Shown here one piece after another: positions 1-64,000 of a stretch of DNA of 64,000 nucleotides (position 1 is the stretch's first letter; each line of letters starts with the position of its first letter). The position numbers and the translations under genes are program-made. Origin of the DNA: a virus; IMG/VR virus record IMGVR_UViG_3300030104_003613; one strand, written 5' to 3'. The notes below the pieces were generated by a model. It made no database searches, was not told where the DNA came from, and saw only the letters and a program-made list of their open reading frames with translations.

Positions 1-507
1 GAACTGATCTGACTTATCATCTTTCTCTTCTTGTTCTTCCAGGTTTTCAACTATCTCAGGACCTTGAAGATCTCTCATAGGATCTTTAACGAGAGCACCA
101 GCAGGTTCTACTTCCGCAGTCGTAGTCTCTGCTTTCTCTTGAGCAGTATCAAAGAATGATCCTACATTTATTTTCTTCTTCTTTACCTTAAATCTACCCG
201 TCGCTGACTTGACTCTCCTGAATTCATTCGTCAGGAGTTCAATCTCTTCGGTTGACATCCCAGTGTCAACCATTCTACCTTCTACCATCTTCTCTTTGAG
301 AAGAGTCTTATAGGTAGCGTAGTCAATATCGTTTACATTTTCAAGACCAAGCAGAGCAAGAATTCTTTCATCAATCTCGTCATCTACTAATTCTGTTTCT
401 TGCTTTACCTCTTTAGGAATAACAGCAAGCGCAGAGGATTGTTGGGACTTTCCTTCGCCCCTGATACTGTTAAGTAGATCTTCTAAACCCTCTGGAATTT
501 CATCCAT
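1..507 (-). CDS. N-terminal part of a probable virion/baseplate protein (runs off the window edge)
   Basis: Manual translation from ATG at 507 (MDEIPEGLEDLLNSIRGEG...), open to position 1; follows gp26-gp51 in the baseplate block. Confidence 0.6.
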   Translation of the reverse strand, partial: MDEIPEGLEDLLNSIRGEGKSQQSSALAVIPKEVKQETELVDDEIDERILALLGLENVNDIDYATYKTLLKEKMVEGRMVDTGMSTEEIELLTNEFRRVKSATGRFKVKKKKINVGSFFDTAQEKAETTTAEVEPAGALVKDPMRDLQGPEIVENLEEQEEKDDKSDQF

Positions 508-679
508 TCGCTCTCGCCTTTGCTTTTTCGTTTTCTTCGTCTAGATGATTCTTTAGCAGTTGAACATAGATGTCTCTTTCCCAAGGCATCATGTTCTCAA
601 TCTCAGTTAATGAATATTTATGGTACTGCATCAAGGAGAAATTTAGTTTATAATATCCCTCCAGATCCATATGAACCAT
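500..679 (-). CDS. gp51: baseplate hub assembly catalyst gp51
   Basis: Manual translation MVHMDLEGYYKLNFSLMQYHKYSLTEIENMMPWERDIYVQLL...; the YSLTEIENMMPWER motif is typical of gp51; directly downstream of gp26. Confidence 0.85.
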   Translation of the reverse strand: MVHMDLEGYYKLNFSLMQYHKYSLTEIENMMPWERDIYVQLLKNHLDEENEKAKARANG

Positions 680-681
680 CC

Positions 682-1401
682 CTATGCGAAAAAACTGGAC
701 AATCCCTCCAAGACGACAGTGCTTGATTTCTTGGTCTTGGGATTCTTAACTTTGATTTGATGAGAAAGTTTAGGCATTGTGTTAAAGAACTTCTCAATCT
801 CTTTGAACTGTGACGAATTCATCTGTTCAAGGAACTCTTCAACCTCTTGCTTGCTAAAGTCCTCTGCCGCCCAGACTTCCTCCTCACTAAAGATTTTATC
901 GATACAACTTCCGATAATCTCAAACGATTGATCCATCGTACTTTCATTATTAAAATCAAAGTTATTCTTAATGAACTGATCAAGTGATGGATACTTCATC
1001 TCCATCGACAGGTTATCATCAATCTTAATTTGAGTTGAATGCTCCTCATCAAACTTTACTTCAATCTCATCCAGAGCAATCTTAACAGGAACCTCTGTCT
1101 CTCCATCATCAGGACAGATAATATTAACCTCAACTTCTTCTCCAACCGATTTGCCACGAATATTGAGAAATAAGAATTCAATATCAAAAGTAGGAAGGTT
1201 CTCTACTTTTACATTCTTCGTGAGAATACAACCTTTAATAACTTGAGTGATTGCTGTTGTAATCTGTGTTGAATCTTCCGTCTCTAGGGCAAGGACAAGT
1301 AGTTTCTCTTCCTTAACAAGGAAAGGTCTAAACTTAATCTTCTGTTTAGTGGAAGGCAGTTCCAACTCATAAGTTGGAGTAGCAATCTTTGGTAAGGGCA
1401 T
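682..1401 (-). CDS. gp26: baseplate hub subunit gp26
   Basis: MPLPKIATPTYELELPS...FRPFLVKEEK...FLNIRGKSVGE motifs. Confidence 0.9.
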   Translation of the reverse strand: MPLPKIATPTYELELPSTKQKIKFRPFLVKEEKLLVLALETEDSTQITTAITQVIKGCILTKNVKVENLPTFDIEFLFLNIRGKSVGEEVEVNIICPDDGETEVPVKIALDEIEVKFDEEHSTQIKIDDNLSMEMKYPSLDQFIKNNFDFNNESTMDQSFEIIGSCIDKIFSEEEVWAAEDFSKQEVEEFLEQMNSSQFKEIEKFFNTMPKLSHQIKVKNPKTKKSSTVVLEGLSSFFA

Positions 1402-1434
1402 AACAACCTATAAAAACTTCAGTCACTGTATTTA

Positions 1435-2295
1435 TTAGGCGAATCCAGACAATGCTCCTGAATTATCATTAGCACCAGTTCCAAGATCTACGTTCCTATT
1501 AAGAAAGAAATCTCCAAAACGATCTGCTGTATCCCTTGCGAATGGATTACGATTGACCTCTTCTTCTAACTCGGCAGCGATCCTATTATTATCCTGCCTC
1601 AAATAGTCAGCAGGATTAGATGATTTAGCATTTGAATTGTAAGTGTACCTGTCAGTTCTAGACTGACTTCTTTGTCCAACGAGATTGCGTTTTACATATC
1701 TAGTGTAGAAGAAACTGACCGTCACTTTAAGTATGTCTGCTTGGCCATAAGTGACAGGAATGGCGTTGATACTTTGAGGGAAAGAATCAATGAAACAATA
1801 TTCTATTGCTTGATCTTGAATATCTTTTTCAAACTTTGTGACATACATCGGAGACATATATCCAGTAGAACCCTTGGGATAATTTGCTCTGTGAACTTGA
1901 TTGGAGTTGTAATATTGACTTTTATTATATAAAGATCCTTGTCCTACAATGTAGTTCTGCCATTCATCAAAGTATGAAATAATATTATACTTCTTATCAA
2001 CATAAAATTCTAATGACAAACTCTCATCATGCTGTCTTGAATAAGCATATCTTGTTCTGACGCCGTAAAAGTCTTGAACATTTTCATGAGTTGCTAACGC
2101 AGAACCTGGAAGGGACGCTGAAAAGCATAACAACTCAATCTGTTCATTATATCTAATGCCTGTTTGGGTAGCAACAAATGCCAACACAGACGGTGGTGCC
2201 TGTACCTTGACCTGATATACGTTTGTCCTTGCCAGATGACCGATCTTCGCTACTAGGTCAGAGGTCTTCTGAACATTGGGTCTTGTACCAGCCAT
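1435..2295 (-). CDS. tail tube initiator-like protein (gp54/gp19 family)
   Basis: LARTNVYQV, CFSASLPG, FDEWQNYI and FPQSINAIPVTYG resemble the gp19/gp54 fold; baseplate context. Confidence 0.65.
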   Translation of the reverse strand: MAGTRPNVQKTSDLVAKIGHLARTNVYQVKVQAPPSVLAFVATQTGIRYNEQIELLCFSASLPGSALATHENVQDFYGVRTRYAYSRQHDESLSLEFYVDKKYNIISYFDEWQNYIVGQGSLYNKSQYYNSNQVHRANYPKGSTGYMSPMYVTKFEKDIQDQAIEYCFIDSFPQSINAIPVTYGQADILKVTVSFFYTRYVKRNLVGQRSQSRTDRYTYNSNAKSSNPADYLRQDNNRIAAELEEEVNRNPFARDTADRFGDFFLNRNVDLGTGANDNSGALSGFA

Positions 2296-2296
2296 C

Positions 2297-2304
2297 TATA
2301 AATA
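2297..2304 (+). promoter_or_regulatory. T4-type late promoter TATAAATA
   Basis: Exact TATAAATA just upstream of gp4. Confidence 0.75.
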
Positions 2305-2326
2305 GGCGTGATTAGTTATACTATAT

Positions 2327-2830
2327 ATGGGCGAAAGTATAAAGTCTATTTACAAACCGTCCAACCCTGAAAAATATCAAGGCAATGCCTCTAATATCAT
2401 CTGTAGAAGTTCTTGGGAAAGACGTTTCTGCGCCTGGTGTGATAATAATCCTAACATATTAAAGTGGGCATCAGAAGAGTTTAGCATACCATATGTTTCT
2501 CCCAAAGATAATAGAGTTCATCGTTACTATCCAGACTATTTGATTGAAGTGAGAGAGACTGGTGGTAAAATTAAAAAGTATATAGTGGAAGTGAAACCAA
2601 AAAAACAGACACAACCACCAAAGAAAGGTGATCGTGTTACCAAGTCATATGTTTATGAGTCTGTCACCTATGCTGTCAACCAAGCAAAGTGGGAGGCCGC
2701 TAAAGATTTTGCCCTTGATAATGGTGTGGAGTTTAAAATTATCACCGAAGACGAACTAGGTATCAAACCTTATGGAACAAGAGGATTATCTGGTAAGCGA
2801 TACAAATCGAGTAGAAAATCTAGTAGATGA
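2327..2830 (+). CDS. gp4: head completion nuclease gp4
   Basis: YKPSNPEKYQG...RSSWERRF...WASEE...YYPD...EVKP motifs. Confidence 0.9.
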   Translation: MGESIKSIYKPSNPEKYQGNASNIICRSSWERRFCAWCDNNPNILKWASEEFSIPYVSPKDNRVHRYYPDYLIEVRETGGKIKKYIVEVKPKKQTQPPKKGDRVTKSYVYESVTYAVNQAKWEAAKDFALDNGVEFKIITEDELGIKPYGTRGLSGKRYKSSRKSSR

Positions 2831-3149
2831 TATCATCGCAAAAGGACAACCTGATGATATGTTCCTGGAGTTGATGAGTATCTTAGAGACCACAGAACTC
2901 TTACCACAAGTTGGAAGATACTACACCTTCATTTACCAACCCAAGACACCTGAATTAAGATATGATCAGTTCCCTTTGATTGCTTGTATCGGTGTTTACC
3001 CATGGGGGTTCAAAGGAATCAACTATCATTGGGGTGATTATAGGAACTATACTTGGGATGAAGTTGGTAACAATGATTTACATCTTGTATATCCCATGGA
3101 ATTAGAAGACATGAGATCAATTCCATATCAACAATTCAATTATACCTGA
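2772..3149 (+). CDS. gp2: DNA end protector gp2-like protein
   Basis: GRYYTFIYQPKT...YDQFPLI...GFKGINYH motif; adjacent to gp4. Confidence 0.75.
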   Translation: MEQEDYLVSDTNRVENLVDDIIAKGQPDDMFLELMSILETTELLPQVGRYYTFIYQPKTPELRYDQFPLIACIGVYPWGFKGINYHWGDYRNYTWDEVGNNDLHLVYPMELEDMRSIPYQQFNYT

Positions 3150-3170
3150 TAAATAAAAGTAAAAGTTTTC

Positions 3171-4625
3171 ATGGCACGTTCCAGCACAGAAAGATATCTG
3201 GATACTGACTTCCCTAATCTCTCTACAAAGGAGAATGATGGCAGAAAGGGAAATGGAAACGTGCGTGTAAAGTCAGATAAAGAAACTGGAAATTACGAAG
3301 TAAAACAGAAAACTGATGCTGGTGAGACTACCATCTACACATATGATGCGCCAACCAATAAGTTTAATATATCAGATTCATCTTTATATTCCAAGTTCTT
3401 CACGGGACAAGAAGGCAATGATCAAAAAGTAAGACTAGATACTCAAGTCAAAGGAGCAACAGTAGACGCAGCACTAAAAGATATACCAAATAGTGCCCTT
3501 GGTGGAACTGATGAGTTAGAGATTTCTTTTGATAAAATGTTAGATCAAGATGGTTATCTTGGTTTCAGCAATACCCTAGACCTTGGGTTTGGTTTCTCGC
3601 CAGAGGATTTTGAATCTACTTTTGGTTCTGAACCAGGAGATTGGACAAAAAACATAGATCCAAACTTCCTTTCATTTGATACTAGTATTAATCTTTTTGA
3701 TGATCTAGACATTAAATCTTCTTTCAGTGGATCAGATCCCAATAAAACAGCAAGAGCGATATCTTTCCAAACAGGAAAAACATTTGTTTACCCTGAAACA
3801 ATGCCCGACATTGGGTATGACTTTATTAAATTTACTTCCTATAAGTATGTGCCAGCAGGTCTACAAGTTATAGGAAAGTCAAGTGCTGCTGAAAGAATAT
3901 TTAAAGATAAGATTACAGAGATCATGTTGCCCATGCTGCCCAACATAAGTGAGTCGAATAGTGTTGATTGGGGTGGTGATAAAGCAAATGCTCTTCAATT
4001 GATGCTTGGAAATAGAGCGATGCAGGCGATTGAAAGTATTGGAAATTTGAGTGTGGAACAATTTATGCAGGCTATTGGAGGAACAATTGAAGACTTCAAG
4101 AATCTTGCTAAAGATCCAAGCGTAGGTCCAGCAATCGCTGCTTACTTCGCTGGTCAAGCAGTTGGTGCTAACGTCTTCACCAGAGCAACTGGCACTGTCT
4201 TGAATCCAAACCTTGAACTCCTGTTCAATGGTCCTACATTAAGAACATTCAACTTTAACTTCCGTCTCACACCAAGAACCAGAACTGAATCTGTTGTTGT
4301 TAAAAACATTATCAAATCTTTCAAGAGAAATATGGCAGCACAGAGATCAGAGAGTGATCTCTTCTTGCTAACTCCCAACGTCTATAAGATTGAATACATC
4401 TATGGTGGTCTGACTCCACCAAGTATACCAGGACCACACCCATATATGAATAAGATTAAACCATGTGCGTTAAGAAACTTCAATGTTAACTATGGTCCTG
4501 ATGGTGCTTACATGACGTACCCTGATGGTTCAATGACTTGTTATGAGATTCAATTACAGTTCGGTGAACTGGAACCAATCTATGCTGATGAAATCAAACA
4601 AGAAGACGACAACATGAGTTACTAA
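3171..4625 (+). CDS. gp48: baseplate tail tube cap gp48
   Basis: NPNLELLFNGPTLRTFNFNFRLTPR and C-terminal LQFGELEPI motifs. Confidence 0.85.
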   Translation: MARSSTERYLDTDFPNLSTKENDGRKGNGNVRVKSDKETGNYEVKQKTDAGETTIYTYDAPTNKFNISDSSLYSKFFTGQEGNDQKVRLDTQVKGATVDAALKDIPNSALGGTDELEISFDKMLDQDGYLGFSNTLDLGFGFSPEDFESTFGSEPGDWTKNIDPNFLSFDTSINLFDDLDIKSSFSGSDPNKTARAISFQTGKTFVYPETMPDIGYDFIKFTSYKYVPAGLQVIGKSSAAERIFKDKITEIMLPMLPNISESNSVDWGGDKANALQLMLGNRAMQAIESIGNLSVEQFMQAIGGTIEDFKNLAKDPSVGPAIAAYFAGQAVGANVFTRATGTVLNPNLELLFNGPTLRTFNFNFRLTPRTRTESVVVKNIIKSFKRNMAAQRSESDLFLLTPNVYKIEYIYGGLTPPSIPGPHPYMNKIKPCALRNFNVNYGPDGAYMTYPDGSMTCYEIQLQFGELEPIYADEIKQEDDNMSY

Positions 4626-4626
4626 A

Positions 4627-5289
4627 ATGGCAACACCTTTCTTCCAATACGTTCCAGAATTTGAATATGTTAGCAGACTTCCAGGTGCTTCTCTGGGAGA
4701 TTACATCACTGTTAAAAATATATTCAGAAGGTCAAAAATTAATCCAGACATCTTTAATGATCTGACTAACTTTACCAAGTATAAAATCATTGGTGATGAG
4801 AGACCAGATCAGGTTGCTTTTAAGATTTATGGTAGTCAATATTATGATTGGGTTGTTATGTTATCAAATAATATTATGAATCCCATTGTAGAATGGCCGA
4901 TGTCCCAGCAGGCATTCTCCAACTACATGATACAGAAGTATGGTAGTGAGGGCAACTTCAATGCTGTACATCATTACGAGACTAAACAGTTAAAAGATAC
5001 TGCCGGTAGAACAATGCTGCCAGCAGGACTAACAGTTCCATCTGACTTTACTTTCCAATACTTTGACACAGGAACAGTTGTTGCCAAGAAAGATATTTTA
5101 ACATCGATTTCAAATTATGAATATGAAGAAGATATTCAAAGACAGAAGAGAAATATATTCTTACTACAACCTCGTTTCCTCAATATTGCTATTGAAAATA
5201 TTACAGACATCATGAAGTACAGGAAGGGAAGCACTCAATATGTCAATGATAGATTGGTAAAAGGAGATAACATTAGAATCTATCAATAA
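4627..5289 (+). CDS. gp53: baseplate wedge subunit gp53
   Basis: GDERPDQVAFKIYG...WVVMLSNNI...WP...HHYET motifs. Confidence 0.9.
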   Translation: MATPFFQYVPEFEYVSRLPGASLGDYITVKNIFRRSKINPDIFNDLTNFTKYKIIGDERPDQVAFKIYGSQYYDWVVMLSNNIMNPIVEWPMSQQAFSNYMIQKYGSEGNFNAVHHYETKQLKDTAGRTMLPAGLTVPSDFTFQYFDTGTVVAKKDILTSISNYEYEEDIQRQKRNIFLLQPRFLNIAIENITDIMKYRKGSTQYVNDRLVKGDNIRIYQ

Positions 5290-5313
5290 AAAAGAGGGTG
5301 TTTCCACCCTCTT
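5288..5313 (-). terminator. intrinsic terminator between convergent gp53 and gp32
   Basis: GAGGGTG/CACCCTC stem with a U-tract on the - strand. Confidence 0.75.
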
Positions 5314-5319
5314 GATAAT

Positions 5320-6270
5320 TCAACTGTCAGCGAGTTTCGCAAAGTAACTCATCGGATCGTCATCATCGTCTGTTTTACCAGGTGTGATATCAGGAGAGTT
5401 GAAATCAGCAGTTGTTTTTGAAGCCTGATAGGAGTCTTCAAGTTTACGCATGACTTCTTCTTCACTAACTTTCCGTTGCTCGGTGGCAGCGTAGTTATCA
5501 TACTCAGTCTCCTCTTGTTGAATGCGGTTGGACTTGTTGCCCAGTACATAATCAAGACGCTTCTTCAGATCATCATAGGACTTGAATTGATCTGCGGCGG
5601 TGAAGGCAGCAAGTGAATACTGCTTCTTCCAGATACCTTCAAGGGCATCATCGTCGTCCAGCAGAGGAGAAGGACGGTCGAACTCAGACTTATCATAGTT
5701 CCAGTAACCATCTTTCTTCTGGAGTTTCAGTTTGAAGTTAGCACCCTGCCAGAAATCGAAGGGATTGATAGGAGTTTCATCTTCAAACTCGGGTTGCATG
5801 ACATCCATGACCTTATCGAAGATCTTCTTACCGAACTTGTAGAGGAATACTCCACCCTCGTTTTGAGGATTGGCAGGATCTTTGACAACATAGATGTTGG
5901 CATAGAAAGACAGTTTGCGCTTTTGCTTACGCACAGTATCTTTATCGGCATCATTGCCGCTGTTCCAGAGTTCACGGTTCAGTTCACCGATTGGGTCCTT
6001 GCCACCGATAGTGGTCAGGGAGTTCTCGATATACCACCCACCAGGTCCCTGGAAGGCGTGAGAGAACAGTTTAACCCAAGGGAGGTCTTCACCATCAGGG
6101 GCAGGCAGGAAGCGGATCACAGCGTATCCATTGCCAGACTTATCCATCTCTGGTTTCCAGAGTCGGTCGTCAGAATTGCCGCCTGTGTTATTCATCTTCT
6201 CGACTTCTTTGACCAGTTTGCTGGTCAGAGAGCCCAAAGAGCTTTGTTTCTTGAGGTCTTTAAAAGACAT
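5320..6270 (-). CDS. gp32: single-stranded DNA binding protein gp32
   Basis: DDRLWKP...GNGYAVIRFLP...WYIENSLTTIG motifs and acidic tail; start reassigned to MSFKDLKK, which has a GGAG ribosome binding site. Confidence 0.95.
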   Translation of the reverse strand: MSFKDLKKQSSLGSLTSKLVKEVEKMNNTGGNSDDRLWKPEMDKSGNGYAVIRFLPAPDGEDLPWVKLFSHAFQGPGGWYIENSLTTIGGKDPIGELNRELWNSGNDADKDTVRKQKRKLSFYANIYVVKDPANPQNEGGVFLYKFGKKIFDKVMDVMQPEFEDETPINPFDFWQGANFKLKLQKKDGYWNYDKSEFDRPSPLLDDDDALEGIWKKQYSLAAFTAADQFKSYDDLKKRLDYVLGNKSNRIQQEETEYDNYAATEQRKVSEEEVMRKLEDSYQASKTTADFNSPDITPGKTDDDDDPMSYFAKLADS

Positions 6271-6348
6271 TTGGTATACTCCGTATTGGTTGTATTTGGC
6301 TTGTGTCCCGTTGCTTTCATGAGGATTGGGTAGCCTCTTAAACCAAGA

Positions 6349-6377
6349 ACTGTAGGTTCTTTTCAAAGGTTTGTCAA
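6349..6377 (-). promoter_or_regulatory. sigma70-like promoter for gp32
   Basis: TTGACA-17 nt-TACAGT. Confidence 0.7.
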
Positions 6378-6709
6378 GTAGACTCATTTATATGTTTTTT
6401 CATGTTTTCAATTATGTTTGACATATTAGAAAACACATAACCAAGATCCACATCAGGGGGGAATCCCAGTTGTCTGGCAGAGGCAATAATATTATCCCTC
6501 ATCGCTTTTGCTTCAGGATCATCTGACAGGCTCAACCTAGTATAAAGGACTTTTTGCTTAGATAGCAACTCTTCCATTAGTTCAACGTGTTCTAGTTTAT
6601 CAGCATTGTCCATAGAGGAGAATGAAAATACTGTCTCATAGATCTTGTCCTGAAGATCAGAGATGTCTTTCATTTCCTGTTGAACAAAGTCGGACTTAAA
6701 GAAACTCAT
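6374..6709 (-). CDS. conserved cyanophage hypothetical protein (DUF1825-like)
   Basis: MSFFKSDFVQQE...RLSLSDDPEAK; lies between gp59 and gp32. Confidence 0.7.
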   Translation of the reverse strand: MSFFKSDFVQQEMKDISDLQDKIYETVFSFSSMDNADKLEHVELMEELLSKQKVLYTRLSLSDDPEAKAMRDNIIASARQLGFPPDVDLGYVFSNMSNIIENMKKHINEST

Positions 6710-7317
6710 ACCCCCTCGTAAATAATCTCCTTCAAGATTTTCTTATACTTAAACACATCTATATGTATAAAGGTATCGTACTTGCTAATTCGCATAGAAA
6801 GAAACCTCCATACAGGGTCGTCTAACCTTTTATCAAAGTCAGATTTGAAGCCGATAATCTTATTCAAGATTACCATTGTCTCAAGAGACAAACTCTTATT
6901 GAGATGTTCCTTGATCACGGAGGGGTGCCTGGTCCCCTCAATCTTAAACATAGCATCGAATCCCTGACCTGTAAAGACCTCCTCGACTTCTGTCTTAAAA
7001 GTATAGGTCAGTGACTGTAGACGACGCTTCCAGTCGATATAGTTTTGTTCTCCATTTCGGACGATCTCTCCAATCCAAAGAGACTGTGGATCGTCACAAG
7101 AAACAAAGTTACTGACAAAAAACTCTACCACTTCCGAATCATCTTTCTGCCTGCTCAGTTTTTCAAAAAAGAATCTGTCTTTACGTTTGTAAAAACTTTG
7201 AATTGAAGCACGGGACTTACCACAGTATCTGTGGTAATCATACTTGTCTTTAGTAAAATGGTTTTTAAGTCCAAGATAGGACTTGTAGGCATCAAAAGGC
7301 GTCACCTTTGGTATCAT
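6706..7317 (-). CDS. gp59: helicase loader gp59
   Basis: YLGLKNHF...YDYHRY...FYKRKDRFFFEKL motif. Confidence 0.9.
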   Translation of the reverse strand: MIPKVTPFDAYKSYLGLKNHFTKDKYDYHRYCGKSRASIQSFYKRKDRFFFEKLSRQKDDSEVVEFFVSNFVSCDDPQSLWIGEIVRNGEQNYIDWKRRLQSLTYTFKTEVEEVFTGQGFDAMFKIEGTRHPSVIKEHLNKSLSLETMVILNKIIGFKSDFDKRLDDPVWRFLSMRISKYDTFIHIDVFKYKKILKEIIYEGV

Positions 7318-7335
7318 TCTCTAGAGGTCGTCTGC

Positions 7336-7608
7336 TCACAAAGGTAGTTTAGCATGAGATGTTCGCTTAAGCAAGTTAAGTTCCATCGCTTCACATTTAA
7401 TTTTCTCCTTGAGTGGTTTAGAAATCAACTTTGGAATTGATTCTACATCAAGGTTATTCTTCTCACAGAAGTGAACGATAGCATCGATATACTTCATGCC
7501 TTTGTTGTCATGAGCGATTGCTTCAATCTCTTCAGCGAATCTACGAGAGCAATAAAACTTTGTCTCCAACAGATTAGTGATTGTTTCTTCTTCAGGACTC
7601 TTTGCCAT
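7336..7608 (-). CDS. gp33: late transcription coactivator gp33
   Basis: YIDAIVHFCEKNNLDVESIPKLISKPLKEKI motif; start reassigned to MAKSPEE. Confidence 0.85.
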   Translation of the reverse strand: MAKSPEEETITNLLETKFYCSRRFAEEIEAIAHDNKGMKYIDAIVHFCEKNNLDVESIPKLISKPLKEKIKCEAMELNLLKRTSHAKLPL

Positions 7609-8281
7609 ATTCCTGTAATTTGAATTCAACAAACTCTCTAATATATTTGGAGAGAAGGTTGATGTACTTTCGTTTGTCATACTCTTCATAAACTTTTACC
7701 TCACCATCTTCACACGACATGATGATGACAAATTTCTTTACCATTATACCAGTCATCTCGTATAACATGCAAGCATATGCGGCACACTGTACAAAATGAC
7801 TATCAATCCAAGCGCGTGGTTTGGGTTTCTTTGCTGTCTTGAAATCAATGACAGCAAGTTCAGGTTCACCTGACTCACCAGTGTACTCGGCAATACAGTC
7901 AACACTACCAGCAACACCTAGTTCATAACTAAACAGAGATTGCTCTTGTGCGTGAATATTATCAATCTTATTCAAGGTAGGTTTTGCCTGCTTGAATAAC
8001 ATCTCTGATAAGGGTTGAACCTGTGGAATTTTAAGGTTCTTCAAATAATATTCAGTGCAGGTATGCATGTCAGTGCCCCTGCTAGTTGCTTGTTTGGTAA
8101 TTTTGTTCGCTTCATCGTTACCAACTCTTGCTCTCCATTCTCTGAAGACCTCACGTTGATAGTGACTGATGATAGATGTGATAGAAACTAACTTCTTACC
8201 ATTAGGAGTATCATAGTAACGAACACCACCAATTGTCTCTCGGGATAGAGACGGATAATCTACTTCAATTTGTGTAAACAT
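7592..8281 (-). CDS. PD-(D/E)XK exonuclease
   Basis: SITSII, RGTDMH, AGSVDCIAE, IDFKT and QCAAYA motifs. Confidence 0.85.
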   Translation of the reverse strand: MFTQIEVDYPSLSRETIGGVRYYDTPNGKKLVSITSIISHYQREVFREWRARVGNDEANKITKQATSRGTDMHTCTEYYLKNLKIPQVQPLSEMLFKQAKPTLNKIDNIHAQEQSLFSYELGVAGSVDCIAEYTGESGEPELAVIDFKTAKKPKPRAWIDSHFVQCAAYACMLYEMTGIMVKKFVIIMSCEDGEVKVYEEYDKRKYINLLSKYIREFVEFKLQEYGKES

Positions 8282-9042
8282 TACATACCAAGTTCAAGTT
8301 TAGCAATTATGTACTCTTTTACGAGTCCACTTCTACAAATGTCTTCCGCTTCAAACTCTATTAGATCAAATGATGGCATGTTCTTAAGAATGCGAATGAA
8401 GTCTACGATTCCATTCTTCTCAGCGGTCTTTACAAGGTCAGTCTGTGTAGCATCACCACAGAAATGAATCTTGCTGCCCTCACCAACACGGGTAATCATT
8501 GAGTCCAGTTCGTGGAAGTTTAAATTCTGGAACTCATCAACGATAACGATAACATTATCAAGAGTAGTGCCTCTAATGAATGAGGTAGACCAAAAACTAA
8601 TTGTACCTTGTGCTTTGAGGTTAGCATAAAGCATTTCAAACGCATTGTCATCTGGCATCTCGAACATATACTTTACCATATTTTTATATGGAATCTGGTA
8701 AAGCGAGGACTTATCTTCATGATCACCAGGGAGAAAACCAATCTCTCTGGTGGGTACAAGCGATCTGACGATGTAGATCTTCTCGTAAGGTGTCTTGGGG
8801 TCCAAGACATCTAGGATGGCATTGTAGAGGGTAATAAAGGTCTTACCTGTGCCAGCACAACCATAAGCAACAAGGTTCTTATCCTTTTTATACTCTTCAA
8901 AGAACTTCTCTTGATTGTCAGTGAGAGGTTCAATCTTCCTGATGTAATCAAGATTGATTGGTTTCTTTCTCTTCATAGTGCGATTGCTAGTACCAAAGGG
9001 GACTGGGTTCTCTTTCTTCTTCTTAACTGGCATATGTGTCAA
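8281..9042 (-). CDS. phoH: PhoH-family ATPase
   Basis: GCAGTGKT P-loop, IGFLPG, FIRGTT, DEFQN and GDATQTD motifs. Confidence 0.95.
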   Translation of the reverse strand: MTHMPVKKKKENPVPFGTSNRTMKRKKPINLDYIRKIEPLTDNQEKFFEEYKKDKNLVAYGCAGTGKTFITLYNAILDVLDPKTPYEKIYIVRSLVPTREIGFLPGDHEDKSSLYQIPYKNMVKYMFEMPDDNAFEMLYANLKAQGTISFWSTSFIRGTTLDNVIVIVDEFQNLNFHELDSMITRVGEGSKIHFCGDATQTDLVKTAEKNGIVDFIRILKNMPSFDLIEFEAEDICRSGLVKEYIIAKLELGM

Positions 9043-9290
9043 TCGTAGTGCTTCAACGTTGAACCTGGTTGTTTCTGTGCCTTACCGATAACGTCCTTCC
9101 AACCTGGATGTTTGGTATAGATTTTAGAGAAAGGTTCACCCATTTCAATGCCCATTTTAGGAGCATTGTCAGGGGTATAGAATCTTTCCCAATCGGGGTT
9201 GTCATCTCTCCATTGATCCCAGTCATGAATACTCATCACAACTTCTTTGGTTTCACCAGTTTCCTTATGTTTGACAGGGTATGTTGCCAT
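9039..9290 (-). CDS. conserved hypothetical protein
   Basis: ORF coupled to phoH by an ATGA overlap; MATYPV...GWKDV pattern. Confidence 0.7.
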   Translation of the reverse strand: MATYPVKHKETGETKEVVMSIHDWDQWRDDNPDWERFYTPDNAPKMGIEMGEPFSKIYTKHPGWKDVIGKAQKQPGSTLKHYD

Positions 9291-9317
9291 ACTTCACCTC
9301 AAGTGTATGTATATTTA

Positions 9318-9956
9318 TTAAGACCAGTCAAGAGCACCGGCAATAGTAGGAAACTGCTCCGCAAAGATCTTCTTACAACCTTCAGCAATATCCATATGTT
9401 CTTTTTGTGTTCCATGTGCGGAACGCAATTCTATGTAATGGATCCACGAACGAACAGAGCCGCTCATGTATAATTTTGTCCCTACGGCGAGGGGAAGCAC
9501 CATTCTAGCACACTCCTTTGCCACACCAATTTCAAGCATCTGCTGATACAGTGCCATAGAAGAATCAAATAGAGTCTGCATTTGCATCTCTAGTTTCTGT
9601 CTAATAAAGGGATCAAGATCATCAGTGGAGTTCTGACGATTCTTGATGTCTTGACGACGTAGTTCAGGTAGAGAAATCTTATTGCTAAGAAGAGATGAAT
9701 CTGCGTAGCGTTGAGAAAACTCTTGGAATGTAAATGATCTGTGACGAAGCACTTGAGCTGCGATTGCTCTGGAAGTTTCTATCTCCAATGTCATAAATGA
9801 CTGTTCAAAGATACTCCAGTGCTGATGCTTAATACAATACTTAATTAGACCATCAAAGGAATCATTTCCCTGGTTAGAGGGATTACTGACGCGAGCACAG
9901 TAAGCGATATGCTTTTCGGCATCGGGTGATACCGTTACAAGTTCTACATTACTCAT
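9318..9956 (-). CDS. thyX: flavin-dependent thymidylate synthase ThyX
   Basis: RHRSFTFQEFSQRY ThyX motif. Confidence 0.95.
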   Translation of the reverse strand: MSNVELVTVSPDAEKHIAYCARVSNPSNQGNDSFDGLIKYCIKHQHWSIFEQSFMTLEIETSRAIAAQVLRHRSFTFQEFSQRYADSSLLSNKISLPELRRQDIKNRQNSTDDLDPFIRQKLEMQMQTLFDSSMALYQQMLEIGVAKECARMVLPLAVGTKLYMSGSVRSWIHYIELRSAHGTQKEHMDIAEGCKKIFAEQFPTIAGALDWS

Positions 9957-10125
9957 CTTTTTTCATCTGTTTACGGACCTTTTTAAGTTCTTTAAGTTCT
10001 TCTTTGATGCCCTGATAGGCTGCCTCGGCACTTATCTTACCACCCATCTCCATACAAGTATAGACTTCTACCCTTGTACCAAAATGTTGAAGTGCTCTTT
10101 CAAACGTATCTAGTTCTTCGTACAT
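9949..10125 (-). CDS. small hypothetical protein (58 aa)
   Basis: Manual translation MYEELDTFERALQHFGTRVEVYTCMEMGGKISAEAAYQGIKEELKELKKVRKQMKKDE. Confidence 0.7.
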   Translation of the reverse strand: MYEELDTFERALQHFGTRVEVYTCMEMGGKISAEAAYQGIKEELKELKKVRKQMKKDE

Positions 10126-10127
10126 AG

Positions 10128-10301
10128 TTAATCAGGATAACCGTCATCATCATCCCACAATTCAACAAAGTCTGTGAGGGGTGCTTGATATTTAGTTTCG
10201 TTTTTAGTGTACGCTTCTACATCAGAAAATACTTCTGACTCCAAAGCATCAACTAGCAAGCGTAAGTTCCTAACTAGGAGTTTTAGTTTTTCTCTTTCCA
10301 T
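10128..10301 (-). CDS. small hypothetical protein (57 aa)
   Basis: Manual translation MEREKLKLLVRNLRLLVDALESEVFSD...DDDDGYPD; AGGAGG ribosome binding site. Confidence 0.75.
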   Translation of the reverse strand: MEREKLKLLVRNLRLLVDALESEVFSDVEAYTKNETKYQAPLTDFVELWDDDDGYPD

Positions 10302-10322
10302 AGATAACGTTTACCTCCTGTA

Positions 10323-10351
10323 ATTATAGGTAAAAAAAAGGGACTCGTCAA
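10323..10351 (-). promoter_or_regulatory. sigma70-like promoter overlapping a terminator
   Basis: TTGACG-17 nt-TATAAT, with the -35 element at the terminator loop. Confidence 0.75.
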
Positions 10352-10360
10352 GAGTCCCTT
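10332..10360 (-). terminator. intrinsic terminator after DUF4278
   Basis: AAGGGACTC/GAGTCCCTT stem followed by a U-tract. Confidence 0.85.
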
Positions 10361-10380
10361 GATATAGTTTGTAGTCTAGA

Positions 10381-10548
10381 TCACTTTTTGTAAGTCTTAC
10401 CACGATAGCAAAATGTGCCATGGGTTTCCTTACTCTCTACACAACGAGTATCATACTCAACACCACGATAAGCGGTATGAGAGATTTGAGCGTTGTGAAG
10501 TGCAGATGCCTTTTCGATCTGCTTCTTGATTAGATTGAGTGTGTTCAT
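10381..10548 (-). CDS. DUF4278-family small protein (55 aa)
   Basis: MNTLNLIKKQIEKASALHNAQISHTAYRGVEYDTRCVESKETHGTFCYRGKTYKK; two YRG motifs; AGGAG ribosome binding site. Confidence 0.8.
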   Translation of the reverse strand: MNTLNLIKKQIEKASALHNAQISHTAYRGVEYDTRCVESKETHGTFCYRGKTYKK

Positions 10549-10583
10549 GAGTTTACTCCTGAAGTAGTTGGCGTTTTTAGTGC

Positions 10584-10816
10584 CGTTCCTTCAGTCGTTT
10601 GCGTCCCAATACCAATCACATTGTGGTGCTGATTCCTTTACGGTATCAATTAACTCTACCTTGACTTGATTATCAAGGTATTCGCTTGCCTCAATCTTCA
10701 ACATAATAGCATCAGATTGTTGACAGGTCAGTGAGGTATACAGAAGAAATTCTGCCATGGGATGAACGGCTCCGTTCCGCGACTTACTTGCGTCCCACCC
10801 TAGAGCGGGATGAACG
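10584..10816 (-). ncRNA. tandem glutamine riboswitch-like RNA (glnA / Downstream-peptide class)
   Basis: Two CGUUCAUCCC...GGGACGCAA...GGAACG units; E-loop-like AGUA/GAA; AGUCG/CGACU pairing; located 5' of DUF4278. Confidence 0.75.
10591..10758 (-). CDS. 55-aa ORF embedded in the second aptamer
   Basis: MAEFLLYTSLTCQQSDAIMLKIEASEYLDNQVKVELIDTVKESAPQCDWYWDAND; GGAG lies 11 nt upstream of the ATG. Confidence 0.65.
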   Translation of the reverse strand: MAEFLLYTSLTCQQSDAIMLKIEASEYLDNQVKVELIDTVKESAPQCDWYWDAND

Positions 10817-10824
10817 TATGGTCT

Positions 10825-10853
10825 ATTATAGACCTCATATATTATATAGTCAA
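10825..10853 (-). promoter_or_regulatory. sigma70-like promoter of the riboswitch transcript
   Basis: TTGACT-17 nt-TATAAT; predicted start site falls at the aptamer 5' end. Confidence 0.8.
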
Positions 10854-11035
10854 GCCCCTTCCGTATATGAAATAGTGATACGCTTGCTGACCTCACCCCT
10901 GCTGTTTACCACTGTGGTATACTGAACTTCCCCGTTTAGAAGTTTACATATATCATCTGCTAGTCTTCGCGAGATTACTTTGTTAGTCTCCTGCTGCCAT
11001 TTCTTTTCATTCTGTTCTCTGATATCTTCAGTCAT
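10850..11035 (-). CDS. hypothetical protein
   Basis: ORF in a tightly packed - strand run with an ATGA overlap. Confidence 0.6.
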   Translation of the reverse strand: MTEDIREQNEKKWQQETNKVISRRLADDICKLLNGEVQYTTVVNSRGEVSKRITISYTEGA

Positions 11036-11283
11036 TTTCGTCTATCGAAATGAGTTTTGTTTTTGTATTCTTCCCTTTCTTCACTGGTGTATATACCAAT
11101 CTTTTCCCACATTTCCGCCACCATATCTTTTTGAGGAGGCGTTTCTATGTGCGGAGCTTTTCGTGATTCCTCCTGCCACTTGTCAATTTGCTCTTGAGTT
11201 GGAACAGTAATTCTAAGCATAGTGCCGTCTTCCTCCAACTCTTTATTCATATCAATATATGTTTGGGGGGTGATTTTAATCAT
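11032..11283 (-). CDS. hypothetical protein
   Basis: ORF with an ATGA overlap. Confidence 0.65.
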   Translation of the reverse strand: MIKITPQTYIDMNKELEEDGTMLRITVPTQEQIDKWQEESRKAPHIETPPQKDMVAEMWEKIGIYTSEEREEYKNKTHFDRRK

Positions 11284-11450
11284 TTTTTAGATTCTCTTTC
11301 ATCAAGTGCTTCATTGATAATTTGTTTTAACTCAATACGTTCTTCTGGTGTAAAGATTGTACGGTGCTTTACTGGCATAGGAGCATAACTACTTGGTTTC
11401 TTTGATTTACCAGGAATACTCATGCCTTGTGTATCAATTTTGTCCTTCAT
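11280..11450 (-). CDS. hypothetical protein
   Basis: MKDKIDTQGMS...; start reassigned to follow the upstream stop. Confidence 0.65.
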   Translation of the reverse strand: MKDKIDTQGMSIPGKSKKPSSYAPMPVKHRTIFTPEERIELKQIINEALDERESKK

Positions 11451-11451
11451 A

Positions 11452-11766
11452 TCAATCTCTCTGCCTCCAATCGTCAGGTTTGTCAACGTGAAACCAATTA
11501 ACCATATCATCCGTATCCTGGAACCCTGTCTTGTGATTGGATGGATCAGGATCCCCAAGTCCCATCCTATTCATAAAATCATCCATGGACCCCTCCTGGA
11601 TATCTTGACTCGCCTGACGACGTGCCTTCTTTAACATCTCATTTGCTGTGGTATTGGCTTTAGCTAACTTCTGTGCCCATACCATATCATCTAATTTAAC
11701 ATCTTCATTGTTAGCGATACACTTACAGATGAATTCTAACCTGAGTCGATAATGGGTGGAAAGCAT
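11452..11766 (-). CDS. conserved cyanophage hypothetical protein
   Basis: MLSTHYRLRLEFIC...DWRQRD; AGGAG ribosome binding site. Confidence 0.75.
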   Translation of the reverse strand: MLSTHYRLRLEFICKCIANNEDVKLDDMVWAQKLAKANTTANEMLKKARRQASQDIQEGSMDDFMNRMGLGDPDPSNHKTGFQDTDDMVNWFHVDKPDDWRQRD

Positions 11767-11787
11767 ATGTCTCCTTCGATATTTTAT

Positions 11788-11952
11788 TTATTTTTGTTGA
11801 GATAATAACCAACAGGGTTTACACATAGAACCAACCCAAATGTGTAGTTCTTCGTTCCAACAACCAAGTGTAGGACACTTATTGGCCGGGGTCATCTGAC
11901 CACATACGCAACACTCTGTCTCCCACATTTTCCATACTTCATCCTTGTCCAT
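11788..11952 (-). CDS. small Cys-rich (possible zinc-binding) protein, 54 aa
   Basis: Manual translation MDKDEVWKMWETECCVCGQMTPANKCPTLGCWNEELHIWVGSMCKPCWLLSQQK; fills a gap in the gene run. Confidence 0.55.
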   Translation of the reverse strand: MDKDEVWKMWETECCVCGQMTPANKCPTLGCWNEELHIWVGSMCKPCWLLSQQK

Positions 11953-12148
11953 TGGATTTTGCTTCTTTTTTAGTTTTAAAGTAGAGTTTATAATACTTTG
12001 GTTTCATTTCCTCAATGACTTTCATATCATCATAGAAACCCATAAACTTGAGGTGTTGATAGGTTCCTTCCATCTCACTGATAAGCATCAGGATGTTGGT
12101 GGGAGTAACCTCCCTACCCCCAGGTTCGTAATCAGAGAGACTCTTCAC
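11939..12148 (-). CDS. hypothetical protein
   Basis: ORF in the - strand run. Confidence 0.65.
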   Translation of the reverse strand: MKSLSDYEPGGREVTPTNILMLISEMEGTYQHLKFMGFYDDMKVIEEMKPKYYKLYFKTKKEAKSNGQG

Positions 12149-12317
12149 TTCCCTCTTTTATCATCTTAGAGACTACATTCTCTGTTCCGTCCATAGTCTT
12201 GACAGCAAACAAACTAGACTTCTGATACTTCTTGATCTTCTTATACTTTTTAAGAAGAGTTTGAATTTGATCAGGTTCCATGTCTAGACCCTCAAAGTTA
12301 ATATCAAATCCTTTCAT
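12132..12317 (-). CDS. hypothetical protein
   Basis: MKGFDINFEG...; start reassigned. Confidence 0.65.
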   Translation of the reverse strand: MKGFDINFEGLDMEPDQIQTLLKKYKKIKKYQKSSLFAVKTMDGTENVVSKMIKEGSEESL

Positions 12318-12589
12318 TTCTTTTCCTTCTCCTTTTCCTTCTTTGCTCCTGGTGGATTCCAAAGTTTAGAACTGATGCGTCCTTCTGCCTGTGTGATGTT
12401 AATCAAATCTTTCTTGTACTTATCATAGTACATATCAAAGATGTCAACTTTCCTACCAGACAATACGATATCAAATTTACTCAAGTCTTCTACTTTGTAC
12501 TCAACCATGTAAGCACTAACAGGGAGTGACTTATCAAGCGATGCTGACGGGTCACAATCTTCCGAGATTACTTTTACAGTATTTGCCAT
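12314..12589 (-). CDS. conserved hypothetical protein
   Basis: MANTVKVISEDCDP...; start overlaps the upstream stop (TAATG). Confidence 0.7.
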   Translation of the reverse strand: MANTVKVISEDCDPSASLDKSLPVSAYMVEYKVEDLSKFDIVLSGRKVDIFDMYYDKYKKDLINITQAEGRISSKLWNPPGAKKEKEKEKK

Positions 12590-13041
12590 TAAGAGCGTCC
12601 TCCCCATTCAATATCTTCATACGCAGATTCTACCACAGGTTTGGTGAGTTTGAACTTCTTACCCAGTTCCTTATCCTTCACAAGGCAAAGGATGTCTGCT
12701 TCATCAGGATGAAGACCCTCTAGCATTTGAATAAACATGCTTTCTCTACGAGTCTTTGAAAGAGAATCATTACCACCTTTCACAAAGTGATAGAGATTCC
12801 TCCACTCCTTACGCAGAGAGGTATGGTCGGTGCCAAGAGGTGCTTCACTCTTGTTATATGGAACCACACCATCTGGAAGCAAAGAGATAACAGTGTCATC
12901 AAAGTTCCAGATGAGAATTGCGGTGAGAGCATCATTACGATGCTCTTTTAATAGTTCAACCTTCTTATCTCTGCTTCTTGCCTTGCTGACTTCAGCAAGG
13001 ATTTCATGCATAAAAGGATTAGGTGGAAGTTTTGTAGACAT
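12589..13041 (-). CDS. conserved T4-like phage hypothetical protein
   Basis: LPDGVVPY...RRESMFIQMLEGLHPDEA motif. Confidence 0.75.
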   Translation of the reverse strand: MSTKLPPNPFMHEILAEVSKARSRDKKVELLKEHRNDALTAILIWNFDDTVISLLPDGVVPYNKSEAPLGTDHTSLRKEWRNLYHFVKGGNDSLSKTRRESMFIQMLEGLHPDEADILCLVKDKELGKKFKLTKPVVESAYEDIEWGGRS

Positions 13042-13064
13042 GATTTCAATTCAGGTTTGGTTAT

Positions 13065-13286
13065 TTATTCTTCAGATTGGAAGTCGTCAAGTGTATTTTC
13101 AAATCTCACTGCCAGAATATCATCTGGGATAATCTGACCATTCTCATCAAACATTTCCGGGTGTGTTGGAATGTATGTTGAGTTTCTTTCAATTACATAT
13201 TCTTTTAGTAGGTATCCGACGACTCCACCTACTATCAAGAACATAAACGAAATAACTGTAGACAGTGTAAGGGTAACTGCTAACAT
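13065..13286 (-). CDS. small membrane protein
   Basis: N-terminal hydrophobic helix; HPEMFDENG motif; AGGAG ribosome binding site. Confidence 0.7.
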   Translation of the reverse strand: MLAVTLTLSTVISFMFLIVGGVVGYLLKEYVIERNSTYIPTHPEMFDENGQIIPDDILAVRFENTLDDFQSEE

Positions 13287-13299
13287 GATTCTCCTCCCA

Positions 13300-13542
13300 T
13301 CAGTGAGACTCTTTCTTTTTAAAATCTAAACTGAAGTCTAGATTGATGTTGATCTCTCTACGGAAGAGGGAGAACATCTTACCAAACTTCATTTGAAAAG
13401 TTTTAGGTGGTTCTGTCCTCCTTTTATTTCTGAGTAACAACTCAACCCCTCTGTTAATTTGAGAGGGTGAATCATCAGTGATTTTATTTAGAGGACTTCC
13501 TCCTCCTTCCAGGTTTCTTTTCTTGTTCATAACGCCAAGCAT
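13300..13542 (-). CDS. hypothetical protein (start uncertain)
   Basis: INRGVELLLR-containing ORF in the gene run. Confidence 0.55.
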   Translation of the reverse strand: MLGVMNKKRNLEGGGSPLNKITDDSPSQINRGVELLLRNKRRTEPPKTFQMKFGKMFSLFRREININLDFSLDFKKKESH

Positions 13543-13843
13543 CTTGAAGGATGCTTTCTAGGTAGTTTTTGATCTTTCGTGCTTCTGGTTTTCCCAGATA
13601 ACCATAGGCTTCTCTTAACTGTTTGTGTTGATCATCGGAACCACCTTCAAGGTAATCCTCTAGATCATAGATTGTAAGTGTAATATTCTGAGCGGTAGGA
13701 CCTTCTAGAAACTCCTGAACATCCCGTCTCGTCATGTTTTCATTTTTAAGATAAGCATACATGTCGAGCATAAATTTATGATTATCTGCGAATGCATAAT
13801 CAATTGCGTGTTCCACGATATCTACGAAGTTTATGTTGTCCAT
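13484..13843 (-). CDS. conserved hypothetical protein
   Basis: LREAYGYLGKPEARKIKNYL motif. Confidence 0.75.
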   Translation of the reverse strand: MDNINFVDIVEHAIDYAFADNHKFMLDMYAYLKNENMTRRDVQEFLEGPTAQNITLTIYDLEDYLEGGSDDQHKQLREAYGYLGKPEARKIKNYLESILQDAWRYEQEKKPGRRRKSSK

Positions 13844-14089
13844 TTACACTAGATTATTTTCTTTGAGATAGATGACAGTTTCCTTACATCCTCCTAAAGA
13901 TTTATCATTACAGAGAACTTGAGGGAAAGTTGTACCCTTTCCAAACTCATCATAGAATTCCCCTCTTGTAAAGTCTTTACCAAGTTTATACTCCACGAAT
14001 GACAGTTCTGCCAATTGTAGCGCACCGATTACCTTTGTACAATAGGGGCAACCAGTTTTAGAATAAACGGTGAAGATATTCTTTCTCAT
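13844..14089 (-). CDS. nrdC: glutaredoxin
   Basis: CPYC active site, TFPQV and GG motifs. Confidence 0.9.
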   Translation of the reverse strand: MRKNIFTVYSKTGCPYCTKVIGALQLAELSFVEYKLGKDFTRGEFYDEFGKGTTFPQVLCNDKSLGGCKETVIYLKENNLV

Positions 14090-14244
14090 GATTGTGTGTT
14101 AGATTTGTGTTTATGTTTGTAGGCACAGGCACGTCTTGCCCAAGACCTTGAAAGACTATTTACATAACTACAAGCTTCATTAATTTTACCACAGTAAGGA
14201 CATGCTGACCCAGCTGGGTCAGGTGGATTTCTGATCTTCGACAT
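14086..14244 (-). CDS. small Cys-containing hypothetical protein (52 aa)
   Basis: Manual translation MSKIRNPPDPAGSACPYCGKINEACSYVNSLSRSWARRACAYKHKHKSNTQS; ATGA overlap with nrdC. Confidence 0.55.
   Translation of the reverse strand: MSKIRNPPDPAGSACPYCGKINEACSYVNSLSRSWARRACAYKHKHKSNTQS
14205..14222. repeat. perfect 18-bp palindrome CTGACCCAGCTGGGTCAG
   Basis: Sequence equals its own reverse complement. Confidence 0.9.
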
Positions 14245-14485
14245 GGTGTGCCTTTAAATCTGGATTGGGTTGTGAGGGTTCAAAAGGTGTGCGATCAAGG
14301 TTCTTGATGACAATAAAAGCATCCTTATTGTACTTACGAACACCAAAAGGTGTTGCCCATTTCTCGTTATAGTTTTCACCCTGGTGAATGCCACTGACAG
14401 TGGTGCCACCAATCTCTACAACAATGTTGTCATTAGGATCCCATCCTAGGGTGTCCATGGTCTTTGCGATTTCAGAAGCAAGCAT
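14219..14485 (-). CDS. conserved hypothetical protein
   Basis: ORF downstream of the DUF2973-like gene. Confidence 0.7.
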   Translation of the reverse strand: MLASEIAKTMDTLGWDPNDNIVVEIGGTTVSGIHQGENYNEKWATPFGVRKYNKDAFIVIKNLDRTPFEPSQPNPDLKAHHVEDQKST

Positions 14486-14509
14486 AAAAAAGGAGGGTTA
14501 GACCCTCCT
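14486..14509 (-). terminator. intrinsic terminator
   Basis: AGGAGGGT/ACCCTCCT stem followed by a U-tract. Confidence 0.75.
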
Positions 14510-14515
14510 AGTATA

Positions 14516-14734
14516 TCAATCTTTATCTTGCTTGTAAAGGTCTTCTAGACGTTCCCTTGATAGGTCAACGTACATAACCTCTTCACCTGCTGCGGGTGCC
14601 TCTGGATGACGTTTGGACTTGATCGGATCATTCATTGTAGTGATTGATCTGATGTTAGCCCACATCATGGCAAAGGCAGCACCACCAATTAAAGCAAAGC
14701 ATACACCATATACAAACAAAAGGTAATGATTCAC
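14516..14734 (-). CDS. DUF2973-like small membrane protein
   Basis: N-terminal TM helix, AFAMMWANI and RHPE motifs. Confidence 0.65.
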
Positions 14735-15792
14735 AGTGCGTTACCGCGTGGTAAAACTTCTTCTGGGAATACAAAGTCCTCATGAGGTTGGTCAGCAGGT
14801 GCCATCCAGGCACGAAGACCTTCATTCAGAAGGATGTTCTTGGTATAGAACGTTTCAAATTCAGGATCTTCTGCTGCTCTAATCTCCTGACTTACGAAAT
14901 CATAAGCGCGAAGATTAAGAGCGAGACCAATAATCCCAATGCTAGAGACCCAAAGACCCATGACAGGAACAAACAGCATAAAGAAATGAAGCCAACGTTT
15001 GTTTGAAAAAGCAACACCAAAAATCTGTGACCAGAAACGATTGGCGGTGACCATCGAATAAGTTTCTTCCTCTTGCGTAGAGTCAAAAGCTTGGAATGTA
15101 TTTGCTTGCTCACCATCTTCGTAAAGCGTGTTCTCAACAGTAACTCCATGAATAGCAGAAAGTAATGCTCCACCAAGGATACCGGCAACACCCATCATGT
15201 GGAAGGGGTTGAGTGTCCAGTTATGGAATCCTTGTAGGAAGAGGAGGAACCTGAAAATAGCGGCAACCCCAAACGATGGCGCGAAGAACCAGGACGACTG
15301 TCCCAAAGGATATAAGAGAAATACGCTGACAAAGACAGCAATAGGACCAGAAAAAGCAATAGCATTGTAGGGTCTAATTCCAATGAGACGTGCCAGTTCA
15401 AACTGACGGAGCATAAATCCAATCAGAGCAAATGCACCGTGGAGAGCAACAAAGGCCCAAAGCCCTCCAAGTTGACACCACCTGACGAAATCGCCTTGAG
15501 CTTCAGGACCCCAAAGTAGAAGAAGAGAATGACCCATAGCATCAGCAGGCGTCGAGACAGCTGCTGTGAGAAAGTTAGCACCCTCAAGATAGGAACTAGC
15601 GAGTCCGTGGGTGTACCAAGACGTAACAAAAGTCGTCCCAGTAAGCCAGCCACCAATGGCCAAATAAGCAGTGGGAAAAAGTAATAGTCCAGACCAGCCC
15701 ACAAAGACAAAGCGATCCCGTTTAAGCCAGTCATCAAGGACATCGAACCAACTCCCATTAGTGCGTGGTGGTGATAGTGAAGTCGTCGTCAC
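14731..15792 (-). CDS. psbD: photosystem II D2 protein
   Basis: [21 protein letters not shown]...[10 protein letters not shown]. Confidence 0.99.
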
Positions 15793-15865
15793 GACATGTG
15801 CCTCCTTAATAGTTCTTAATATTTATTCTAATACGAAACCACGAAAATAAGAAGAGTATTTATAC

Positions 15866-16081
15866 TCAAAATCCTTTTGGTTTCGATTTGATATCTAGGA
15901 CTTCAACTGTGTCTAGAAACATATTAGCAGTCTGAAACCATGTCGCATGAAGTTTTTCATAGTCATCAAAGTCAACACTCCTACCGTCAGTCAAGTGAAG
16001 ACGATAGGAGTGTCTGTCGTAAGGTTTGTCACAGGTTACTTTGAAGAACCTCGGATCTGATTCATCAATCAGTTGTGTCAT
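15866..16081 (-). CDS. hypothetical protein
   Basis: KPYDRHSY...KGF ORF coupled to talC. Confidence 0.7.
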   Translation of the reverse strand: MTQLIDESDPRFFKVTCDKPYDRHSYRLHLTDGRSVDFDDYEKLHATWFQTANMFLDTVEVLDIKSKPKGF

Positions 16082-16764
16082 CGATTTTCTTGAGATTTAT
16101 ACATTTTAATGGGTTCTTCATAATGTCTAATTCTTTTAGCATCATTATTAAAGATATCCATTCCTACATCTGTGAGAATATGGTCATACATCTGATCAAA
16201 TACTTTGGGTGGCATCGTGACCAGTTGAGCACCATTATACCATGACCTGATAGCACGTTGAACACTACGAATAGAAGCAGACAACACCTGTGTCCTGACT
16301 CCATGGATACGATACAGGTCAGAGATGGCTCGTACAACCTCCAGACCTGCTACTTGCTGGTCATCCAAGCGCCCTACAAAGGGTGAAACATATGTTGCTC
16401 CCGCCTTTGCTGCTAGGACCGCTTGTGGGGCAGAGAAGATGAGTGTGACATTAACTCTGATACCTTGCTCGGACAGTCGCTTACAGACGATCAGACCCTC
16501 GCGTGTACAAGGAACTTTAACAGTACATACATTGCCAAACTTCTCGTAAAGTCGAACACCTTCGTCATACATTTCCAAGTCAGATCCCATGACTTCCATG
16601 CTGATGTCAGGGACACCAATATCTTTGATCTCTTGGTAGACCACTTCAGGATCTCTACCACTTTTCATGATCAGTGAGGGATTAGTTGTGACACCATCAA
16701 CCAACCCAGTTGAAAAATACTTACTAATAACTTCGGTGTCAGCCGTATCCAGAAAGATTTGCAT
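16078..16764 (-). CDS. talC: transaldolase (TalC/MipB type)
   Basis: IFLDTAD, GVTTNPSL, VKVP and YVSPFVGR motifs. Confidence 0.95.
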   Translation of the reverse strand: MQIFLDTADTEVISKYFSTGLVDGVTTNPSLIMKSGRDPEVVYQEIKDIGVPDISMEVMGSDLEMYDEGVRLYEKFGNVCTVKVPCTREGLIVCKRLSEQGIRVNVTLIFSAPQAVLAAKAGATYVSPFVGRLDDQQVAGLEVVRAISDLYRIHGVRTQVLSASIRSVQRAIRSWYNGAQLVTMPPKVFDQMYDHILTDVGMDIFNNDAKRIRHYEEPIKMYKSQENR

Positions 16765-16765
16765 T

Positions 16766-16789
16766 AAAAAAGAGGGGTTAGACCCCTCT
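16766..16789 (-). terminator. psbA terminator
   Basis: AGAGGGG/CCCCTCT stem followed by a U-tract. Confidence 0.8.
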
Positions 16790-16818
16790 AGTTTACAGGT
16801 TATTCAGTTGTGTGTCAA
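16790..16818 (-). promoter_or_regulatory. sigma70-like promoter for talC
   Basis: TTGACA (overlapping the psbA stop)-17 nt-TAAACT. Confidence 0.65.
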
Positions 16819-17894
16819 CCGACAGCAGGAGCGGTCAGTGCGACAGGAGTTGACTCGGCAGCTGCCAGGTCAAGCGGGAAGTTGTGGGCGTTACGCTCAT
16901 GCATAACTTCCATACCCAGGTTTGCTCTGTTAAGAACGTCTGCCCAGGTGTTCAACACACGACCCTGACCATCAAGGATGGACTGGTTGAAGTTGAAGCC
17001 ATTCAGGTTGAAGGCCATGGTGCTAACACCAAGAGCAGTGAACCAGATGCCAACAACGGGCCATGCTGCCAGGAAGAAGTGAAGACTTCTGCTGTTGTTG
17101 AATGAAGCGTATTGGAAGATCAGACGACCAAAGTAACCGTGAGCGGCGACGATGTTGTAAGTCTCTTCCTCTTGTCCGAACTTGTAACCATAGTTCAGTG
17201 AATCGTTCTCGGTTGTTTCACGAACCAAGGAGGATGTCACCAGTGAACCGTGCATCGCGGAGAACAGTGAACCACCGAAGACACCTGCGACTCCCAGCAT
17301 GTGGAAGGGGTGCATCAGGATGTTGTGCTCTGCCTGGAAAACAAGCATGAAGTTGAACGTGCCGGAGATGCCAAGGGGCATACCGTCAGAGAACGAACCT
17401 TGACCGAAAGGATAGACCAGGAAAACTGCGGAAGCAGCAGCGACAGGTGCGCTGTAAGCAACACAGATCCAAGGGCGCATACCCAGTCTGTAAGACAGTT
17501 CCCACTCACGACCCATGTAGCAGAAGATGCCGATCAGGAAGTGGAAAACTACGAGTTGATAAGGTCCACCATTGTACAGCCACTCATCGAGTGAGGCGGC
17601 TTCCCAGATGGGATAGAAGTGAAGACCAATTGCGTTGGAAGAGGGGACAACAGCACCAGAAATGATGTTGTTACCATACATGAGTGAACCAGCGACTGGT
17701 TCGCGAATTCCGTCGATGTCCACAGGGGGAGCAGCGACAAACGCAGTAATGAAGCATACGGTTGCTGCCAACAGAGTTGGAATCATCAGCACACCGAACC
17801 AACCGACATAGAGGCGGTTATTGGTAGACGTTACCCACTGGCAAAACTGTTCCCAGGTGGATGTTGTTTGTTGTCTTGAAAGTGTTGTAGCCAT
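16815..17894 (-). CDS. psbA: photosystem II D1 protein (Glu130 form, no intron)
   Basis: [14 protein letters not shown]...[16 protein letters not shown]...HNFPLDLA. Confidence 0.99.
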
Positions 17895-17896
17895 TG

Positions 17897-18005
17897 TTTT
17901 GAAAAGGGTTATGTACGAGTACGGGGTAGTACTAGGTAAAATATTCCAACTCTACCCTCCAGAGTTGGTATGAAGGACTATTGTTTAGACACGCTGTTTA
18001 GTCCT
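17897..18005 (-). ncRNA. structured psbA 5' UTR, PhotoRC-II-like motif
   Basis: CCAACUCU/AGAGUUGG hairpin whose GAGGGU loop can pair with ACCCU near the start codon; AGUAC/GUACU hairpin; position matches that known for the cyanophage PhotoRC-II motif. Confidence 0.65.
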
Positions 18006-18049
18006 GGTGAGGCGTGTGGGATGGTGAGGAAATCCTCACCCCGTCCATG

Positions 18050-18083
18050 TATTTATATTAAGGCATAACTCATCATCTGTCAA
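18050..18083 (-). promoter_or_regulatory. psbA promoter: sigma70-like plus overlapping late promoter
   Basis: TTGACA-17 nt-TAATAT overlapping TATAAATA. Confidence 0.7.
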
Positions 18084-18112
18084 CACCCCCTGTGCCAGAA
18101 GGGCAACTGGGC

Positions 18113-18141
18113 TTGACAGGTAGTTTAATTGTCTATAGACT
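18113..18141 (+). promoter_or_regulatory. divergent sigma70-like promoter
   Basis: TTGACA-17 nt-TAGACT. Confidence 0.55.
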
Positions 18142-18168
18142 AAGTTTGTTGCTTTTGATGGATATCTT

Positions 18169-18324
18169 TTAGATACTATATTCCTTTACAATATCCATCA
18201 CTCTAGCAAGATAATCTTTTGCAAGACCTTTGTATTCTTGTGGGTAAGTTTCTTCTTCTAACCTATTGAAGAGCTTGGTAACTCTTGATTCCATGTCTAC
18301 CTTGGTCAATCTTCCGCGAGGCAT
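18169..18324 (-). CDS. small hypothetical protein (51 aa)
   Basis: Manual translation MPRGRLTKVDMESRVTKLFNRLEEETYPQEYKGLAKDYLARVMDIVKEYSI; AGGAG ribosome binding site. Confidence 0.7.
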   Translation of the reverse strand: MPRGRLTKVDMESRVTKLFNRLEEETYPQEYKGLAKDYLARVMDIVKEYSI

Positions 18325-18326
18325 AA

Positions 18327-18560
18327 TTAAAACTCCTTTGGTGACATCTTACTGTCAATGAATGCTCTTCTCTTTTCCCAGGTGTCTGCTTCACCGTAGA
18401 TGTGTCCTTTCTTGTGAACTGGATTGATACACAGAGGTGATTCTGCGATTCCACAGACAAGATTAGATAGTGCTTTCAGGTCACCCTTGGCACCAGTATG
18501 CCAATAGTGTTGACCGTCCAACCACACTGCTCCACACTTCTCGCACTCTCTCCTATTCAT
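18327..18560 (-). CDS. Cys-containing hypothetical protein
   Basis: CEKCGAVWLDGQHYW...C...C...DTWEKR. Confidence 0.7.
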   Translation of the reverse strand: MNRRECEKCGAVWLDGQHYWHTGAKGDLKALSNLVCGIAESPLCINPVHKKGHIYGEADTWEKRRAFIDSKMSPKEF

Positions 18561-18706
18561 AGGTAGAAATAGATGGAAATAGAGGTTTTTACTATTTACA
18601 CGTTTAAGTATTTCTTATGGATGTTTGCTATGATACCAAAACAATATTAAGATTTCATTACTAAAATGAGAACTCTCTAAATATAGCTAAAGCATTGGTT
18701 CCTTAA

Positions 18707-19210
18707 ATGAAAAAACTAGCATTGCTTTTAGGAATGTCTTTGTTGACGGCACCAGCATATGCCGATATTACTCATAGGTTAAGTTCTAGCGTTCAATTGA
18801 ATGTCAATTCTGCTGCCACACAGATGACCAGAATTGGAAATACTTTTAGCACTTCTGGTAGTGGAGTTAATAGTGATATTGGTGGTGGAAACAGCGTAGA
18901 TAATAAGTTAGGAGGATTTGGAACACTCTCTCACGGTGTTGCCTCTTCTCCTTCACTACCCACTATTACTCAAGCAACTGCTGGTGAAGCATTTTCCTAC
19001 TCGGTAACCTTTACCCAAGGTGATGCTTTGGTTACAAGTGCTCCCGCTGTTGGCGCAGTCAGTCCTCTCTCACAGCAGACTTCTAATGCTGCTGGTGTTG
19101 CTGGAAGTCTGGCAGGTGTCATTAATGCTGACGGTTCTATGACTTTGACAGCTGGTGGAGCTGGTACAAGTGCGACCGGCCAATTCGTTACGGAAATCTA
19201 CGTTAAATAG
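18707..19210 (+). CDS. secreted Gly/Ser/Thr-rich beta-strand protein
   Basis: Signal peptide MKKLALLLGMSLLTAPAYA followed by D. Confidence 0.8.
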   Translation: MKKLALLLGMSLLTAPAYADITHRLSSSVQLNVNSAATQMTRIGNTFSTSGSGVNSDIGGGNSVDNKLGGFGTLSHGVASSPSLPTITQATAGEAFSYSVTFTQGDALVTSAPAVGAVSPLSQQTSNAAGVAGSLAGVINADGSMTLTAGGAGTSATGQFVTEIYVK

Positions 19211-19211
19211 A

Positions 19212-19655
19212 ATGTTTAAACCACAAGGAGCAATCGGTTTAGGGTTGGTTCTTGGTATTATCCACGGGTTCACTTTACCATCATGGTCTGTACCCGTGGT
19301 CCCGAACTTTACTCAAGGCTCAATGACGAGCCACACCGAAACCACGCAAAAGATTACTGAAACCATCAATTCGATGGACTATAACACAGGGTATCAATAC
19401 TCTGCTACAGGAACTGGTGTAACAGTTAATGGAAATCTGTCTCCTGGAACAGGGGAGACTAATATAACTATCGATGGAGTGACCTCATCATGGACAGGTG
19501 TAACAAGCAAACCTCAATTTACACAAACGGTTCCGGGAGATGCGTTCCAGTTCACGGAGACTTATCAGGGACCGGGTTTGTCGAATCACACGATTATTCA
19601 AAGAGAAACAGACGTAACAAGTATAACCGATACTACAAGTATTTTCTCTCAATAA
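19212..19655 (+). CDS. secreted Thr-rich protein
   Basis: Hydrophobic N-terminus followed by VPVVPNFTQGSMTS; start reassigned to 19212. Confidence 0.75.
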   Translation: MFKPQGAIGLGLVLGIIHGFTLPSWSVPVVPNFTQGSMTSHTETTQKITETINSMDYNTGYQYSATGTGVTVNGNLSPGTGETNITIDGVTSSWTGVTSKPQFTQTVPGDAFQFTETYQGPGLSNHTIIQRETDVTSITDTTSIFSQ

Positions 19656-20398
19656 CATTATTATTCGCAAACCCTTCTTATGCTGAAACTGTTGGTGGTG
19701 TGTCTGCTACTGCTTCTCCTGTGGCTAATAGTTCAGGTTCCGTTACAAACCAAGCTATTCAGGTTCTTCAAGGACCATATATTACAAACACATACGGAAG
19801 TGGTATACAATGTCAGGGTCCCACTCGCAACTTCACCCCGTATGTAACAGGAACTGCGTCAGCGGCAAGACCATATGAAGCATATTATGATGATCCTGTA
19901 TATGATATTAGTGATTTGAATGAGGATGGATTGATTGACAACCCAGGAGACATCCTTTTTCAAAAGAAAACTAGGACGGGACAGAAGGATAACTTCAGTC
20001 TTGGTCTTGGTTTCTCTATGACATGGAGTACGCCAACAGATAAGAAGTTACAAAATCTTTGTAAAGAAGCAGCAGCTGCTAGCATCGAAATGATGAATCA
20101 ATCAACTGCCAATAAGAGATTGGATTTTGAAATTGCAAGACTTAAAAATTGTGGTGAATTGATAAAGCAGGGAATTAGTTTTCACCCCAAGAGTCCTTAC
20201 TATAAAATATGTGCTGATGTTGTGGTGCAGAATGTGACTCATGTTAAACAACACAATCACTACATTCCTCGACCTACTTCTTCTTCTTCTGACTCTTCGC
20301 CACAACAGAGCGAAGCTTTGCAATCGCTTCATTCCTCAGACGCTGCTCTGCTCGGCGCTCCATTACAGACTCAACCTTTTGTTTCTTACCCCGAATAG
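19490..20398 (+). CDS. secreted Cys-containing protein (start uncertain)
   Basis: Signal-like FLSITLLFANPSYA then ETVGG; DxNxDG motif; several Cys. Confidence 0.75.
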   Translation: MDRCNKQTSIYTNGSGRCVPVHGDLSGTGFVESHDYSKRNRRNKYNRYYKYFLSITLLFANPSYAETVGGVSATASPVANSSGSVTNQAIQVLQGPYITNTYGSGIQCQGPTRNFTPYVTGTASAARPYEAYYDDPVYDISDLNEDGLIDNPGDILFQKKTRTGQKDNFSLGLGFSMTWSTPTDKKLQNLCKEAAAASIEMMNQSTANKRLDFEIARLKNCGELIKQGISFHPKSPYYKICADVVVQNVTHVKQHNHYIPRPTSSSSDSSPQQSEALQSLHSSDAALLGAPLQTQPFVSYPE

Positions 20399-21104
20399 AA
20401 GCAACTTTCTTTAAGACCTTCTTGACTGTTGGTTTGATAACCTTTAATAAAATATCAGCAAATGGTTTTGCCAGAAGTGCTGACGTGGTAGCAACCACAG
20501 CAATACCCCCGGTAGTGATTACAACACTAGTCGGGGGTAATCCATTTATTGCCTGGTCAATGATAGGAACATCGCGTACCTCACGAATACATTGAGTTCC
20601 TTCTAATCTATATCCAGTAACCTCTTTCCTGCCACTGTCAAAAATAAAACCAATAGGTTCCTTGGATAACTGCTCCTGAGTAGGACACTCTATATTGGCA
20701 GTGTTAGTAGGAGGTGCCTCTGCCCCCTTTGGTGTGGACAACCCCTCTGATTCTGATTTAGGTTCCTTCTCACCAGTTCTCGTATCCACTGGTGGTGGAC
20801 GAGTGATGATCATTTGTTCAGGTTCATACTGAATAGGAGAGAAGTTTGGAACACCGGCATCACAAAATGTTAGTGTGCCTTTAGGATCATCACTAACTAG
20901 TTTATTATTCCTAGGGTTATTTGATTCGTGTGCTTCCACACACCCAGGAACATTAACAATAGGCAGTCCAATATCAACCACTACTGGTACATAAGTGGGG
21001 GCGGATAATACAGTTGGAGTTAAATTATTAATTGGAAAGATTTCAACTCTTCTAACCTGAATATTTCCAAGTTCAATATCGCCAACTTGAATATCCATTA
21101 GCAA
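20274..21104 (-). CDS. membrane-anchored Cys/Pro-rich protein
   Basis: GCVEAHE...CDAGVP motif, hydrophobic segment near the C-terminus and a basic tail. Confidence 0.75.
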   Translation of the reverse strand: MLMDIQVGDIELGNIQVRRVEIFPINNLTPTVLSAPTYVPVVVDIGLPIVNVPGCVEAHESNNPRNNKLVSDDPKGTLTFCDAGVPNFSPIQYEPEQMIITRPPPVDTRTGEKEPKSESEGLSTPKGAEAPPTNTANIECPTQEQLSKEPIGFIFDSGRKEVTGYRLEGTQCIREVRDVPIIDQAINGLPPTSVVITTGGIAVVATTSALLAKPFADILLKVIKPTVKKVLKKVASIRGKKQKVESVMERRAEQRLRNEAIAKLRSVVAKSQKKKK

Positions 21105-21679
21105 TCATTAAATATACTACCTACTTCAGATCCAATAGTCTCTCCCGCTTGCTGACCTAACAATAATGCCCAACCAGATGCCAACCATCCAATATAAGGA
21201 ATGCTTGAAACAGCAGGAACAAGGACACCAGCACTAATCGCGGTCCCTGCCATCACACCTTGTGACCGTGCTCCAGCGTCCGCCACTAAACACGCGGCGT
21301 CTACACCTCCGCTCTTTCCCACTTCACCTATTTCACCTCCCCCCATGTTGCGGGTTCCCTCTCTGGTGTATTGATCTGTACGATATTCGGTACGTTGTTC
21401 TCTACCGCCACCAAAGAGTCCTCTTTTTTCTTTATCAAGATTAAGAGATCTTTCCGACTGTAATACTTTGGGGTCATCAGAACGATACTCAATAGTGTAC
21501 CCTTCTTTCCCTGCGTGAATTCTATAAGATGAGTAAGGAGTGTGGGGAATATTGAAAGCAGGTGGTTGTTGAACCTGATCTTCAGGTTCGTGCTTAATCA
21601 AATGACCTAGCACACCGATGTGAGCAACACCAACAATAGTTCCAAGTGTAATTGTAGCAAACTTAAGTGCTCTATTCAT
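21098..21679 (-). CDS. membrane protein with a glycine-zipper-like C-terminus
   Basis: N-terminal TM helix; C-terminal AGTAISAG...IPYIGWLASGW...GETIGSEVG. Confidence 0.75.
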   Translation of the reverse strand: MNRALKFATITLGTIVGVAHIGVLGHLIKHEPEDQVQQPPAFNIPHTPYSSYRIHAGKEGYTIEYRSDDPKVLQSERSLNLDKEKRGLFGGGREQRTEYRTDQYTREGTRNMGGGEIGEVGKSGGVDAACLVADAGARSQGVMAGTAISAGVLVPAVSSIPYIGWLASGWALLLGQQAGETIGSEVGSIFNDC

Positions 21680-21680
21680 A

Positions 21681-21944
21681 TTAGAAACCTACTACTCCAC
21701 CCGTGGTCTTTGGTAGTGGTGTAACAACCCCACCAGTCGCAGCAGGTAGTTCAGGCACTTCAGGCATGTCTGGCATAAGACCAGAAATCATTCCTGGAAT
21801 TGCTTCTGTAATCTCTTCTATTGCCTTTTCTTTAGCACCCTCAATAAGATTGCCAGCATTAAGGTAAAGGTATACCCCGCCACTAACAACACTAAGAGAA
21901 ACAATACCAGAGAATATAGCAAGACCATTAATAATCTTCTGCAT
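21681..21944 (-). CDS. small membrane protein
   Basis: N-terminal TM helix and Pro-rich tail. Confidence 0.75.
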   Translation of the reverse strand: MQKIINGLAIFSGIVSLSVVSGGVYLYLNAGNLIEGAKEKAIEEITEAIPGMISGLMPDMPEVPELPAATGGVVTPLPKTTGGVVGF

Positions 21945-22080
21945 GGCAGACTCCTTTTTGTGTTGTCCTCCTCTATCTATAACATTCTTCTATTCAACGT
22001 GTTCTTTGTTATCTAAATTACAACTCTCACCATCATATTCAGAGTCGGGAATGAAAGGATCACCCCCGCATACTGCGCTC

Positions 22081-22539
22081 CTACAAGAGAGTTCCGTGAA
22101 CTCTTCTAATTTCTCTGAGTGCTTCAAGATCCATGTCTTTTGTTCCTCCGTCATACGCATGAGCATAACCCTCCTCAATCATTTGTTCGTTGAGGGACAG
22201 GTTTGAGTCCCCAATGTAAAGCCAGCCAAGAAGACGCCCATATTTGCCAACCCCACCAACAAGTTCAGTCCTAACAGACAACTCATCATCACCAGCGATA
22301 GTACTTTCCAGTTTCTCTTTGAGCCAGTTGGTTGCGTCGATTCCAAGTGCTTTTTCCTCTAGGTTTTTCGTCCTTTTCTCTGGTGTATCAACGCCTGCAA
22401 CTCTAACTCTTTCTTTCTTGTATAAGTCAAACCCAAGATCAATGGTGACATCAATAGTATCACCGTCAAGAACACGATTTATCTCCGTCACCCGGAAGTT
22501 GTAGCAGCTCTTCCTGCTCGGTGGTGTCATCGCTCCCAT
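22081..22539 (-). CDS. thermonuclease (SNase)-family nuclease
   Basis: RVLDGDTIDV, RVAGVDTPE and GKYGRLLG motifs. Confidence 0.9.
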   Translation of the reverse strand: MGAMTPPSRKSCYNFRVTEINRVLDGDTIDVTIDLGFDLYKKERVRVAGVDTPEKRTKNLEEKALGIDATNWLKEKLESTIAGDDELSVRTELVGGVGKYGRLLGWLYIGDSNLSLNEQMIEEGYAHAYDGGTKDMDLEALREIRRVHGTLL

Positions 22540-22699
22540 GAGATTCTTTCTCGTCTATTCCTAGTATGTATACGATAGCATAAACTGCTATAGCTACCAC
22601 AAGGAATGTCATAATAATCACTGACCATACTGGATCAGATGGATTATCGAGTGGTTTGAGAATAAGGTTCACTATACACGCCCTCCCCAGACATCCCAC
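22466..22699 (-). CDS. small membrane protein (start uncertain)
   Basis: Single TM helix DPVWSVIIM...YILG. Confidence 0.55.
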   Translation of the reverse strand: MGCLGRACIVNLILKPLDNPSDPVWSVIIMTFLVVAIAVYAIVYILGIDEKESHGSDDTTEQEELLQLPGDGDKSCS

Positions 22700-22902
22700 C
22701 TATCTTTAAAATAAAAGTTGACTTCAACCAATGTTCCAGTGGGTGTTTGTTCACCAGACTCTGACCACTTGTGACAAAATTTATGTATAGTTTCCGAAGC
22801 ATTGACTGCCCTCACGCCATACATTCTAGAAAAGGCACACATGGCAAAACTATAACGCATTTTAACTTCTTCTGATGTCATCTTTCTGCTCTGGTAAATC
22901 AC
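22672..22902 (-). CDS. hypothetical protein
   Basis: ORF in the - strand run. Confidence 0.6.
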   Translation of the reverse strand: MIYQSRKMTSEEVKMRYSFAMCAFSRMYGVRAVNASETIHKFCHKWSESGEQTPTGTLVEVNFYFKDRWDVWGGRV

Positions 22903-23092
22903 ATTTTCTTAAACTATCTGCCTTAATCATCACATCACAGGTGGTCTCCTCCAACTTCACAGGGTGTGCTGTTCCATGACCATCATAGGCATCAGAATCA
23001 TAGTAAACATTATCACCCTTAATAAATCCAAAACAGAATGTTCCCAATACAAATGGGACTGCAATCCAGATAAGTGCGTCTGCTAATATCAT
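22862..23092 (-). CDS. ndhP: NdhP-like NDH-1 small subunit
   Basis: One TM helix followed by YYDSDAYDGHGTAH, resembling the NdhP C-terminal FYDTDxYHGNGSAH motif. Confidence 0.7.
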   Translation of the reverse strand: MILADALIWIAVPFVLGTFCFGFIKGDNVYYDSDAYDGHGTAHPVKLEETTCDVMIKADSLRKCDLPEQKDDIRRS

Positions 23093-23565
23093 TTGAAAAA
23101 TACCTTGATACCTGCTGATGTTCTACCAGTATTAAAGTTATGAATACTTGAAAGGTGTTCAGCAAATAACTTTATACTATCACCATACTCAACACCTATT
23201 GAGGCAAGTGGTCCATAAAAATCATCATTACTATCAAAGGATGATTCATTAACACTGATGCCAGAGTAAACTGTAAGATCTTTTGTAAGGGGTGCCAAAA
23301 CTTTTACTCCAGCATGATTTACACCAGGAAAATCATCACATTGTGTGGGTGATGATAGGTGCTCAACAAACAACCTCAAGTGTTTATGAACATCATATTC
23401 AATACCAAACCCACCCATTGGTTCTCCAAAGTCAAACTGTTCATTCCTATCACCTATCTGATGATTGAGCATAACATATGATTTAATCTCATCAGGTGTG
23501 ACCATACCAACTCCACCTGTAGCAACTATACCCATAAGGGTTTGTGCTCCAATACACATGCTCAT
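23089..23565 (-). CDS. internally duplicated outer-membrane beta-barrel-like protein
   Basis: Two repeats G[IV]EY...LF[VA]EHLSS; aromatic C-terminal strand. Confidence 0.6.
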   Translation of the reverse strand: MSMCIGAQTLMGIVATGGVGMVTPDEIKSYVMLNHQIGDRNEQFDFGEPMGGFGIEYDVHKHLRLFVEHLSSPTQCDDFPGVNHAGVKVLAPLTKDLTVYSGISVNESSFDSNDDFYGPLASIGVEYGDSIKLFAEHLSSIHNFNTGRTSAGIKVFFK

Positions 23566-24032
23566 TTAACGTTACCCGGTGATAAGGATTGAAATATTTT
23601 AGAGCAAACATCAATAGCACCTGGCGCTCCATATACACCAGAGAAGATATAAGATATGCCCAACTTGGAGTAATACTTCTCAAGTTCCTGACACTTTGCT
23701 ATGTCGCTGGTGCTGTGATCAATAATAATATCACCCTCTTCAAGAAAAGGTAGCAACTCATCAAGTGTGTCTTCTGCCTTCTGCTCTGGGAGCGTAATCT
23801 GAAAGATACCAGGAATCCTACCAGCACTAGTAAACTTCTTTCTATCAGATTTAACTGCTTGAACAAGATACTCTAGTGAGGTTACACATCCACTGATGTA
23901 TCCTGCTTCATATTGTCCGCAGGCATTCTCGTAGTTAGTAGTACTGTAACCCCAGACTTCAATACCTTTCTCCAGCATACGGCGGGCCATACCTTCACCG
24001 GTACGACCTAAACCAATCATTCCTACTTTCAT
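23562..24032 (-). CDS. 6-phosphogluconate dehydrogenase-like NAD(P)-binding domain only (short gnd-like)
   Basis: KVGMIGLGR and LEEGDIIIDHS motifs; only 156 aa. Confidence 0.75.
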   Translation of the reverse strand: MKVGMIGLGRTGEGMARRMLEKGIEVWGYSTTNYENACGQYEAGYISGCVTSLEYLVQAVKSDRKKFTSAGRIPGIFQITLPEQKAEDTLDELLPFLEEGDIIIDHSTSDIAKCQELEKYYSKLGISYIFSGVYGAPGAIDVCSKIFQSLSPGNVK

Positions 24033-24033
24033 T

Positions 24034-24357
24034 TTAATTAACGTGAATTTTACCTACCATTCCTGCCGCATGATGATGACCACAATAGAAATCATATTCT
24101 CCAGTATCAGCAAAGATAATATCCTGTGTCTGACCAGGACTGAAGAACAATGATTCTCTTGAAAGATCGGGGCGACCATCAACAATAATATTATGAGGTG
24201 GTAGCATACCATTTACAAAATGGATACTCTCTCCTGCTTTAATTGTAATATCAGATGGTTCAAATAAAAGTTGACCATTTGAATTCATTGCTACATCAAC
24301 AGCCCATGCTGGTGCGGCAAGAAATAAGGTAGAGAGTAAGGCAAAAAGAAATCTCAT
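24034..24357 (-). CDS. petE: plastocyanin
   Basis: Signal peptide, PHN and C-x2-H-x4-M copper ligands. Confidence 0.9.
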   Translation of the reverse strand: MRFLFALLSTLFLAAPAWAVDVAMNSNGQLLFEPSDITIKAGESIHFVNGMLPPHNIIVDGRPDLSRESLFFSPGQTQDIIFADTGEYDFYCGHHHAAGMVGKIHVN

Positions 24358-24393
24358 ACAGACTACGCGATTACACTATCTATTCAGATCTTA

Positions 24394-24822
24394 TCACATC
24401 TTATAGGAATCGTCAGCCTTTTGTGTTGGAACAATAGTAAACGTTCCAGGTTCTACTCTAATAGTTTGTCCAGGTGCAGTTTGTGCTGCCTTCTCAATTA
24501 ATTTCTCCATCTGTTCTTTAGTGATGCCACTTCCACCACCGTTGTTTCCGTTCTTCTTACCTGCTTGAACCCCGAAAGTAGCTAAAACTCCGGTGAAGAC
24601 GCTGGCTATAAAGGTGGGATCGAGTTTCTGCTCTGGGATTCCAAGTGCGGGTGGTAGTTTAATGTACGCCAACGTAAGGATTCCACCAGACCATACAAGA
24701 ATACCAAGCCTAACAAAGGTAGATAGAATCGCAAGTTGTTCTTCCTTGTCATCTGCCGCCTCTTTAAGTTTACTCAAAGGACCCTTCTTTTTAGGTTTCT
24801 CTTCCTTAATTTCTTCTGGCAT
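24394..24822 (-). CDS. conserved two-TM membrane protein
   Basis: VRLGILVWSGGILTL...DPTFIASVFTGVLATFGV. Confidence 0.75.
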   Translation of the reverse strand: MPEEIKEEKPKKKGPLSKLKEAADDKEEQLAILSTFVRLGILVWSGGILTLAYIKLPPALGIPEQKLDPTFIASVFTGVLATFGVQAGKKNGNNGGGSGITKEQMEKLIEKAAQTAPGQTIRVEPGTFTIVPTQKADDSYKM

Positions 24823-24850
24823 ATTTAAGAAACCATTTATTAATATTTAG

Positions 24851-24876
24851 AAAAAAAGGGACCTAATTAGGTCCCT
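24851..24876 (-). terminator. intrinsic terminator
   Basis: AGGGACC/GGTCCCT stem followed by a U-tract. Confidence 0.75.
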
Positions 24877-25013
24877 GCTCCTTGAAATACTGGTGTCATT
24901 ACACCACCATCTGATCCGTCATCATCCTCATCCTTTTTAGCTAGAGCTAACATAAGGAAGTATGGAGTGATGATGAACACTAGTGTCTGTAATAGTGTCC
25001 AATCATATGTCAT
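24867..25013 (-). CDS. small membrane protein
   Basis: MTYDWTLLQ..., one TM helix and an acidic tail. Confidence 0.65.
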   Translation of the reverse strand: MTYDWTLLQTLVFIITPYFLMLALAKKDEDDDGSDGGVMTPVFQGAGT

Positions 25014-25102
25014 GATTCCTGTCCCTTTCCATTTGTGGCACATGTGGCAGCTCCCAAGGGGATTAGGAGTAATACTGCTGCCACATAGAATCCCCAAGAC
25101 AT
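25010..25102 (-). CDS. 30-aa membrane peptide
   Basis: Manual translation MSWGFYVAAVLLLIPLGAATCATNGKGQES; coupled start/stop overlaps on both sides. Confidence 0.5.
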   Translation of the reverse strand: MSWGFYVAAVLLLIPLGAATCATNGKGQES

Positions 25103-25224
25103 TACACTACTCCGGGAATGATTTGTCCGCTAACTGCATAAACCAAACAAATCGCTACAAATCCCATCATAGCGGCACGACCTTGTGCCCTTACAAAGAT
25201 ATCAGCATTAGATGCGTTTTCCAT
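25102..25224 (-). CDS. hli: high-light inducible protein
   Basis: RAQGRAAMMGF...GQIIPG (the usual ExxNGR motif is altered). Confidence 0.75.
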   Translation of the reverse strand: MENASNADIFVRAQGRAAMMGFVAICLVYAVSGQIIPGVV

Positions 25225-25331
25225 CAGAAGATACCAGGAATGATTTGACCTGTGGTAGCATAGGCACCCATTGCTGCGACTACACCCAGCATTGCTGCCC
25301 AACCATTAATACGTTCTGCCTTTTCGTTCAT
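25224..25331 (-). CDS. hli: high-light inducible protein
   Basis: Manual translation MNEKAERINGWAAMLGVVAAMGAYATTGQIIPGIF. Confidence 0.9.
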   Translation of the reverse strand: MNEKAERINGWAAMLGVVAAMGAYATTGQIIPGIF

Positions 25332-25488
25332 TGTTTTTCTCCTGTGTTTTGTTTTTGATAATGACTCTGCCTTTGTCTCTTAAATATTCTATTTGAAATT
25401 CCAACTCGTCGTCATGCCCCCAGCAGAGTTCTTCGTATAGGGCATTCAACTTCTCCATATCTTCGTGGAGTTGATTTGGATTAGACAT
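25306..25488 (-). CDS. hypothetical protein
   Basis: LNALYEELCW-containing ORF in the gene run. Confidence 0.65.
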   Translation of the reverse strand: MSNPNQLHEDMEKLNALYEELCWGHDDELEFQIEYLRDKGRVIIKNKTQEKNNERKGRTY

Positions 25489-25516
25489 ATAAGACGTTTA
25501 AACTATACTTAATTTA

Positions 25517-25783
25517 TCAGGAAAGTCCCCGAATTTCAAGTTGAACGCCTGTTTGATCGCGTTTAATGTTTTCATACGTTGACGAATCACCGTAGATTTT
25601 GTGGTCCTTGTAACCAATCTGTGCTCCCTTGGTGCGTTGTAACGCTGCCATGAAGACAATGAGAAGAAACACACTTGGTGCTCCAATGATAAGTGCCCCA
25701 CCAAAGATATACCCCGCAAGGAATTCAGCAATGGTATGGTTGGCAGCCCAAGAGAATTCGGTCTGCGTCAAAAGTTCAAGCAT
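25517..25783 (-). CDS. small membrane protein
   Basis: Central hydrophobic segment. Confidence 0.65.
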   Translation of the reverse strand: MLELLTQTEFSWAANHTIAEFLAGYIFGGALIIGAPSVFLLIVFMAALQRTKGAQIGYKDHKIYGDSSTYENIKRDQTGVQLEIRGLS

Positions 25784-26003
25784 TGTCGTGATTGATAAAG
25801 TGTTTGTTTAGAACTTCAATTCGTTCTTCTTCATGTGCGATGATATCAAGTTGCTCTTGGATGGCACCAAGTACATCAGGATGTTCACCAATACCCACAG
25901 GGTTGTGGAGATAGACTTCTACATTTGCTTTTGCTTTGGCAATGATACCCTCGGCATCAGCACGAAGTCCTTCAAGGATTTTAACGCGAAGATTACAAGA
26001 CAT
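25776..26003 (-). CDS. conserved hypothetical protein
   Basis: NVEVYLHNPVGIGEHPD motif. Confidence 0.75.
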   Translation of the reverse strand: MSCNLRVKILEGLRADAEGIIAKAKANVEVYLHNPVGIGEHPDVLGAIQEQLDIIAHEEERIEVLNKHFINHDNA

Positions 26004-26028
26004 TAGTTCCCCTCTTTTTCAGTATGTA

Positions 26029-26256
26029 TCAAACAATACCAAAGAAGAAGTTCCCAGTGACTGCGTAAGAAACGAACCCAGCAATGATGCCAAGCATAGC
26101 AGCACGACCATTCAGTTTCTCTGCTCTTTCAGCATAGGTTTCATAACCATAGCGTTCAGCAGCGGTTTGGTCAATGTACATACGGGGTTCAGTAGCCCAC
26201 ATGTTGGTGCGTCCACCTTCTTCAATTGTCACGGTGTTCGAGCGTGTTACAGTCAT
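26029..26256 (-). CDS. hli: high-light inducible protein
   Basis: AEKLNGRAAMLG motif. Confidence 0.9.
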   Translation of the reverse strand: MTVTRSNTVTIEEGGRTNMWATEPRMYIDQTAAERYGYETYAERAEKLNGRAAMLGIIAGFVSYAVTGNFFFGIV

Positions 26257-26282
26257 TTACCTAATGTAATGAATCTTTACAT

Positions 26283-26311
26283 ACTATATATGTTTTCTTT
26301 ACATTTGTCAA
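26283..26311 (-). promoter_or_regulatory. sigma70-like promoter for the hli cluster
   Basis: TTGACA-17 nt-TATAGT. Confidence 0.7.
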
Positions 26312-27285
26312 GCTCCTGTGGACGGTTCGGTTATTGCCTCCACCGCATTAAGGGACATTTGACGAAGATCTTCAGGCAGGGGAACGAATCCAAGACTATC
26401 TGATATTGCTTGTGACTCCTCACTCAACACATACCGAAGCATGTCCTTGACACCAGTTCTAGATTCGGGATACGCAAGAATCCATGTCAGAGAGACGATA
26501 GGATAACTGTTGGCACCCCCAGGATTAGCATTAGTCCCACGAAGTTGATCGTCCAGTTTGATTCTCGATAGACCTTCTGAAGAAGTTGTAGCATCTGCGG
26601 TGACAAAATTACCTGCCTTGTTCTGTAGTTTTACTTGAGTGAGTTTGGGATTCCTGGAGTAGTCATAATTCATATATCCAATAGCACCATCCTGTTGTAT
26701 CACCTGTGCGGCGACACCTGCGTTACCCTTGGCACCCACACCAACAGGCCACTTAACTGTTTTAGCCGTACCCAGTTTTTCCTTCCACTCGGAGGAGAAT
26801 GCGGACAGGGAGTTGGTGAATCCCTTGGTGGTTCCTGAACCATCAGCACGATAGACCACCAGGATCTTTTTATCTTCACAACCAAACTCTGACCAATTAT
26901 TAATCTTACCCAGGAAGACATCAACCAGTTGGGTCTGTGTCATCTTGGCATCACATCCTTTATTGTTATACGCGGGAACGATTGCCCCACCGGTCACCGG
27001 GATTTGTACTACAGGAACTTGTGGTCTCATTACCGCAGCATCAGTAGCACCGAAATCAATAGTCTTTGCGTTATATTGTCTTACACCAGCACCACTACCA
27101 ACAGCCTGATAGTTAATTCTATTTCCTGTCGCCTGTGAATATCTACTAAACCATGCCTGATACAGGGCAGCAGGGAATGTGGCACCCGCCCCATTAAGCT
27201 TTACGACATCTGTACTGCCACCTCCACAAGATACCAGGAGAGGTGTAGATATGAGGGCTACAGTAATTGTCTTTAGGTTCATCAT
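26308..27285 (-). CDS. pstS: phosphate ABC transporter substrate-binding lipoprotein
   Basis: Lipobox-like LVSC, GAGATFPA, GSGAG and RADGSGTT motifs. Confidence 0.95.
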   Translation of the reverse strand: MMNLKTITVALISTPLLVSCGGGSTDVVKLNGAGATFPAALYQAWFSRYSQATGNRINYQAVGSGAGVRQYNAKTIDFGATDAAVMRPQVPVVQIPVTGGAIVPAYNNKGCDAKMTQTQLVDVFLGKINNWSEFGCEDKKILVVYRADGSGTTKGFTNSLSAFSSEWKEKLGTAKTVKWPVGVGAKGNAGVAAQVIQQDGAIGYMNYDYSRNPKLTQVKLQNKAGNFVTADATTSSEGLSRIKLDDQLRGTNANPGGANSYPIVSLTWILAYPESRTGVKDMLRYVLSEESQAISDSLGFVPLPEDLRQMSLNAVEAITEPSTGA

Positions 27286-27299
27286 TGTCTATTAGGTAT

Positions 27300-27331
27300 A
27301 AAAAAAGACCCCTGTATTATAACAGGGGTCT
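27300..27331 (-). terminator. terminator of the OMP gene with TATAAT in its loop
   Basis: AGACCCCTGT/ACAGGGGTCT stem followed by a U-tract. Confidence 0.8.
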
Positions 27332-27357
27332 GTGTGTTTGTCTTTAAGACAAGGTTA

Positions 27358-27729
27358 TCAGAAGTTGAACTTCACGCCCAGCTTGGCACCGTAACCACGG
27401 TCGATGTCGGCATCACCGGAACCAAGGAAGGAGACCTCACCATAAGCACCCAGGTTATCGGTCAGACCGAGACCCAGACCTGCCTTACCGGAGGGTACAG
27501 TATCGCTTTCGCCGCCATCAGGAGAGACCACGCTAGCACCACCTTGGACGTAGTAGGAAGCACTGTCACCCAGAGCACCTTCGTAGCCCACGTGCATGTC
27601 AGTGACAGCACCGCCGTACTCACTGCCGGTCCAACCAGCATTGGTTTCCACGTTTACATAGGGACCAGCGACAGCAGCGCCAGCAGAGACGGTCAGAGCA
27701 GCAGCTGCTGCGAATACAGATTTGAACAT
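27358..27729 (-). CDS. small outer-membrane beta-barrel protein
   Basis: Signal peptide, alternating amphipathic strands and a C-terminal Phe (GVKFNF). Confidence 0.8.
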   Translation of the reverse strand: MFKSVFAAAAALTVSAGAAVAGPYVNVETNAGWTGSEYGGAVTDMHVGYEGALGDSASYYVQGGASVVSPDGGESDTVPSGKAGLGLGLTDNLGAYGEVSFLGSGDADIDRGYGAKLGVKFNF

Positions 27730-27844
27730 TAGTTTTTACCTCGTTTGTTTACTTGCGGAATGGTTACCCGCAGATGAAAGGAGAATCGACACCCTCCGTT
27801 TGTAACCTTTTATTACTGAAATTACTGTCAGACAAAAGGTTAAG

Positions 27845-27852
27845 TATTTATA
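27845..27852 (-). promoter_or_regulatory. late promoter TATAAATA
   Basis: Exact match upstream of the OMP leader. Confidence 0.7.
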
Positions 27853-27874
27853 CTAGCAGGGTTGTTCGGTTTTG

Positions 27875-28669
27875 TCAACCCTGGTGTTGAGTTGCTGATG
27901 ATTCGGAAACTCGACCCAAGTATGGGTCATAATCCATCAGTTCATCAATCGACATTGAAGCACCTCTCTGTGACCAGAAGTTAAATTGTGCCTCATAGTT
28001 TCCTTTATGGAATACATCGATGTGTTCTGGATGGATTGAAGATCCTAACTCAATCTTATACAGAAGTAAAGGAAGAGCATAGGTGTTGCCTGAATTATAA
28101 AGGAGGTCATCAGCAACAGGACGGGGACGGACACCATTGTCTAGTTTATACTTGTCTCCACGAACATGAAGTTTAAGCATCTTCTCGGCATGGTGTCTGG
28201 TGATAAGATAACAAGCGGTAGAGAATTCGTTTACGAATCGTTTGTGAATCTTGATTTGTATATCACCCGTACAAATAATAGCAATTTGACAGACATCCCA
28301 ATCGTAAGGAAGTTTACAGTAAAAGTCCCTCCATGTAAAGTTCCAGAAACGAACGAGATCAAGATTACAATCGTCCTCCATCATAATAGCATACGGTTCT
28401 CCGCTTTCGTAGAACTGTTTGATTGCCTTAAGATGTGAGGTTGTACAACCGATCTCGCTTGAAGTCATCATATCAGGGTATCTGCCCTTAATGATGCTCC
28501 CTAGGTCATCTTCTCGACCGTCATACGCGGACACACGGGTGTAGTTCTCAATCTCCCAATACTTGAACTGTTCTTCCATATAGTTCCATCGCTCTGGTTG
28601 ATCATCCAGATTGATACAATAGATAGGACCAATTCCTTTAAGTTTATGAACTGCTTTGTTTCTATCCAT
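27875..28669 (-). CDS. glycosyltransferase family 25
   Basis: YCINLD...ER, EIGCTTSH and MEDD motifs. Confidence 0.85.
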   Translation of the reverse strand: MDRNKAVHKLKGIGPIYCINLDDQPERWNYMEEQFKYWEIENYTRVSAYDGREDDLGSIIKGRYPDMMTSSEIGCTTSHLKAIKQFYESGEPYAIMMEDDCNLDLVRFWNFTWRDFYCKLPYDWDVCQIAIICTGDIQIKIHKRFVNEFSTACYLITRHHAEKMLKLHVRGDKYKLDNGVRPRPVADDLLYNSGNTYALPLLLYKIELGSSIHPEHIDVFHKGNYEAQFNFWSQRGASMSIDELMDYDPYLGRVSESSATQHQG

Positions 28670-29462
28670 TGATAATCTCCCAGTGCTCGGGGTATAAGTC
28701 TTTTGTGTCCAAGTGTTGATTGTTAGGTCCGAACCATCGGGAAGGTGCGACGACTCGACCTTTATTTGCTAACCATGCTCCCCACCAACTGTAGGTGCTG
28801 TTAGCGATAATGAAGTCAGAACAGAGTGTCATCAAACATAGATCAATGTAACTACTGTTGCCAGTAGCAATCAAAAATCTATCCTCATCAAACAACTCTT
28901 GCTTCTTACACCATTGAGGATCATCGGAGAAGATCGCAACCTCCCTATTATTAGGAAACATATCAAGTGCTCTTCGATAATAATCAATATCTAGATTGTG
29001 ATGATTGCCTGAATTCTTCAGGAAGTCACCTCGCCTAATGTGTAGACCGATTGGGGCATTTACACCGCTAATCATCTCTCTACATGGTTCTAGAATATCA
29101 TCCTTAAATGTAAAGTCTTCACGAATTTCATCAGCAATATTATTGAAATACTTCTCGGTCTGAAAGTATCCAACAAGACTTACATCATCAGGACAGTTAT
29201 CATAAAACTCTTGCGAAAAAGTAAATCCAGGTTCTTGAACATACTGTTCTTCTACACCATCTCTGAACTCACAGTTCTTTAAGGTGAATGGTTTATCAAT
29301 TTCAATCCTTAATTTATTACCAAGGATGTCTACAAACATTTTATCATGATCTGGAATACAGAATTCATATCCTTTATTAGCAGCGATGCCTCTCAAGGAG
29401 GCATACTGAAACATTTGATTACCAAGTTGTCCTAGTTTACCTAGATGATTAAATCCCAGCAT
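28662..29462 (-). CDS. GT11 alpha-1,2-fucosyltransferase-like protein
   Basis: GQLGNQMFQYA, GYFQTEKYF, HIRRGDF and NSTYSWWGAWL motifs. Confidence 0.9.
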   Translation of the reverse strand: MLGFNHLGKLGQLGNQMFQYASLRGIAANKGYEFCIPDHDKMFVDILGNKLRIEIDKPFTLKNCEFRDGVEEQYVQEPGFTFSQEFYDNCPDDVSLVGYFQTEKYFNNIADEIREDFTFKDDILEPCREMISGVNAPIGLHIRRGDFLKNSGNHHNLDIDYYRRALDMFPNNREVAIFSDDPQWCKKQELFDEDRFLIATGNSSYIDLCLMTLCSDFIIANSTYSWWGAWLANKGRVVAPSRWFGPNNQHLDTKDLYPEHWEIING

Positions 29463-29718
29463 GTTTTTCTAACTTTTGAATAGTTTTCTGTGCCCAGATC
29501 ATTTCGGTTTGAAGACGATTGATCTTATCATCATGCGACTTCAACCAATCATAATGTAATGAGTCATTGTTAAATTCATGATCATCATGAACGGTTGAGG
29601 CATCAGCCCCGTATCGTTCCGCTGCCCAGGCAGGGGGTGTAGAGGTCTTCCAAGGATAAAGTTTATACTCTAAATCAGCAACCCAACACCACAATGTGAC
29701 ACGAAGTTCTTTAAGCAT
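29449..29718 (-). CDS. hypothetical protein
   Basis: ORF within the sugar operon. Confidence 0.6.
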   Translation of the reverse strand: MLKELRVTLWCWVADLEYKLYPWKTSTPPAWAAERYGADASTVHDDHEFNNDSLHYDWLKSHDDKINRLQTEMIWAQKTIQKLEKHAGI

Positions 29719-30604
29719 TCGCTTTCACCCATTCTTCCAAATCAACCTGTGGTTCCCAACCAAAAGTTTCTTTGATTCTACCAATGTGAGCAAGACTAAC
29801 TCTTACTTCACCTTTACGAGGATCAATATACTCTTGCTTGTCGGATATCCATCCAGCAATTTCATTCACTGAATAGTTCTTACCCGAACCTACATTATAA
29901 ACCTTTCCATAGGATTTGTCATCCACTGCCATGGTGGCAGCAGCGATGTTAGCACGAACCACATCAGAGACGTGAATAAAGTCTCTACGCTGCTCACCAT
30001 CACCAACGATAGTGAGTGCCTCTCCTGCTGCCTTCTGACGATAGAAGATGCCAATCACAGGGGCATACTGTCCTTTTCTAGGTGCTCTATCACCATACAC
30101 ATTAAAGTATCTAAATGTGATAGTCTTTAATCCGAAGAGTTCAGTATACATCTGACACAGTTTCTCACCAGCAACCTTAGTTACTGAATATGGATTCAGA
30201 CAGTCATCTGGTTGTGTTTCAATATTGGGGAATGGATTGTTCCCATACCCCGATGAGGTGGACGAGTAGATTACTTTCTTGACTCCACCCTCTCTGGCAC
30301 ACTGAAGCACCGTACAGGTGCCTTGTACGTTCTTCTGGACGGCAGCGATGGGATTCTCAATGGCAGGTCCAATCCTTGATTCAGCAGCAAGGTGAAAGAC
30401 TACATCTGTGTTTGAATAAAAGACACGGGTTCTTTGGTAGTTGCTGATGTCTTGCTTGGCATACACTGCTTTCTCATTCTGATGAAACCGTTCAGAGTCC
30501 GCAGTTCTATCATCGAGAACACACACCTCATGTCCTTGTTTAATTAATTCATCTACAAGGTGAGAACCAATAAAACCTGATCCTCCTGTCACCAGTGCTC
30601 TCAT
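29711..30604 (-). CDS. NAD-dependent nucleotide-sugar epimerase
   Basis: GGSGFIG, YSVTK and RYFNVYG motifs. Confidence 0.9.
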   Translation of the reverse strand: MRALVTGGSGFIGSHLVDELIKQGHEVCVLDDRTADSERFHQNEKAVYAKQDISNYQRTRVFYSNTDVVFHLAAESRIGPAIENPIAAVQKNVQGTCTVLQCAREGGVKKVIYSSTSSGYGNNPFPNIETQPDDCLNPYSVTKVAGEKLCQMYTELFGLKTITFRYFNVYGDRAPRKGQYAPVIGIFYRQKAAGEALTIVGDGEQRRDFIHVSDVVRANIAAATMAVDDKSYGKVYNVGSGKNYSVNEIAGWISDKQEYIDPRKGEVRVSLAHIGRIKETFGWEPQVDLEEWVKANA

Positions 30605-31335
30605 AATCTGTTGCTCCTAATAACTGAATTTGCGATACTTGCTTTAAGTTTAGTTGTTGAGTACCCATGATCTCTTGGAATCCAAACGATAGGTATTCCT
30701 AATCCTTTACCTGTATAAGATCCATCGCTGTAATCATCTCCAAGGAAACGAATATCATAATCCTCAAGATAACTCAAGTAAGTATCTTCTGCTTGATATA
30801 CAACAATGTCATCCACATGTTTAATGGATCGTAGAATCTCTTTCCTGTCCTCCAATGATTGGACTGGTTTCAATTTATATGGTCTTGCCATTGATGGATT
30901 CTCATGGAGAGCAATTGTAAGATGATTACAATACTCTTTAGCATACTTAAACATCCTGACATATCCAGGATGGATAAGATCAAATGCCCCCGCAACAATA
31001 CCTTTTTTCAATGGTTGTGTTTTGATCCAGTCCTCTGCATTGACTCCTTTGTCGTCAATGAAGATATCTGCGTTGGGTTTGTGGAACATTGGTTCCAACT
31101 CATTATATTTAACACCCCATTCAGATAACAATTTCTTGGTGGTATCAGTCCAATCAACACCAGATCCCCTGCCTCTGGCAGTCATAATGATAATATAATT
31201 CCCTTCATCGTAAAGACGATTCACTGTCTCTACCATAAGGGGAATAGGAGTTGATTCCGCATACCTACGACCATGACCATCTGGATTACTAGGTGTATTA
31301 CAGATGGTCTCGTCTAGGTCGAAGCAATATCTCAT
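30601..31335 (-). CDS. HAD phosphatase / cytidylyltransferase-family fusion
   Basis: FDLDETI...KP...IDDK HAD domain followed by GAFDLIHPG...GYSTT nucleotidyltransferase domain. Confidence 0.8.
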   Translation of the reverse strand: MRYCFDLDETICNTPSNPDGHGRRYAESTPIPLMVETVNRLYDEGNYIIIMTARGRGSGVDWTDTTKKLLSEWGVKYNELEPMFHKPNADIFIDDKGVNAEDWIKTQPLKKGIVAGAFDLIHPGYVRMFKYAKEYCNHLTIALHENPSMARPYKLKPVQSLEDRKEILRSIKHVDDIVVYQAEDTYLSYLEDYDIRFLGDDYSDGSYTGKGLGIPIVWIPRDHGYSTTKLKASIANSVIRSNRL

Positions 31336-31835
31336 ATGACTCCATGAAGGAAAATCTGATGAACACACTCTACCACACCATATGACTCACTGGCAACATG
31401 AAAGTTCCACTTTGCGTATTGGGCATCACGCCTCATTCTATTATGTTCGCTGAATCCTGTCAGGATACCATAGTCAACTCCATATTTCTCACAATACTCC
31501 ATACAATTAACCATATTAGGAGACTCTCCACTTGAACTCATTAAGATAACAAGTGTTTGTGGTTCTAGATGATACTCTAAAAACTTGACATATGCTTTCT
31601 CATATCCAAAATCATTAGCAAGCATTGTCAACATAGAAGGGTCTGAAAATATAGAGACCTTCTTGTGGTGAAACTTCATGTAATCCTGTGAGATATGGGA
31701 AGCAACAGAGTTGCTGCCACCATTACCTAGGATAATAATTCTTTCATGTGTATTAAAATGGTTTTGAAACTTGGCGAACTCATCTCCTATGTGAGCAGTC
31801 TCCAGAGTTTCGATGTATCTATTAAATGGATTCAC
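31332..31835 (-). CDS. gmhA: phosphoheptose isomerase (SIS domain)
   Basis: GNGGS, ANDFGY and SSSGESPN motifs; GTG start. Confidence 0.8.
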   Translation of the reverse strand: MNPFNRYIETLETAHIGDEFAKFQNHFNTHERIIILGNGGSNSVASHISQDYMKFHHKKVSIFSDPSMLTMLANDFGYEKAYVKFLEYHLEPQTLVILMSSSGESPNMVNCMEYCEKYGVDYGILTGFSEHNRMRRDAQYAKWNFHVASESYGVVECVHQIFLHGVI

Positions 31836-32769
31836 CCTTAACTCCTTCTGGTGATACTGTAATCTTAACAGAATCATATGAGACAGTCAAACTATCACGT
31901 TTAGAAAACGTTAAGAAGAATCCACCATTGCCTGCTCCACATAGTTTGTGTGAGATAACACTTGGATTCTTTTGTAGATCTTTATCTATCTGACGGATCT
32001 TTAAGTTCTCTGTAATAGTTTTGCTTGTCTCTTTTTTCTGTTCCCAGGAGAGATTAAGTTCTTCCATGAATTTCAAGGTCTCTCCATCCTTGATAAAATC
32101 ATATGCCCTATGAACTGTAGAGATCAAAGGTGAGATCTTGTCTATGTTTTTGCTGACATCTTTGAGGATTGTTTTTGAGTTTCGCGTGACGCCGGTAAAT
32201 ACAAGATGAAGATCATAAGAATCAAATAAATCAACAGGAAGAAACTCATACTTAATAGTGTTAGAGTCCATAAACTCAATCCTTTTGAAACCTCCCACAC
32301 CGCACCCATATGGGTCTTGATACCCACAGTAAGGATTGAAAGAAACTTCCAGTTCATATGCTAACCTACAAATGTCATTGTCAGACATCTTCCTATTTAA
32401 GAAGATAGAACATGCTTTGATCAAACTAATAATGTAAGAAGATGATGAAGCAAGTCCACTGCCTTGAGAAAACGCATCACTAGCAAGAGTTACCTGTACT
32501 GGTGGCATGTCGAAGTATTCTAACACCACACGAACAGGATCATTCTTAATCTGACTGATGTATTCTACCTCTTCTCTCTTGGAATAGTTGATGATGTACT
32601 TGTGTTTTACCTTGTTAAAACCAAACTTATCTTGATTGATAGTCACATATGTTTTGAGATTAGATGTAAAACTAATTACAGTTCCATACCCGAATGCACG
32701 AACAAAGTTCGGGTTGTCAGTAGACCCCCCGAACAATGATACTCTTAATGGACAACTAGCGATGATCAT
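31822..32769 (-). CDS. GHMP heptose-7-phosphate kinase (HddA-like)
   Basis: PLRVSLFGGSTD, GSGLASSS, GYQD and KLCGAGNGGF motifs. Confidence 0.85.
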   Translation of the reverse strand: MIIASCPLRVSLFGGSTDNPNFVRAFGYGTVISFTSNLKTYVTINQDKFGFNKVKHKYIINYSKREEVEYISQIKNDPVRVVLEYFDMPPVQVTLASDAFSQGSGLASSSSYIISLIKACSIFLNRKMSDNDICRLAYELEVSFNPYCGYQDPYGCGVGGFKRIEFMDSNTIKYEFLPVDLFDSYDLHLVFTGVTRNSKTILKDVSKNIDKISPLISTVHRAYDFIKDGETLKFMEELNLSWEQKKETSKTITENLKIRQIDKDLQKNPSVISHKLCGAGNGGFFLTFSKRDSLTVSYDSVKITVSPEGVKGESI

Positions 32770-33440
32770 TTGATCTTAAGTGGTAGGAAAAACTGATTCT
32801 GTACCATACATTCAACAGTCTGTTGTTCAGATAGAGGACTATAAGTCACTGTCTGATTGCCACCAGAACTTGTCTGGTAGAAGTATGGATCATCAAAAGC
32901 ATACACATTGTGCCAGCGTTGAATCTCTGCGAATCCAATGTCAGGATGGTCTTCAATTACATAACCAGCATGAAGACAGACTCTTCTCGCTAAATCAATA
33001 TACCTTTGCCGAAGATACATTATAGCATGTCCACCTAGCATATTGTAAACTTGTAACATACCAGGGTTAACAACGTCCCACTGAACAAAAGGTCCAGAGT
33101 GACCATTCATTCTACCCCAACCAGAGATGCCAAGATAGAAAGCATCAGTGTTCTCTGGTATCTCAATGATAGGATCCCATCTCTTTACCTCAATATCGTC
33201 TTCGATAACCACAAAAGGTGTGCCTAGGGGTGATACGATAGGGTTGATGGCAGTTTCGATTGCTTCCAACATAGAGCGAGCAGTGCCTGCTTGCCCCACA
33301 GAGTGACGGGTGGCATTGATTCTTTTGAAGTTCTTGATCTCAAGATCCTCAAGAATCTTTTTCATCTTTTGATTTCTTTCTGTCGCATCATCTAGGTTGA
33401 TGTAAAAGAAAGGGATCTCCCTAAGATCGTAACGCCGCAT
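32766..33440 (-). CDS. glycosyltransferase (GT25-like)
   Basis: YINLDDATER and IEDD motifs. Confidence 0.65.
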   Translation of the reverse strand: MRRYDLREIPFFYINLDDATERNQKMKKILEDLEIKNFKRINATRHSVGQAGTARSMLEAIETAINPIVSPLGTPFVVIEDDIEVKRWDPIIEIPENTDAFYLGISGWGRMNGHSGPFVQWDVVNPGMLQVYNMLGGHAIMYLRQRYIDLARRVCLHAGYVIEDHPDIGFAEIQRWHNVYAFDDPYFYQTSSGGNQTVTYSPLSEQQTVECMVQNQFFLPLKIK

Positions 33441-34122
33441 GATTCTTCTTCAGAGCAATGATTTTACCAGGTTGAAAGGGATAGTCTGTCCCGATGAACT
33501 CTTCAGCATAACAATATGTGGGGTCCAAATCAAGTGTAGGTGGATTTTGAATCAGATAGCGATTCATATGTGATTCATCATGCCACACTGCGACAATATT
33601 GTTCTTCAGATCTTCGTTCACATTCTCTGCGATAGTCTCCGCCATCTTCATAAAGACTTCAGTCTTACCACCATTGAATCCACCAGCATAGTAGGTGACA
33701 GTCTTCTCGTCTGGTGAGACGAAAGCACGACTAGCAGGATTACGATCAAAGGTCTGTTGAGCAGGAGATGCCATGGATTGATATCCATGTCTAGTAGCAA
33801 CTAGATCACCACAGACTTCTTCTGCTGTCACAACACCATCAATACGCATGTCAGCATCAAAATAGAAGCAGTAATCATGCTCCAAGATGAAGTCTTTCTC
33901 CTTCATGAAATAATTATATCTCTTCAGAGTGGGCATCGGCCATGGTTCATGGTCAATATAATGAACTCTTACGTTATCTCCTGTCTCCTCAATCTCATGA
34001 TCAGTGAACAGAAGACAACTGATTTCAGCACCGGGACAGAACTTCTCCGACAAGTCCTCGTATAGTTTCTCTACGAACTGAAGATATTTGTTCGTAGCAA
34101 TTGTTAAGATACAGATTTTCAT
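33421..34122 (-). CDS. glycosyltransferase family 6 (ABO-like)
   Basis: IATNKY, YYAGGFNGG and AVWHDESHMNRY motifs. Confidence 0.9.
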   Translation of the reverse strand: MKICILTIATNKYLQFVEKLYEDLSEKFCPGAEISCLLFTDHEIEETGDNVRVHYIDHEPWPMPTLKRYNYFMKEKDFILEHDYCFYFDADMRIDGVVTAEEVCGDLVATRHGYQSMASPAQQTFDRNPASRAFVSPDEKTVTYYAGGFNGGKTEVFMKMAETIAENVNEDLKNNIVAVWHDESHMNRYLIQNPPTLDLDPTYCYAEEFIGTDYPFQPGKIIALKKNHAALRS

Positions 34123-35195
34123 GACACCGCCTCTTCAAAAAGTTTTACATATTCATCCATTATAGCATTCATCGAATAAAACTCATCATACCTTTTCTTT
34201 GCTTCTTTAGAGAACTCATCATACTTATCTCTATCTTCCATAAACATTTTCATAATAGCAGCATACTGCTCCACTGTGTCAACACAGGCACCTGCCAATC
34301 CAACCTGCTCTGCCTGTCCCATGCTGGGGGCAGTATGAGTGATTACAGGTAGACTGTGAGACATTGCTTCAATGATAGCACTAGAACATTGTTCTCCATC
34401 AGATCTACCATGAGCATAGACAGTCAGTGTATTCAAGAACTTATGAATGGCATCTACATCTGATGTAGACGGACAGAACAAAGCGTTCTTAATTCCAAGG
34501 TCAAATGCCTGCTTCTCATACTTGACACTACCACCAAGCATTAAGAACATGGTATCATCGTTTTCAATTTTACTATATGCCTCAAGAGGAATAGGTGAGA
34601 AGATGTGATCATTGTCTCTCTGGTGCATACCAAAGATATGTTTCTGATCAAAAGGTAGTTTACCTTCTACTTCTGGCACAACAACAGTAGGTGGAATGAC
34701 CATAGATCTATCCGCTGGTCCACCAGCAGCGATCCATTTATCTCTCTGATCCTGACACATCAATACAGTCTTGTAAGTATTAGGTTTGTCTTCTGCCATT
34801 CCAGATAGGTGAATAGTATCGATGATAGGAGTCTTGCGAATCATATGGAATGGATACTCTGGATGCCCAGACCTACCACTCACAACCAGATCATAGTTTT
34901 TCTCATCAAAGAGATCCCAGAAGTCTGTGCCAACCCAGTCGTGGGTGCCAACTGTGACGTTCTTGAATAGGACTTTGACTGGAATACAATTTACACCATG
35001 ACTTTCACAAAACTCAACCCTACTGGGATCAGTATCTTTATGCTGATGACTTGATCCAATATAGGGTGCTCCAGGTGTGTAAAAATAATCAACTTGAAAC
35101 TTTGTCTTGTCGAGATAAGAGGCAATAGTTTGGAGGAACTTCTCTGTTCCTCCGTTTGCCATTCCACCAAACTTAACGAATGCTACCTTAATCAT
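34119..35195 (-). CDS. GT-B glycosyltransferase (GT4-like)
   Basis: GGTEK and GEQCSSAIIEAMSHSLPVI (Ex7E) motifs. Confidence 0.8.
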   Translation of the reverse strand: MIKVAFVKFGGMANGGTEKFLQTIASYLDKTKFQVDYFYTPGAPYIGSSHQHKDTDPSRVEFCESHGVNCIPVKVLFKNVTVGTHDWVGTDFWDLFDEKNYDLVVSGRSGHPEYPFHMIRKTPIIDTIHLSGMAEDKPNTYKTVLMCQDQRDKWIAAGGPADRSMVIPPTVVVPEVEGKLPFDQKHIFGMHQRDNDHIFSPIPLEAYSKIENDDTMFLMLGGSVKYEKQAFDLGIKNALFCPSTSDVDAIHKFLNTLTVYAHGRSDGEQCSSAIIEAMSHSLPVITHTAPSMGQAEQVGLAGACVDTVEQYAAIMKMFMEDRDKYDEFSKEAKKRYDEFYSMNAIMDEYVKLFEEAVS

Positions 35196-35944
35196 ACCGC
35201 TTTCAAACAAATCATGTTTCTGGGGAACCACCATGGAATCCACACGTTAAACCACTTTTGTCTAACAAGTTTATCAGTGCTAGCGTTCATTGCGTCATCA
35301 TGAGTCAACCAGTTTGTAGACTTTGGTTTATGAACACCATCATTGAATCCAGTTCCATCACCCCTCACAGTATATCTCAAGAACTCGGGGTCTGCTTTCT
35401 CTGTTTCTCTTGCTTCTTTACACCATTGAACGATCTTTTCTTCCAACTCGGGATAAACTTCATATCCTTTAGTAAGGAGTTTATCGTACCAGTAGGACTT
35501 TGGTTGAAGATTGAAATGTCCTGTGCCACCTTGCCCCGGAGGTGCTGCTGTCATGATGATATACTTTGCCCCATGTCGAGTAAGAGCATCAACATAATTG
35601 TCAGCATACTCTGGTTCGATATGTTCCGCAACCTCAATGCTGTAAACCATATCTACATCTTGGTTGACCTCATAGGGATTTCTCAAATCATGGATAGTCA
35701 CCTTTTCGGGGTCAATCATCATGTGAGGAATGGCATTAGTTGTTCCCTCTAGTCCAGAAATTTGAACACCGAGATTCTCATAACAAGACAACCAATGTCC
35801 TGTGGCACATCCTACATCAAAAACTGATTCGATATTTAAAAACTCTTTGATCTTGGGGGCAAGATACTTTGCCATTGGAAGAGAGTCAGCGATGTTATCT
35901 CTGAAGAACCAGTCTTCATAGATTTCGTTTAGTACATTAGTCAT
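35192..35944 (-). CDS. class I SAM-dependent methyltransferase
   Basis: VFDVGCATG, EVAEH and PGQGGTGH motifs. Confidence 0.85.
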   Translation of the reverse strand: MTNVLNEIYEDWFFRDNIADSLPMAKYLAPKIKEFLNIESVFDVGCATGHWLSCYENLGVQISGLEGTTNAIPHMMIDPEKVTIHDLRNPYEVNQDVDMVYSIEVAEHIEPEYADNYVDALTRHGAKYIIMTAAPPGQGGTGHFNLQPKSYWYDKLLTKGYEVYPELEEKIVQWCKEARETEKADPEFLRYTVRGDGTGFNDGVHKPKSTNWLTHDDAMNASTDKLVRQKWFNVWIPWWFPRNMICLKAV

Positions 35945-35948
35945 TTTA

Positions 35949-36881
35949 TTAATCGTTGAATTGTGTATTGGGTTGGCGTCCAGTGCGTTTTACAAACTCC
36001 TCACGCAGTTGTGGAATGTGCCAGATGCGAAGACCTTCAAAGTATTCTACACCCTGATTGTCAAAATGCTCTAGAATCTTGGGCATTAGATCACAACGCA
36101 GGAAAGTCTTCTCATCCCATTTAGGATCGAAGTTAGGGACATTAGGAGTAGGAATGCCTTCCAACCATGCGGGAGGAATCTTCTTCAGTCCAACGCCTTG
36201 ATCTTGAAAACAAATACTATACTTACCAAGGATTGTACCCAGAGCACCAGGACCGTGCTGAACCAGTTCACCAACCTGCTTCCATGCCTGTTTCAGGTGG
36301 AAGTTATTGAAGTATGCGAACTGATAGTGGAGGACACATCCCATGCTAGGATCAAGTCTCATCCACTTGTCCTCTGTGTTTGGTCCAATAGTTCTACCAT
36401 CTGCCATAAAAGTGTAGTGATAATCCAATTCAGGACTATCAGTTACAACAAAATCCTTGTAGAGATTACTCCACACGGTCTGGTCATTGCGATAGAAATT
36501 GTTGCTCTTCCACAGTGCCAACCACTGCATCGCCAGTTTCCTACCAGGTGGAATCTGTGAGATTACCTCTCTGGCAATAGGAACAAAGTTAGTGGTGAAT
36601 GCTTCATCAGCATCCAAGCAAAGGAAGTGAGTTCCTTTACGCTCGCGAGCATAGTTAAACAGGAACTGGCGTACACGTCCGGGGTTCCAACCACCACGAA
36701 CGTCTGTGGTCTCCTCATATCCCTTGACGATGACGCCTGCTTCCTCCATCATCTCTCTGGAATTATCAGTAGAGTCATTATCAATAGCAATGATCTCATC
36801 ACAAATGGGGAGAACATTCTTCAAGTAAAGAGGAATAAACTGTTCCTCATTCTTGAAGGGTAAGAGTCCAATAATTTTCAT
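35949..36881 (-). CDS. glycosyltransferase family 2
   Basis: KNEE, DNDSTDNS and LDADE motifs. Confidence 0.85.
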   Translation of the reverse strand: MKIIGLLPFKNEEQFIPLYLKNVLPICDEIIAIDNDSTDNSREMMEEAGVIVKGYEETTDVRGGWNPGRVRQFLFNYARERKGTHFLCLDADEAFTTNFVPIAREVISQIPPGRKLAMQWLALWKSNNFYRNDQTVWSNLYKDFVVTDSPELDYHYTFMADGRTIGPNTEDKWMRLDPSMGCVLHYQFAYFNNFHLKQAWKQVGELVQHGPGALGTILGKYSICFQDQGVGLKKIPPAWLEGIPTPNVPNFDPKWDEKTFLRCDLMPKILEHFDNQGVEYFEGLRIWHIPQLREEFVKRTGRQPNTQFND

Positions 36882-37510
36882 TTCAGGTAAATTCCAAATC
36901 CAGTAGGGTTGTGCGCGTCCTTTGTTACATCAAACTTTGTCCCAGTCCACTCTTCGTGAAACTTCCACTTTGATCTTTCATCAGATGTGGTGCCTTGATC
37001 TTGAATATCATCCACCACGATGATGGCATCATCCGTCAAATACTTGTTCCATACCTCATACTCTGCTTTGATCTGCTCGTATGTATGAATCGTATCACAG
37101 AAGAGCATACTTACACTCTTTTCTTCAAAGAGTTCTGCGATCTTATCAGAGTCAATAGCATCAAAGTTATTATCAATCGTGACCCTAGGATCTCGTCTTA
37201 CCTCTCCTGGAACATAACGACAGTCATTCGTGATATCAAATGAGTAAAACTTTTGATCCTCTTTGAGAGCATCATAAATCGCAAGGGTGCTACACCCTCT
37301 ACGATTACCCAGTTCTACGACAGTTCCATCAACGTGTTCTGTCAGTTTGTGGAGATACCAGAAGTATCCATGGTTACTATCAGCATTAGTGATGTACTGA
37401 TAATGCTCCGTTGTGGGAGAGATCAGTCTAATAAGGTTAGAATCATTCCATTCAACAACTTTGTTCTTGTTCTTAATGATTCTATTGATAAAAGTCTTAT
37501 GATTACTCAT
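36878..37510 (-). CDS. class I SAM-dependent methyltransferase
   Basis: VELGNRRGCS, FCDTIHTY and VDD motifs. Confidence 0.8.
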   Translation of the reverse strand: MSNHKTFINRIIKNKNKVVEWNDSNLIRLISPTTEHYQYITNADSNHGYFWYLHKLTEHVDGTVVELGNRRGCSTLAIYDALKEDQKFYSFDITNDCRYVPGEVRRDPRVTIDNNFDAIDSDKIAELFEEKSVSMLFCDTIHTYEQIKAEYEVWNKYLTDDAIIVVDDIQDQGTTSDERSKWKFHEEWTGTKFDVTKDAHNPTGFGIYLK

Positions 37511-38285
37511 TAAAATCTGATGCCTCAATCACTCTATCATTAAACGTGATCTTATTTATTTCATATCCTGAACTTGCTTGGGGAACCAGTCTGGGATCAA
37601 TAACATCTATACCATATCTCATTTCAATCACAGTTCTTTCAAGAGACTGCTTACTGTTGGGACTGGTGCTCTGTCCTAATCCTTCATCAAGATAGTAACC
37701 AAGGATGTCATTGATATGAAGACCTTTGCCACAACGTGCCATTCGCATCGCAAGATCATAGTCGGCACCAGAAACAAGTTTCTCATCAAACCAACCAGTC
37801 TTATCTAACAAATTTCTACGAACCATGAAGAAAGGTCCAAGGATCATACCACTCTTCAACTCATCTTCTCTACCAGATTCATCTACCAGTTCACCATCTG
37901 TTCCTCTAAACTCTGGAACTTTGATGTAGTTGCCATATACAAAGTCAACATCAGGATTCTCATCCAGTGCCTTTGCCATCACCTCAATGGATTCCGGTGT
38001 ACGCAGGTCATCAATGTTCCAGATACACAAATAATCACCATCAGCATATTCAATACACCGATTCATTGATACGCCAATAGGATCAACACCCTCTACAACA
38101 ATGTGAGTGATGTTGTCCTGTGTTTCATTATACTTTTCAACCTTGGCAACCTCTTCCTTGGTGGGATCATTATGGTCAAGAACAACTTCAAGATCGGTAT
38201 GAGTCTGTTCTGCCACACTCTCCAAGAATCCGTCCAGATACTTTGAAGTATTATAGGATGCGCTAATACAACTAACTCTTGTCAT
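37503..38285 (-). CDS. glycosyltransferase family 2
   Basis: ASYN, NIDD, FDE and ADYDL motifs. Confidence 0.85.
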   Translation of the reverse strand: MTRVSCISASYNTSKYLDGFLESVAEQTHTDLEVVLDHNDPTKEEVAKVEKYNETQDNITHIVVEGVDPIGVSMNRCIEYADGDYLCIWNIDDLRTPESIEVMAKALDENPDVDFVYGNYIKVPEFRGTDGELVDESGREDELKSGMILGPFFMVRRNLLDKTGWFDEKLVSGADYDLAMRMARCGKGLHINDILGYYLDEGLGQSTSPNSKQSLERTVIEMRYGIDVIDPRLVPQASSGYEINKITFNDRVIEASDFNE

Positions 38286-39135
38286 TGAGATACTCCTTCT
38301 TCATTTCATTATACACCTTTCTGACGCCTACATCAATAGTAGTTTTAGGAATCCACCAATCTAGAATGAAGGTGTCTGCTTCGTTTCTCTTATCCATCTG
38401 AACACTGTCCTTTGCCAGACCGGGTTTGATATCAACATCATACATTTCGTCCATATAAAAACATCCCTTGATCATAGCGGCAACCTCTTTGATTGTCTCT
38501 GATCTGAATGAAGTGATGTGAAGTGGATCCTCTGGTTTGAAGTCAGTATAGTTCTCCATGATTGTCTCTAGTGCCTCACAGCAGTCTTCAGCATAGAGGA
38601 ACTGACGCTCTTCGGTGCCATCAGTCATCATTTCAAATTGACGCTCTTCAAACCCCTTACGGATGAAGTCAGTGATAACATGTGCCTTCTCCATATCTTT
38701 CTCAATACCATAGACATTCCAGAACTTAACAGTAAGTCCATTTAGTGCTGTGGTATGAAGTTCGCCAACACGCTTCATCACACCATAAGGTGAGTATGAC
38801 ATGTTGCTCATCTGGGATGAGGCAAAGATAAATCTCTTATTGAACCTCTTCAATAGTTTGAAGGTGTTCGCCATCATACGAGTGTTGTTGTTTACAAAGT
38901 CAAACGTATGCTGATACTTCTTTAGATAGCGTGACCCACCTACATCAAAAGCAAGGAAGAATACAAAGTCAGCATTCTCAATTGACTTCTCTATGACAGT
39001 GCTAGGTGTCACCCTCAAATCATATTGAACACCATTCACGACATCAATATCAGTGACCTCATGTCCTTTTTCTTTGAGGTAATCAGATAGGTATGCGCCA
39101 ATCTGGCCAGCAGATCCTAGGATTGTAACTTTCAT
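38272..39135 (-). CDS. NAD-dependent nucleotide-sugar epimerase/reductase
   Basis: GSAGQIG, YGVMK and RQFLYAED motifs. Confidence 0.85.
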   Translation of the reverse strand: MKVTILGSAGQIGAYLSDYLKEKGHEVTDIDVVNGVQYDLRVTPSTVIEKSIENADFVFFLAFDVGGSRYLKKYQHTFDFVNNNTRMMANTFKLLKRFNKRFIFASSQMSNMSYSPYGVMKRVGELHTTALNGLTVKFWNVYGIEKDMEKAHVITDFIRKGFEERQFEMMTDGTEERQFLYAEDCCEALETIMENYTDFKPEDPLHITSFRSETIKEVAAMIKGCFYMDEMYDVDIKPGLAKDSVQMDKRNEADTFILDWWIPKTTIDVGVRKVYNEMKKEYLNDKS

Positions 39136-39989
39136 ACAATGATCTCCATAAATTTATTCAAAGATGCTTTCAATGATAATTCCCTCTTCACGAACATTTG
39201 AGGGTTGTAGTTCTTACCTATAAATTTAGAGAAGGTATCTCCAAGTTCGGAATATTTATAAAAGAACTCACCACATTCTTCTGACCAATAGGGGATAGAA
39301 GTTGCGGGAGTTGCCCACTCTTCACCCATGTCATTCCATTCTTTCACATCCCATACAAGACAGGGTGTATCTGATGCCATAATCTCTTGAACAGCAATGC
39401 CTTGACTCTCTGTTCCATTTAACAGAAACGCGAATCTAACTTTACTAAGGGTGTTGATAAAATCATTCTGTGAATAATTACCATAACCAAAGACAATGTA
39501 AGTCATTCCTTTTTCATCCAGGAACTTCTTGACAAGATTTAACTCTTTGTCACTTCTCCTTTTAAAGTAAATGAGGAAATCGTATTCAATTTCTCTGGTT
39601 ACGTTTGTGATGTCAATACCAACTGGCCATGATACAACCTTGTTTGAAGGCACATTGAACTGAGTAATTAATTGATTGGATACCCATTCAGAGGGTGTGA
39701 TGAGTTTATTATAATAATCGGGATTGTCAAATAAGAATTTACCATAGGCATCCCAACCCCAAAACTGTGGTCCAATATAACACGATTCATGTTCTAGACA
39801 CTCATGCTTTCTGTGACCATCAGCATTATACTGCATCAGGAAATTAGTATCATATCTTTCTTGATTGATACTATACGGAATGCCTTCCAGGTCTAATGAT
39901 TTAATAAAGTTTTTGACAACCTTCTCTGGACCACTAACAATGCCCTGCCTGTGTGCCCAATAAGAATCCTCATACCATAGATTTATCAT
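39132..39989 (-). CDS. putative GT-B glycosyltransferase
   Basis: SGPEKV, PSEW and ESQGIAVQEIMA motifs. Confidence 0.7.
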   Translation of the reverse strand: MINLWYEDSYWAHRQGIVSGPEKVVKNFIKSLDLEGIPYSINQERYDTNFLMQYNADGHRKHECLEHESCYIGPQFWGWDAYGKFLFDNPDYYNKLITPSEWVSNQLITQFNVPSNKVVSWPVGIDITNVTREIEYDFLIYFKRRSDKELNLVKKFLDEKGMTYIVFGYGNYSQNDFINTLSKVRFAFLLNGTESQGIAVQEIMASDTPCLVWDVKEWNDMGEEWATPATSIPYWSEECGEFFYKYSELGDTFSKFIGKNYNPQMFVKRELSLKASLNKFMEIIV

Positions 39990-40849
39990 ATATCCTCCCA
40001 ACCATTTACAATGATGTCCTTATAATCCACAGTATTTTTAGGACCAGCCCATTTGTTTACGTCTGGACAGACAACCTTTCTTGTTCTGCTCTGCAACCAA
40101 GCACCCCACCAACTGTAACTACTATTAGAAATGATAGCACCATCACACAAAGTCATCAAGCATAAATCAAACTCTGGTGATAGTGCTCCTTCCTTATATC
40201 CCTGACTTGATATGAAAGAACTCATTGGCATTCTATCTTCAGTTTCAGAGAAATGAAATCTATCTGATTGAAAGAGTTGTTGATCTTTACACCACTCAAT
40301 ATCATCAGAGAAAACCAGCACAGGTTCATCACTGAAAAGTGACAATGCTTTTTCAAAATAAGTTATGTCCAGATTGAAATGATACTCTGGTCTCTTTACA
40401 TAATCTCCTCTTCTAACATGGAGGAAAATGGGTGTAACATCAAAACTTGATATCATCTCTTGACATGGTTCAAGAATATAGTCTTTGAAGTTAAAGTCTT
40501 TTCTGATACTACCCTCAATGTTCTTGAACCATTTTTCAGACTGGTAAAACCCGCTGATGTTCACATTGTCGGGACACTCATCATAGAATTCCTGATTGAA
40601 ATGAAACGTGGTTGAGTGACACACATCGTCAGATGTCCTGTGTTTATAAAGACCTCCCATGTATCCATTGTATTTGACACTGCTCAACTCAAAGACATCA
40701 TGAAGAAGGTAATTACAGGTCCTTGATTGATCGTTTGGGGGGATTACAAAGTCATATCCCCTATGTGCTGCTATACCACGAAGGGCAGCATACTGAAACA
40801 TAGTGTTTCCAATCCACCCCTTGTTACCTAGTTCATCAAAACCAATCAT
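39986..40849 (-). CDS. GT11 alpha-1,2-fucosyltransferase-like protein
   Basis: GNTMFQYA, HVRRGDY and NSSYSWWGAWL motifs. Confidence 0.9.
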   Translation of the reverse strand: MIGFDELGNKGWIGNTMFQYAALRGIAAHRGYDFVIPPNDQSRTCNYLLHDVFELSSVKYNGYMGGLYKHRTSDDVCHSTTFHFNQEFYDECPDNVNISGFYQSEKWFKNIEGSIRKDFNFKDYILEPCQEMISSFDVTPIFLHVRRGDYVKRPEYHFNLDITYFEKALSLFSDEPVLVFSDDIEWCKDQQLFQSDRFHFSETEDRMPMSSFISSQGYKEGALSPEFDLCLMTLCDGAIISNSSYSWWGAWLQSRTRKVVCPDVNKWAGPKNTVDYKDIIVNGWEDI

Positions 40850-41814
40850 GACAGACGATCCACCCAGGTCTTGATCATCTCATCCATCATAGTCTCAAAG
40901 TTATACGTCGGTTTCCATCCAAGTTTATCACGAATCTCCTGACCATCACCTTTAAGGTACTTCAACTCCTCGGGTCTCATATACTTCTGATTCTGTACAA
41001 CATAATCTTTGTAGTTTAAACCTAGTTGAGTGAATACATGATCGCAAAGGTCACGAACCGTTCTTGTCTCTCCGGTCGAAACAATCCAATCCCTTGGTTC
41101 TTCATGTTGTAGGAGAAGATACATTGCGCGAACATAGTCATAGGAGTGACCCCAGTCACGACTGGAATCCATGTTACCCAATTCAAGTTTGTCACGAAGA
41201 CCATTCTTGATTTCTACTGCTGCTTTGACAACCTTGTGTGTCACGAAGTTAGTTCCTCTACGAGGTGACTCATGATTAAAGAGAATACCGTTACAAGCAT
41301 GAAGTTTATAGGCATTCCGATAGTGACGGACCAGATTGTATCCCATCACCTTGGAACAACCATAGGGACTGACAGGACTCATAATTGTAGTGAGTCTTTG
41401 ACATCCATCTGGGTCAACAGAATTACCAAACATCTCAGAAGAACTTGCCTGATAGAACTTGGATTGAGGAACAACCTCTTTGTATGCTTCTAGAATATTC
41501 AGAACACCAAGAGAGTTTGTCTTAATAGTAAAAGAAGGGACATCAAAACTAACCCTGACATGACTCATAGCAGCAAGATTATAAATCTCATCAGGTTCAA
41601 CCTCTCTCATAACACGGTACAGAGAGTGTTCATCAGTCAAATCACCATAATGATTGTTGACTTGATCATTAATATTCATGATACGAGAACTCTGGTTCTC
41701 GGCAACTGACTGTCGTCGAACAATACCATGAACTTCATAACCAAGTTCCACAAGATACTCGGCAAGATAAGATCCATCTTGTCCAGTGATACCAGTAATG
41801 AGTGCTTTCTTCAT
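40846..41814 (-). CDS. gmd: GDP-mannose 4,6-dehydratase
   Basis: ITGITGQDGSYL and GILFNHESPRRG motifs. Confidence 0.95.
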   Translation of the reverse strand: MKKALITGITGQDGSYLAEYLVELGYEVHGIVRRQSVAENQSSRIMNINDQVNNHYGDLTDEHSLYRVMREVEPDEIYNLAAMSHVRVSFDVPSFTIKTNSLGVLNILEAYKEVVPQSKFYQASSSEMFGNSVDPDGCQRLTTIMSPVSPYGCSKVMGYNLVRHYRNAYKLHACNGILFNHESPRRGTNFVTHKVVKAAVEIKNGLRDKLELGNMDSSRDWGHSYDYVRAMYLLLQHEEPRDWIVSTGETRTVRDLCDHVFTQLGLNYKDYVVQNQKYMRPEELKYLKGDGQEIRDKLGWKPTYNFETMMDEMIKTWVDRLS

Positions 41815-42401
41815 TTGAATACTTTCATGTTTCTAAGGTCAGGCCAATCAGTCCATTCCCATTGGCGGGGAGTTCTTTCAATAGCGTCTGGCAACTTGTC
41901 CAATCCCAGTTGTGCTGTCTCTGGTGTCATATAGTAATGATATCCTACCATGTCAATATCTTGGTCTCTCCATGGAGTACCAGGAGTTCTCCCATCATAG
42001 GACATTTGTTTGATGGTGTCAAAAGATGTTTTATTATCCAACAATATCATACCACCTCTACCCAAACTCAAATGTTTCTGGAATTGAAAACTCAAACACA
42101 TGTATGTGCCGGGAATGTATGAGTTTTTCTTCCACAATACAGCAGCATCAATAATATTTGTATCACCAAGAGCGTAATAATCTTTCCATTCCTCCTCTGA
42201 CCATTCCATATCAAGACATAGTTTTTTAGATAAGAAAGGAATAGAGATATAAGTTCTGGTTGGAACTGTAATCTTGGGGTAACCCTCATATCTAAGACAA
42301 AGTTCAATACCATGAGTACAGGAGTCTACCGCAATTGCGTATGGACTTCCAAAGAACTTTGCTATCTCTGTTTCAAATTTAGATACTGATTCAAAACTCA
42401 T
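41811..42401 (-). CDS. short DegT/DnrJ-family PLP aminotransferase
   Basis: AVDSCT, DAA and SFQFQKHLSLGRGG motifs; only 196 aa. Confidence 0.8.
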   Translation of the reverse strand: MSFESVSKFETEIAKFFGSPYAIAVDSCTHGIELCLRYEGYPKITVPTRTYISIPFLSKKLCLDMEWSEEEWKDYYALGDTNIIDAAVLWKKNSYIPGTYMCLSFQFQKHLSLGRGGMILLDNKTSFDTIKQMSYDGRTPGTPWRDQDIDMVGYHYYMTPETAQLGLDKLPDAIERTPRQWEWTDWPDLRNMKVFK

Positions 42402-42915
42402 AACCTAACTCCTTCGCATACTCATACATTTTTGTCTTACGTCTTTTCTTAATAGGTTTTGCTGGACTACCACCATAGATTGTCCATGGTTCGGTAGATG
42501 TTTTTAGGAAAGAGTTTGCTCCTAACACAGAACCCTCTGCCATGGTGACACCTGACATCACAACAGAGTTGGCACATACACCAGAAAACCTTTTGAGATT
42601 AATTGGTTCTAGTATTTGTGTGTCCTTGTATTCATCTGGGATCATAGGTCCAATAAGTCCATCACCCATAAAAAGATCTGATCCACAGATCATTCTCGCA
42701 CCTGTCGAAATGAAAGTAAAGTCTTCCATATTTAGAGATGTCTTTTCTCCACCAATCACCGAAACATGTGGAGAGATATGAATATAATCACCCAGATTTA
42801 AACCAGTGGTACAGTAAAATCCAAAGTCAATAGCAACATGATTACCAACTTTTGCTAAATGAGGTCTAGTTATACAGGTATGACCATGTATAAAGAAATC
42901 ATTTCCTGTGATCAT
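42391..42915 (-). CDS. hexapeptide-repeat acetyltransferase
   Basis: Left-handed beta-helix repeats and GGSPAKPIKKR; start reassigned. Confidence 0.85.
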   Translation of the reverse strand: MITGNDFFIHGHTCITRPHLAKVGNHVAIDFGFYCTTGLNLGDYIHISPHVSVIGGEKTSLNMEDFTFISTGARMICGSDLFMGDGLIGPMIPDEYKDTQILEPINLKRFSGVCANSVVMSGVTMAEGSVLGANSFLKTSTEPWTIYGGSPAKPIKKRRKTKMYEYAKELGYEF

Positions 42916-43324
42916 TGATGAACACCTTATCATTTTCAATTCCCGTATAGGGTCCAGTCTTGTATTCATAAACAACGGTGTCATCATCAAGGATGGTATA
43001 TGTGTGACCACCCTCAAAGGTCATCGAGCAGTCACCTTGATTAATAATCTCATCACCAATATGAGTTTCATCAATGTCATACATGTGAATCTTTACAGAT
43101 CCTTGAATGACCACCCAAGATTCTTGAGCGATTACTTGCTCTCTTGAAGATGGTTTCCAAATATGTTTGTGAGGTTTAAATGTTTTACCCGAATCCATCC
43201 TCAAGGTTGCTAACTGAATAAATTGATCTTCGGGTGCGACATCAGTTCTTGCGGTGATCTCATCTAATCTATTAATGATATGAATGAGTCTAGAGGGATC
43301 AACTTTAGAGTATATGTGTTTCAT
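42899..43324 (-). CDS. cupin-fold protein (sugar isomerase/WbuC-like)
   Basis: PHKH...QE...GGH...EYKTGPY motifs. Confidence 0.75.
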   Translation of the reverse strand: MKHIYSKVDPSRLIHIINRLDEITARTDVAPEDQFIQLATLRMDSGKTFKPHKHIWKPSSREQVIAQESWVVIQGSVKIHMYDIDETHIGDEIINQGDCSMTFEGGHTYTILDDDTVVYEYKTGPYTGIENDKVFINDHRK

Positions 43325-43326
43325 AA

Positions 43327-43470
43327 CTAGTCTGTTTTAGTTTGATTGTAAAACCAATTGTGTGTAAGTTGATACCACATCACAGCATTTACACTTGTGA
43401 TCGAAAGTATCAAGAGTAAGATCACAACCATTGTGATCCCCTTTATGGATTTATCAGTCTTCTTTAGCAT
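43327..43470 (-). CDS. small membrane peptide
   Basis: Single TM helix within the operon. Confidence 0.5.
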   Translation of the reverse strand: MLKKTDKSIKGITMVVILLLILSITSVNAVMWYQLTHNWFYNQTKTD

Positions 43471-44509
43471 CGATTTGAGCATTGATCCAATGATAGGTAT
43501 AACGAATACCCTCTTCAAGAGTCATCTCATAATCCCAACCAACTTTCTCACGAACAAGATCATTGTTAGAGTTACGTCCACGAACACCCAGAGGAGCATC
43601 CAGTTTATGCATCCTGCGAACTACTTTACCAGCAACTTTGCCAGCGATATCAACCAGTTCGTTGATCTTAACCATCTCTTCAGAACCAATATTCATTGGT
43701 CCCATGAAATCAGAGTCCATCATACGACGGGTTGCTTCGATACACTCATCAATATAAAGGAATGAACGAGTCTGTTCACCATCTCCCCATACTTCAATCG
43801 CACCACCTACATCAGGAAGGTATGCTACTTTACGACAAATTGCTGCGGGGGCCTTCTCTCTTCCACCCTCCCAGGTCCCCTCCGGGCCAAAAATGTTGTG
43901 ATATCTAGCAACCCTAACAGGAATGCCATGATTACGATTATACGCAAAGTACAGTCGCTCAGAGAAAAGTTTCTCCCATCCGTACTCGGAGTCTGGGTCT
44001 GCGGGGTATGCTGATTCTTCACGGCAGTCGGGATTATCAGGGTCCAATTGGTTATGCTCTGGATACATACATGCTGATCCAGAATAGAAGATCTTGGTAT
44101 TATTTCCTACAGTCTCATTAAATTTACGCTGCTCTTCAAGCACATTCAAGTTGATGGTAACAGAGTTGTGCATGATTTCAGCATCATTTTCACCAGTGAA
44201 AACGAATCCAGCACCACCCATGTCAGCAGCAAACTGATAGATCTCATCAAAAGGAGCATGATATCTTTCAGGAACAGAGTAATAGAAGTTACCACGTTCT
44301 CCTTTGAAACGGAGAACACGACGGACAAATTCTACATCACAAAGATCGCCCTGTACAAATTCGTTCGCCTCGGTAGGGGAGAACTCTGGATATTTAAGGT
44401 CTACACCACGCACCCAGTAACCTTCTGAACGCAGACGCTTCACCATATGACTTCCGATGAATCCACCTGCGCCCAAAACGAGTGCTGTTTTCTTGTATTC
44501 CATGGTCAT
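43454..44509 (-). CDS. GDP-mannose 3,5-epimerase-like protein
   Basis: GAGGFIGSH, AADMGGAGF, SACMYP, YGWEK and GGREKAPAAICRK motifs. Confidence 0.85.
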   Translation of the reverse strand: MTMEYKKTALVLGAGGFIGSHMVKRLRSEGYWVRGVDLKYPEFSPTEANEFVQGDLCDVEFVRRVLRFKGERGNFYYSVPERYHAPFDEIYQFAADMGGAGFVFTGENDAEIMHNSVTINLNVLEEQRKFNETVGNNTKIFYSGSACMYPEHNQLDPDNPDCREESAYPADPDSEYGWEKLFSERLYFAYNRNHGIPVRVARYHNIFGPEGTWEGGREKAPAAICRKVAYLPDVGGAIEVWGDGEQTRSFLYIDECIEATRRMMDSDFMGPMNIGSEEMVKINELVDIAGKVAGKVVRRMHKLDAPLGVRGRNSNNDLVREKVGWDYEMTLEEGIRYTYHWINAQIDAKED

Positions 44510-44557
44510 TAATAATGCTTTTTATTTATCCAAGTCAAATTATAGCACGTCAGTCAA

Positions 44558-44854
44558 TCAAAGACGACCCTTTGAAAGTCTCTCGATACCATTCTTTTCA
44601 TTACTCTTGAGAATATCAACTAAAAGATTGAATCTCTGCTCTAGTTCAGCATCAGGTCCAGTCTTACCAGTCTCTGTAAGATCACCAACTTTGCTCTTCA
44701 TCCAAGCAATCTCTGCTTCAAGAATTTCAATCTTCTTGTTCGCTGCTTCAAGTGCTTTCAGTCTACCTTCTACTTCAACATCATACTTTGACATTGATGC
44801 TCCAGTGGAAGACTTGGCAGCAGTTCCTTTGTATGCCATGTGGTTTTCAATCAT
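44558..44854 (-). CDS. hypothetical coiled-coil protein
   Basis: GASMSKYDVEVEGRL-containing ORF. Confidence 0.7.
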   Translation of the reverse strand: MIENHMAYKGTAAKSSTGASMSKYDVEVEGRLKALEAANKKIEILEAEIAWMKSKVGDLTETGKTGPDAELEQRFNLLVDILKSNEKNGIERLSKGRL

Positions 44855-44875
44855 TGACTAACGTCTGTATTTATT

Positions 44876-44900
44876 AAAAAAGGAGACCCGAAGGTCTCCT
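44876..44900 (-). terminator. intrinsic terminator
   Basis: AGGAGACC-TTCG-GGTCTCCT stem-loop followed by a U-tract. Confidence 0.85.
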
Positions 44901-44903
44901 GAT

Positions 44904-45164
44904 TTAGCGACGAGATACTGTGTCTTTGATATAACAAGGGACACCCGCTGGGTCCAACCATTTAGGATACTCTGGATCTTCAATGGCTAGAAGTAACTGA
45001 TCTGCGTTATCAAACAAATAAATGTCAGAGTATTTTTTAGTATACTCATCTGCTTTTTGTAGACGAAGATCGGGGTTACCATTCAATTCAATGTAACCTC
45101 GTTGAACAAAACGATAGGGATATCGTTCATGAATAACAACAGTCTTCGTTGTCAAATCGTTCAT
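44904..45164 (-). CDS. conserved hypothetical protein
   Basis: ERYPYRFVQ...KWLDP motif. Confidence 0.75.
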   Translation of the reverse strand: MNDLTTKTVVIHERYPYRFVQRGYIELNGNPDLRLQKADEYTKKYSDIYLFDNADQLLLAIEDPEYPKWLDPAGVPCYIKDTVSRR

Positions 45165-45373
45165 GCCACCTCCGATGTTTCCAGATCTTCAGCGATACAA
45201 TCGATAAGAATATCATAGTCATCCAATGGATCACCAGAGAAAACTACACCACTGTTCTCATAAAACTTACGAACCTTTTTAAAGAGTTTGGGGTTCTTCA
45301 CATCAAGGTAGTAATCACCTTGAACAGCGGAACGAAGGGTGCTGATGTCTTTCTTGAACTTAGAAGTAATCAT
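45161..45373 (-). CDS. conserved hypothetical protein
   Basis: LDVKNPKLFKKVRKFYE motif. Confidence 0.75.
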   Translation of the reverse strand: MITSKFKKDISTLRSAVQGDYYLDVKNPKLFKKVRKFYENSGVVFSGDPLDDYDILIDCIAEDLETSEVA

Positions 45374-45395
45374 TGTCTTGCTTTGTTACCCTGAT

Positions 45396-45424
45396 ATTAT
45401 AAGGTATAGGACTTGTGAGGTCAA
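45396..45424 (-). promoter_or_regulatory. sigma70-like promoter
   Basis: TTGACC-17 nt-TATAAT. Confidence 0.75.
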
Positions 45425-45454
45425 GATGCCTTGGACAGTCAGGATTCTGTCCTA

Positions 45455-45527
45455 TGGGGATCGTGAGGATCGAACTCACCTTGAGCAAATTATGAGTTTG
45501 CTGCATTCACCAGATTGCTAGACCCCC
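45455..45527 (-). tRNA. tRNA with CAT anticodon (Ile2 or Met)
   Basis: Cloverleaf GGGGGTC...GCAAA-CTCATAA-TTTGC...TTCGAT...GATCCCCA; CCA not encoded beyond the discriminator. Confidence 0.9.
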
Positions 45528-45532
45528 TGATG

Positions 45533-45706
45533 TCAGGAGGCTTCGTTATTCTGTTCCAGATATAACTTCATAAATTCATCATCCGCTGGCACCATCACTG
45601 CCCTTTCACCTTTTTCGTTTTCCACACCTATTGTTTCACCATTCTCAACTCTATCCAAAAGAGTTTCCCAGTTCTTTTGCCAATGTTCCACGGAGTAAAA
45701 TTCCAT
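45533..45706 (-). CDS. small protein, possible Phd/YefM-like fold
   Basis: Manual translation MEFYSVEHWQKNWETLLDRVENGETIGVENEKGERAVMVPADD... Confidence 0.6.
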   Translation of the reverse strand: MEFYSVEHWQKNWETLLDRVENGETIGVENEKGERAVMVPADDEFMKLYLEQNNEAS

Positions 45707-45727
45707 AGTTAGTTTATGTATAATGAT

Positions 45728-45913
45728 TTAATTCCACAGTCCAATTACTCTGAACAATCCATCTGCGTAAAAGAAAAGAAGGACTGAACCTATAGAAGCA
45801 CTAATAACTGTGGCAGTTTTATTATGCTTATCGATAGCTTTATCAATCATATCTTGACACTGTTTTTCAGTGACAAGATGTTCGGGTTTGATCTTGGGCA
45901 TTCGGTGAGTCAT
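45728..45913 (-). CDS. small membrane protein
   Basis: MIDKAIDKHN followed by a hydrophobic C-terminus. Confidence 0.65.
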   Translation of the reverse strand: MTHRMPKIKPEHLVTEKQCQDMIDKAIDKHNKTATVISASIGSVLLFFYADGLFRVIGLWN

Positions 45914-46161
45914 TAGCGGACATCAAAGTCTAATTTACGAACTTTACGATGTCTTCTCTCCTCCTGATATGCCAGGTCTTGAGAAGTAAGGATTCCTTTT
46001 TGTTTGGTTTCCTTATTAGAATTTAGCATAATGATTAGGTTAAGATCAACTGCTGTGATGTTGTCTTCCCTTACTGTTAGCATGTTCGGACAACCGCAAC
46101 ATTGTGTTTTAGTTGAACTAACAATTTCCTTGCCACAGGATTTACATCTGATTTTAAGCAT
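45913..46161 (-). CDS. zinc-ribbon-like protein
   Basis: CKSC...CCGC motif. Confidence 0.7.
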   Translation of the reverse strand: MLKIRCKSCGKEIVSSTKTQCCGCPNMLTVREDNITAVDLNLIIMLNSNKETKQKGILTSQDLAYQEERRHRKVRKLDFDVR

Positions 46162-46186
46162 TGGAACATGGTCCTCCTATCAGGAA

Positions 46187-46258
46187 TGCTTGAAGAGGGG
46201 ATCGAACCCCCGACAACCTCGGTGTAAACGAGACGCTCTACCTCTGAGCTATTCAAGC
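46187..46258 (-). tRNA. tRNA-Val(TAC)
   Basis: Cloverleaf GCTTGAA...CTCG-TTTACAC-CGAG...TTCGAT...TTCAAGCA. Confidence 0.95.
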
Positions 46259-46261
46259 AAA

Positions 46262-46386
46262 ACACCGTTACTGGTGATCAGTCAGTAACGGGGACTCAAG
46301 GAGGATCCCACTCCTCTCTCACACGGGTTGGTTTTCCGATTCTTTTTTCTCTCGGAGATGTGAGCACGGATGTCGTCAATCCGTAT
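46262..46386 (-). ncRNA. candidate structured RNA between tRNA-Arg and tRNA-Val
   Basis: Five visible stems covering almost the whole spacer. Confidence 0.55.
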
Positions 46387-46387
46387 A

Positions 46388-46459
46388 CAGGTCCACTAGG
46401 AATCGAACCTAGAATAACTGCTTAGAAGGCAGTAGTTATATCCGTTTAACTATGGACCC
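46388..46459 (-). tRNA. tRNA-Arg(TCT)
   Basis: Cloverleaf GGGTCCA...ACTGC-CTTCTAA-GCAGT...TTCGAT...TGGACCTG. Confidence 0.95.
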
Positions 46460-46462
46460 AAA

Positions 46463-46526
46463 GGTGGTTCCTATCGCCGCTAACCCTGAACCACCAAGGG
46501 GGTCACCGCAGTGGTCTCTCAACCAC
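46463..46526 (-). ncRNA. candidate pseudoknotted RNA in the tRNA operon leader
   Basis: GUGGU/ACCAC hairpin; GGUGGUUC/GAACCACC stem whose loop pairs with upstream UGACCC. Confidence 0.5.
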
Positions 46527-46532
46527 TTTATT

Positions 46533-46561
46533 ATTGTAGCAGACCTGAACCAGATTGCCAA
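46533..46561 (-). promoter_or_regulatory. promoter of the tRNA operon
   Basis: TTGGCA-17 nt-TACAAT with an extended -10 TG. Confidence 0.65.
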
Positions 46562-46568
46562 CCCTGAT

Positions 46569-46967
46569 TCATGCCTGCCAATGATAGTGAAAGAAGTTGC
46601 CTCTTGGATCACACATCGGGTCTTCCGATGCTACGCGATATCCTAACATACTCTGTCCCTTGAAGTCAGTTCTATCTCCAATGATGCTGTATGCCTTGAG
46701 GAGGTTCTCTCTACCTGTATTTGAATTAAATCTATTCACCAAAGCGGTGGATGCTACAGGACGATGAAAATCAAAACCCTGATATTGTCCAGGAGCATAC
46801 ACTACATCAGCCACATTGTTAGGATAATAAGGTGACCGAACACGGTTAAGGATTGATGTTGCCACACAGAACTCATCCATAGTATTGGGCGCTGCTTCTA
46901 CCGACACTGCCCTTGCAAGATGATGATAGTCAAGTGGCGTCAATGCCAGGATCGTTTCCAAAATCAT
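46569..46967 (-). CDS. SleB/CwlJ-like cell wall hydrolase
   Basis: LARAVSVEA...VATSILNRVRSPYYPN...VVYAPGQY motif. Confidence 0.8.
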   Translation of the reverse strand: MILETILALTPLDYHHLARAVSVEAAPNTMDEFCVATSILNRVRSPYYPNNVADVVYAPGQYQGFDFHRPVASTALVNRFNSNTGRENLLKAYSIIGDRTDFKGQSMLGYRVASEDPMCDPRGNFFHYHWQA

Positions 46968-47415
46968 AATAGTCTTTCTTGTAGTACCGTCCTAGGACAT
47001 TGCTATTGTAGTAGAGGGGCGTCCCGTCTGTCAAGCTCTCTGTCAGGACGTTGTTCAGGAACAACTGACGGGTCTCCTCATAGTTTACTTTACCAGGAGT
47101 CTTGTGGAGACTCAGTATAGTCCTTCTAAAGGATTCCTTTCCGAATCTGGCAACATCTTCTTTAAGCTCTGGACAACTTCCATAGTAGTCGCGCCAGTCG
47201 CTCTCAGACGTAACTCTTCTCCGCTTAACAGTTTTATCTGAACATCTAGGCTTTCGTTTTTGCCAAAAATACTTTCGCCCAATGTATTGTCGTTCGTTCT
47301 GGAGATTGGTAATGTTATACACAAAGCCGTAAAAGTCCCGAACATCGCTCCCATTAAACACGGAGCCCATATATTTCCAAGGATTTGGGTACTCTTCTGA
47401 GTCATACGTTTCCAA
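46930..47415 (-). CDS. GIY-YIG family endonuclease
   Basis: GFVYNITN...YIGRK...YYGS motif. Confidence 0.8.
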   Translation of the reverse strand: METYDSEEYPNPWKYMGSVFNGSDVRDFYGFVYNITNLQNERQYIGRKYFWQKRKPRCSDKTVKRRRVTSESDWRDYYGSCPELKEDVARFGKESFRRTILSLHKTPGKVNYEETRQLFLNNVLTESLTDGTPLYYNSNVLGRYYKKDYYDFGNDPGIDAT

Positions 47416-47418
47416 TAA

Positions 47419-47568
47419 TCATTCTTCATATTCTTCAAATATGTAGTCGTCGAGTTGTTTTGCTTTTCTTTTTTGGGCATCACTAATCATTCCATACATC
47501 CAATCATTGGGATCACCATCGCCCTCAGCCCAAGGTGAATTGGAGGTGGGGGGGATGGTGGTCTTCAC
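47419..47568 (-). CDS. small hypothetical protein (start uncertain)
   Basis: Probable GTG start after nrdB. Confidence 0.45.
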   Translation of the reverse strand: MKTTIPPTSNSPWAEGDGDPNDWMYGMISDAQKRKAKQLDDYIFEEYEE

Positions 47569-47587
47569 TAAATCTTCACGTTCTTTC

Positions 47588-48781
47588 TTAAAGTTTAAAA
47601 CCAGCGAAAGAATCTTTCTTAACATCTTGCTTAATGCCACCGACAACATAAGATTCAACTTCAGTCTCTTGCGGCGCAACCTGTAGTCCTTTAGAGGAAA
47701 TCCAGTGTTGAGTCCAAGGCAAGGGATTGTTCTTGGCACTTACATCGTATATAGGCTTAAGTCCGATACCTTTCAATCTCCTGTTGGCAATCCATTCAAC
47801 ATAGTTTTTAAGCAGAGTGTCGTTCAGACCAATCATTGAACCGTTGCGGAACAGATAGTCTGCCCACTTCTTCTCTTCATTGACTGCCTTCTTAAACATC
47901 GCATACACCCACTCCTCTTCCTCTTTGGCAATCTTTGCCATTTCAGGATCATCACCACGCTTCCACTTACTCAAGATATTTTGAGTAATCGCTAGGTGTT
48001 GATTTTCATCTCTTGCGATGAGAGAGATGATTTTAGCTGATCCTTCCATAAGCTTAAGTTCACCGAAGGCGAAACTACAAGCAAAACTAACGTAGAACCT
48101 AATACCCTCAAGAATGTTAACGTTGGCAACTGCTCTGTAGAGTTTTCTTTTGACATCTTTACGAGTCCATTGTGCGGATGGTGAATCTCTAAAATCACTT
48201 TCCCACATTCTGCCAGTTCCCCAGTCTTGGGCGCAGTTGATAAAATCATCATAACTTTGAGTTACTGACTTTGCTCTTTCCAGAATCCTATCGTCGGTGA
48301 TGATTGTATCAAGCACCTCACAAGGATCAGAATAGATGTTCTTAATGATATATGTGTAGGAGCGACTATGGATCATCTCCATAAATCCCCACACTTCCAT
48401 ACACGCTTCCAGTTCAGGAAGTGAACAGTATGGAATGAATGCCATACCAGGACCACGACCCTGAACAGAATCTAACATGATCTGATACTTCAAGTTAGAA
48501 GTATAGATATGCTTCTGTTCTGGGCGCAGTGTATGGTAATCTGCTCTATCTTTTTGTAAGGAGACCTCCTCTGGTCTCCAGAAGTAACCCAACTGCTGCG
48601 TTGTGAGTCTTTCAAAAATTGGATACTTGTAGGAATCATATCTCTGAATTCCCAGGGGTTTACCGAAAAACATTGGTTGTTTTTTGGCATCATGGACTTC
48701 AGGATTGAAAACCGTCATCCCCTTCACTTTTTCATCAACTACATTATTCACTGAGCTAACCTTAAACTGCACAGGATTCAC
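47588..48781 (-). CDS. nrdB: ribonucleotide reductase class Ia beta subunit
   Basis: FWRPEEV, EMIHSRSY, EGIRFYVSF, DENQH and APQETE motifs. Confidence 0.97.
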   Translation of the reverse strand: MNPVQFKVSSVNNVVDEKVKGMTVFNPEVHDAKKQPMFFGKPLGIQRYDSYKYPIFERLTTQQLGYFWRPEEVSLQKDRADYHTLRPEQKHIYTSNLKYQIMLDSVQGRGPGMAFIPYCSLPELEACMEVWGFMEMIHSRSYTYIIKNIYSDPCEVLDTIITDDRILERAKSVTQSYDDFINCAQDWGTGRMWESDFRDSPSAQWTRKDVKRKLYRAVANVNILEGIRFYVSFACSFAFGELKLMEGSAKIISLIARDENQHLAITQNILSKWKRGDDPEMAKIAKEEEEWVYAMFKKAVNEEKKWADYLFRNGSMIGLNDTLLKNYVEWIANRRLKGIGLKPIYDVSAKNNPLPWTQHWISSKGLQVAPQETEVESYVVGGIKQDVKKDSFAGFKL

Positions 48782-51071
48782 ACTCTCCCTCCTCGGCTGT
48801 ACTTAATTCGTCTAATAAACTTGACAATTCTGACTTCTCTTCTTTCTCTTCCTCCACCTCATCTGTTTTGATGTCGTAGGTGTTCTGATAGTAAGAAGTC
48901 TTCCATCCATACTTATATGTAGTCAAGAGGTCATTTGCCATCTGTGAGACTGGCACCTCATTGTCTGGATAATGTTCGGGATTATACGACCAGTTTCCAG
49001 ATATGGCCTGATCGAAGAATTTCTGCATCACAGACACTACATTTATGTACCCCTCATTATCAGGCATCTCCCATAGAAGAGTGTAATTATTCTTCAAGGA
49101 AGCATACCCAGGAACAATCTGCTTAAGAGGCCCTTTCTTTGATTTCTTAATAGAGAGGTATCCTCTAGGAGGTTCGATTCCGTTGGTGGCGTTTGAGACG
49201 ACACTGCTGCTCTCTGACGGCATTTGTGCCGAGAGTGTGGAGTGTCGTAAACCGAACTCTGCGATAGAATTACGAAGGCCATCCCAATCATGTGCCAACT
49301 CCTGTGATGAAATTTCGTCTACATCTTTTTTGTATGTATCAATTGGCAATATACCATCAGCATACTTGGTGCGTCCAAAGTATTCACAATGTCCTTTCTC
49401 CTTGGCAATCTCATTAGAAGATTTCAGAAGATAGTATTGGAATGATTCAGACAGACCATGGACAGCATCCCATGCCTCTTGTGATCCATAATTGAATCCA
49501 AGTTTTGCCAAATAATGTGCCAGACCAATGAATCCTACACCGAGTGACCTTCTCGCCTTTGTAGCGATCTCTGCTGCCCTTACAGGATATTCCTGATAGT
49601 CAATTAGTTCCTCCAATCCACGCACTGACAAATCACAAAGATCTTCCAGTTCTTTATCAGATCTAACTTGACCCACATTCACAGCAGAGAGAATACACAG
49701 AGCAATCTCACCTGGCATTTCCTCATCAATATGATTAAGAGGATCTGTTGGCAGGGTAATCTCCTGACACAGATTAGACATGTTCACCTTGTCCTTGAAG
49801 GAGGAGTGTGAATTACAGTGGTCGATGTTCATAATATAGATACGACCAGTCTCTGCTCTTTCTTTCAATAAATCAAGAATGAGTTCCTGAGCTCCCACAG
49901 TCTTTCTTGGTACAGATTGATCTGTTTCGTAACTTGTATAAAGCTCATCGAACCTATCAGTACCAAAAGCATCATAGAGCCCAGGCACATCATGAGGACT
50001 GAATAAGGATACTTCTCCGTTCTGGATGAATCTTTCATAGAAGAGTTTGGAGAGTTGAATTGAGTAGTCAAGTTTCCTCACTCGATTATCTTCTGTCCCT
50101 TTGTTGTTCTTAAGAACAAGAATATCTTCTATCTCTTGATGCCAGATGGGGAAGTGGACGGTTGCTGATCCTCCACGAATCCCATTTTGCGTGCAGCATC
50201 GTACAGTTGATTCAAACTTTTTAAGGAAAGGAACAACGCCAGTGTGCTGAACTTCTCCGCCTCTGATTTTAGAGTTGATTCCACGGATGCGACCCGCGTT
50301 GATACCAATACCTGCCCTCTGTGCAACATAACGACCAATGGCCATATCACTAGTAAAAATGCTATCCAGGGTGTCGTCAACATCAACCAGAACACAGGAC
50401 GCAAACTGACGGAGGGGGGTACGAACTCCTGCCATGATTGGCGTTGGGATGTTGAGTCTGTGGCGCGAGATCGCGTCGTAGTACCGCTTGACATAGGACA
50501 TTCTCGTTGCTTTAGGATAGTCTCGGAAGATTGTCAACGCAATCATGATATACATGAATTGCGGTGTCTCGTATACCTCTCCAGTGCTTCTATCCTGTAC
50601 TAGATATTTATCCACAACCTGCCTCAAACCAGCATATGTGAACATAAAATCACGATCATGATCTACAAAGGTTTCTGCCTTGGCAATTTCTTCTTGTGAA
50701 TACTTGGCAAAGATATCTTTATCATACTGTCCATCATACGCTTTAGCAGTGATATGATCGATCAATGAGGGTAACTCCCTCATCTTCCCAAACAACTGCT
50801 TCCGAAGCGAAAATAGAAGCAGTCTAGCGGCAACGAACTGGTAGTTGGGATGATCCAAATCAATCAAGTCACTGGCACTTTTGATTAGAATTTCTTGAAT
50901 CTCTTTTGTTGTAATGCCATCGTAGAATTGAATACCAGATGTCATCTCAACTTGACTCGCAGATACTCCTGCGAGACCATCACATGCGTCTTGAACCATA
51001 AGATGCATCTTATCCAAGTCAAGAGACTCAATTCTCCCATCTCTCTTTTTAACTTTTGTTCCGTTGCTCAT
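48762..51071 (-). CDS. nrdA: ribonucleotide reductase class Ia alpha subunit
   Basis: ATP cone, PTPIMAG, SNLCQEI and C-terminal CESC. Confidence 0.97.
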   Translation of the reverse strand: MSNGTKVKKRDGRIESLDLDKMHLMVQDACDGLAGVSASQVEMTSGIQFYDGITTKEIQEILIKSASDLIDLDHPNYQFVAARLLLFSLRKQLFGKMRELPSLIDHITAKAYDGQYDKDIFAKYSQEEIAKAETFVDHDRDFMFTYAGLRQVVDKYLVQDRSTGEVYETPQFMYIMIALTIFRDYPKATRMSYVKRYYDAISRHRLNIPTPIMAGVRTPLRQFASCVLVDVDDTLDSIFTSDMAIGRYVAQRAGIGINAGRIRGINSKIRGGEVQHTGVVPFLKKFESTVRCCTQNGIRGGSATVHFPIWHQEIEDILVLKNNKGTEDNRVRKLDYSIQLSKLFYERFIQNGEVSLFSPHDVPGLYDAFGTDRFDELYTSYETDQSVPRKTVGAQELILDLLKERAETGRIYIMNIDHCNSHSSFKDKVNMSNLCQEITLPTDPLNHIDEEMPGEIALCILSAVNVGQVRSDKELEDLCDLSVRGLEELIDYQEYPVRAAEIATKARRSLGVGFIGLAHYLAKLGFNYGSQEAWDAVHGLSESFQYYLLKSSNEIAKEKGHCEYFGRTKYADGILPIDTYKKDVDEISSQELAHDWDGLRNSIAEFGLRHSTLSAQMPSESSSVVSNATNGIEPPRGYLSIKKSKKGPLKQIVPGYASLKNNYTLLWEMPDNEGYINVVSVMQKFFDQAISGNWSYNPEHYPDNEVPVSQMANDLLTTYKYGWKTSYYQNTYDIKTDEVEEEKEEKSELSSLLDELSTAEEGECESCAV

Positions 51072-52060
51072 GTTTTCTTCCAGGTGGTAAATTTTAACTT
51101 TGCTTGTAAACCCGAGTAGATGTTAGATTCTACGATATTCTTCACATCATGTCCAGCAAGGACCATATCATTCAGGTCTTTCTCTTTAATTTTAGACGGC
51201 CAGATGATTACCTTATCTCCTCTGTCGATTGTTTTGGAGATTCTATCACAGATCTCTCGGTTCCGAGGTTCATTATCATAAACCCAAATATAATCGCTCC
51301 AACCAAACGACCCAACATCAATGTCAGCCCCACACATGGCAATACTGTTTTCCACGAACGTGGAGTCGAAGGGTCCTTCGATGATGTAGATTGGTCGTTT
51401 GGTGTCAATTGAGTCGAGTCCATAGATTTTTGGTGCGTCATCGTCCAACATGACGGTTAAGTATTTAATGGGGTTCGTAGACAGTGCTCTGCCTTGAACT
51501 CCTACAAGTTTAGAATCCACAATGAGAGGAATAACAATCCTCTCTTCTCCATACTTCACGTCATCAAACATATCAGGTTTGATTGTGTTCACAAACTCCT
51601 TGAAGTTTTCAGCGTAATAAAACTTCCCATTGAAAATTGCCCTGGTTTCAAGATAGTTCCTTGAAATGGGCACGGAGAATGCGTCTGGAAGGTCTATGTT
51701 GACCTTCTTTTTGAATTTAGGTCTGGCACTGTCCACAGTGCGAAATACATCCACTTCATTTATTTCAGTGGAGGATCTTCCGTTCTTACCACCTTTGAAC
51801 TTCTCAAAGGTATAGTGCTTATGTGATTCAGGATCGACAGACTTTAAGAAGTTGCCGAACGAAACACTGACACCACAGTTGTGACACTTGAAGTTTGAGT
51901 TATTCTTTACCTGATAAAGATATCCTCTTGCTTTATTCTTCTGCTTTTGCGAATCACCACAGATGGGACAACGAAAGTTATAAAGATTTGGTTTGACCTT
52001 TTTGAATTTATCAAGTCTTGATGATATAAGATTGATGTATTTCACATCAATGTGATCCAT
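51068..52060 (-). CDS. gp61: DNA primase gp61
   Basis: CPICGDS...CHNC zinc finger, EGPFDS and DNEPRN motifs. Confidence 0.95.
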   Translation of the reverse strand: MDHIDVKYINLISSRLDKFKKVKPNLYNFRCPICGDSQKQKNKARGYLYQVKNNSNFKCHNCGVSVSFGNFLKSVDPESHKHYTFEKFKGGKNGRSSTEINEVDVFRTVDSARPKFKKKVNIDLPDAFSVPISRNYLETRAIFNGKFYYAENFKEFVNTIKPDMFDDVKYGEERIVIPLIVDSKLVGVQGRALSTNPIKYLTVMLDDDAPKIYGLDSIDTKRPIYIIEGPFDSTFVENSIAMCGADIDVGSFGWSDYIWVYDNEPRNREICDRISKTIDRGDKVIIWPSKIKEKDLNDMVLAGHDVKNIVESNIYSGLQAKLKFTTWKKT

Positions 52061-52063
52061 GTG

Positions 52064-52450
52064 TCAACCTTTCACATAACTACTCATGATTCTAGACTGT
52101 GTTTGTGGTTGTGTCAATAGGTTGGTTACCATCCCGGCATTGTTCATGACAAAAGATGCGACGACCACACCACCGATGGCCATCCACACCCTCTTCTCTA
52201 ATTGACGTATTCTTTGATCGATGCGGTCATTATCCCCGTCAATTTTATCACGGAGTTTGTCAACTTTAGCAAACAGTATTGAGTCAACCTCTTCTTGCTT
52301 TGAAATTCGCTCTTCATGAATCGCGAGCATTCTACTAACTGTTGTATTTACCTCAGATAGTTTTTCAATAGCAGCATCGATACGGAGGACAATTGGTTTC
52401 AAGTCCTCTAACTTTTGTTCTAATACAGCAATCTTAACTTGATCTTCCAT
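52064..52450 (-). CDS. coiled-coil protein with a C-terminal TM helix
   Basis: MLAIHEERI...LEKRVWMAIGG. Confidence 0.75.
   Translation of the reverse strand: MEDQVKIAVLEQKLEDLKPIVLRIDAAIEKLSEVNTTVSRMLAIHEERISKQEEVDSILFAKVDKLRDKIDGDNDRIDQRIRQLEKRVWMAIGGVVVASFVMNNAGMVTNLLTQPQTQSRIMSSYVKG
52089..52117 (-). promoter_or_regulatory. sigma70-like promoter for primase-nrdAB, inside the upstream CDS
   Basis: TTGACA-17 nt-TAGAAT. Confidence 0.7.
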
Positions 52451-52745
52451 CTTGTGGTTTGAAGTAAGGATTGAAATCCATTGCTTTCTTTTTTGCCTTT
52501 CTATCTGCTCTCTTGTCTCTTCTATCCATCAAGTCCTTTATTGCTTTCTTTACATACTTGTTACGACCATCAAACTTAAGGGTTGAATCATAACCAGCAG
52601 TAGGGCCACGGTCAGGGGAGGAATTACTAAATCCACCAGATCCCCCAGGAGGATTTGCCACCATGCCTTCCTCAGAGACACTGAATTCATGATACATTGC
52701 TGTACGAAATGCGTCAACAAACTTGTCAATTTTTGATTTCTCCAT
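52434..52745 (-). CDS. hypothetical protein (possible head protein)
   Basis: SEE followed by GMVAN...GPTAGYD. Confidence 0.65.
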   Translation of the reverse strand: MEKSKIDKFVDAFRTAMYHEFSVSEEGMVANPPGGSGGFSNSSPDRGPTAGYDSTLKFDGRNKYVKKAIKDLMDRRDKRADRKAKKKAMDFNPYFKPQDGRSS

Positions 52746-53118
52746 TGGTCATCCTTTCTAATTGTTGTTGTATCACCTGATCGCATTCAATTTCATGAAT
52801 ATAAGTATGGGGGTACTCAGGAAGACGATTCAAGAATACAACAAATGTTTTTACATAAGACCAAAGATCTTTTTCAATTTTGAAAAAGAGCATAGGTGTA
52901 GCAGCATTACCAAAGATATTATAGAGGATGATGAAGTGATTAATCAAGAGATGAAGTTTGAGTTCATTGCTTGATTTATATCGTTTCAACAACCTCTTAA
53001 TGTATCGAAAATGATTAAGGTCTTTATCGAAATCTTCTTTTGTTACTGCTTGAGGATTTTCATAATGTTTAATAGCAAATAGAAGGAAATTCCTCTCGGT
53101 CAATTCATCAAATCTCAT
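52726..53118 (-). CDS. conserved T4-like phage hypothetical protein
   Basis: FLLFAIKHYENPQ...LLINHFIILYNIFG motif. Confidence 0.8.
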   Translation of the reverse strand: MRFDELTERNFLLFAIKHYENPQAVTKEDFDKDLNHFRYIKRLLKRYKSSNELKLHLLINHFIILYNIFGNAATPMLFFKIEKDLWSYVKTFVVFLNRLPEYPHTYIHEIECDQVIQQQLERMTNGEIKN

Positions 53119-53121
53119 TTA

Positions 53122-54117
53122 TCATGCGGGGGGATAGAGGGGAGTGTTACCTGTTACGATGCCAACGCCAGCAACAAGAACCTCACTCTTAACTCTAAGA
53201 TTGCCGTGGTTGTCATTGTAAGTTGTAACTCCGACCCAACCAGAGTGTGCTACGGCATATTGACCGCCCTGTGCGTTAGCAGTAGCGGTTGTTCCAACAC
53301 CATAAGCATACTTGTCATAACCTGACATGTAGCGACCGAAAGCAAGATCTGCTCCCTGTGCTTTTGCGTTGGAGATGGTGCTTGCCAGTGATACAAAGTA
53401 AGCACTAGCGAGATCAAACACAGATCCTACACCTGCTGCCTTGGTAAGAGCGTTGGTGAAGGTAACGGAGGTAGATGAAGTTGAAACTACCTGACCCAAA
53501 TCTTGTCCGTAGAAAGAACCCGATCCAAACTCAGGACCAAACGCTGGTGTAAGTGTGGTATCGAAGAATGCTGTGAAGAATCCAACAGGAGAAATGTTAT
53601 TTGCTGCAATCGAACCAGTTCCAAGTCCGGCGACAAGTCTCTTGGTAGCGCCATCTAGATAGAAGTCACCAGGTGCGATATGTGCGTCTTGTAGGAAACC
53701 AGCGAATGTAGGAAGGATGCTCGATCCCGCTGCTACACCAGATGGTGACTGGACGTTTACAGTTAAGATGGTCTTGAATGAAGGAGCCTCTTTGTTGTAG
53801 AGAGGATTCTCACTAAACGAAGGATCAACTACGGTATACTTAGGAAGTTGTGAAACTTGGAAAGTAGTAGCAGCAACTGCTACGCCACTTAATCCAATAG
53901 TAGAACCAATAGTCAAAGATTCACTGTTGGCAATACTAATGATGACAGCATCACCATAGTAAGTTCCTGCTCTATCACCAAATCTAATTACATCGCCTTC
54001 GGAACATCCACCTGCGATACCAAACGAGGTGCCTGCACCAGTAACGACTCCGGTGGAGTAATTTAGGAGGACGGTTCCGGCTGCCCCCACATTATCTTTA
54101 TTGCCCCAAAGTGCCAT
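53122..54117 (-). CDS. virion structural protein
   Basis: MALWGNKD N-terminus, HSGWVG...RVKSEVLVA C-terminus; late promoter upstream. Confidence 0.75.
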   Translation of the reverse strand: MALWGNKDNVGAAGTVLLNYSTGVVTGAGTSFGIAGGCSEGDVIRFGDRAGTYYGDAVIISIANSESLTIGSTIGLSGVAVAATTFQVSQLPKYTVVDPSFSENPLYNKEAPSFKTILTVNVQSPSGVAAGSSILPTFAGFLQDAHIAPGDFYLDGATKRLVAGLGTGSIAANNISPVGFFTAFFDTTLTPAFGPEFGSGSFYGQDLGQVVSTSSTSVTFTNALTKAAGVGSVFDLASAYFVSLASTISNAKAQGADLAFGRYMSGYDKYAYGVGTTATANAQGGQYAVAHSGWVGVTTYNDNHGNLRVKSEVLVAGVGIVTGNTPLYPPA

Positions 54118-54150
54118 GTCTTTGCCCTTGTAAAATTACTTTGCTTCAAA

Positions 54151-54158
54151 TATTTATA
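54151..54158 (-). promoter_or_regulatory. late promoter TATAAATA
   Basis: Exact match directly after a terminator hairpin (54158-54183). Confidence 0.75.
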
Positions 54159-54188
54159 AAAATAGGAGACCGTCAGGTCTCCCAAGAA

Positions 54189-54392
54189 TCACTCTTCATC
54201 TCTTGCTTTAATTGCTTTTGTAACAACTTCAAGCAGTTGATCATCCATATCAGTCTTGGTCAACTTAACTGCTTTAGCAAGAATAACAAGACAAATCTCA
54301 ACCATTTTCTCACCCAGTTCTTCATTCTCTGGAATTTTGTTAATAGCATCTGTGATAATTTTAGACGCCAGGGGAAGTAGGAATGAAAGCAT
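54189..54392 (-). CDS. conserved small hypothetical protein
   Basis: LLPLASKII...TKTDMDDQLL. Confidence 0.75.
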   Translation of the reverse strand: MLSFLLPLASKIITDAINKIPENEELGEKMVEICLVILAKAVKLTKTDMDDQLLEVVTKAIKARDEE

Positions 54393-54423
54393 GACTACAT
54401 TAGCAAGGTAATGTATATATGCT

Positions 54424-54741
54424 TTAAACTCTATTTTGTGTCTCTAGCATAAAGTCTGTGAACTTTTTCTTGCTAGATTCATCCATTCTATTTACGAAAG
54501 CCTTTGAAGCAGCGACTTGTGCGTCAATAGATGGACCGTCTCCCATGTTGTTTGAGAGAGATACTTTCATCACAGGATATACTGAAGAGAAAGTATTGTA
54601 TCTATTCTGACCAGGTTCGGCATCAGTCTGAAAGTCTTGCGACAATAGATCATCATCACCTTTAAATAGTCTCTTATCGAAACCAGCAAAAGGTCCAGAG
54701 GCAGATGCCGCATTAGTAAATGCCCCGTTACCTCCTCTCAT
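54424..54741 (-). CDS. hypothetical protein
   Basis: ORF coupled by an ATGA overlap. Confidence 0.65.
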   Translation of the reverse strand: MRGGNGAFTNAASASGPFAGFDKRLFKGDDDLLSQDFQTDAEPGQNRYNTFSSVYPVMKVSLSNNMGDGPSIDAQVAASKAFVNRMDESSKKKFTDFMLETQNRV

Positions 54742-55586
54742 GACTTAGATCTGTCCATAAATTGTTGGAAAGTCTTACGATGTTTCTTTGCTGAACCTAC
54801 CTTATCTTTCAAAGTGTTGTAATCGTTGGCATCATAACTCTCATTCTTCTCCTTGGTCTTCTTCTTCATAGAGTTGATATACTTCCTATAGACTGCCGCC
54901 TCTGAAGACTTACCCATCTCTTTTGCTCTTTGTTCCATAGCAACCGCTGCCTGGATCTTGTGAGCATGAGATCTTGATGAATTGCGAATCTTAGAAACAG
55001 ATGCTTTGGCAGAAGCAACATCTTTAAAACCAAGTCCATGAATGGTGCCCTTGGGATTCTCATCGGTGTAAAGATCGGAGTGTTTCTTTGAATTAGCAGG
55101 TTGTCCCTTCTTTCTAGGAATACGAGGATTAGATTCCTCACTCATTCCTCCTCCGCCGTTGCCCCCGTTGGATCCAGAAGAACCACCCCCATTCCCATTA
55201 CCACCATTGCCATTCCCATTACCATTACCACTACCATTTTTGCCTCCGTTCTTACTGTCATCATCATCTTGCGAATGACCATTCTCCTTGCGGAGATAAC
55301 CAGCACGACCCACAACCTTAAATCCTTTAGGAATGGGTTTACACTTCTTGTCAGTATAGCAGTAATAATAACCGATTTTACACTTTTTGGATTCCTCTTC
55401 TATATCTAAAGATTCTACCTTGTTAGGCAATCCTTTGTGCTTGGTTCCGGCAAAGTCTTTAGCATCCTTTTTCTTGATAGATGCTGCTGCTTTCTTTACT
55501 TCAGGTGACGGGTTATCCATCTTACCTTTCTTGGCAGCATATACCATACCCATGAACCGTTGTTGTGCCTTACTTACTGCTGGCAT
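54738..55586 (-). CDS. modular probable internal head protein
   Basis: MPAVSKAQQRFMG module, Cys module, Gly-Asn linker and HSDLYTDENPKGTI module. Confidence 0.75.
   Translation of the reverse strand: MPAVSKAQQRFMGMVYAAKKGKMDNPSPEVKKAAASIKKKDAKDFAGTKHKGLPNKVESLDIEEESKKCKIGYYYCYTDKKCKPIPKGFKVVGRAGYLRKENGHSQDDDDSKNGGKNGSGNGNGNGNGGNGNGGGSSGSNGGNGGGGMSEESNPRIPRKKGQPANSKKHSDLYTDENPKGTIHGLGFKDVASAKASVSKIRNSSRSHAHKIQAAVAMEQRAKEMGKSSEAAVYRKYINSMKKKTKEKNESYDANDYNTLKDKVGSAKKHRKTFQQFMDRSKS
55145..55255 (-). repeat. low-complexity Gly-Asn coding repeat
   Basis: KNGGKNGSGNGNGNGNGGNGNGGGSSGSNGGNGGGG. Confidence 0.85.
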
Positions 55587-55587
55587 A

Positions 55588-56745
55588 TCACTTTTTCTTT
55601 TTAGTATCCATGATGGCACCTTTACCATACTTGGCAGTGATATCTGCTTTTACTCTATCCAAAGCAGACATGCCACCAGCAGGTTTCTTCTTACCTGCGA
55701 GGTTTGGTTTACCAGGTGGTCTTCTGTAATCAACATTACCATCTACACCACCACGCTCCATGCGACGGTCTTTCAAAGAATCTTCTGTAGACTCTTTCAT
55801 CTTCTCACGTTTTGCCTTTGCCTTGGCAAGAAGTCTATCACGGGCAGCGTCTCTATCTTTCTTCGGGATAGGAGTTACAGCACCAACCTTTTGGTCAACA
55901 TCACCAGGTTCATAACCTTCAGCATGACCCATAGGCAGTCTGCCCTGTTTCTGCATTTGAATTCTTTGCCTTGACAGCATTTGCTGTCTCTTCATCATTT
56001 GCTCTTTGTTTTTGAGTTGCTGTTTCTGCTGGGGATCCATCTGACCAGTAGTTGATCCTGCTTCTTCTTTTTGTGTACCAGACATTGTGGTGTTGGTATT
56101 GATAGAAGAACCAGATGTTTTCTTTTTAGCAGGAGCATTAGAACCAGCCTTCGCAGCAGCAGCACCAAGAGAGGCAGCACCACTTACAGCGGAACCAGCA
56201 CCTTTGGCAAGACCACCAACTGCTGAACCAGCTGCTCTAATAGCGGCAGGTGCTACCCTTCTAGCGGCAAATCCTCCTGCTATTTTCAAACCTTTGGCTA
56301 GTCCAGCAACAACAGCAGGCGCAGCCTCATCAATATTTTGAAGATCTTCTTCGGTCAACTCATATAAATCAAGAACCTCGGCACCAATCTCTTCAAATGC
56401 CTCCTTCATATCAGGGTTGATGAGAATCTTATTTTTAACTTTCTTCTCTTTAATTTCTTTAGACATCTCTGTGTCTTTCTTTGCTTCCGATGAAGGAATG
56501 TCAGCGATTTCGCGAATCTCCTCTCTCCATGAAGAAAATCTTTCAGACAATCCAAGGGATTGCTTGACTGTAGCGCGGTCAGTAGCAGTCACACCAGAAG
56601 CACTACTCATGTAATCGTTGAATGCCTTGAAGAGGTTGCCACCTTCCTTCCTTGCCTTATAACGAATCGCTTTCGTTATCTGCCTAACACGCTGTTTAGA
56701 TTCGTCAGGAGCATTACCCTGCGCCAGATCTTCTTCAGAAATCAT
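55588..56745 (-). CDS. modular probable internal head protein
   Basis: Acidic, Ala/Gly-rich and Lys-rich segments separated by xxE motifs. Confidence 0.7.
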   Translation of the reverse strand: MISEEDLAQGNAPDESKQRVRQITKAIRYKARKEGGNLFKAFNDYMSSASGVTATDRATVKQSLGLSERFSSWREEIREIADIPSSEAKKDTEMSKEIKEKKVKNKILINPDMKEAFEEIGAEVLDLYELTEEDLQNIDEAAPAVVAGLAKGLKIAGGFAARRVAPAAIRAAGSAVGGLAKGAGSAVSGAASLGAAAAKAGSNAPAKKKTSGSSINTNTTMSGTQKEEAGSTTGQMDPQQKQQLKNKEQMMKRQQMLSRQRIQMQKQGRLPMGHAEGYEPGDVDQKVGAVTPIPKKDRDAARDRLLAKAKAKREKMKESTEDSLKDRRMERGGVDGNVDYRRPPGKPNLAGKKKPAGGMSALDRVKADITAKYGKGAIMDTKKKK

Positions 56746-56751
56746 GACTCT

Positions 56752-58065
56752 CTACTTTTTCTTATACTTATTTATGAATGAGCGAGCACTTTTGCCGTCA
56801 TATGCTTTACCACCAGGTTGAAGGTTCTTCCCACCGTCTTCATGACCAGGAGTCATATCAGCAGCATACTTGAAGTATCCTTTGGTTCCGATCAATGTGT
56901 TTGCCTTGCCAGGAAGTCTTTCTTTCTTATCCATCTTGACTTCACTATACTCACGAATGTCCCTAATCCAGGACTTGAACATCACATTGTCCTCTGTTAC
57001 ACAGATCAGATAGTTAGTTCCTCTACGAACAATCTTACCAATCAATCCTGTGTTTAGATTCTCAACCAGTTGATCAATATTGAAGATCTTACCAGTGACA
57101 TAGTTCTCTCTAAGGTTTCTCCAATCAAACTTGGGAGCAATCTCCCACAAGTTCCAACCCTCTTTAATTTTCATCTTCTTACGAAGACCCATCATCATTT
57201 GTTTGGCAGTCTTATCATCAATATTATCAGGAACACCCTTTCTAAATGTCTCAAAATCATCTGATGCGGCCGCCTTTCTCATCTTGGAGGCTGACATCCC
57301 CTCGATGCCCTCAGCGTCGGGATCTCTTTCTCCAGCAGATACAGTCTCCAGACTAGAAAAATCATAGAGTTTACCATTGTAATCTCCTGAGAGTTTTTCA
57401 AACTCTTTAACTCGGTCACCACCGACCACAATTTGAATACTTGAATGTCCATCATCATACCCCTGCTTCAAAACGTCAAAGATAGTCCTAGAGTTAGGAT
57501 CATTTACTATACTATCCGAATGATCCGGGAACATCTGTTTCATGATGTCCACTTTCTCATCGGGATCATAAGGATTCTTCTTATTATCTTGCGATCTAGA
57601 AGGATATATTTTTAATCTTCCTTTGCCTGCTGTTTTCTTCGCAGCATCTAACAATTTCTTATGTCCAACAGTCGGGGGATTAAACCTACCAAATACAACT
57701 GTCAGAGGTCCAAGGTCTTCTTTAGGAGAACCATCTGCCCTCGTAGGTGCTGGCATTCGTCTTGGACTACCATCTTCAAAACTTCCATACTCTGATGATT
57801 GTCCATCTTCTTCTGGAGCAGCGGTTGATTGCTGTTGATTTGATTCAGGTTCAGACTGTCGGGTGGTTGTTGATTTTTCATCTTCCTTCGCAGAAGTTTG
57901 TTTCTGATTTATAAATTCAAGTCGTCCACTTTTGGTTTTGGCAGCAAGATTACCGTTTTTGTCATACCAGTTTCCATGTCCATCACCAGTCAACCCACGA
58001 CGCTCCGCTTGGTCGGATGCCATGGATGTTCTTGCTTCTTTTAGGAAATTAAAAAACGACTTCAT
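56752..58065 (-). CDS. cytidylyltransferase-family nucleotidyltransferase with a capsid-targeting-like N-terminus
   Basis: FGRFNPPTVGH, VVGGDR and MSASKMR motifs; N-terminus MKSFFNFLKEA. Confidence 0.85.
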   Translation of the reverse strand: MKSFFNFLKEARTSMASDQAERRGLTGDGHGNWYDKNGNLAAKTKSGRLEFINQKQTSAKEDEKSTTTRQSEPESNQQQSTAAPEEDGQSSEYGSFEDGSPRRMPAPTRADGSPKEDLGPLTVVFGRFNPPTVGHKKLLDAAKKTAGKGRLKIYPSRSQDNKKNPYDPDEKVDIMKQMFPDHSDSIVNDPNSRTIFDVLKQGYDDGHSSIQIVVGGDRVKEFEKLSGDYNGKLYDFSSLETVSAGERDPDAEGIEGMSASKMRKAAASDDFETFRKGVPDNIDDKTAKQMMMGLRKKMKIKEGWNLWEIAPKFDWRNLRENYVTGKIFNIDQLVENLNTGLIGKIVRRGTNYLICVTEDNVMFKSWIRDIREYSEVKMDKKERLPGKANTLIGTKGYFKYAADMTPGHEDGGKNLQPGGKAYDGKSARSFINKYKKK

Positions 58066-58089
58066 TATAGTTATTCCTCATAAAAATAT

Positions 58090-59490
58090 TTAGTATAACT
58101 TACCAAAGGGTCCAAACTTATTACCTTTCTTGATAGCAAGGAAGACCATATCAGTCCACACCTCAAGTTGATCTTTTTCGGGGTTAATCTTATAAAGAGC
58201 ATTCAAAAATGACAACTGCATCAACTTTGAGTTAGCAACATATGGTTCTGTCAAGAATTTGTTTTCTATATTAGTGACAAACTCGTCACTGGTGTTAATG
58301 TCTGTATCTGCTTTTTTACTAACAAAATTAAACATCGTTACATATTCTCTCTTTTTCTTTCTAAAATCCTCTATGTTTTGAGGATAATTCTTATTTGACT
58401 TATCAAAGTTCTGTCCATTGTCCTTCAAGAGTTGAACAACCTGATCAACCTGTGCCTTACCACCCCTGGCAGCACCAGCACCAATCTGTGTTGCTTCCCA
58501 TTTCAAATTAGAGAAACTTTTAGAATCATTTGCCTTAATCTGAAACTTGTATCCTTGACCACCAGACTTTGTAAGTTTGACTACAGTATCTTGAGACATG
58601 TTGGCATCTAATCTAATTTTAGATTCCACATCAGGAAAGTTATAATCATCTCTTTCTTCTAGTGTGAGTTCCTTAACGTTAAACTCTTCCCACTTTGCCT
58701 GACTACCTGATACTTTTTTAAGAGAAACACCAACAACAATCTTTTTCTTAAACATCTCTCTCATGATTGAATTTAATTCTTCAATCGTTTGTGTTGTTTT
58801 TGATCCAGCAACATTATCCTCGATAACTTTTGTCACCGAAGCGACACTACCCTTGATGATCCACATATCAGCAGGATCCCAGTTGTCTTTCTTGGTGATA
58901 CCAAACTTTTGATTAACTAATTGAGAGATATAATCCATGAAAGAACCAGTTCCACTATGATCAAACACATCAAACTGTGCGGAACTATACAGTTTGAACA
59001 TGGTGACATGCTGTTTCCAGAAGACTTCCAACCATTCAAAATCAACAGAGGGATATACTTCCTTGATGCCTTTCATCGTAACATTATCTTCCATCATCTT
59101 TTCAACAGATGGCCATGTCTTATTGTCTTTTAATACACGCTCAAAGACATACGTTGATGCTTTCTCCTGCATCAATGTTGTCTTGGCATCTGCTTTCTTT
59201 CCACCTAGTGGTTTATATTGAATGACAGCACTTTTCACTGTTCCTTGATTTTGAAAAGGCACAACTGTGGCAGGAAATGATGACCCCGCCATCTTTGTCG
59301 TGGTGTAATCAAGTTTCATCTTATCAAAGTTCTCATGAATCTGACTGGCAAGTGCCATCCTATCAGGTGCGGAGAAGACATACTTCATACGCACCTTGGA
59401 TGATTCATCCTTTGTTTTAATAGAGGGATCTTTTAAGAACTGCTCAATGCCATCGAATACATCACGAGGTGTATTTCTTGAAATTGCCAT
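58090..59490 (-). CDS. hypothetical protein, possible PD-(D/E)XK nuclease fold
   Basis: QE...DNWDPADMW...GVSLKK pattern. Confidence 0.6.
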   Translation of the reverse strand: MAISRNTPRDVFDGIEQFLKDPSIKTKDESSKVRMKYVFSAPDRMALASQIHENFDKMKLDYTTTKMAGSSFPATVVPFQNQGTVKSAVIQYKPLGGKKADAKTTLMQEKASTYVFERVLKDNKTWPSVEKMMEDNVTMKGIKEVYPSVDFEWLEVFWKQHVTMFKLYSSAQFDVFDHSGTGSFMDYISQLVNQKFGITKKDNWDPADMWIIKGSVASVTKVIEDNVAGSKTTQTIEELNSIMREMFKKKIVVGVSLKKVSGSQAKWEEFNVKELTLEERDDYNFPDVESKIRLDANMSQDTVVKLTKSGGQGYKFQIKANDSKSFSNLKWEATQIGAGAARGGKAQVDQVVQLLKDNGQNFDKSNKNYPQNIEDFRKKKREYVTMFNFVSKKADTDINTSDEFVTNIENKFLTEPYVANSKLMQLSFLNALYKINPEKDQLEVWTDMVFLAIKKGNKFGPFGKLY

Positions 59491-60605
59491 CAGTCACTCC
59501 AACTATCTACAATCTCCTGGATTCTTGCGAGTTCTGCTTCGGAGAACTGTACACTCTCGTTCTTTGGAGCGGGAGGAAGAGGTCTGCCATCAGGAAGAGT
59601 CTTCTTACCCATCTTTCTCTCATGGGCAAAGACATCAACTTTCTTCTTAGGTTTGCCACCACCACGAATCATAGCAGCACCTGTACCATATCCTTCCATG
59701 GTAGTACAATCTTCTTTACCGTGCTTGGGGCAATCTTCGCCTTTAGCATTGTGAGCACAGGCATCTTCTTTCATGCCTTTCTTGCCTTTCTTCTTATCGG
59801 AAAGAGCCTTCTTCATTGACTCCTTTTCATTACCATCCTTATCAAAGTCAAGATAATCAGGTTTTGCTGCTTCGTAAACAGACTTATAAGCATCTGCCCA
59901 TGATTCCTTCATGGACTTCTTCTTCATATTGGCTTTTTGATATGCCAAATAACTTCTGTCTTTACTACTCATACGAGCTTGACCTTGTGGTTTCTTTGAA
60001 CCACCAGCAGGGTTAGGACCAGTGTTCTGTGCTTTGTAGGAGTAGTTTGCTCCACTACCCTTGGAATCACCAGAGACCATCTTACCTGCCATAGAGCGAC
60101 TATCCTGATACTCTTTCTCAGATTGACCGTGCTTACCCTTGTAGAGTTCAAGTAGACCTGCCTTTACACCAGCACGGTCTTCTGCTACCAGAGCACTGTG
60201 ATGTTTTTGAATTCTCTTATCCTGATTAAATCTAGCAGACCAGGTTTCTTGAAGTTTCTTCGCGTGTCTATACTCAATAAATGATTCCAGTCTATTTGCT
60301 TTTGACTTGATACGATTAAACGTTTCAGTAAAAGCACCAAGGATTCTAGATAACTTTTTATTTCTTCCTACGTTCTCACCTTCTACAAGGACTTCAGAGA
60401 AAATACTTTCTACTCTCTCTAAAGTCATCTCCTCATTAAATAAGGTTTCACAGACTTCTTCAGCAATTTCACGAAGATCATTATCAGTGAGAGTCGCAGT
60501 GTTCATTTCACTTATGAGGTCTCTCTCAGAGTAATACTCTTCTTTTGCCTCAGAATTATGGACAGCGGCATATGCTCCCATAAAGTTACGCATTGCTGAA
60601 GACAT
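59490..60605 (-). CDS. modular probable internal head protein
   Basis: Repeated modules such as LYKGKHGQ, KPDYLDFDKDGN and CAHN...CPKHG...C; late promoter upstream. Confidence 0.7.
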   Translation of the reverse strand: MSSAMRNFMGAYAAVHNSEAKEEYYSERDLISEMNTATLTDNDLREIAEEVCETLFNEEMTLERVESIFSEVLVEGENVGRNKKLSRILGAFTETFNRIKSKANRLESFIEYRHAKKLQETWSARFNQDKRIQKHHSALVAEDRAGVKAGLLELYKGKHGQSEKEYQDSRSMAGKMVSGDSKGSGANYSYKAQNTGPNPAGGSKKPQGQARMSSKDRSYLAYQKANMKKKSMKESWADAYKSVYEAAKPDYLDFDKDGNEKESMKKALSDKKKGKKGMKEDACAHNAKGEDCPKHGKEDCTTMEGYGTGAAMIRGGGKPKKKVDVFAHERKMGKKTLPDGRPLPPAPKNESVQFSEAELARIQEIVDSWSD

Positions 60606-60628
60606 CTTCTTTACACATTACTTTTTTA

Positions 60629-60636
60629 TATTTATA
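60629..60636 (-). promoter_or_regulatory. late promoter TATAAATA
   Basis: Exact match upstream of the 59490..60605 gene. Confidence 0.75.
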
Positions 60637-60640
60637 TGTG

Positions 60641-60898
60641 TTATAGTTTTCCGTCAACAACGCCACTGTTAGCAATTCTTACACTGCCCTCTGGCCACCC
60701 ATCCTGTTCACATTTAAGATGCCAACGTGTCATGTCAACAGAAGCCTCCTTGGTCGGACCAGTTAACATCTGACGACCCTCCTTTGTCATCGTTGAGAAG
60801 AGACCAAATCGTGTTTCCCAGACATAGAAAACATCATCAATCAGTTCGCTTCCTTCAGGTATCACTGGAAATGTTTCAGGTGTCGTTATCGTCTGCAT
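60641..60898 (-). CDS. hypothetical protein
   Basis: IDDVFYVWETRFG...VVDGKL; start reassigned. Confidence 0.7.
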   Translation of the reverse strand: MQTITTPETFPVIPEGSELIDDVFYVWETRFGLFSTMTKEGRQMLTGPTKEASVDMTRWHLKCEQDGWPEGSVRIANSGVVDGKL

Positions 60899-61103
60899 CA
60901 CTTTCCTCTTTTGTTTTGTTAAATCCAAATGGTCCTTCTTTTTCATCTAAAACAAGTTTCAAGGCAACACCACCGACTGCCTCCATAACTTTTAAGATAT
61001 CCTCTGCCTTGGCATCTTCACCAAGTTCCTTCGCAACATACCAATACTTAGGCCAGAATGATTCACCTGCTTTTTGATAATCTTCAAGCGTTAATAGTTT
61101 CAT
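60876..61103 (-). CDS. conserved hypothetical protein
   Basis: YQKAGESFWPKYWYVAKELG motif. Confidence 0.75.
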   Translation of the reverse strand: MKLLTLEDYQKAGESFWPKYWYVAKELGEDAKAEDILKVMEAVGGVALKLVLDEKEGPFGFNKTKEESDADDNDT

Positions 61104-61330
61104 TAGAATCCACCTCCTTTAGTTTTCTTTTTCTTTTTGATATGATTATTCATATCTACTTTTGATTCGGAAAGAATCTCTTTCAACCTTTCCTCATCAT
61201 AGGGATCGCAGAGTTGAATCATACGATCCAGAGCATATTGAAATTGAGAACCCTTACTCATTTTACTGAGCAAATAACGTGCTACATCGTATCTGAGTTC
61301 TTCAAGTTCATTGGGTGTCATCTTCGACAT
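61103..61330 (-). CDS. hypothetical protein
   Basis: ORF in the - strand run. Confidence 0.65.
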   Translation of the reverse strand: MSKMTPNELEELRYDVARYLLSKMSKGSQFQYALDRMIQLCDPYDEERLKEILSESKVDMNNHIKKKKKTKGGGF

Positions 61331-61514
61331 GACTCTTTAGCAGTTCTTCAATTTGTTCATCTAGATCAACGATCACAGTGCGAAGTTCCACAACTCTCGG
61401 TGGACAACAAGATGGATCATAGGTATAGATTTTAGTATCACGAAACAGTGATTCACGAACCGCAGCAGCAGTCCTTACGTCCATATTAAGTTTAATTCCT
61501 TTTCCGCAACTCAC
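61308..61514 (-). CDS. hypothetical protein
   Basis: ORF coupled to mazG. Confidence 0.65.
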   Translation of the reverse strand: MSCGKGIKLNMDVRTAAAVRESLFRDTKIYTYDPSCCPPRVVELRTVIVDLDEQIEELLKSHVEDDTQ

Positions 61515-61915
61515 AGGTCTCCCTCCTTTCTGTTTTCTGAATAGTGTACATCAAATGTGCCTTCTGGGTATCTGGCACTTAACTTGTCAACGTTCATCTG
61601 CATGAGTTCGTCGAAGTCAGTATCAAGTGCCATACACGCTTGCGCGATATACCACATGATATCACCAAGTTCTTTTTTCATGTGAATGATGTTTGCTTCT
61701 TCGTAGGGTTTGCCTTGAAGAAAGATCTTCTTGACAATCTCGGCAAACTCACCCGCTTCAGCGGTGATACCCAGAGCAGCAGTGGTCAACTTGGGAACAT
61801 CAGCACCTAATCCCTCCAGTTCGGCAAGTCGGGTAGCCAGATCTTGAAAGTAAGTGCTGGGGCGACTTGTCGTTTGAGCAACGAAGTCAATATATTTTAC
61901 GGGGTCAACGGTCAT
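61511..61915 (-). CDS. mazG: MazG-family nucleotide pyrophosphohydrolase
   Basis: EAGEFAEIVKK...KELGDIMWY...KLSARYP motifs. Confidence 0.92.
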   Translation of the reverse strand: MTVDPVKYIDFVAQTTSRPSTYFQDLATRLAELEGLGADVPKLTTAALGITAEAGEFAEIVKKIFLQGKPYEEANIIHMKKELGDIMWYIAQACMALDTDFDELMQMNVDKLSARYPEGTFDVHYSENRKEGDL

Positions 61916-61947
61916 AGTTTTAGATTAATGTGTTTTTTACTGTTAGG

Positions 61948-63318
61948 TTAGAACTTGAAACCTTCAAAAGATTTTCTTGGTTTCTCTTCTTGCTCATACT
62001 CGTCCTGCTTGCTCTCTAATAAGTCATCTTGTGCTGATTGTTCACAATCATACAACCGCATCTTTGCCCTGTCAATACCGACGACAAATCGTTTAAACAG
62101 AGTGATATCATTATACCTGTTCTTGAGTTGTTTTACAAGTATCTGTCCCAACTCTTCAAGCTCGTCAGTTTTAATAAGGGCAAACATAAGATCAGCAGTA
62201 GCAGGGAGGCCAAAGGACTCACTAGTATCAGTGAGTTCAATATCACTGCTGCCATAACCAGAGCGAGTGGTCTGCGTGGCAGAAACGATAGGGACGTTTG
62301 CCTCGCAAGCCAATCCTCTAAGTTCTTCAGCAATTGCTTTGACAACTGTATATGAATTGACATTGCTACCTGCGCGATATCTTTCGGAAGCACATATATT
62401 AAGGTAATCAATGAAAATAATATCAGGTCTAAATGACTTCTTAAGAGCAAGTTCGTTAAGAAGTGACCTGAAGTGACCAGCATGAGCAGATGCCGTGGCG
62501 TATTCTTTAATTATAAGAGTGCCCTGTGTTTTCTGGGCAACGTTGTTAACTTTGCTTTCAAACATCTGCTTGGGTAGATCAGCAATGTCCTGAATGTTAA
62601 CGTTCAGGAGATTGGCATCAATACGTTCGGCAATCTTTTCCTCCGCCATTTCAGCAGTGATATACAAGACATTCTTATTCTGAAGTAGAACAGCAGAGGC
62701 CATGTGACACATAAAGAGAGACTTACCAACACCAGTGCCAGCAAGAGCAATATTGAGTGTTTTGTTAGGAAGACCACCCTTTGTAATCTTGTTAAAGAAT
62801 TCAAGGTCGAACGGAATCCTAGACTCTTTCCTGTTGTATAAGTCATACCGTTCTTCGTAGTCTATTAAGTAATCGTGTCCGATATGATTGTCGAAAGATA
62901 CAGCAAGTGCTTCCGACATAATTGAAGGAATAGCATCTGATGTTCTCTTATCGTCGTTTCCATCAGCAATACCGATTGATTGAAGAAGTGCCAGATAAAT
63001 GGCACGATCACGACACCATTTCTCTGTGGTGTCCATCAACCAATCCTGATCTACAGGATCACTATCAAGGTAACTAATTAATTTAGAGATTTCCTTGAAG
63101 GTCTGCTCATTAATGTCATTACGCTTTTCGATCTCAATGTTCAGAACCTCCTTGGTCGGAATCTGATTGTATTGAGTTACAAAAGAATTAATCTCCTCAT
63201 ACACATTCTTCTGATTAGGATCTTCAAAGTATTCTGATTTGATAAAGGGAATTACTTTTCTCCAATACTCTTCGTTGTGAAGAAGGTTTCTCAAAATCAA
63301 AAATTCAATCTTATCCAT
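61948..63318 (-). CDS. gp41: replicative DNA helicase gp41
   Basis: AGTGVGKS, DYLNIC, SATQTTR and KQLKNRY motifs; start reassigned to MDKIEF. Confidence 0.95.
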   Translation of the reverse strand: MDKIEFLILRNLLHNEEYWRKVIPFIKSEYFEDPNQKNVYEEINSFVTQYNQIPTKEVLNIEIEKRNDINEQTFKEISKLISYLDSDPVDQDWLMDTTEKWCRDRAIYLALLQSIGIADGNDDKRTSDAIPSIMSEALAVSFDNHIGHDYLIDYEERYDLYNRKESRIPFDLEFFNKITKGGLPNKTLNIALAGTGVGKSLFMCHMASAVLLQNKNVLYITAEMAEEKIAERIDANLLNVNIQDIADLPKQMFESKVNNVAQKTQGTLIIKEYATASAHAGHFRSLLNELALKKSFRPDIIFIDYLNICASERYRAGSNVNSYTVVKAIAEELRGLACEANVPIVSATQTTRSGYGSSDIELTDTSESFGLPATADLMFALIKTDELEELGQILVKQLKNRYNDITLFKRFVVGIDRAKMRLYDCEQSAQDDLLESKQDEYEQEEKPRKSFEGFKF

Positions 63319-63319
63319 T

Positions 63320-63877
63320 CTAATTTCCTTTCCAATTCCAGAGACAGTATGATGACATGATATATTTCTCACCCTTGGTTACGGGGGTGCCCTCATGTGG
63401 GAACAACCAGTAAGGAGGGAATACTACCACAGATCCCTTCTTTGGTTTGATTGACATTTCAGGATAAAAGATAGTTTCTCCGCCTTCAAAATCATCATTG
63501 AGATAGAATAGCATCGCAACGAATCTTTGACTAGTGTCAATGGATGCTACATCAGCATGTCTCTTGTATACATCATCAGTTCCACCAACATACTTTTTGA
63601 TGTTGGACCCCTCAAAGTCAAAGTCTCTTGTATTGAAGTGAAGACCATACTCACCTAACCATTCTTGATACTTACGAGCGATTGCCAAGTATACATTATG
63701 GAGTTTTTGTTCTGCTTTGGGATGATGATTACAAATGAAAAGATTGGTCCAGTTTGGATACCCTCCCTTTTCCAATCTATCTTTGTGTTCACTTTCTTCA
63801 AAGATTTTGATTAGTTCATCACAAATAACATCAGGCAGAACACCATCAATTTTTAGAACAAAGTCAAGTACATTCAT
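63320..63877 (-). CDS. 2OG-Fe(II) oxygenase (prolyl-4-hydroxylase-like)
   Basis: HAD...YLNDDFEGGET...HEG...KY motifs. Confidence 0.9.
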   Translation of the reverse strand: MNVLDFVLKIDGVLPDVICDELIKIFEESEHKDRLEKGGYPNWTNLFICNHHPKAEQKLHNVYLAIARKYQEWLGEYGLHFNTRDFDFEGSNIKKYVGGTDDVYKRHADVASIDTSQRFVAMLFYLNDDFEGGETIFYPEMSIKPKKGSVVVFPPYWLFPHEGTPVTKGEKYIMSSYCLWNWKGN

Positions 63878-64000
63878 GAACCGTAGGAAAACTCCTCCTT
63901 CGCAATGACATCTAGTTTCTCCATAACTTCTGGAGTAAAATATGCTTCAGGATCTTTCAGAATCGCTTTGGCATATACTTTCTTGCCATCTATTTCATAG
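63874..64000 (-). CDS. uvsX: C-terminus of the RecA-like recombinase UvsX (partial)
   Basis: Manual translation YEIDGKKVYAKAILKDPEAYFTPEVMEKLDVIAKEEFSYGS; position upstream of gp41. Confidence 0.8.
   Translation of the reverse strand, partial: YEIDGKKVYAKAILKDPEAYFTPEVMEKLDVIAKEEFSYGS

Follow-up and report, generated by a model that had tools for sequence, protein, structure and literature searches.

The window analysed here, a 64,000-nucleotide stretch of viral DNA (IMG/VR record IMGVR_UViG_3300030104_003613), carries on its minus strand what reads from the sequence as a marine cyanophage mini-operon of two genes led by a glutamine-riboswitch-type RNA. Direct reading of that strand recovered each sequence element listed in a preliminary description of this DNA, all of them where it had placed them. 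The mini-operon (all coordinates below are on the minus strand) starts with a sigma-70-type promoter, TTGACT-17-TATAAT (10825..10853; 11/12 matches), which is made up of a -35 box TTGACT (10853-10848), a 17-nt spacer and a -10 box TATAAT (10830-10825). The -35 box shares bases with the stop codon of a 61-aa ORF upstream. Since the promoter ends 8 nt before the first CGUUC of the leader, the transcript should begin at the aptamer itself; the first CGUUC is predicted to lie at the 5' end of the RNA or 1-3 nt from it. Of 131 loci among the matches listed, 95 have a similar promoter ending 7-9 nt before their first CGUUC.

The first CGUUC (C1, 10812..10816), the 5' strand of a putative outer helix P1, is invariant in 81/81 loci among the matches listed. 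It is followed by the P2a hairpin of the outer core (UCCCGCU/GGUGGGA, 10793..10810), by a junction strand that includes the AGUA half of an E-loop (ACGCAAGUA, 10785..10793; one substitution, C for G, relative to the RF01739 consensus ACGGAAGUA) and by AGUCG (10780..10784), the 5' strand of P3, whose partner lies at 10593-10597. A C-G dinucleotide separates AGUCG from the first GAACG (G1, 10777-10773). This is the 5' strand of an inner helix, P1', and it overlaps GGAG (10773-10770), the ribosome site of the first gene, ORF1. After a GAGC loop the second CGUUC (C2, 10764..10768) supplies the 3' strand of the P1' hairpin; C2 is invariant, and the hairpin appears in the unconstrained minimum free energy (MFE) structure. 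Next comes UCCCA (10758..10762), the 5' strand of P2b, which pairs with 10604-10608 at a distance of 150 nt and whose final A doubles as the A of the ORF1 start codon (AUG, 10758-10756). ORF1 (10591..10758), with 55 codons plus a stop and assigned to phrog_504, occupies the P2b loop. Its end runs through UGGGA (10608-10604), the 3' strand of P2b, and the junction strand ACGCAAA (10604-10598), which together also code for the W-D-A-N portion of the C-terminus, and then into CGACU (10593..10597), the 3' strand of P3, whose final U is the first base of the UGA stop codon (10593-10591). The stretch at 10584..10592 consists of GAA (the other half of the E-loop), a G and the last GAACG (G2, 10588-10584), which is invariant and was placed as the 3' strand of the outer P1 by Rfam alignments of relatives lacking the ORF.

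Overlapping P3, the E-loop and the ORF1 stop codon is CUGAAG (10589..10594), the 5' strand of a putative switch (anti-Shine-Dalgarno) helix. Its complement CUUCAG (10564-10559) runs into GGAG (10559-10556), the ribosome site of the second gene. That gene, ORF2 (10381..10548), encodes a 55-aa protein with two YRG motifs that belongs to phrog_545 and is DUF4278-like (IF17-like). An intrinsic terminator with a 9-bp stem followed by a U run (10338..10360) closes the mini-operon.

Occurrence and class of the leader

In GenBank, 431 cyanophage records match the region by sequence, and a pattern scan of IMG/VR in which the AGUCG positions were left free added at least 120 further loci. The RNA blocks are invariant in 12 GenBank cyanomyophages while the intervening coding sequence diverges, and they are also invariant in at least 120 IMG/VR loci. 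The ligand-proximal blocks CGUUCA, GGGACGCA and GGAACG do not vary in ~130 loci among the matches listed, with the coding sequence between them going down to 53% identity. The exact motif is all but missing from 185,579 prokaryote genomes: the 116 matches are at the chance level for 16 fixed bases, and the 5 true ones look like phage contigs binned into metagenome-assembled genomes (MAGs). Within this set the motif was found in none of the cyanobacterial chromosomes.

At curated thresholds, Rfam gives no match in the window. A permissive scan of positions 10300-10950 returned Glutamine-II at 24.8 bits (E 6e-4, threshold 33) and Glutamine (RF01739) at 24.0 bits (threshold 35), each covering only unit 1, the part up to the first GAACG. 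The same sub-threshold matches occur in 12/12 GenBank cyanomyophages, where Glutamine-II scores 20-30 bits. In ORF-less relatives, RF01739 attains 38.4-43.6 bits against its threshold of 35 and does so as a single aptamer spanning both units: in the alignment P1 is formed by the first CGUUC and the last GAACG, and P3 (AGU../..ACU) closes an insert of 38-46 nt in which the second unit lies. In two of the ORF-less loci Glutamine-II also passes its threshold of 33, at 34-35.7 bits. Global alignment of the window, its ORF deleted in silico, with the ORF-less relatives that pass Rfam gives 76-84% identity. A custom covariance model derived from 8 ORF-less loci did not bridge the 150-nt insert and matched the window as halves (26.5 + 35.5 bits). 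The element is missed by covariance-model scans because protein-coding genes sit inside its stems.

ORF2 scores 22.5 bits against DUF4278 (PF14105), which is under the Pfam cut-off of 25.3; the counterparts encoded at this position in relatives reach 26.0-31.5 bits, and all of them have two YRG motifs. The full length of ORF2 matches phrog_545 (E 1.8e-36), a family without assigned function, and a PDB sequence search gave no useful match. On sequence comparison, the downstream gene is DUF4278-like (IF17-like), with the window copy below the Pfam cut-off. The preliminary description had taken the RNA for a glutamine-riboswitch-type leader of a cyanophage DUF4278 gene, and this identification is upheld by the Rfam matches, the ORF-less relatives above threshold and the gene association. 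We infer that the leader is a variant of a known glutamine riboswitch class and that it binds glutamine.

ORF1 and the modular family

It had been proposed that a true protein-coding gene lies inside the aptamer stem loop, with both its AUG and its stop codon within aptamer elements, and the data on frame, dN/dS and GGAG all agree with this. The ORF1 frame is intact in 106 of the 110 long-insert loci among the matches listed, extending from an AUG four bases 3' of CGUUCA to a U(G/A)A stop in CGACU(G/A)A; in the other 4 it terminates a few codons sooner. Indels are multiples of three, and entropy at the three codon positions is 1.01/0.53/1.38. The dN/dS ratio across cyanophage loci, which the preliminary description had suggested as a check on the nested ORF, is ~0.25 in the central codons. 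Among the matches listed, GGAG follows the first GGAACGG in 113/118 loci with ORF1 and in 0/12 without it. Both ORFs of the mini-operon are annotated as CDS (hypothetical proteins) in 12 GenBank cyanomyophages. Judged by these coding signatures, ORF1 is a real gene.

As to what ORF1 encodes, its full length matches phrog_504 (E 1e-24), again a family without assigned function, and its homologues fall into 63 clusters, none of them named. Pfam and a PDB sequence search gave no match to ORF1, and ESM Atlas returned only clusters of 'hypothetical protein'. AlphaFold predicts a three-helix bundle (pLDDT 79.6), for which Foldseek found no significant match in the PDB. Two cysteines are invariant. 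In the final five codons (W-D-A-N/H-D) third-position entropy is 0-0.09 bit, compared with 0.9-1.8 in codons 2-12. Since these third positions are frozen, it is RNA structure and not protein that constrains this end of the gene; the same RNA blocks are present in loci without ORF1.

The family is modular. The 127 classified loci among the matches listed comprise 86 with an ORF in P2b only (the layout of the window), 29 with ORFs in both loops, 9 with neither and 3 with an ORF in P2a only. Isolates with the window's layout include S-RIM44, S-SM2 and Syn1. A plain hairpin replaces ORF1 in about ten loci among the matches listed. The gene in the P2a loop, ORF0, encodes 65-68 aa and is carried together with ORF1 by 29 relatives among the matches listed (e.g. 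S-SCSM2R). Its start and stop codons are part of the closing stem, and each covaries with the flank of the other, as in UCUCAUG/CAUGAGA, UCCUAUG/CAUAGGA and UCUUAUG/CAUAAGA. ORF0 and ORF1 may conceivably be distant paralogues, to judge by a profile comparison (hhalign probability 59%, E 9e-5) in which both cysteines are aligned. Phage Syn1 has the first CGUUC, and its P2a is longer.

Covariation, fold and proposed mechanism

Covariation was assessed in 81 distinct loci of the window's type among the matches listed (alignment A2). In this set the proposed helices are paired in 99.1% of cells, and both partners have changed in five pairs, of which two belong to P3 and three to P2b. None of 500 shuffles reached the observed covariation and slid controls pair at 28-49%, with the reservation that counts taken from related phages are phylogenetically non-independent; each helix shows several distinct compensatory solutions. 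P3 (AGUCG/CGACU) is paired in 100% of cells, two of its pairs being compensatory and two having G.U changes. Among the matches listed, the variants are AAUCG/CGAUU in 2 loci, AGUCA/UGACU in 4 loci and otherwise G.U pairs. The proposed pairing of AGUCG with CGACU next to an AGUA/GAA E-loop is thus backed by the AAUCG/CGAUU and AGUCA/UGACU covariation. The helix is bordered by ACGCAAGUA on its 5' strand and by (G/A)AAG on its 3' strand. In P2b (UCCCA/UGGGA), compensatory changes affect 3/5 pairs across 150 nt, with variants such as UCCU/AGGA, UCUAUG/CAUAGA, UCCUCA/UGAGGA and UCCUUG/CAAAGGA. In other words, both long-range helices singled out for such a test in the preliminary description covary in the 81 loci among the matches listed. 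P2a takes the form of 31 distinct 5-bp stems in 103 loci among the matches listed, with several pair types at positions 2-5; its sequence is free to vary and pairing is retained. At the variable position of CUGAAG/CUUCAG we counted 40 GC, 25 AU and 16 GU pairs and 0 mismatches in the 81 loci among the matches listed. The expression platform envisaged for these strands accordingly appears as a conserved, covarying switch helix adjoining the ORF2 GGAG. The four P1 strands show zero variation (81/81 loci among the matches listed), so covariation cannot choose between nested and within-unit pairing of these strands.

The unconstrained MFE structure of the window leader contains the P1' hairpin, the long-range P2b and the switch helix. 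A forced nested ON fold lies 8.8 kcal/mol above it in a nearest-neighbour model, which ignores tertiary contacts and ligand. The window domain folds better than shuffles (z = -2.78). When the ORF interior was compared with shuffled interiors, the probability of stem closure was 0.96 versus 0.84, and it was greater in 34/35 loci. The ORF1 interior is, by these folding calculations, compatible with stem closure.

The preliminary description spoke of tandem, interlocking aptamers, and as worded this does not hold: ORF-less relatives score 38-44 bits with RF01739 as one aptamer, P3 enclosing the second core. This single-aptamer match leads to the reading of an aptamer within an aptamer, which in terms of sequence is better than that of two aptamers side by side. 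The outer three-way junction would consist of P1 (first CGUUC/last GAACG), P2a, ACGCAAGUA, the AGUA/GAA E-loop and P3. The loop of P3 would hold a second, circularly permuted junction made of P1' (GAACG-GAGC-CGUUC), P2b and the strand ACGCAAA, by which the chain returns to P3. The GAACG/CGUUC hairpin, described earlier as a ribosome-binding-site hairpin, would then be P1' of this inner core, and the two cores would sit at opposite ends of one shared helix, P3. ORF1 would be threaded through P2b: P1' would contain its ribosome site and P2b its AUG, the junction strand would take in the five terminal codons, and the stop would fall in P3. Published structures show the ligand in the CGUUC/GAACG helix groove, alongside the strand that comes after P2 (PMC6698751). 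The phage RNA contains two such sets of helix and post-P2 strand, i.e. two putative ligand sites.

Both types of glutamine riboswitch are ON switches for DUF4278/IF17-type genes (PMC6212724, PMC6698751), and the helix stabilised by the ligand is believed to have as its competitor a structure in which the ribosome site is masked (PMC6698751). By analogy with this ON behaviour, pairing of CUGAAG with CUUCAG would hide the ribosome site of the DUF4278 gene when glutamine is absent. CUGAAG comprises the last two bases of P3, the GAA of the E-loop and the following G; glutamine, by locking P1, the E-loop and P3, would release CUUCAG-GGAG and turn ORF2 on. The IF17-like product of ORF2 probably targets the host glutamine synthetase. 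Taken together, we favour a doubled-core glutamine riboswitch of type I (glnA-type), transcribed from an early promoter, with P2b surrounding the translated ORF1 and glutamine opening the ORF2 site, with a probability of about 0.65. Among the observations that speak against it are that the window is below both thresholds (24.0 vs 35 and 24.8 vs 33), that its junction is ACGCA, as in type II, and not ACGGA, that the invariant P1 strands fit swapped pairings as well, that ORF2 of the window misses the Pfam cut-off and that the nested ON fold costs 8.8 kcal/mol over the MFE.

The position of ORF1 has further implications. With the GGAG of ORF1 placed in P1' and the start codon in P2b, initiation on ORF1 should be opposed by the folded state, and since ORF1 extends through the stems, a translating ribosome must open P2b, P3 and the switch helix. 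To judge from this arrangement, sensor folding and ORF1 translation must compete on one RNA. With less certainty, the folded state might bury the ORF1 start region so that ORF1 and ORF2 respond oppositely, and ribosomes on ORF1 might transiently unfold the sensor. It is then tempting to envisage a translation-gated, two-site glutamine sensor with reciprocal control: the bound fold would lock the starts embedded in P2 and open the IF17-like gene, and at low glutamine ribosomes would keep the sensor unfolded. We offer this model tentatively and think it somewhat improbable in its entirety. Against glutamine control, a ribosome ending at the ORF1 stop would itself melt the switch helix, and ORF2 could then be turned on by coupling and not by glutamine. 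The phage may, as the preliminary description suggested, tune two small proteins to nitrogen status.

The nested fold is to be weighed against two aptamers lying side by side, each closing its own P1, with AGUCG/CGACU as an inter-aptamer helix; the units would then be like type II (Downstream-peptide), together forming a double pseudoknot. Unit 1 alone gives a Glutamine-II match in every locus scanned, its junction strand CGCA is as in type II, and during co-transcriptional folding the first 52-70 nt form the within-unit pairing first. Without P3, this arrangement has a secondary-structure energy of -76.2 kcal/mol, against -73.2 for the nested fold, and with the first GAACG inside the P3 loop a CGUUC/GGAACG pseudoknot is topologically possible. 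Nonetheless, we consider this arrangement quite unlikely. The nested fold is favoured because the AGUA/GAA E-loop ties the first junction strand to the last GAACG in a canonical type-I three-way junction, because the type-I scores it obtains from Rfam are above the type-II scores, because in every case 3-4 nt, a hairpin-loop length, separate the first GAACG from the second CGUUC, and because the resulting GAACG/CGUUC hairpin is present in the unconstrained MFE. The same strands can fold in a type-I-like nested or a type-II-like pseudoknotted manner, so this RNA may represent an evolutionary link between the glutamine riboswitch classes.

The remaining alternatives concern the gene and the ligand. 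ORF1 and ORF0 might be passengers that borrow the promoter without a regulatory link, in P2 loops that tolerate insertions, the riboswitch governing the DUF4278 gene only. P2 loop length does vary in all glutamine riboswitches, forms with no, one and two ORFs all occur, and the ORF interior favours stem closure only modestly (the 0.96 vs 0.84 above). Yet the start and stop codons of both ORFs fall within closing stems and covary with the opposite strand, and the ORF1 ribosome site is built into P1' and its stop into P3 and the switch helix. Moreover, a translating ribosome has to open helices, which makes physical coupling unavoidable even if unselected. We therefore regard the passenger explanation as rather unlikely. 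That the insert is a structured non-coding extension of P2 could be argued from the better-than-shuffled folding of the domain, but this idea is hardly credible given the dN/dS of 0.25, an entropy minimum at codon position 2 and maximum at position 3, indels in threes, a frame kept in 106/110 loci among the matches listed, CDS annotation in GenBank relatives and a GGAG that tracks the presence of the ORF. It is also very improbable that the motif is a degenerate relic, or an element binding a protein or sRNA, that has lost glutamine binding and is conserved through other constraints. The window is indeed under the Rfam thresholds, but the ligand-proximal blocks are invariant in the ~130 loci among the matches listed despite coding divergence down to 53% identity, ORF-less relatives are above the curated threshold, and the association with the DUF4278 gene is canonical.

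Significance and relation to known systems

In the prevailing view riboswitch aptamers are compact and non-coding, and their use by phages is rare. A riboswitch census recorded two glutamine aptamers in cyanophages (PMC5473149), cyanophage genome papers give single glnA matches with no further analysis, a methylophage paper calls riboswitches in phages rare, and tandem glnA RNAs have been noted (PMC2864571). Full-text searches for a glutamine riboswitch combined with phage and an embedded ORF found no description of the present layout, which is thus undescribed in the literature searched. Compared with the two aptamers of the census, an RNA of the glutamine-sensor type is kept in hundreds of cyanomyophage genomes. 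Should the coupling prove functional, it would be a natural case of ligand sensing and translation contending for the same helices, in which one RNA gives opposite outputs for two or three small proteins. Abundant ocean viruses would then read the host glutamine pool to time an IF17-like protein that probably acts on glutamine synthetase, which is relevant to the rerouting of nitrogen in marine Synechococcus during infection. A practical lesson is that riboswitch searches should permit gene-sized insertions in variable loops.

With the favoured doubled type-I reading in mind, the closest relative to consider is the glutamine-I riboswitch (glnA, RF01739), known from the leader of Synechocystis gifB, which encodes IF17 (PMC6212724). 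The two have in common the CGUUC and GAACG strands, in the phage RNA those of a putative P1 closing a three-way junction, the P2 hairpin straight after CGUUCA, the AGUA/GAA E-loop at the base of P3, the location in the 5' leader of a DUF4278/IF17-type gene and a sequence downstream of P1 that can mask the ribosome site (ON switch). In the phage RNA, however, P3 would not end in a loop; at its far end would sit another, permuted junction that has a CGUUC, a P2 and an ACGCA strand to itself, and one P2 (two in some relatives) holds an entire translated gene. The phage-encoded version further differs in having the junction ACGCA instead of ACGGA and in being, in the window, sub-threshold.

Glutamine-II (Downstream-peptide, RF01704) of marine picocyanobacteria (PMC6698751) is similar in other respects. 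It shares the block of CGUUCA, hairpin and CGCA, it has GGAACG inside the loop of its second helix, and it is linked to short DUF4278 peptides found in Synechococcus and Prochlorococcus, which these phages infect. In contrast to type II, the phage RNA has an E-loop and a closing 3' GAACG, its second helix is replaced by the shared P3, and its matches are sub-threshold or marginal.

Tandem riboswitches, of which the cooperative glycine riboswitch is an example, resemble the phage leader in having two ligand-sensing cores in one leader with one expression platform. The phage cores, however, are not serial; they would be nested at the two ends of one helix, and their strands are split by coding sequence. 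Short leader ORFs offer a further parallel. In the Mg2+-responsive mgtA leader of Salmonella, translation of the short ORF mgtL alters which RNA helices form, and here too translation of an embedded ORF would affect the choice of helices. Whereas leader ORFs of the mgtL type encode regulatory peptides and lie in the expression platform, the phage leader encodes a conserved 55-aa protein, predicted to be folded and kept by purifying selection, inside the stem-loop of the aptamer itself.

A second nested gene and a possible third aptamer

Some relatives of the locus carry a second nested gene, ORF0, located in the first P2 loop of the leader; it was found in phage S-SCSM2R (locus L006, positions 452-665) and in 28 further loci. 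Its product is a protein of 65-68 amino acids having two cysteines and a hydrophobic N-terminus, and the codons that start and end ORF0 are both engaged in base pairs of the stem. In the related locus L079, there is an additional match to the Rfam Glutamine family upstream of ORF0 (6502-6553, plus strand, 35.1 bits), which may represent a third aptamer.

Variation and pairing within the leader

In the inner core of L227, a MAG contig, the second junction strand reads ACGAAAA in place of ACGCAAA, and the same change is present in the related locus L096. It may be that in these loci the change is tolerated or that the inner site is decaying. The start of ORF2 (10543-10548, minus strand) reads AUGAAC, the complement of GUUCAU in both CGUUCAU boxes, and in the unconstrained minimum free energy structure it pairs with the first of them. 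This complementarity is confined to the MNT-type ORF2 subfamily.

Downstream genes and other RNAs of the window

The next promoter (TTGACG-17-TATAAT) overlaps the mini-operon terminator, the two together spanning 10323-10360 on the minus strand, with its -35 box TTGACG located within the terminator hairpin. It precedes a 57-amino-acid ORF (10128-10301), followed by genes for a DUF7219 protein (9949-10125, 76.8 bits) and a ThyX-like thymidylate synthase (9318-9956), all on the minus strand. Across 8000-14000, no near relative of the window was found among GenBank phages, the best identity being 74-78%. Also on the minus strand are two tRNA genes (46187-46258, 66.1 bits; 46388-46459, 64.0 bits) and a PhotoRC-II RNA (17933-18029, 56 bits versus a threshold of 39), an RNA typical of T4-like cyanophages.
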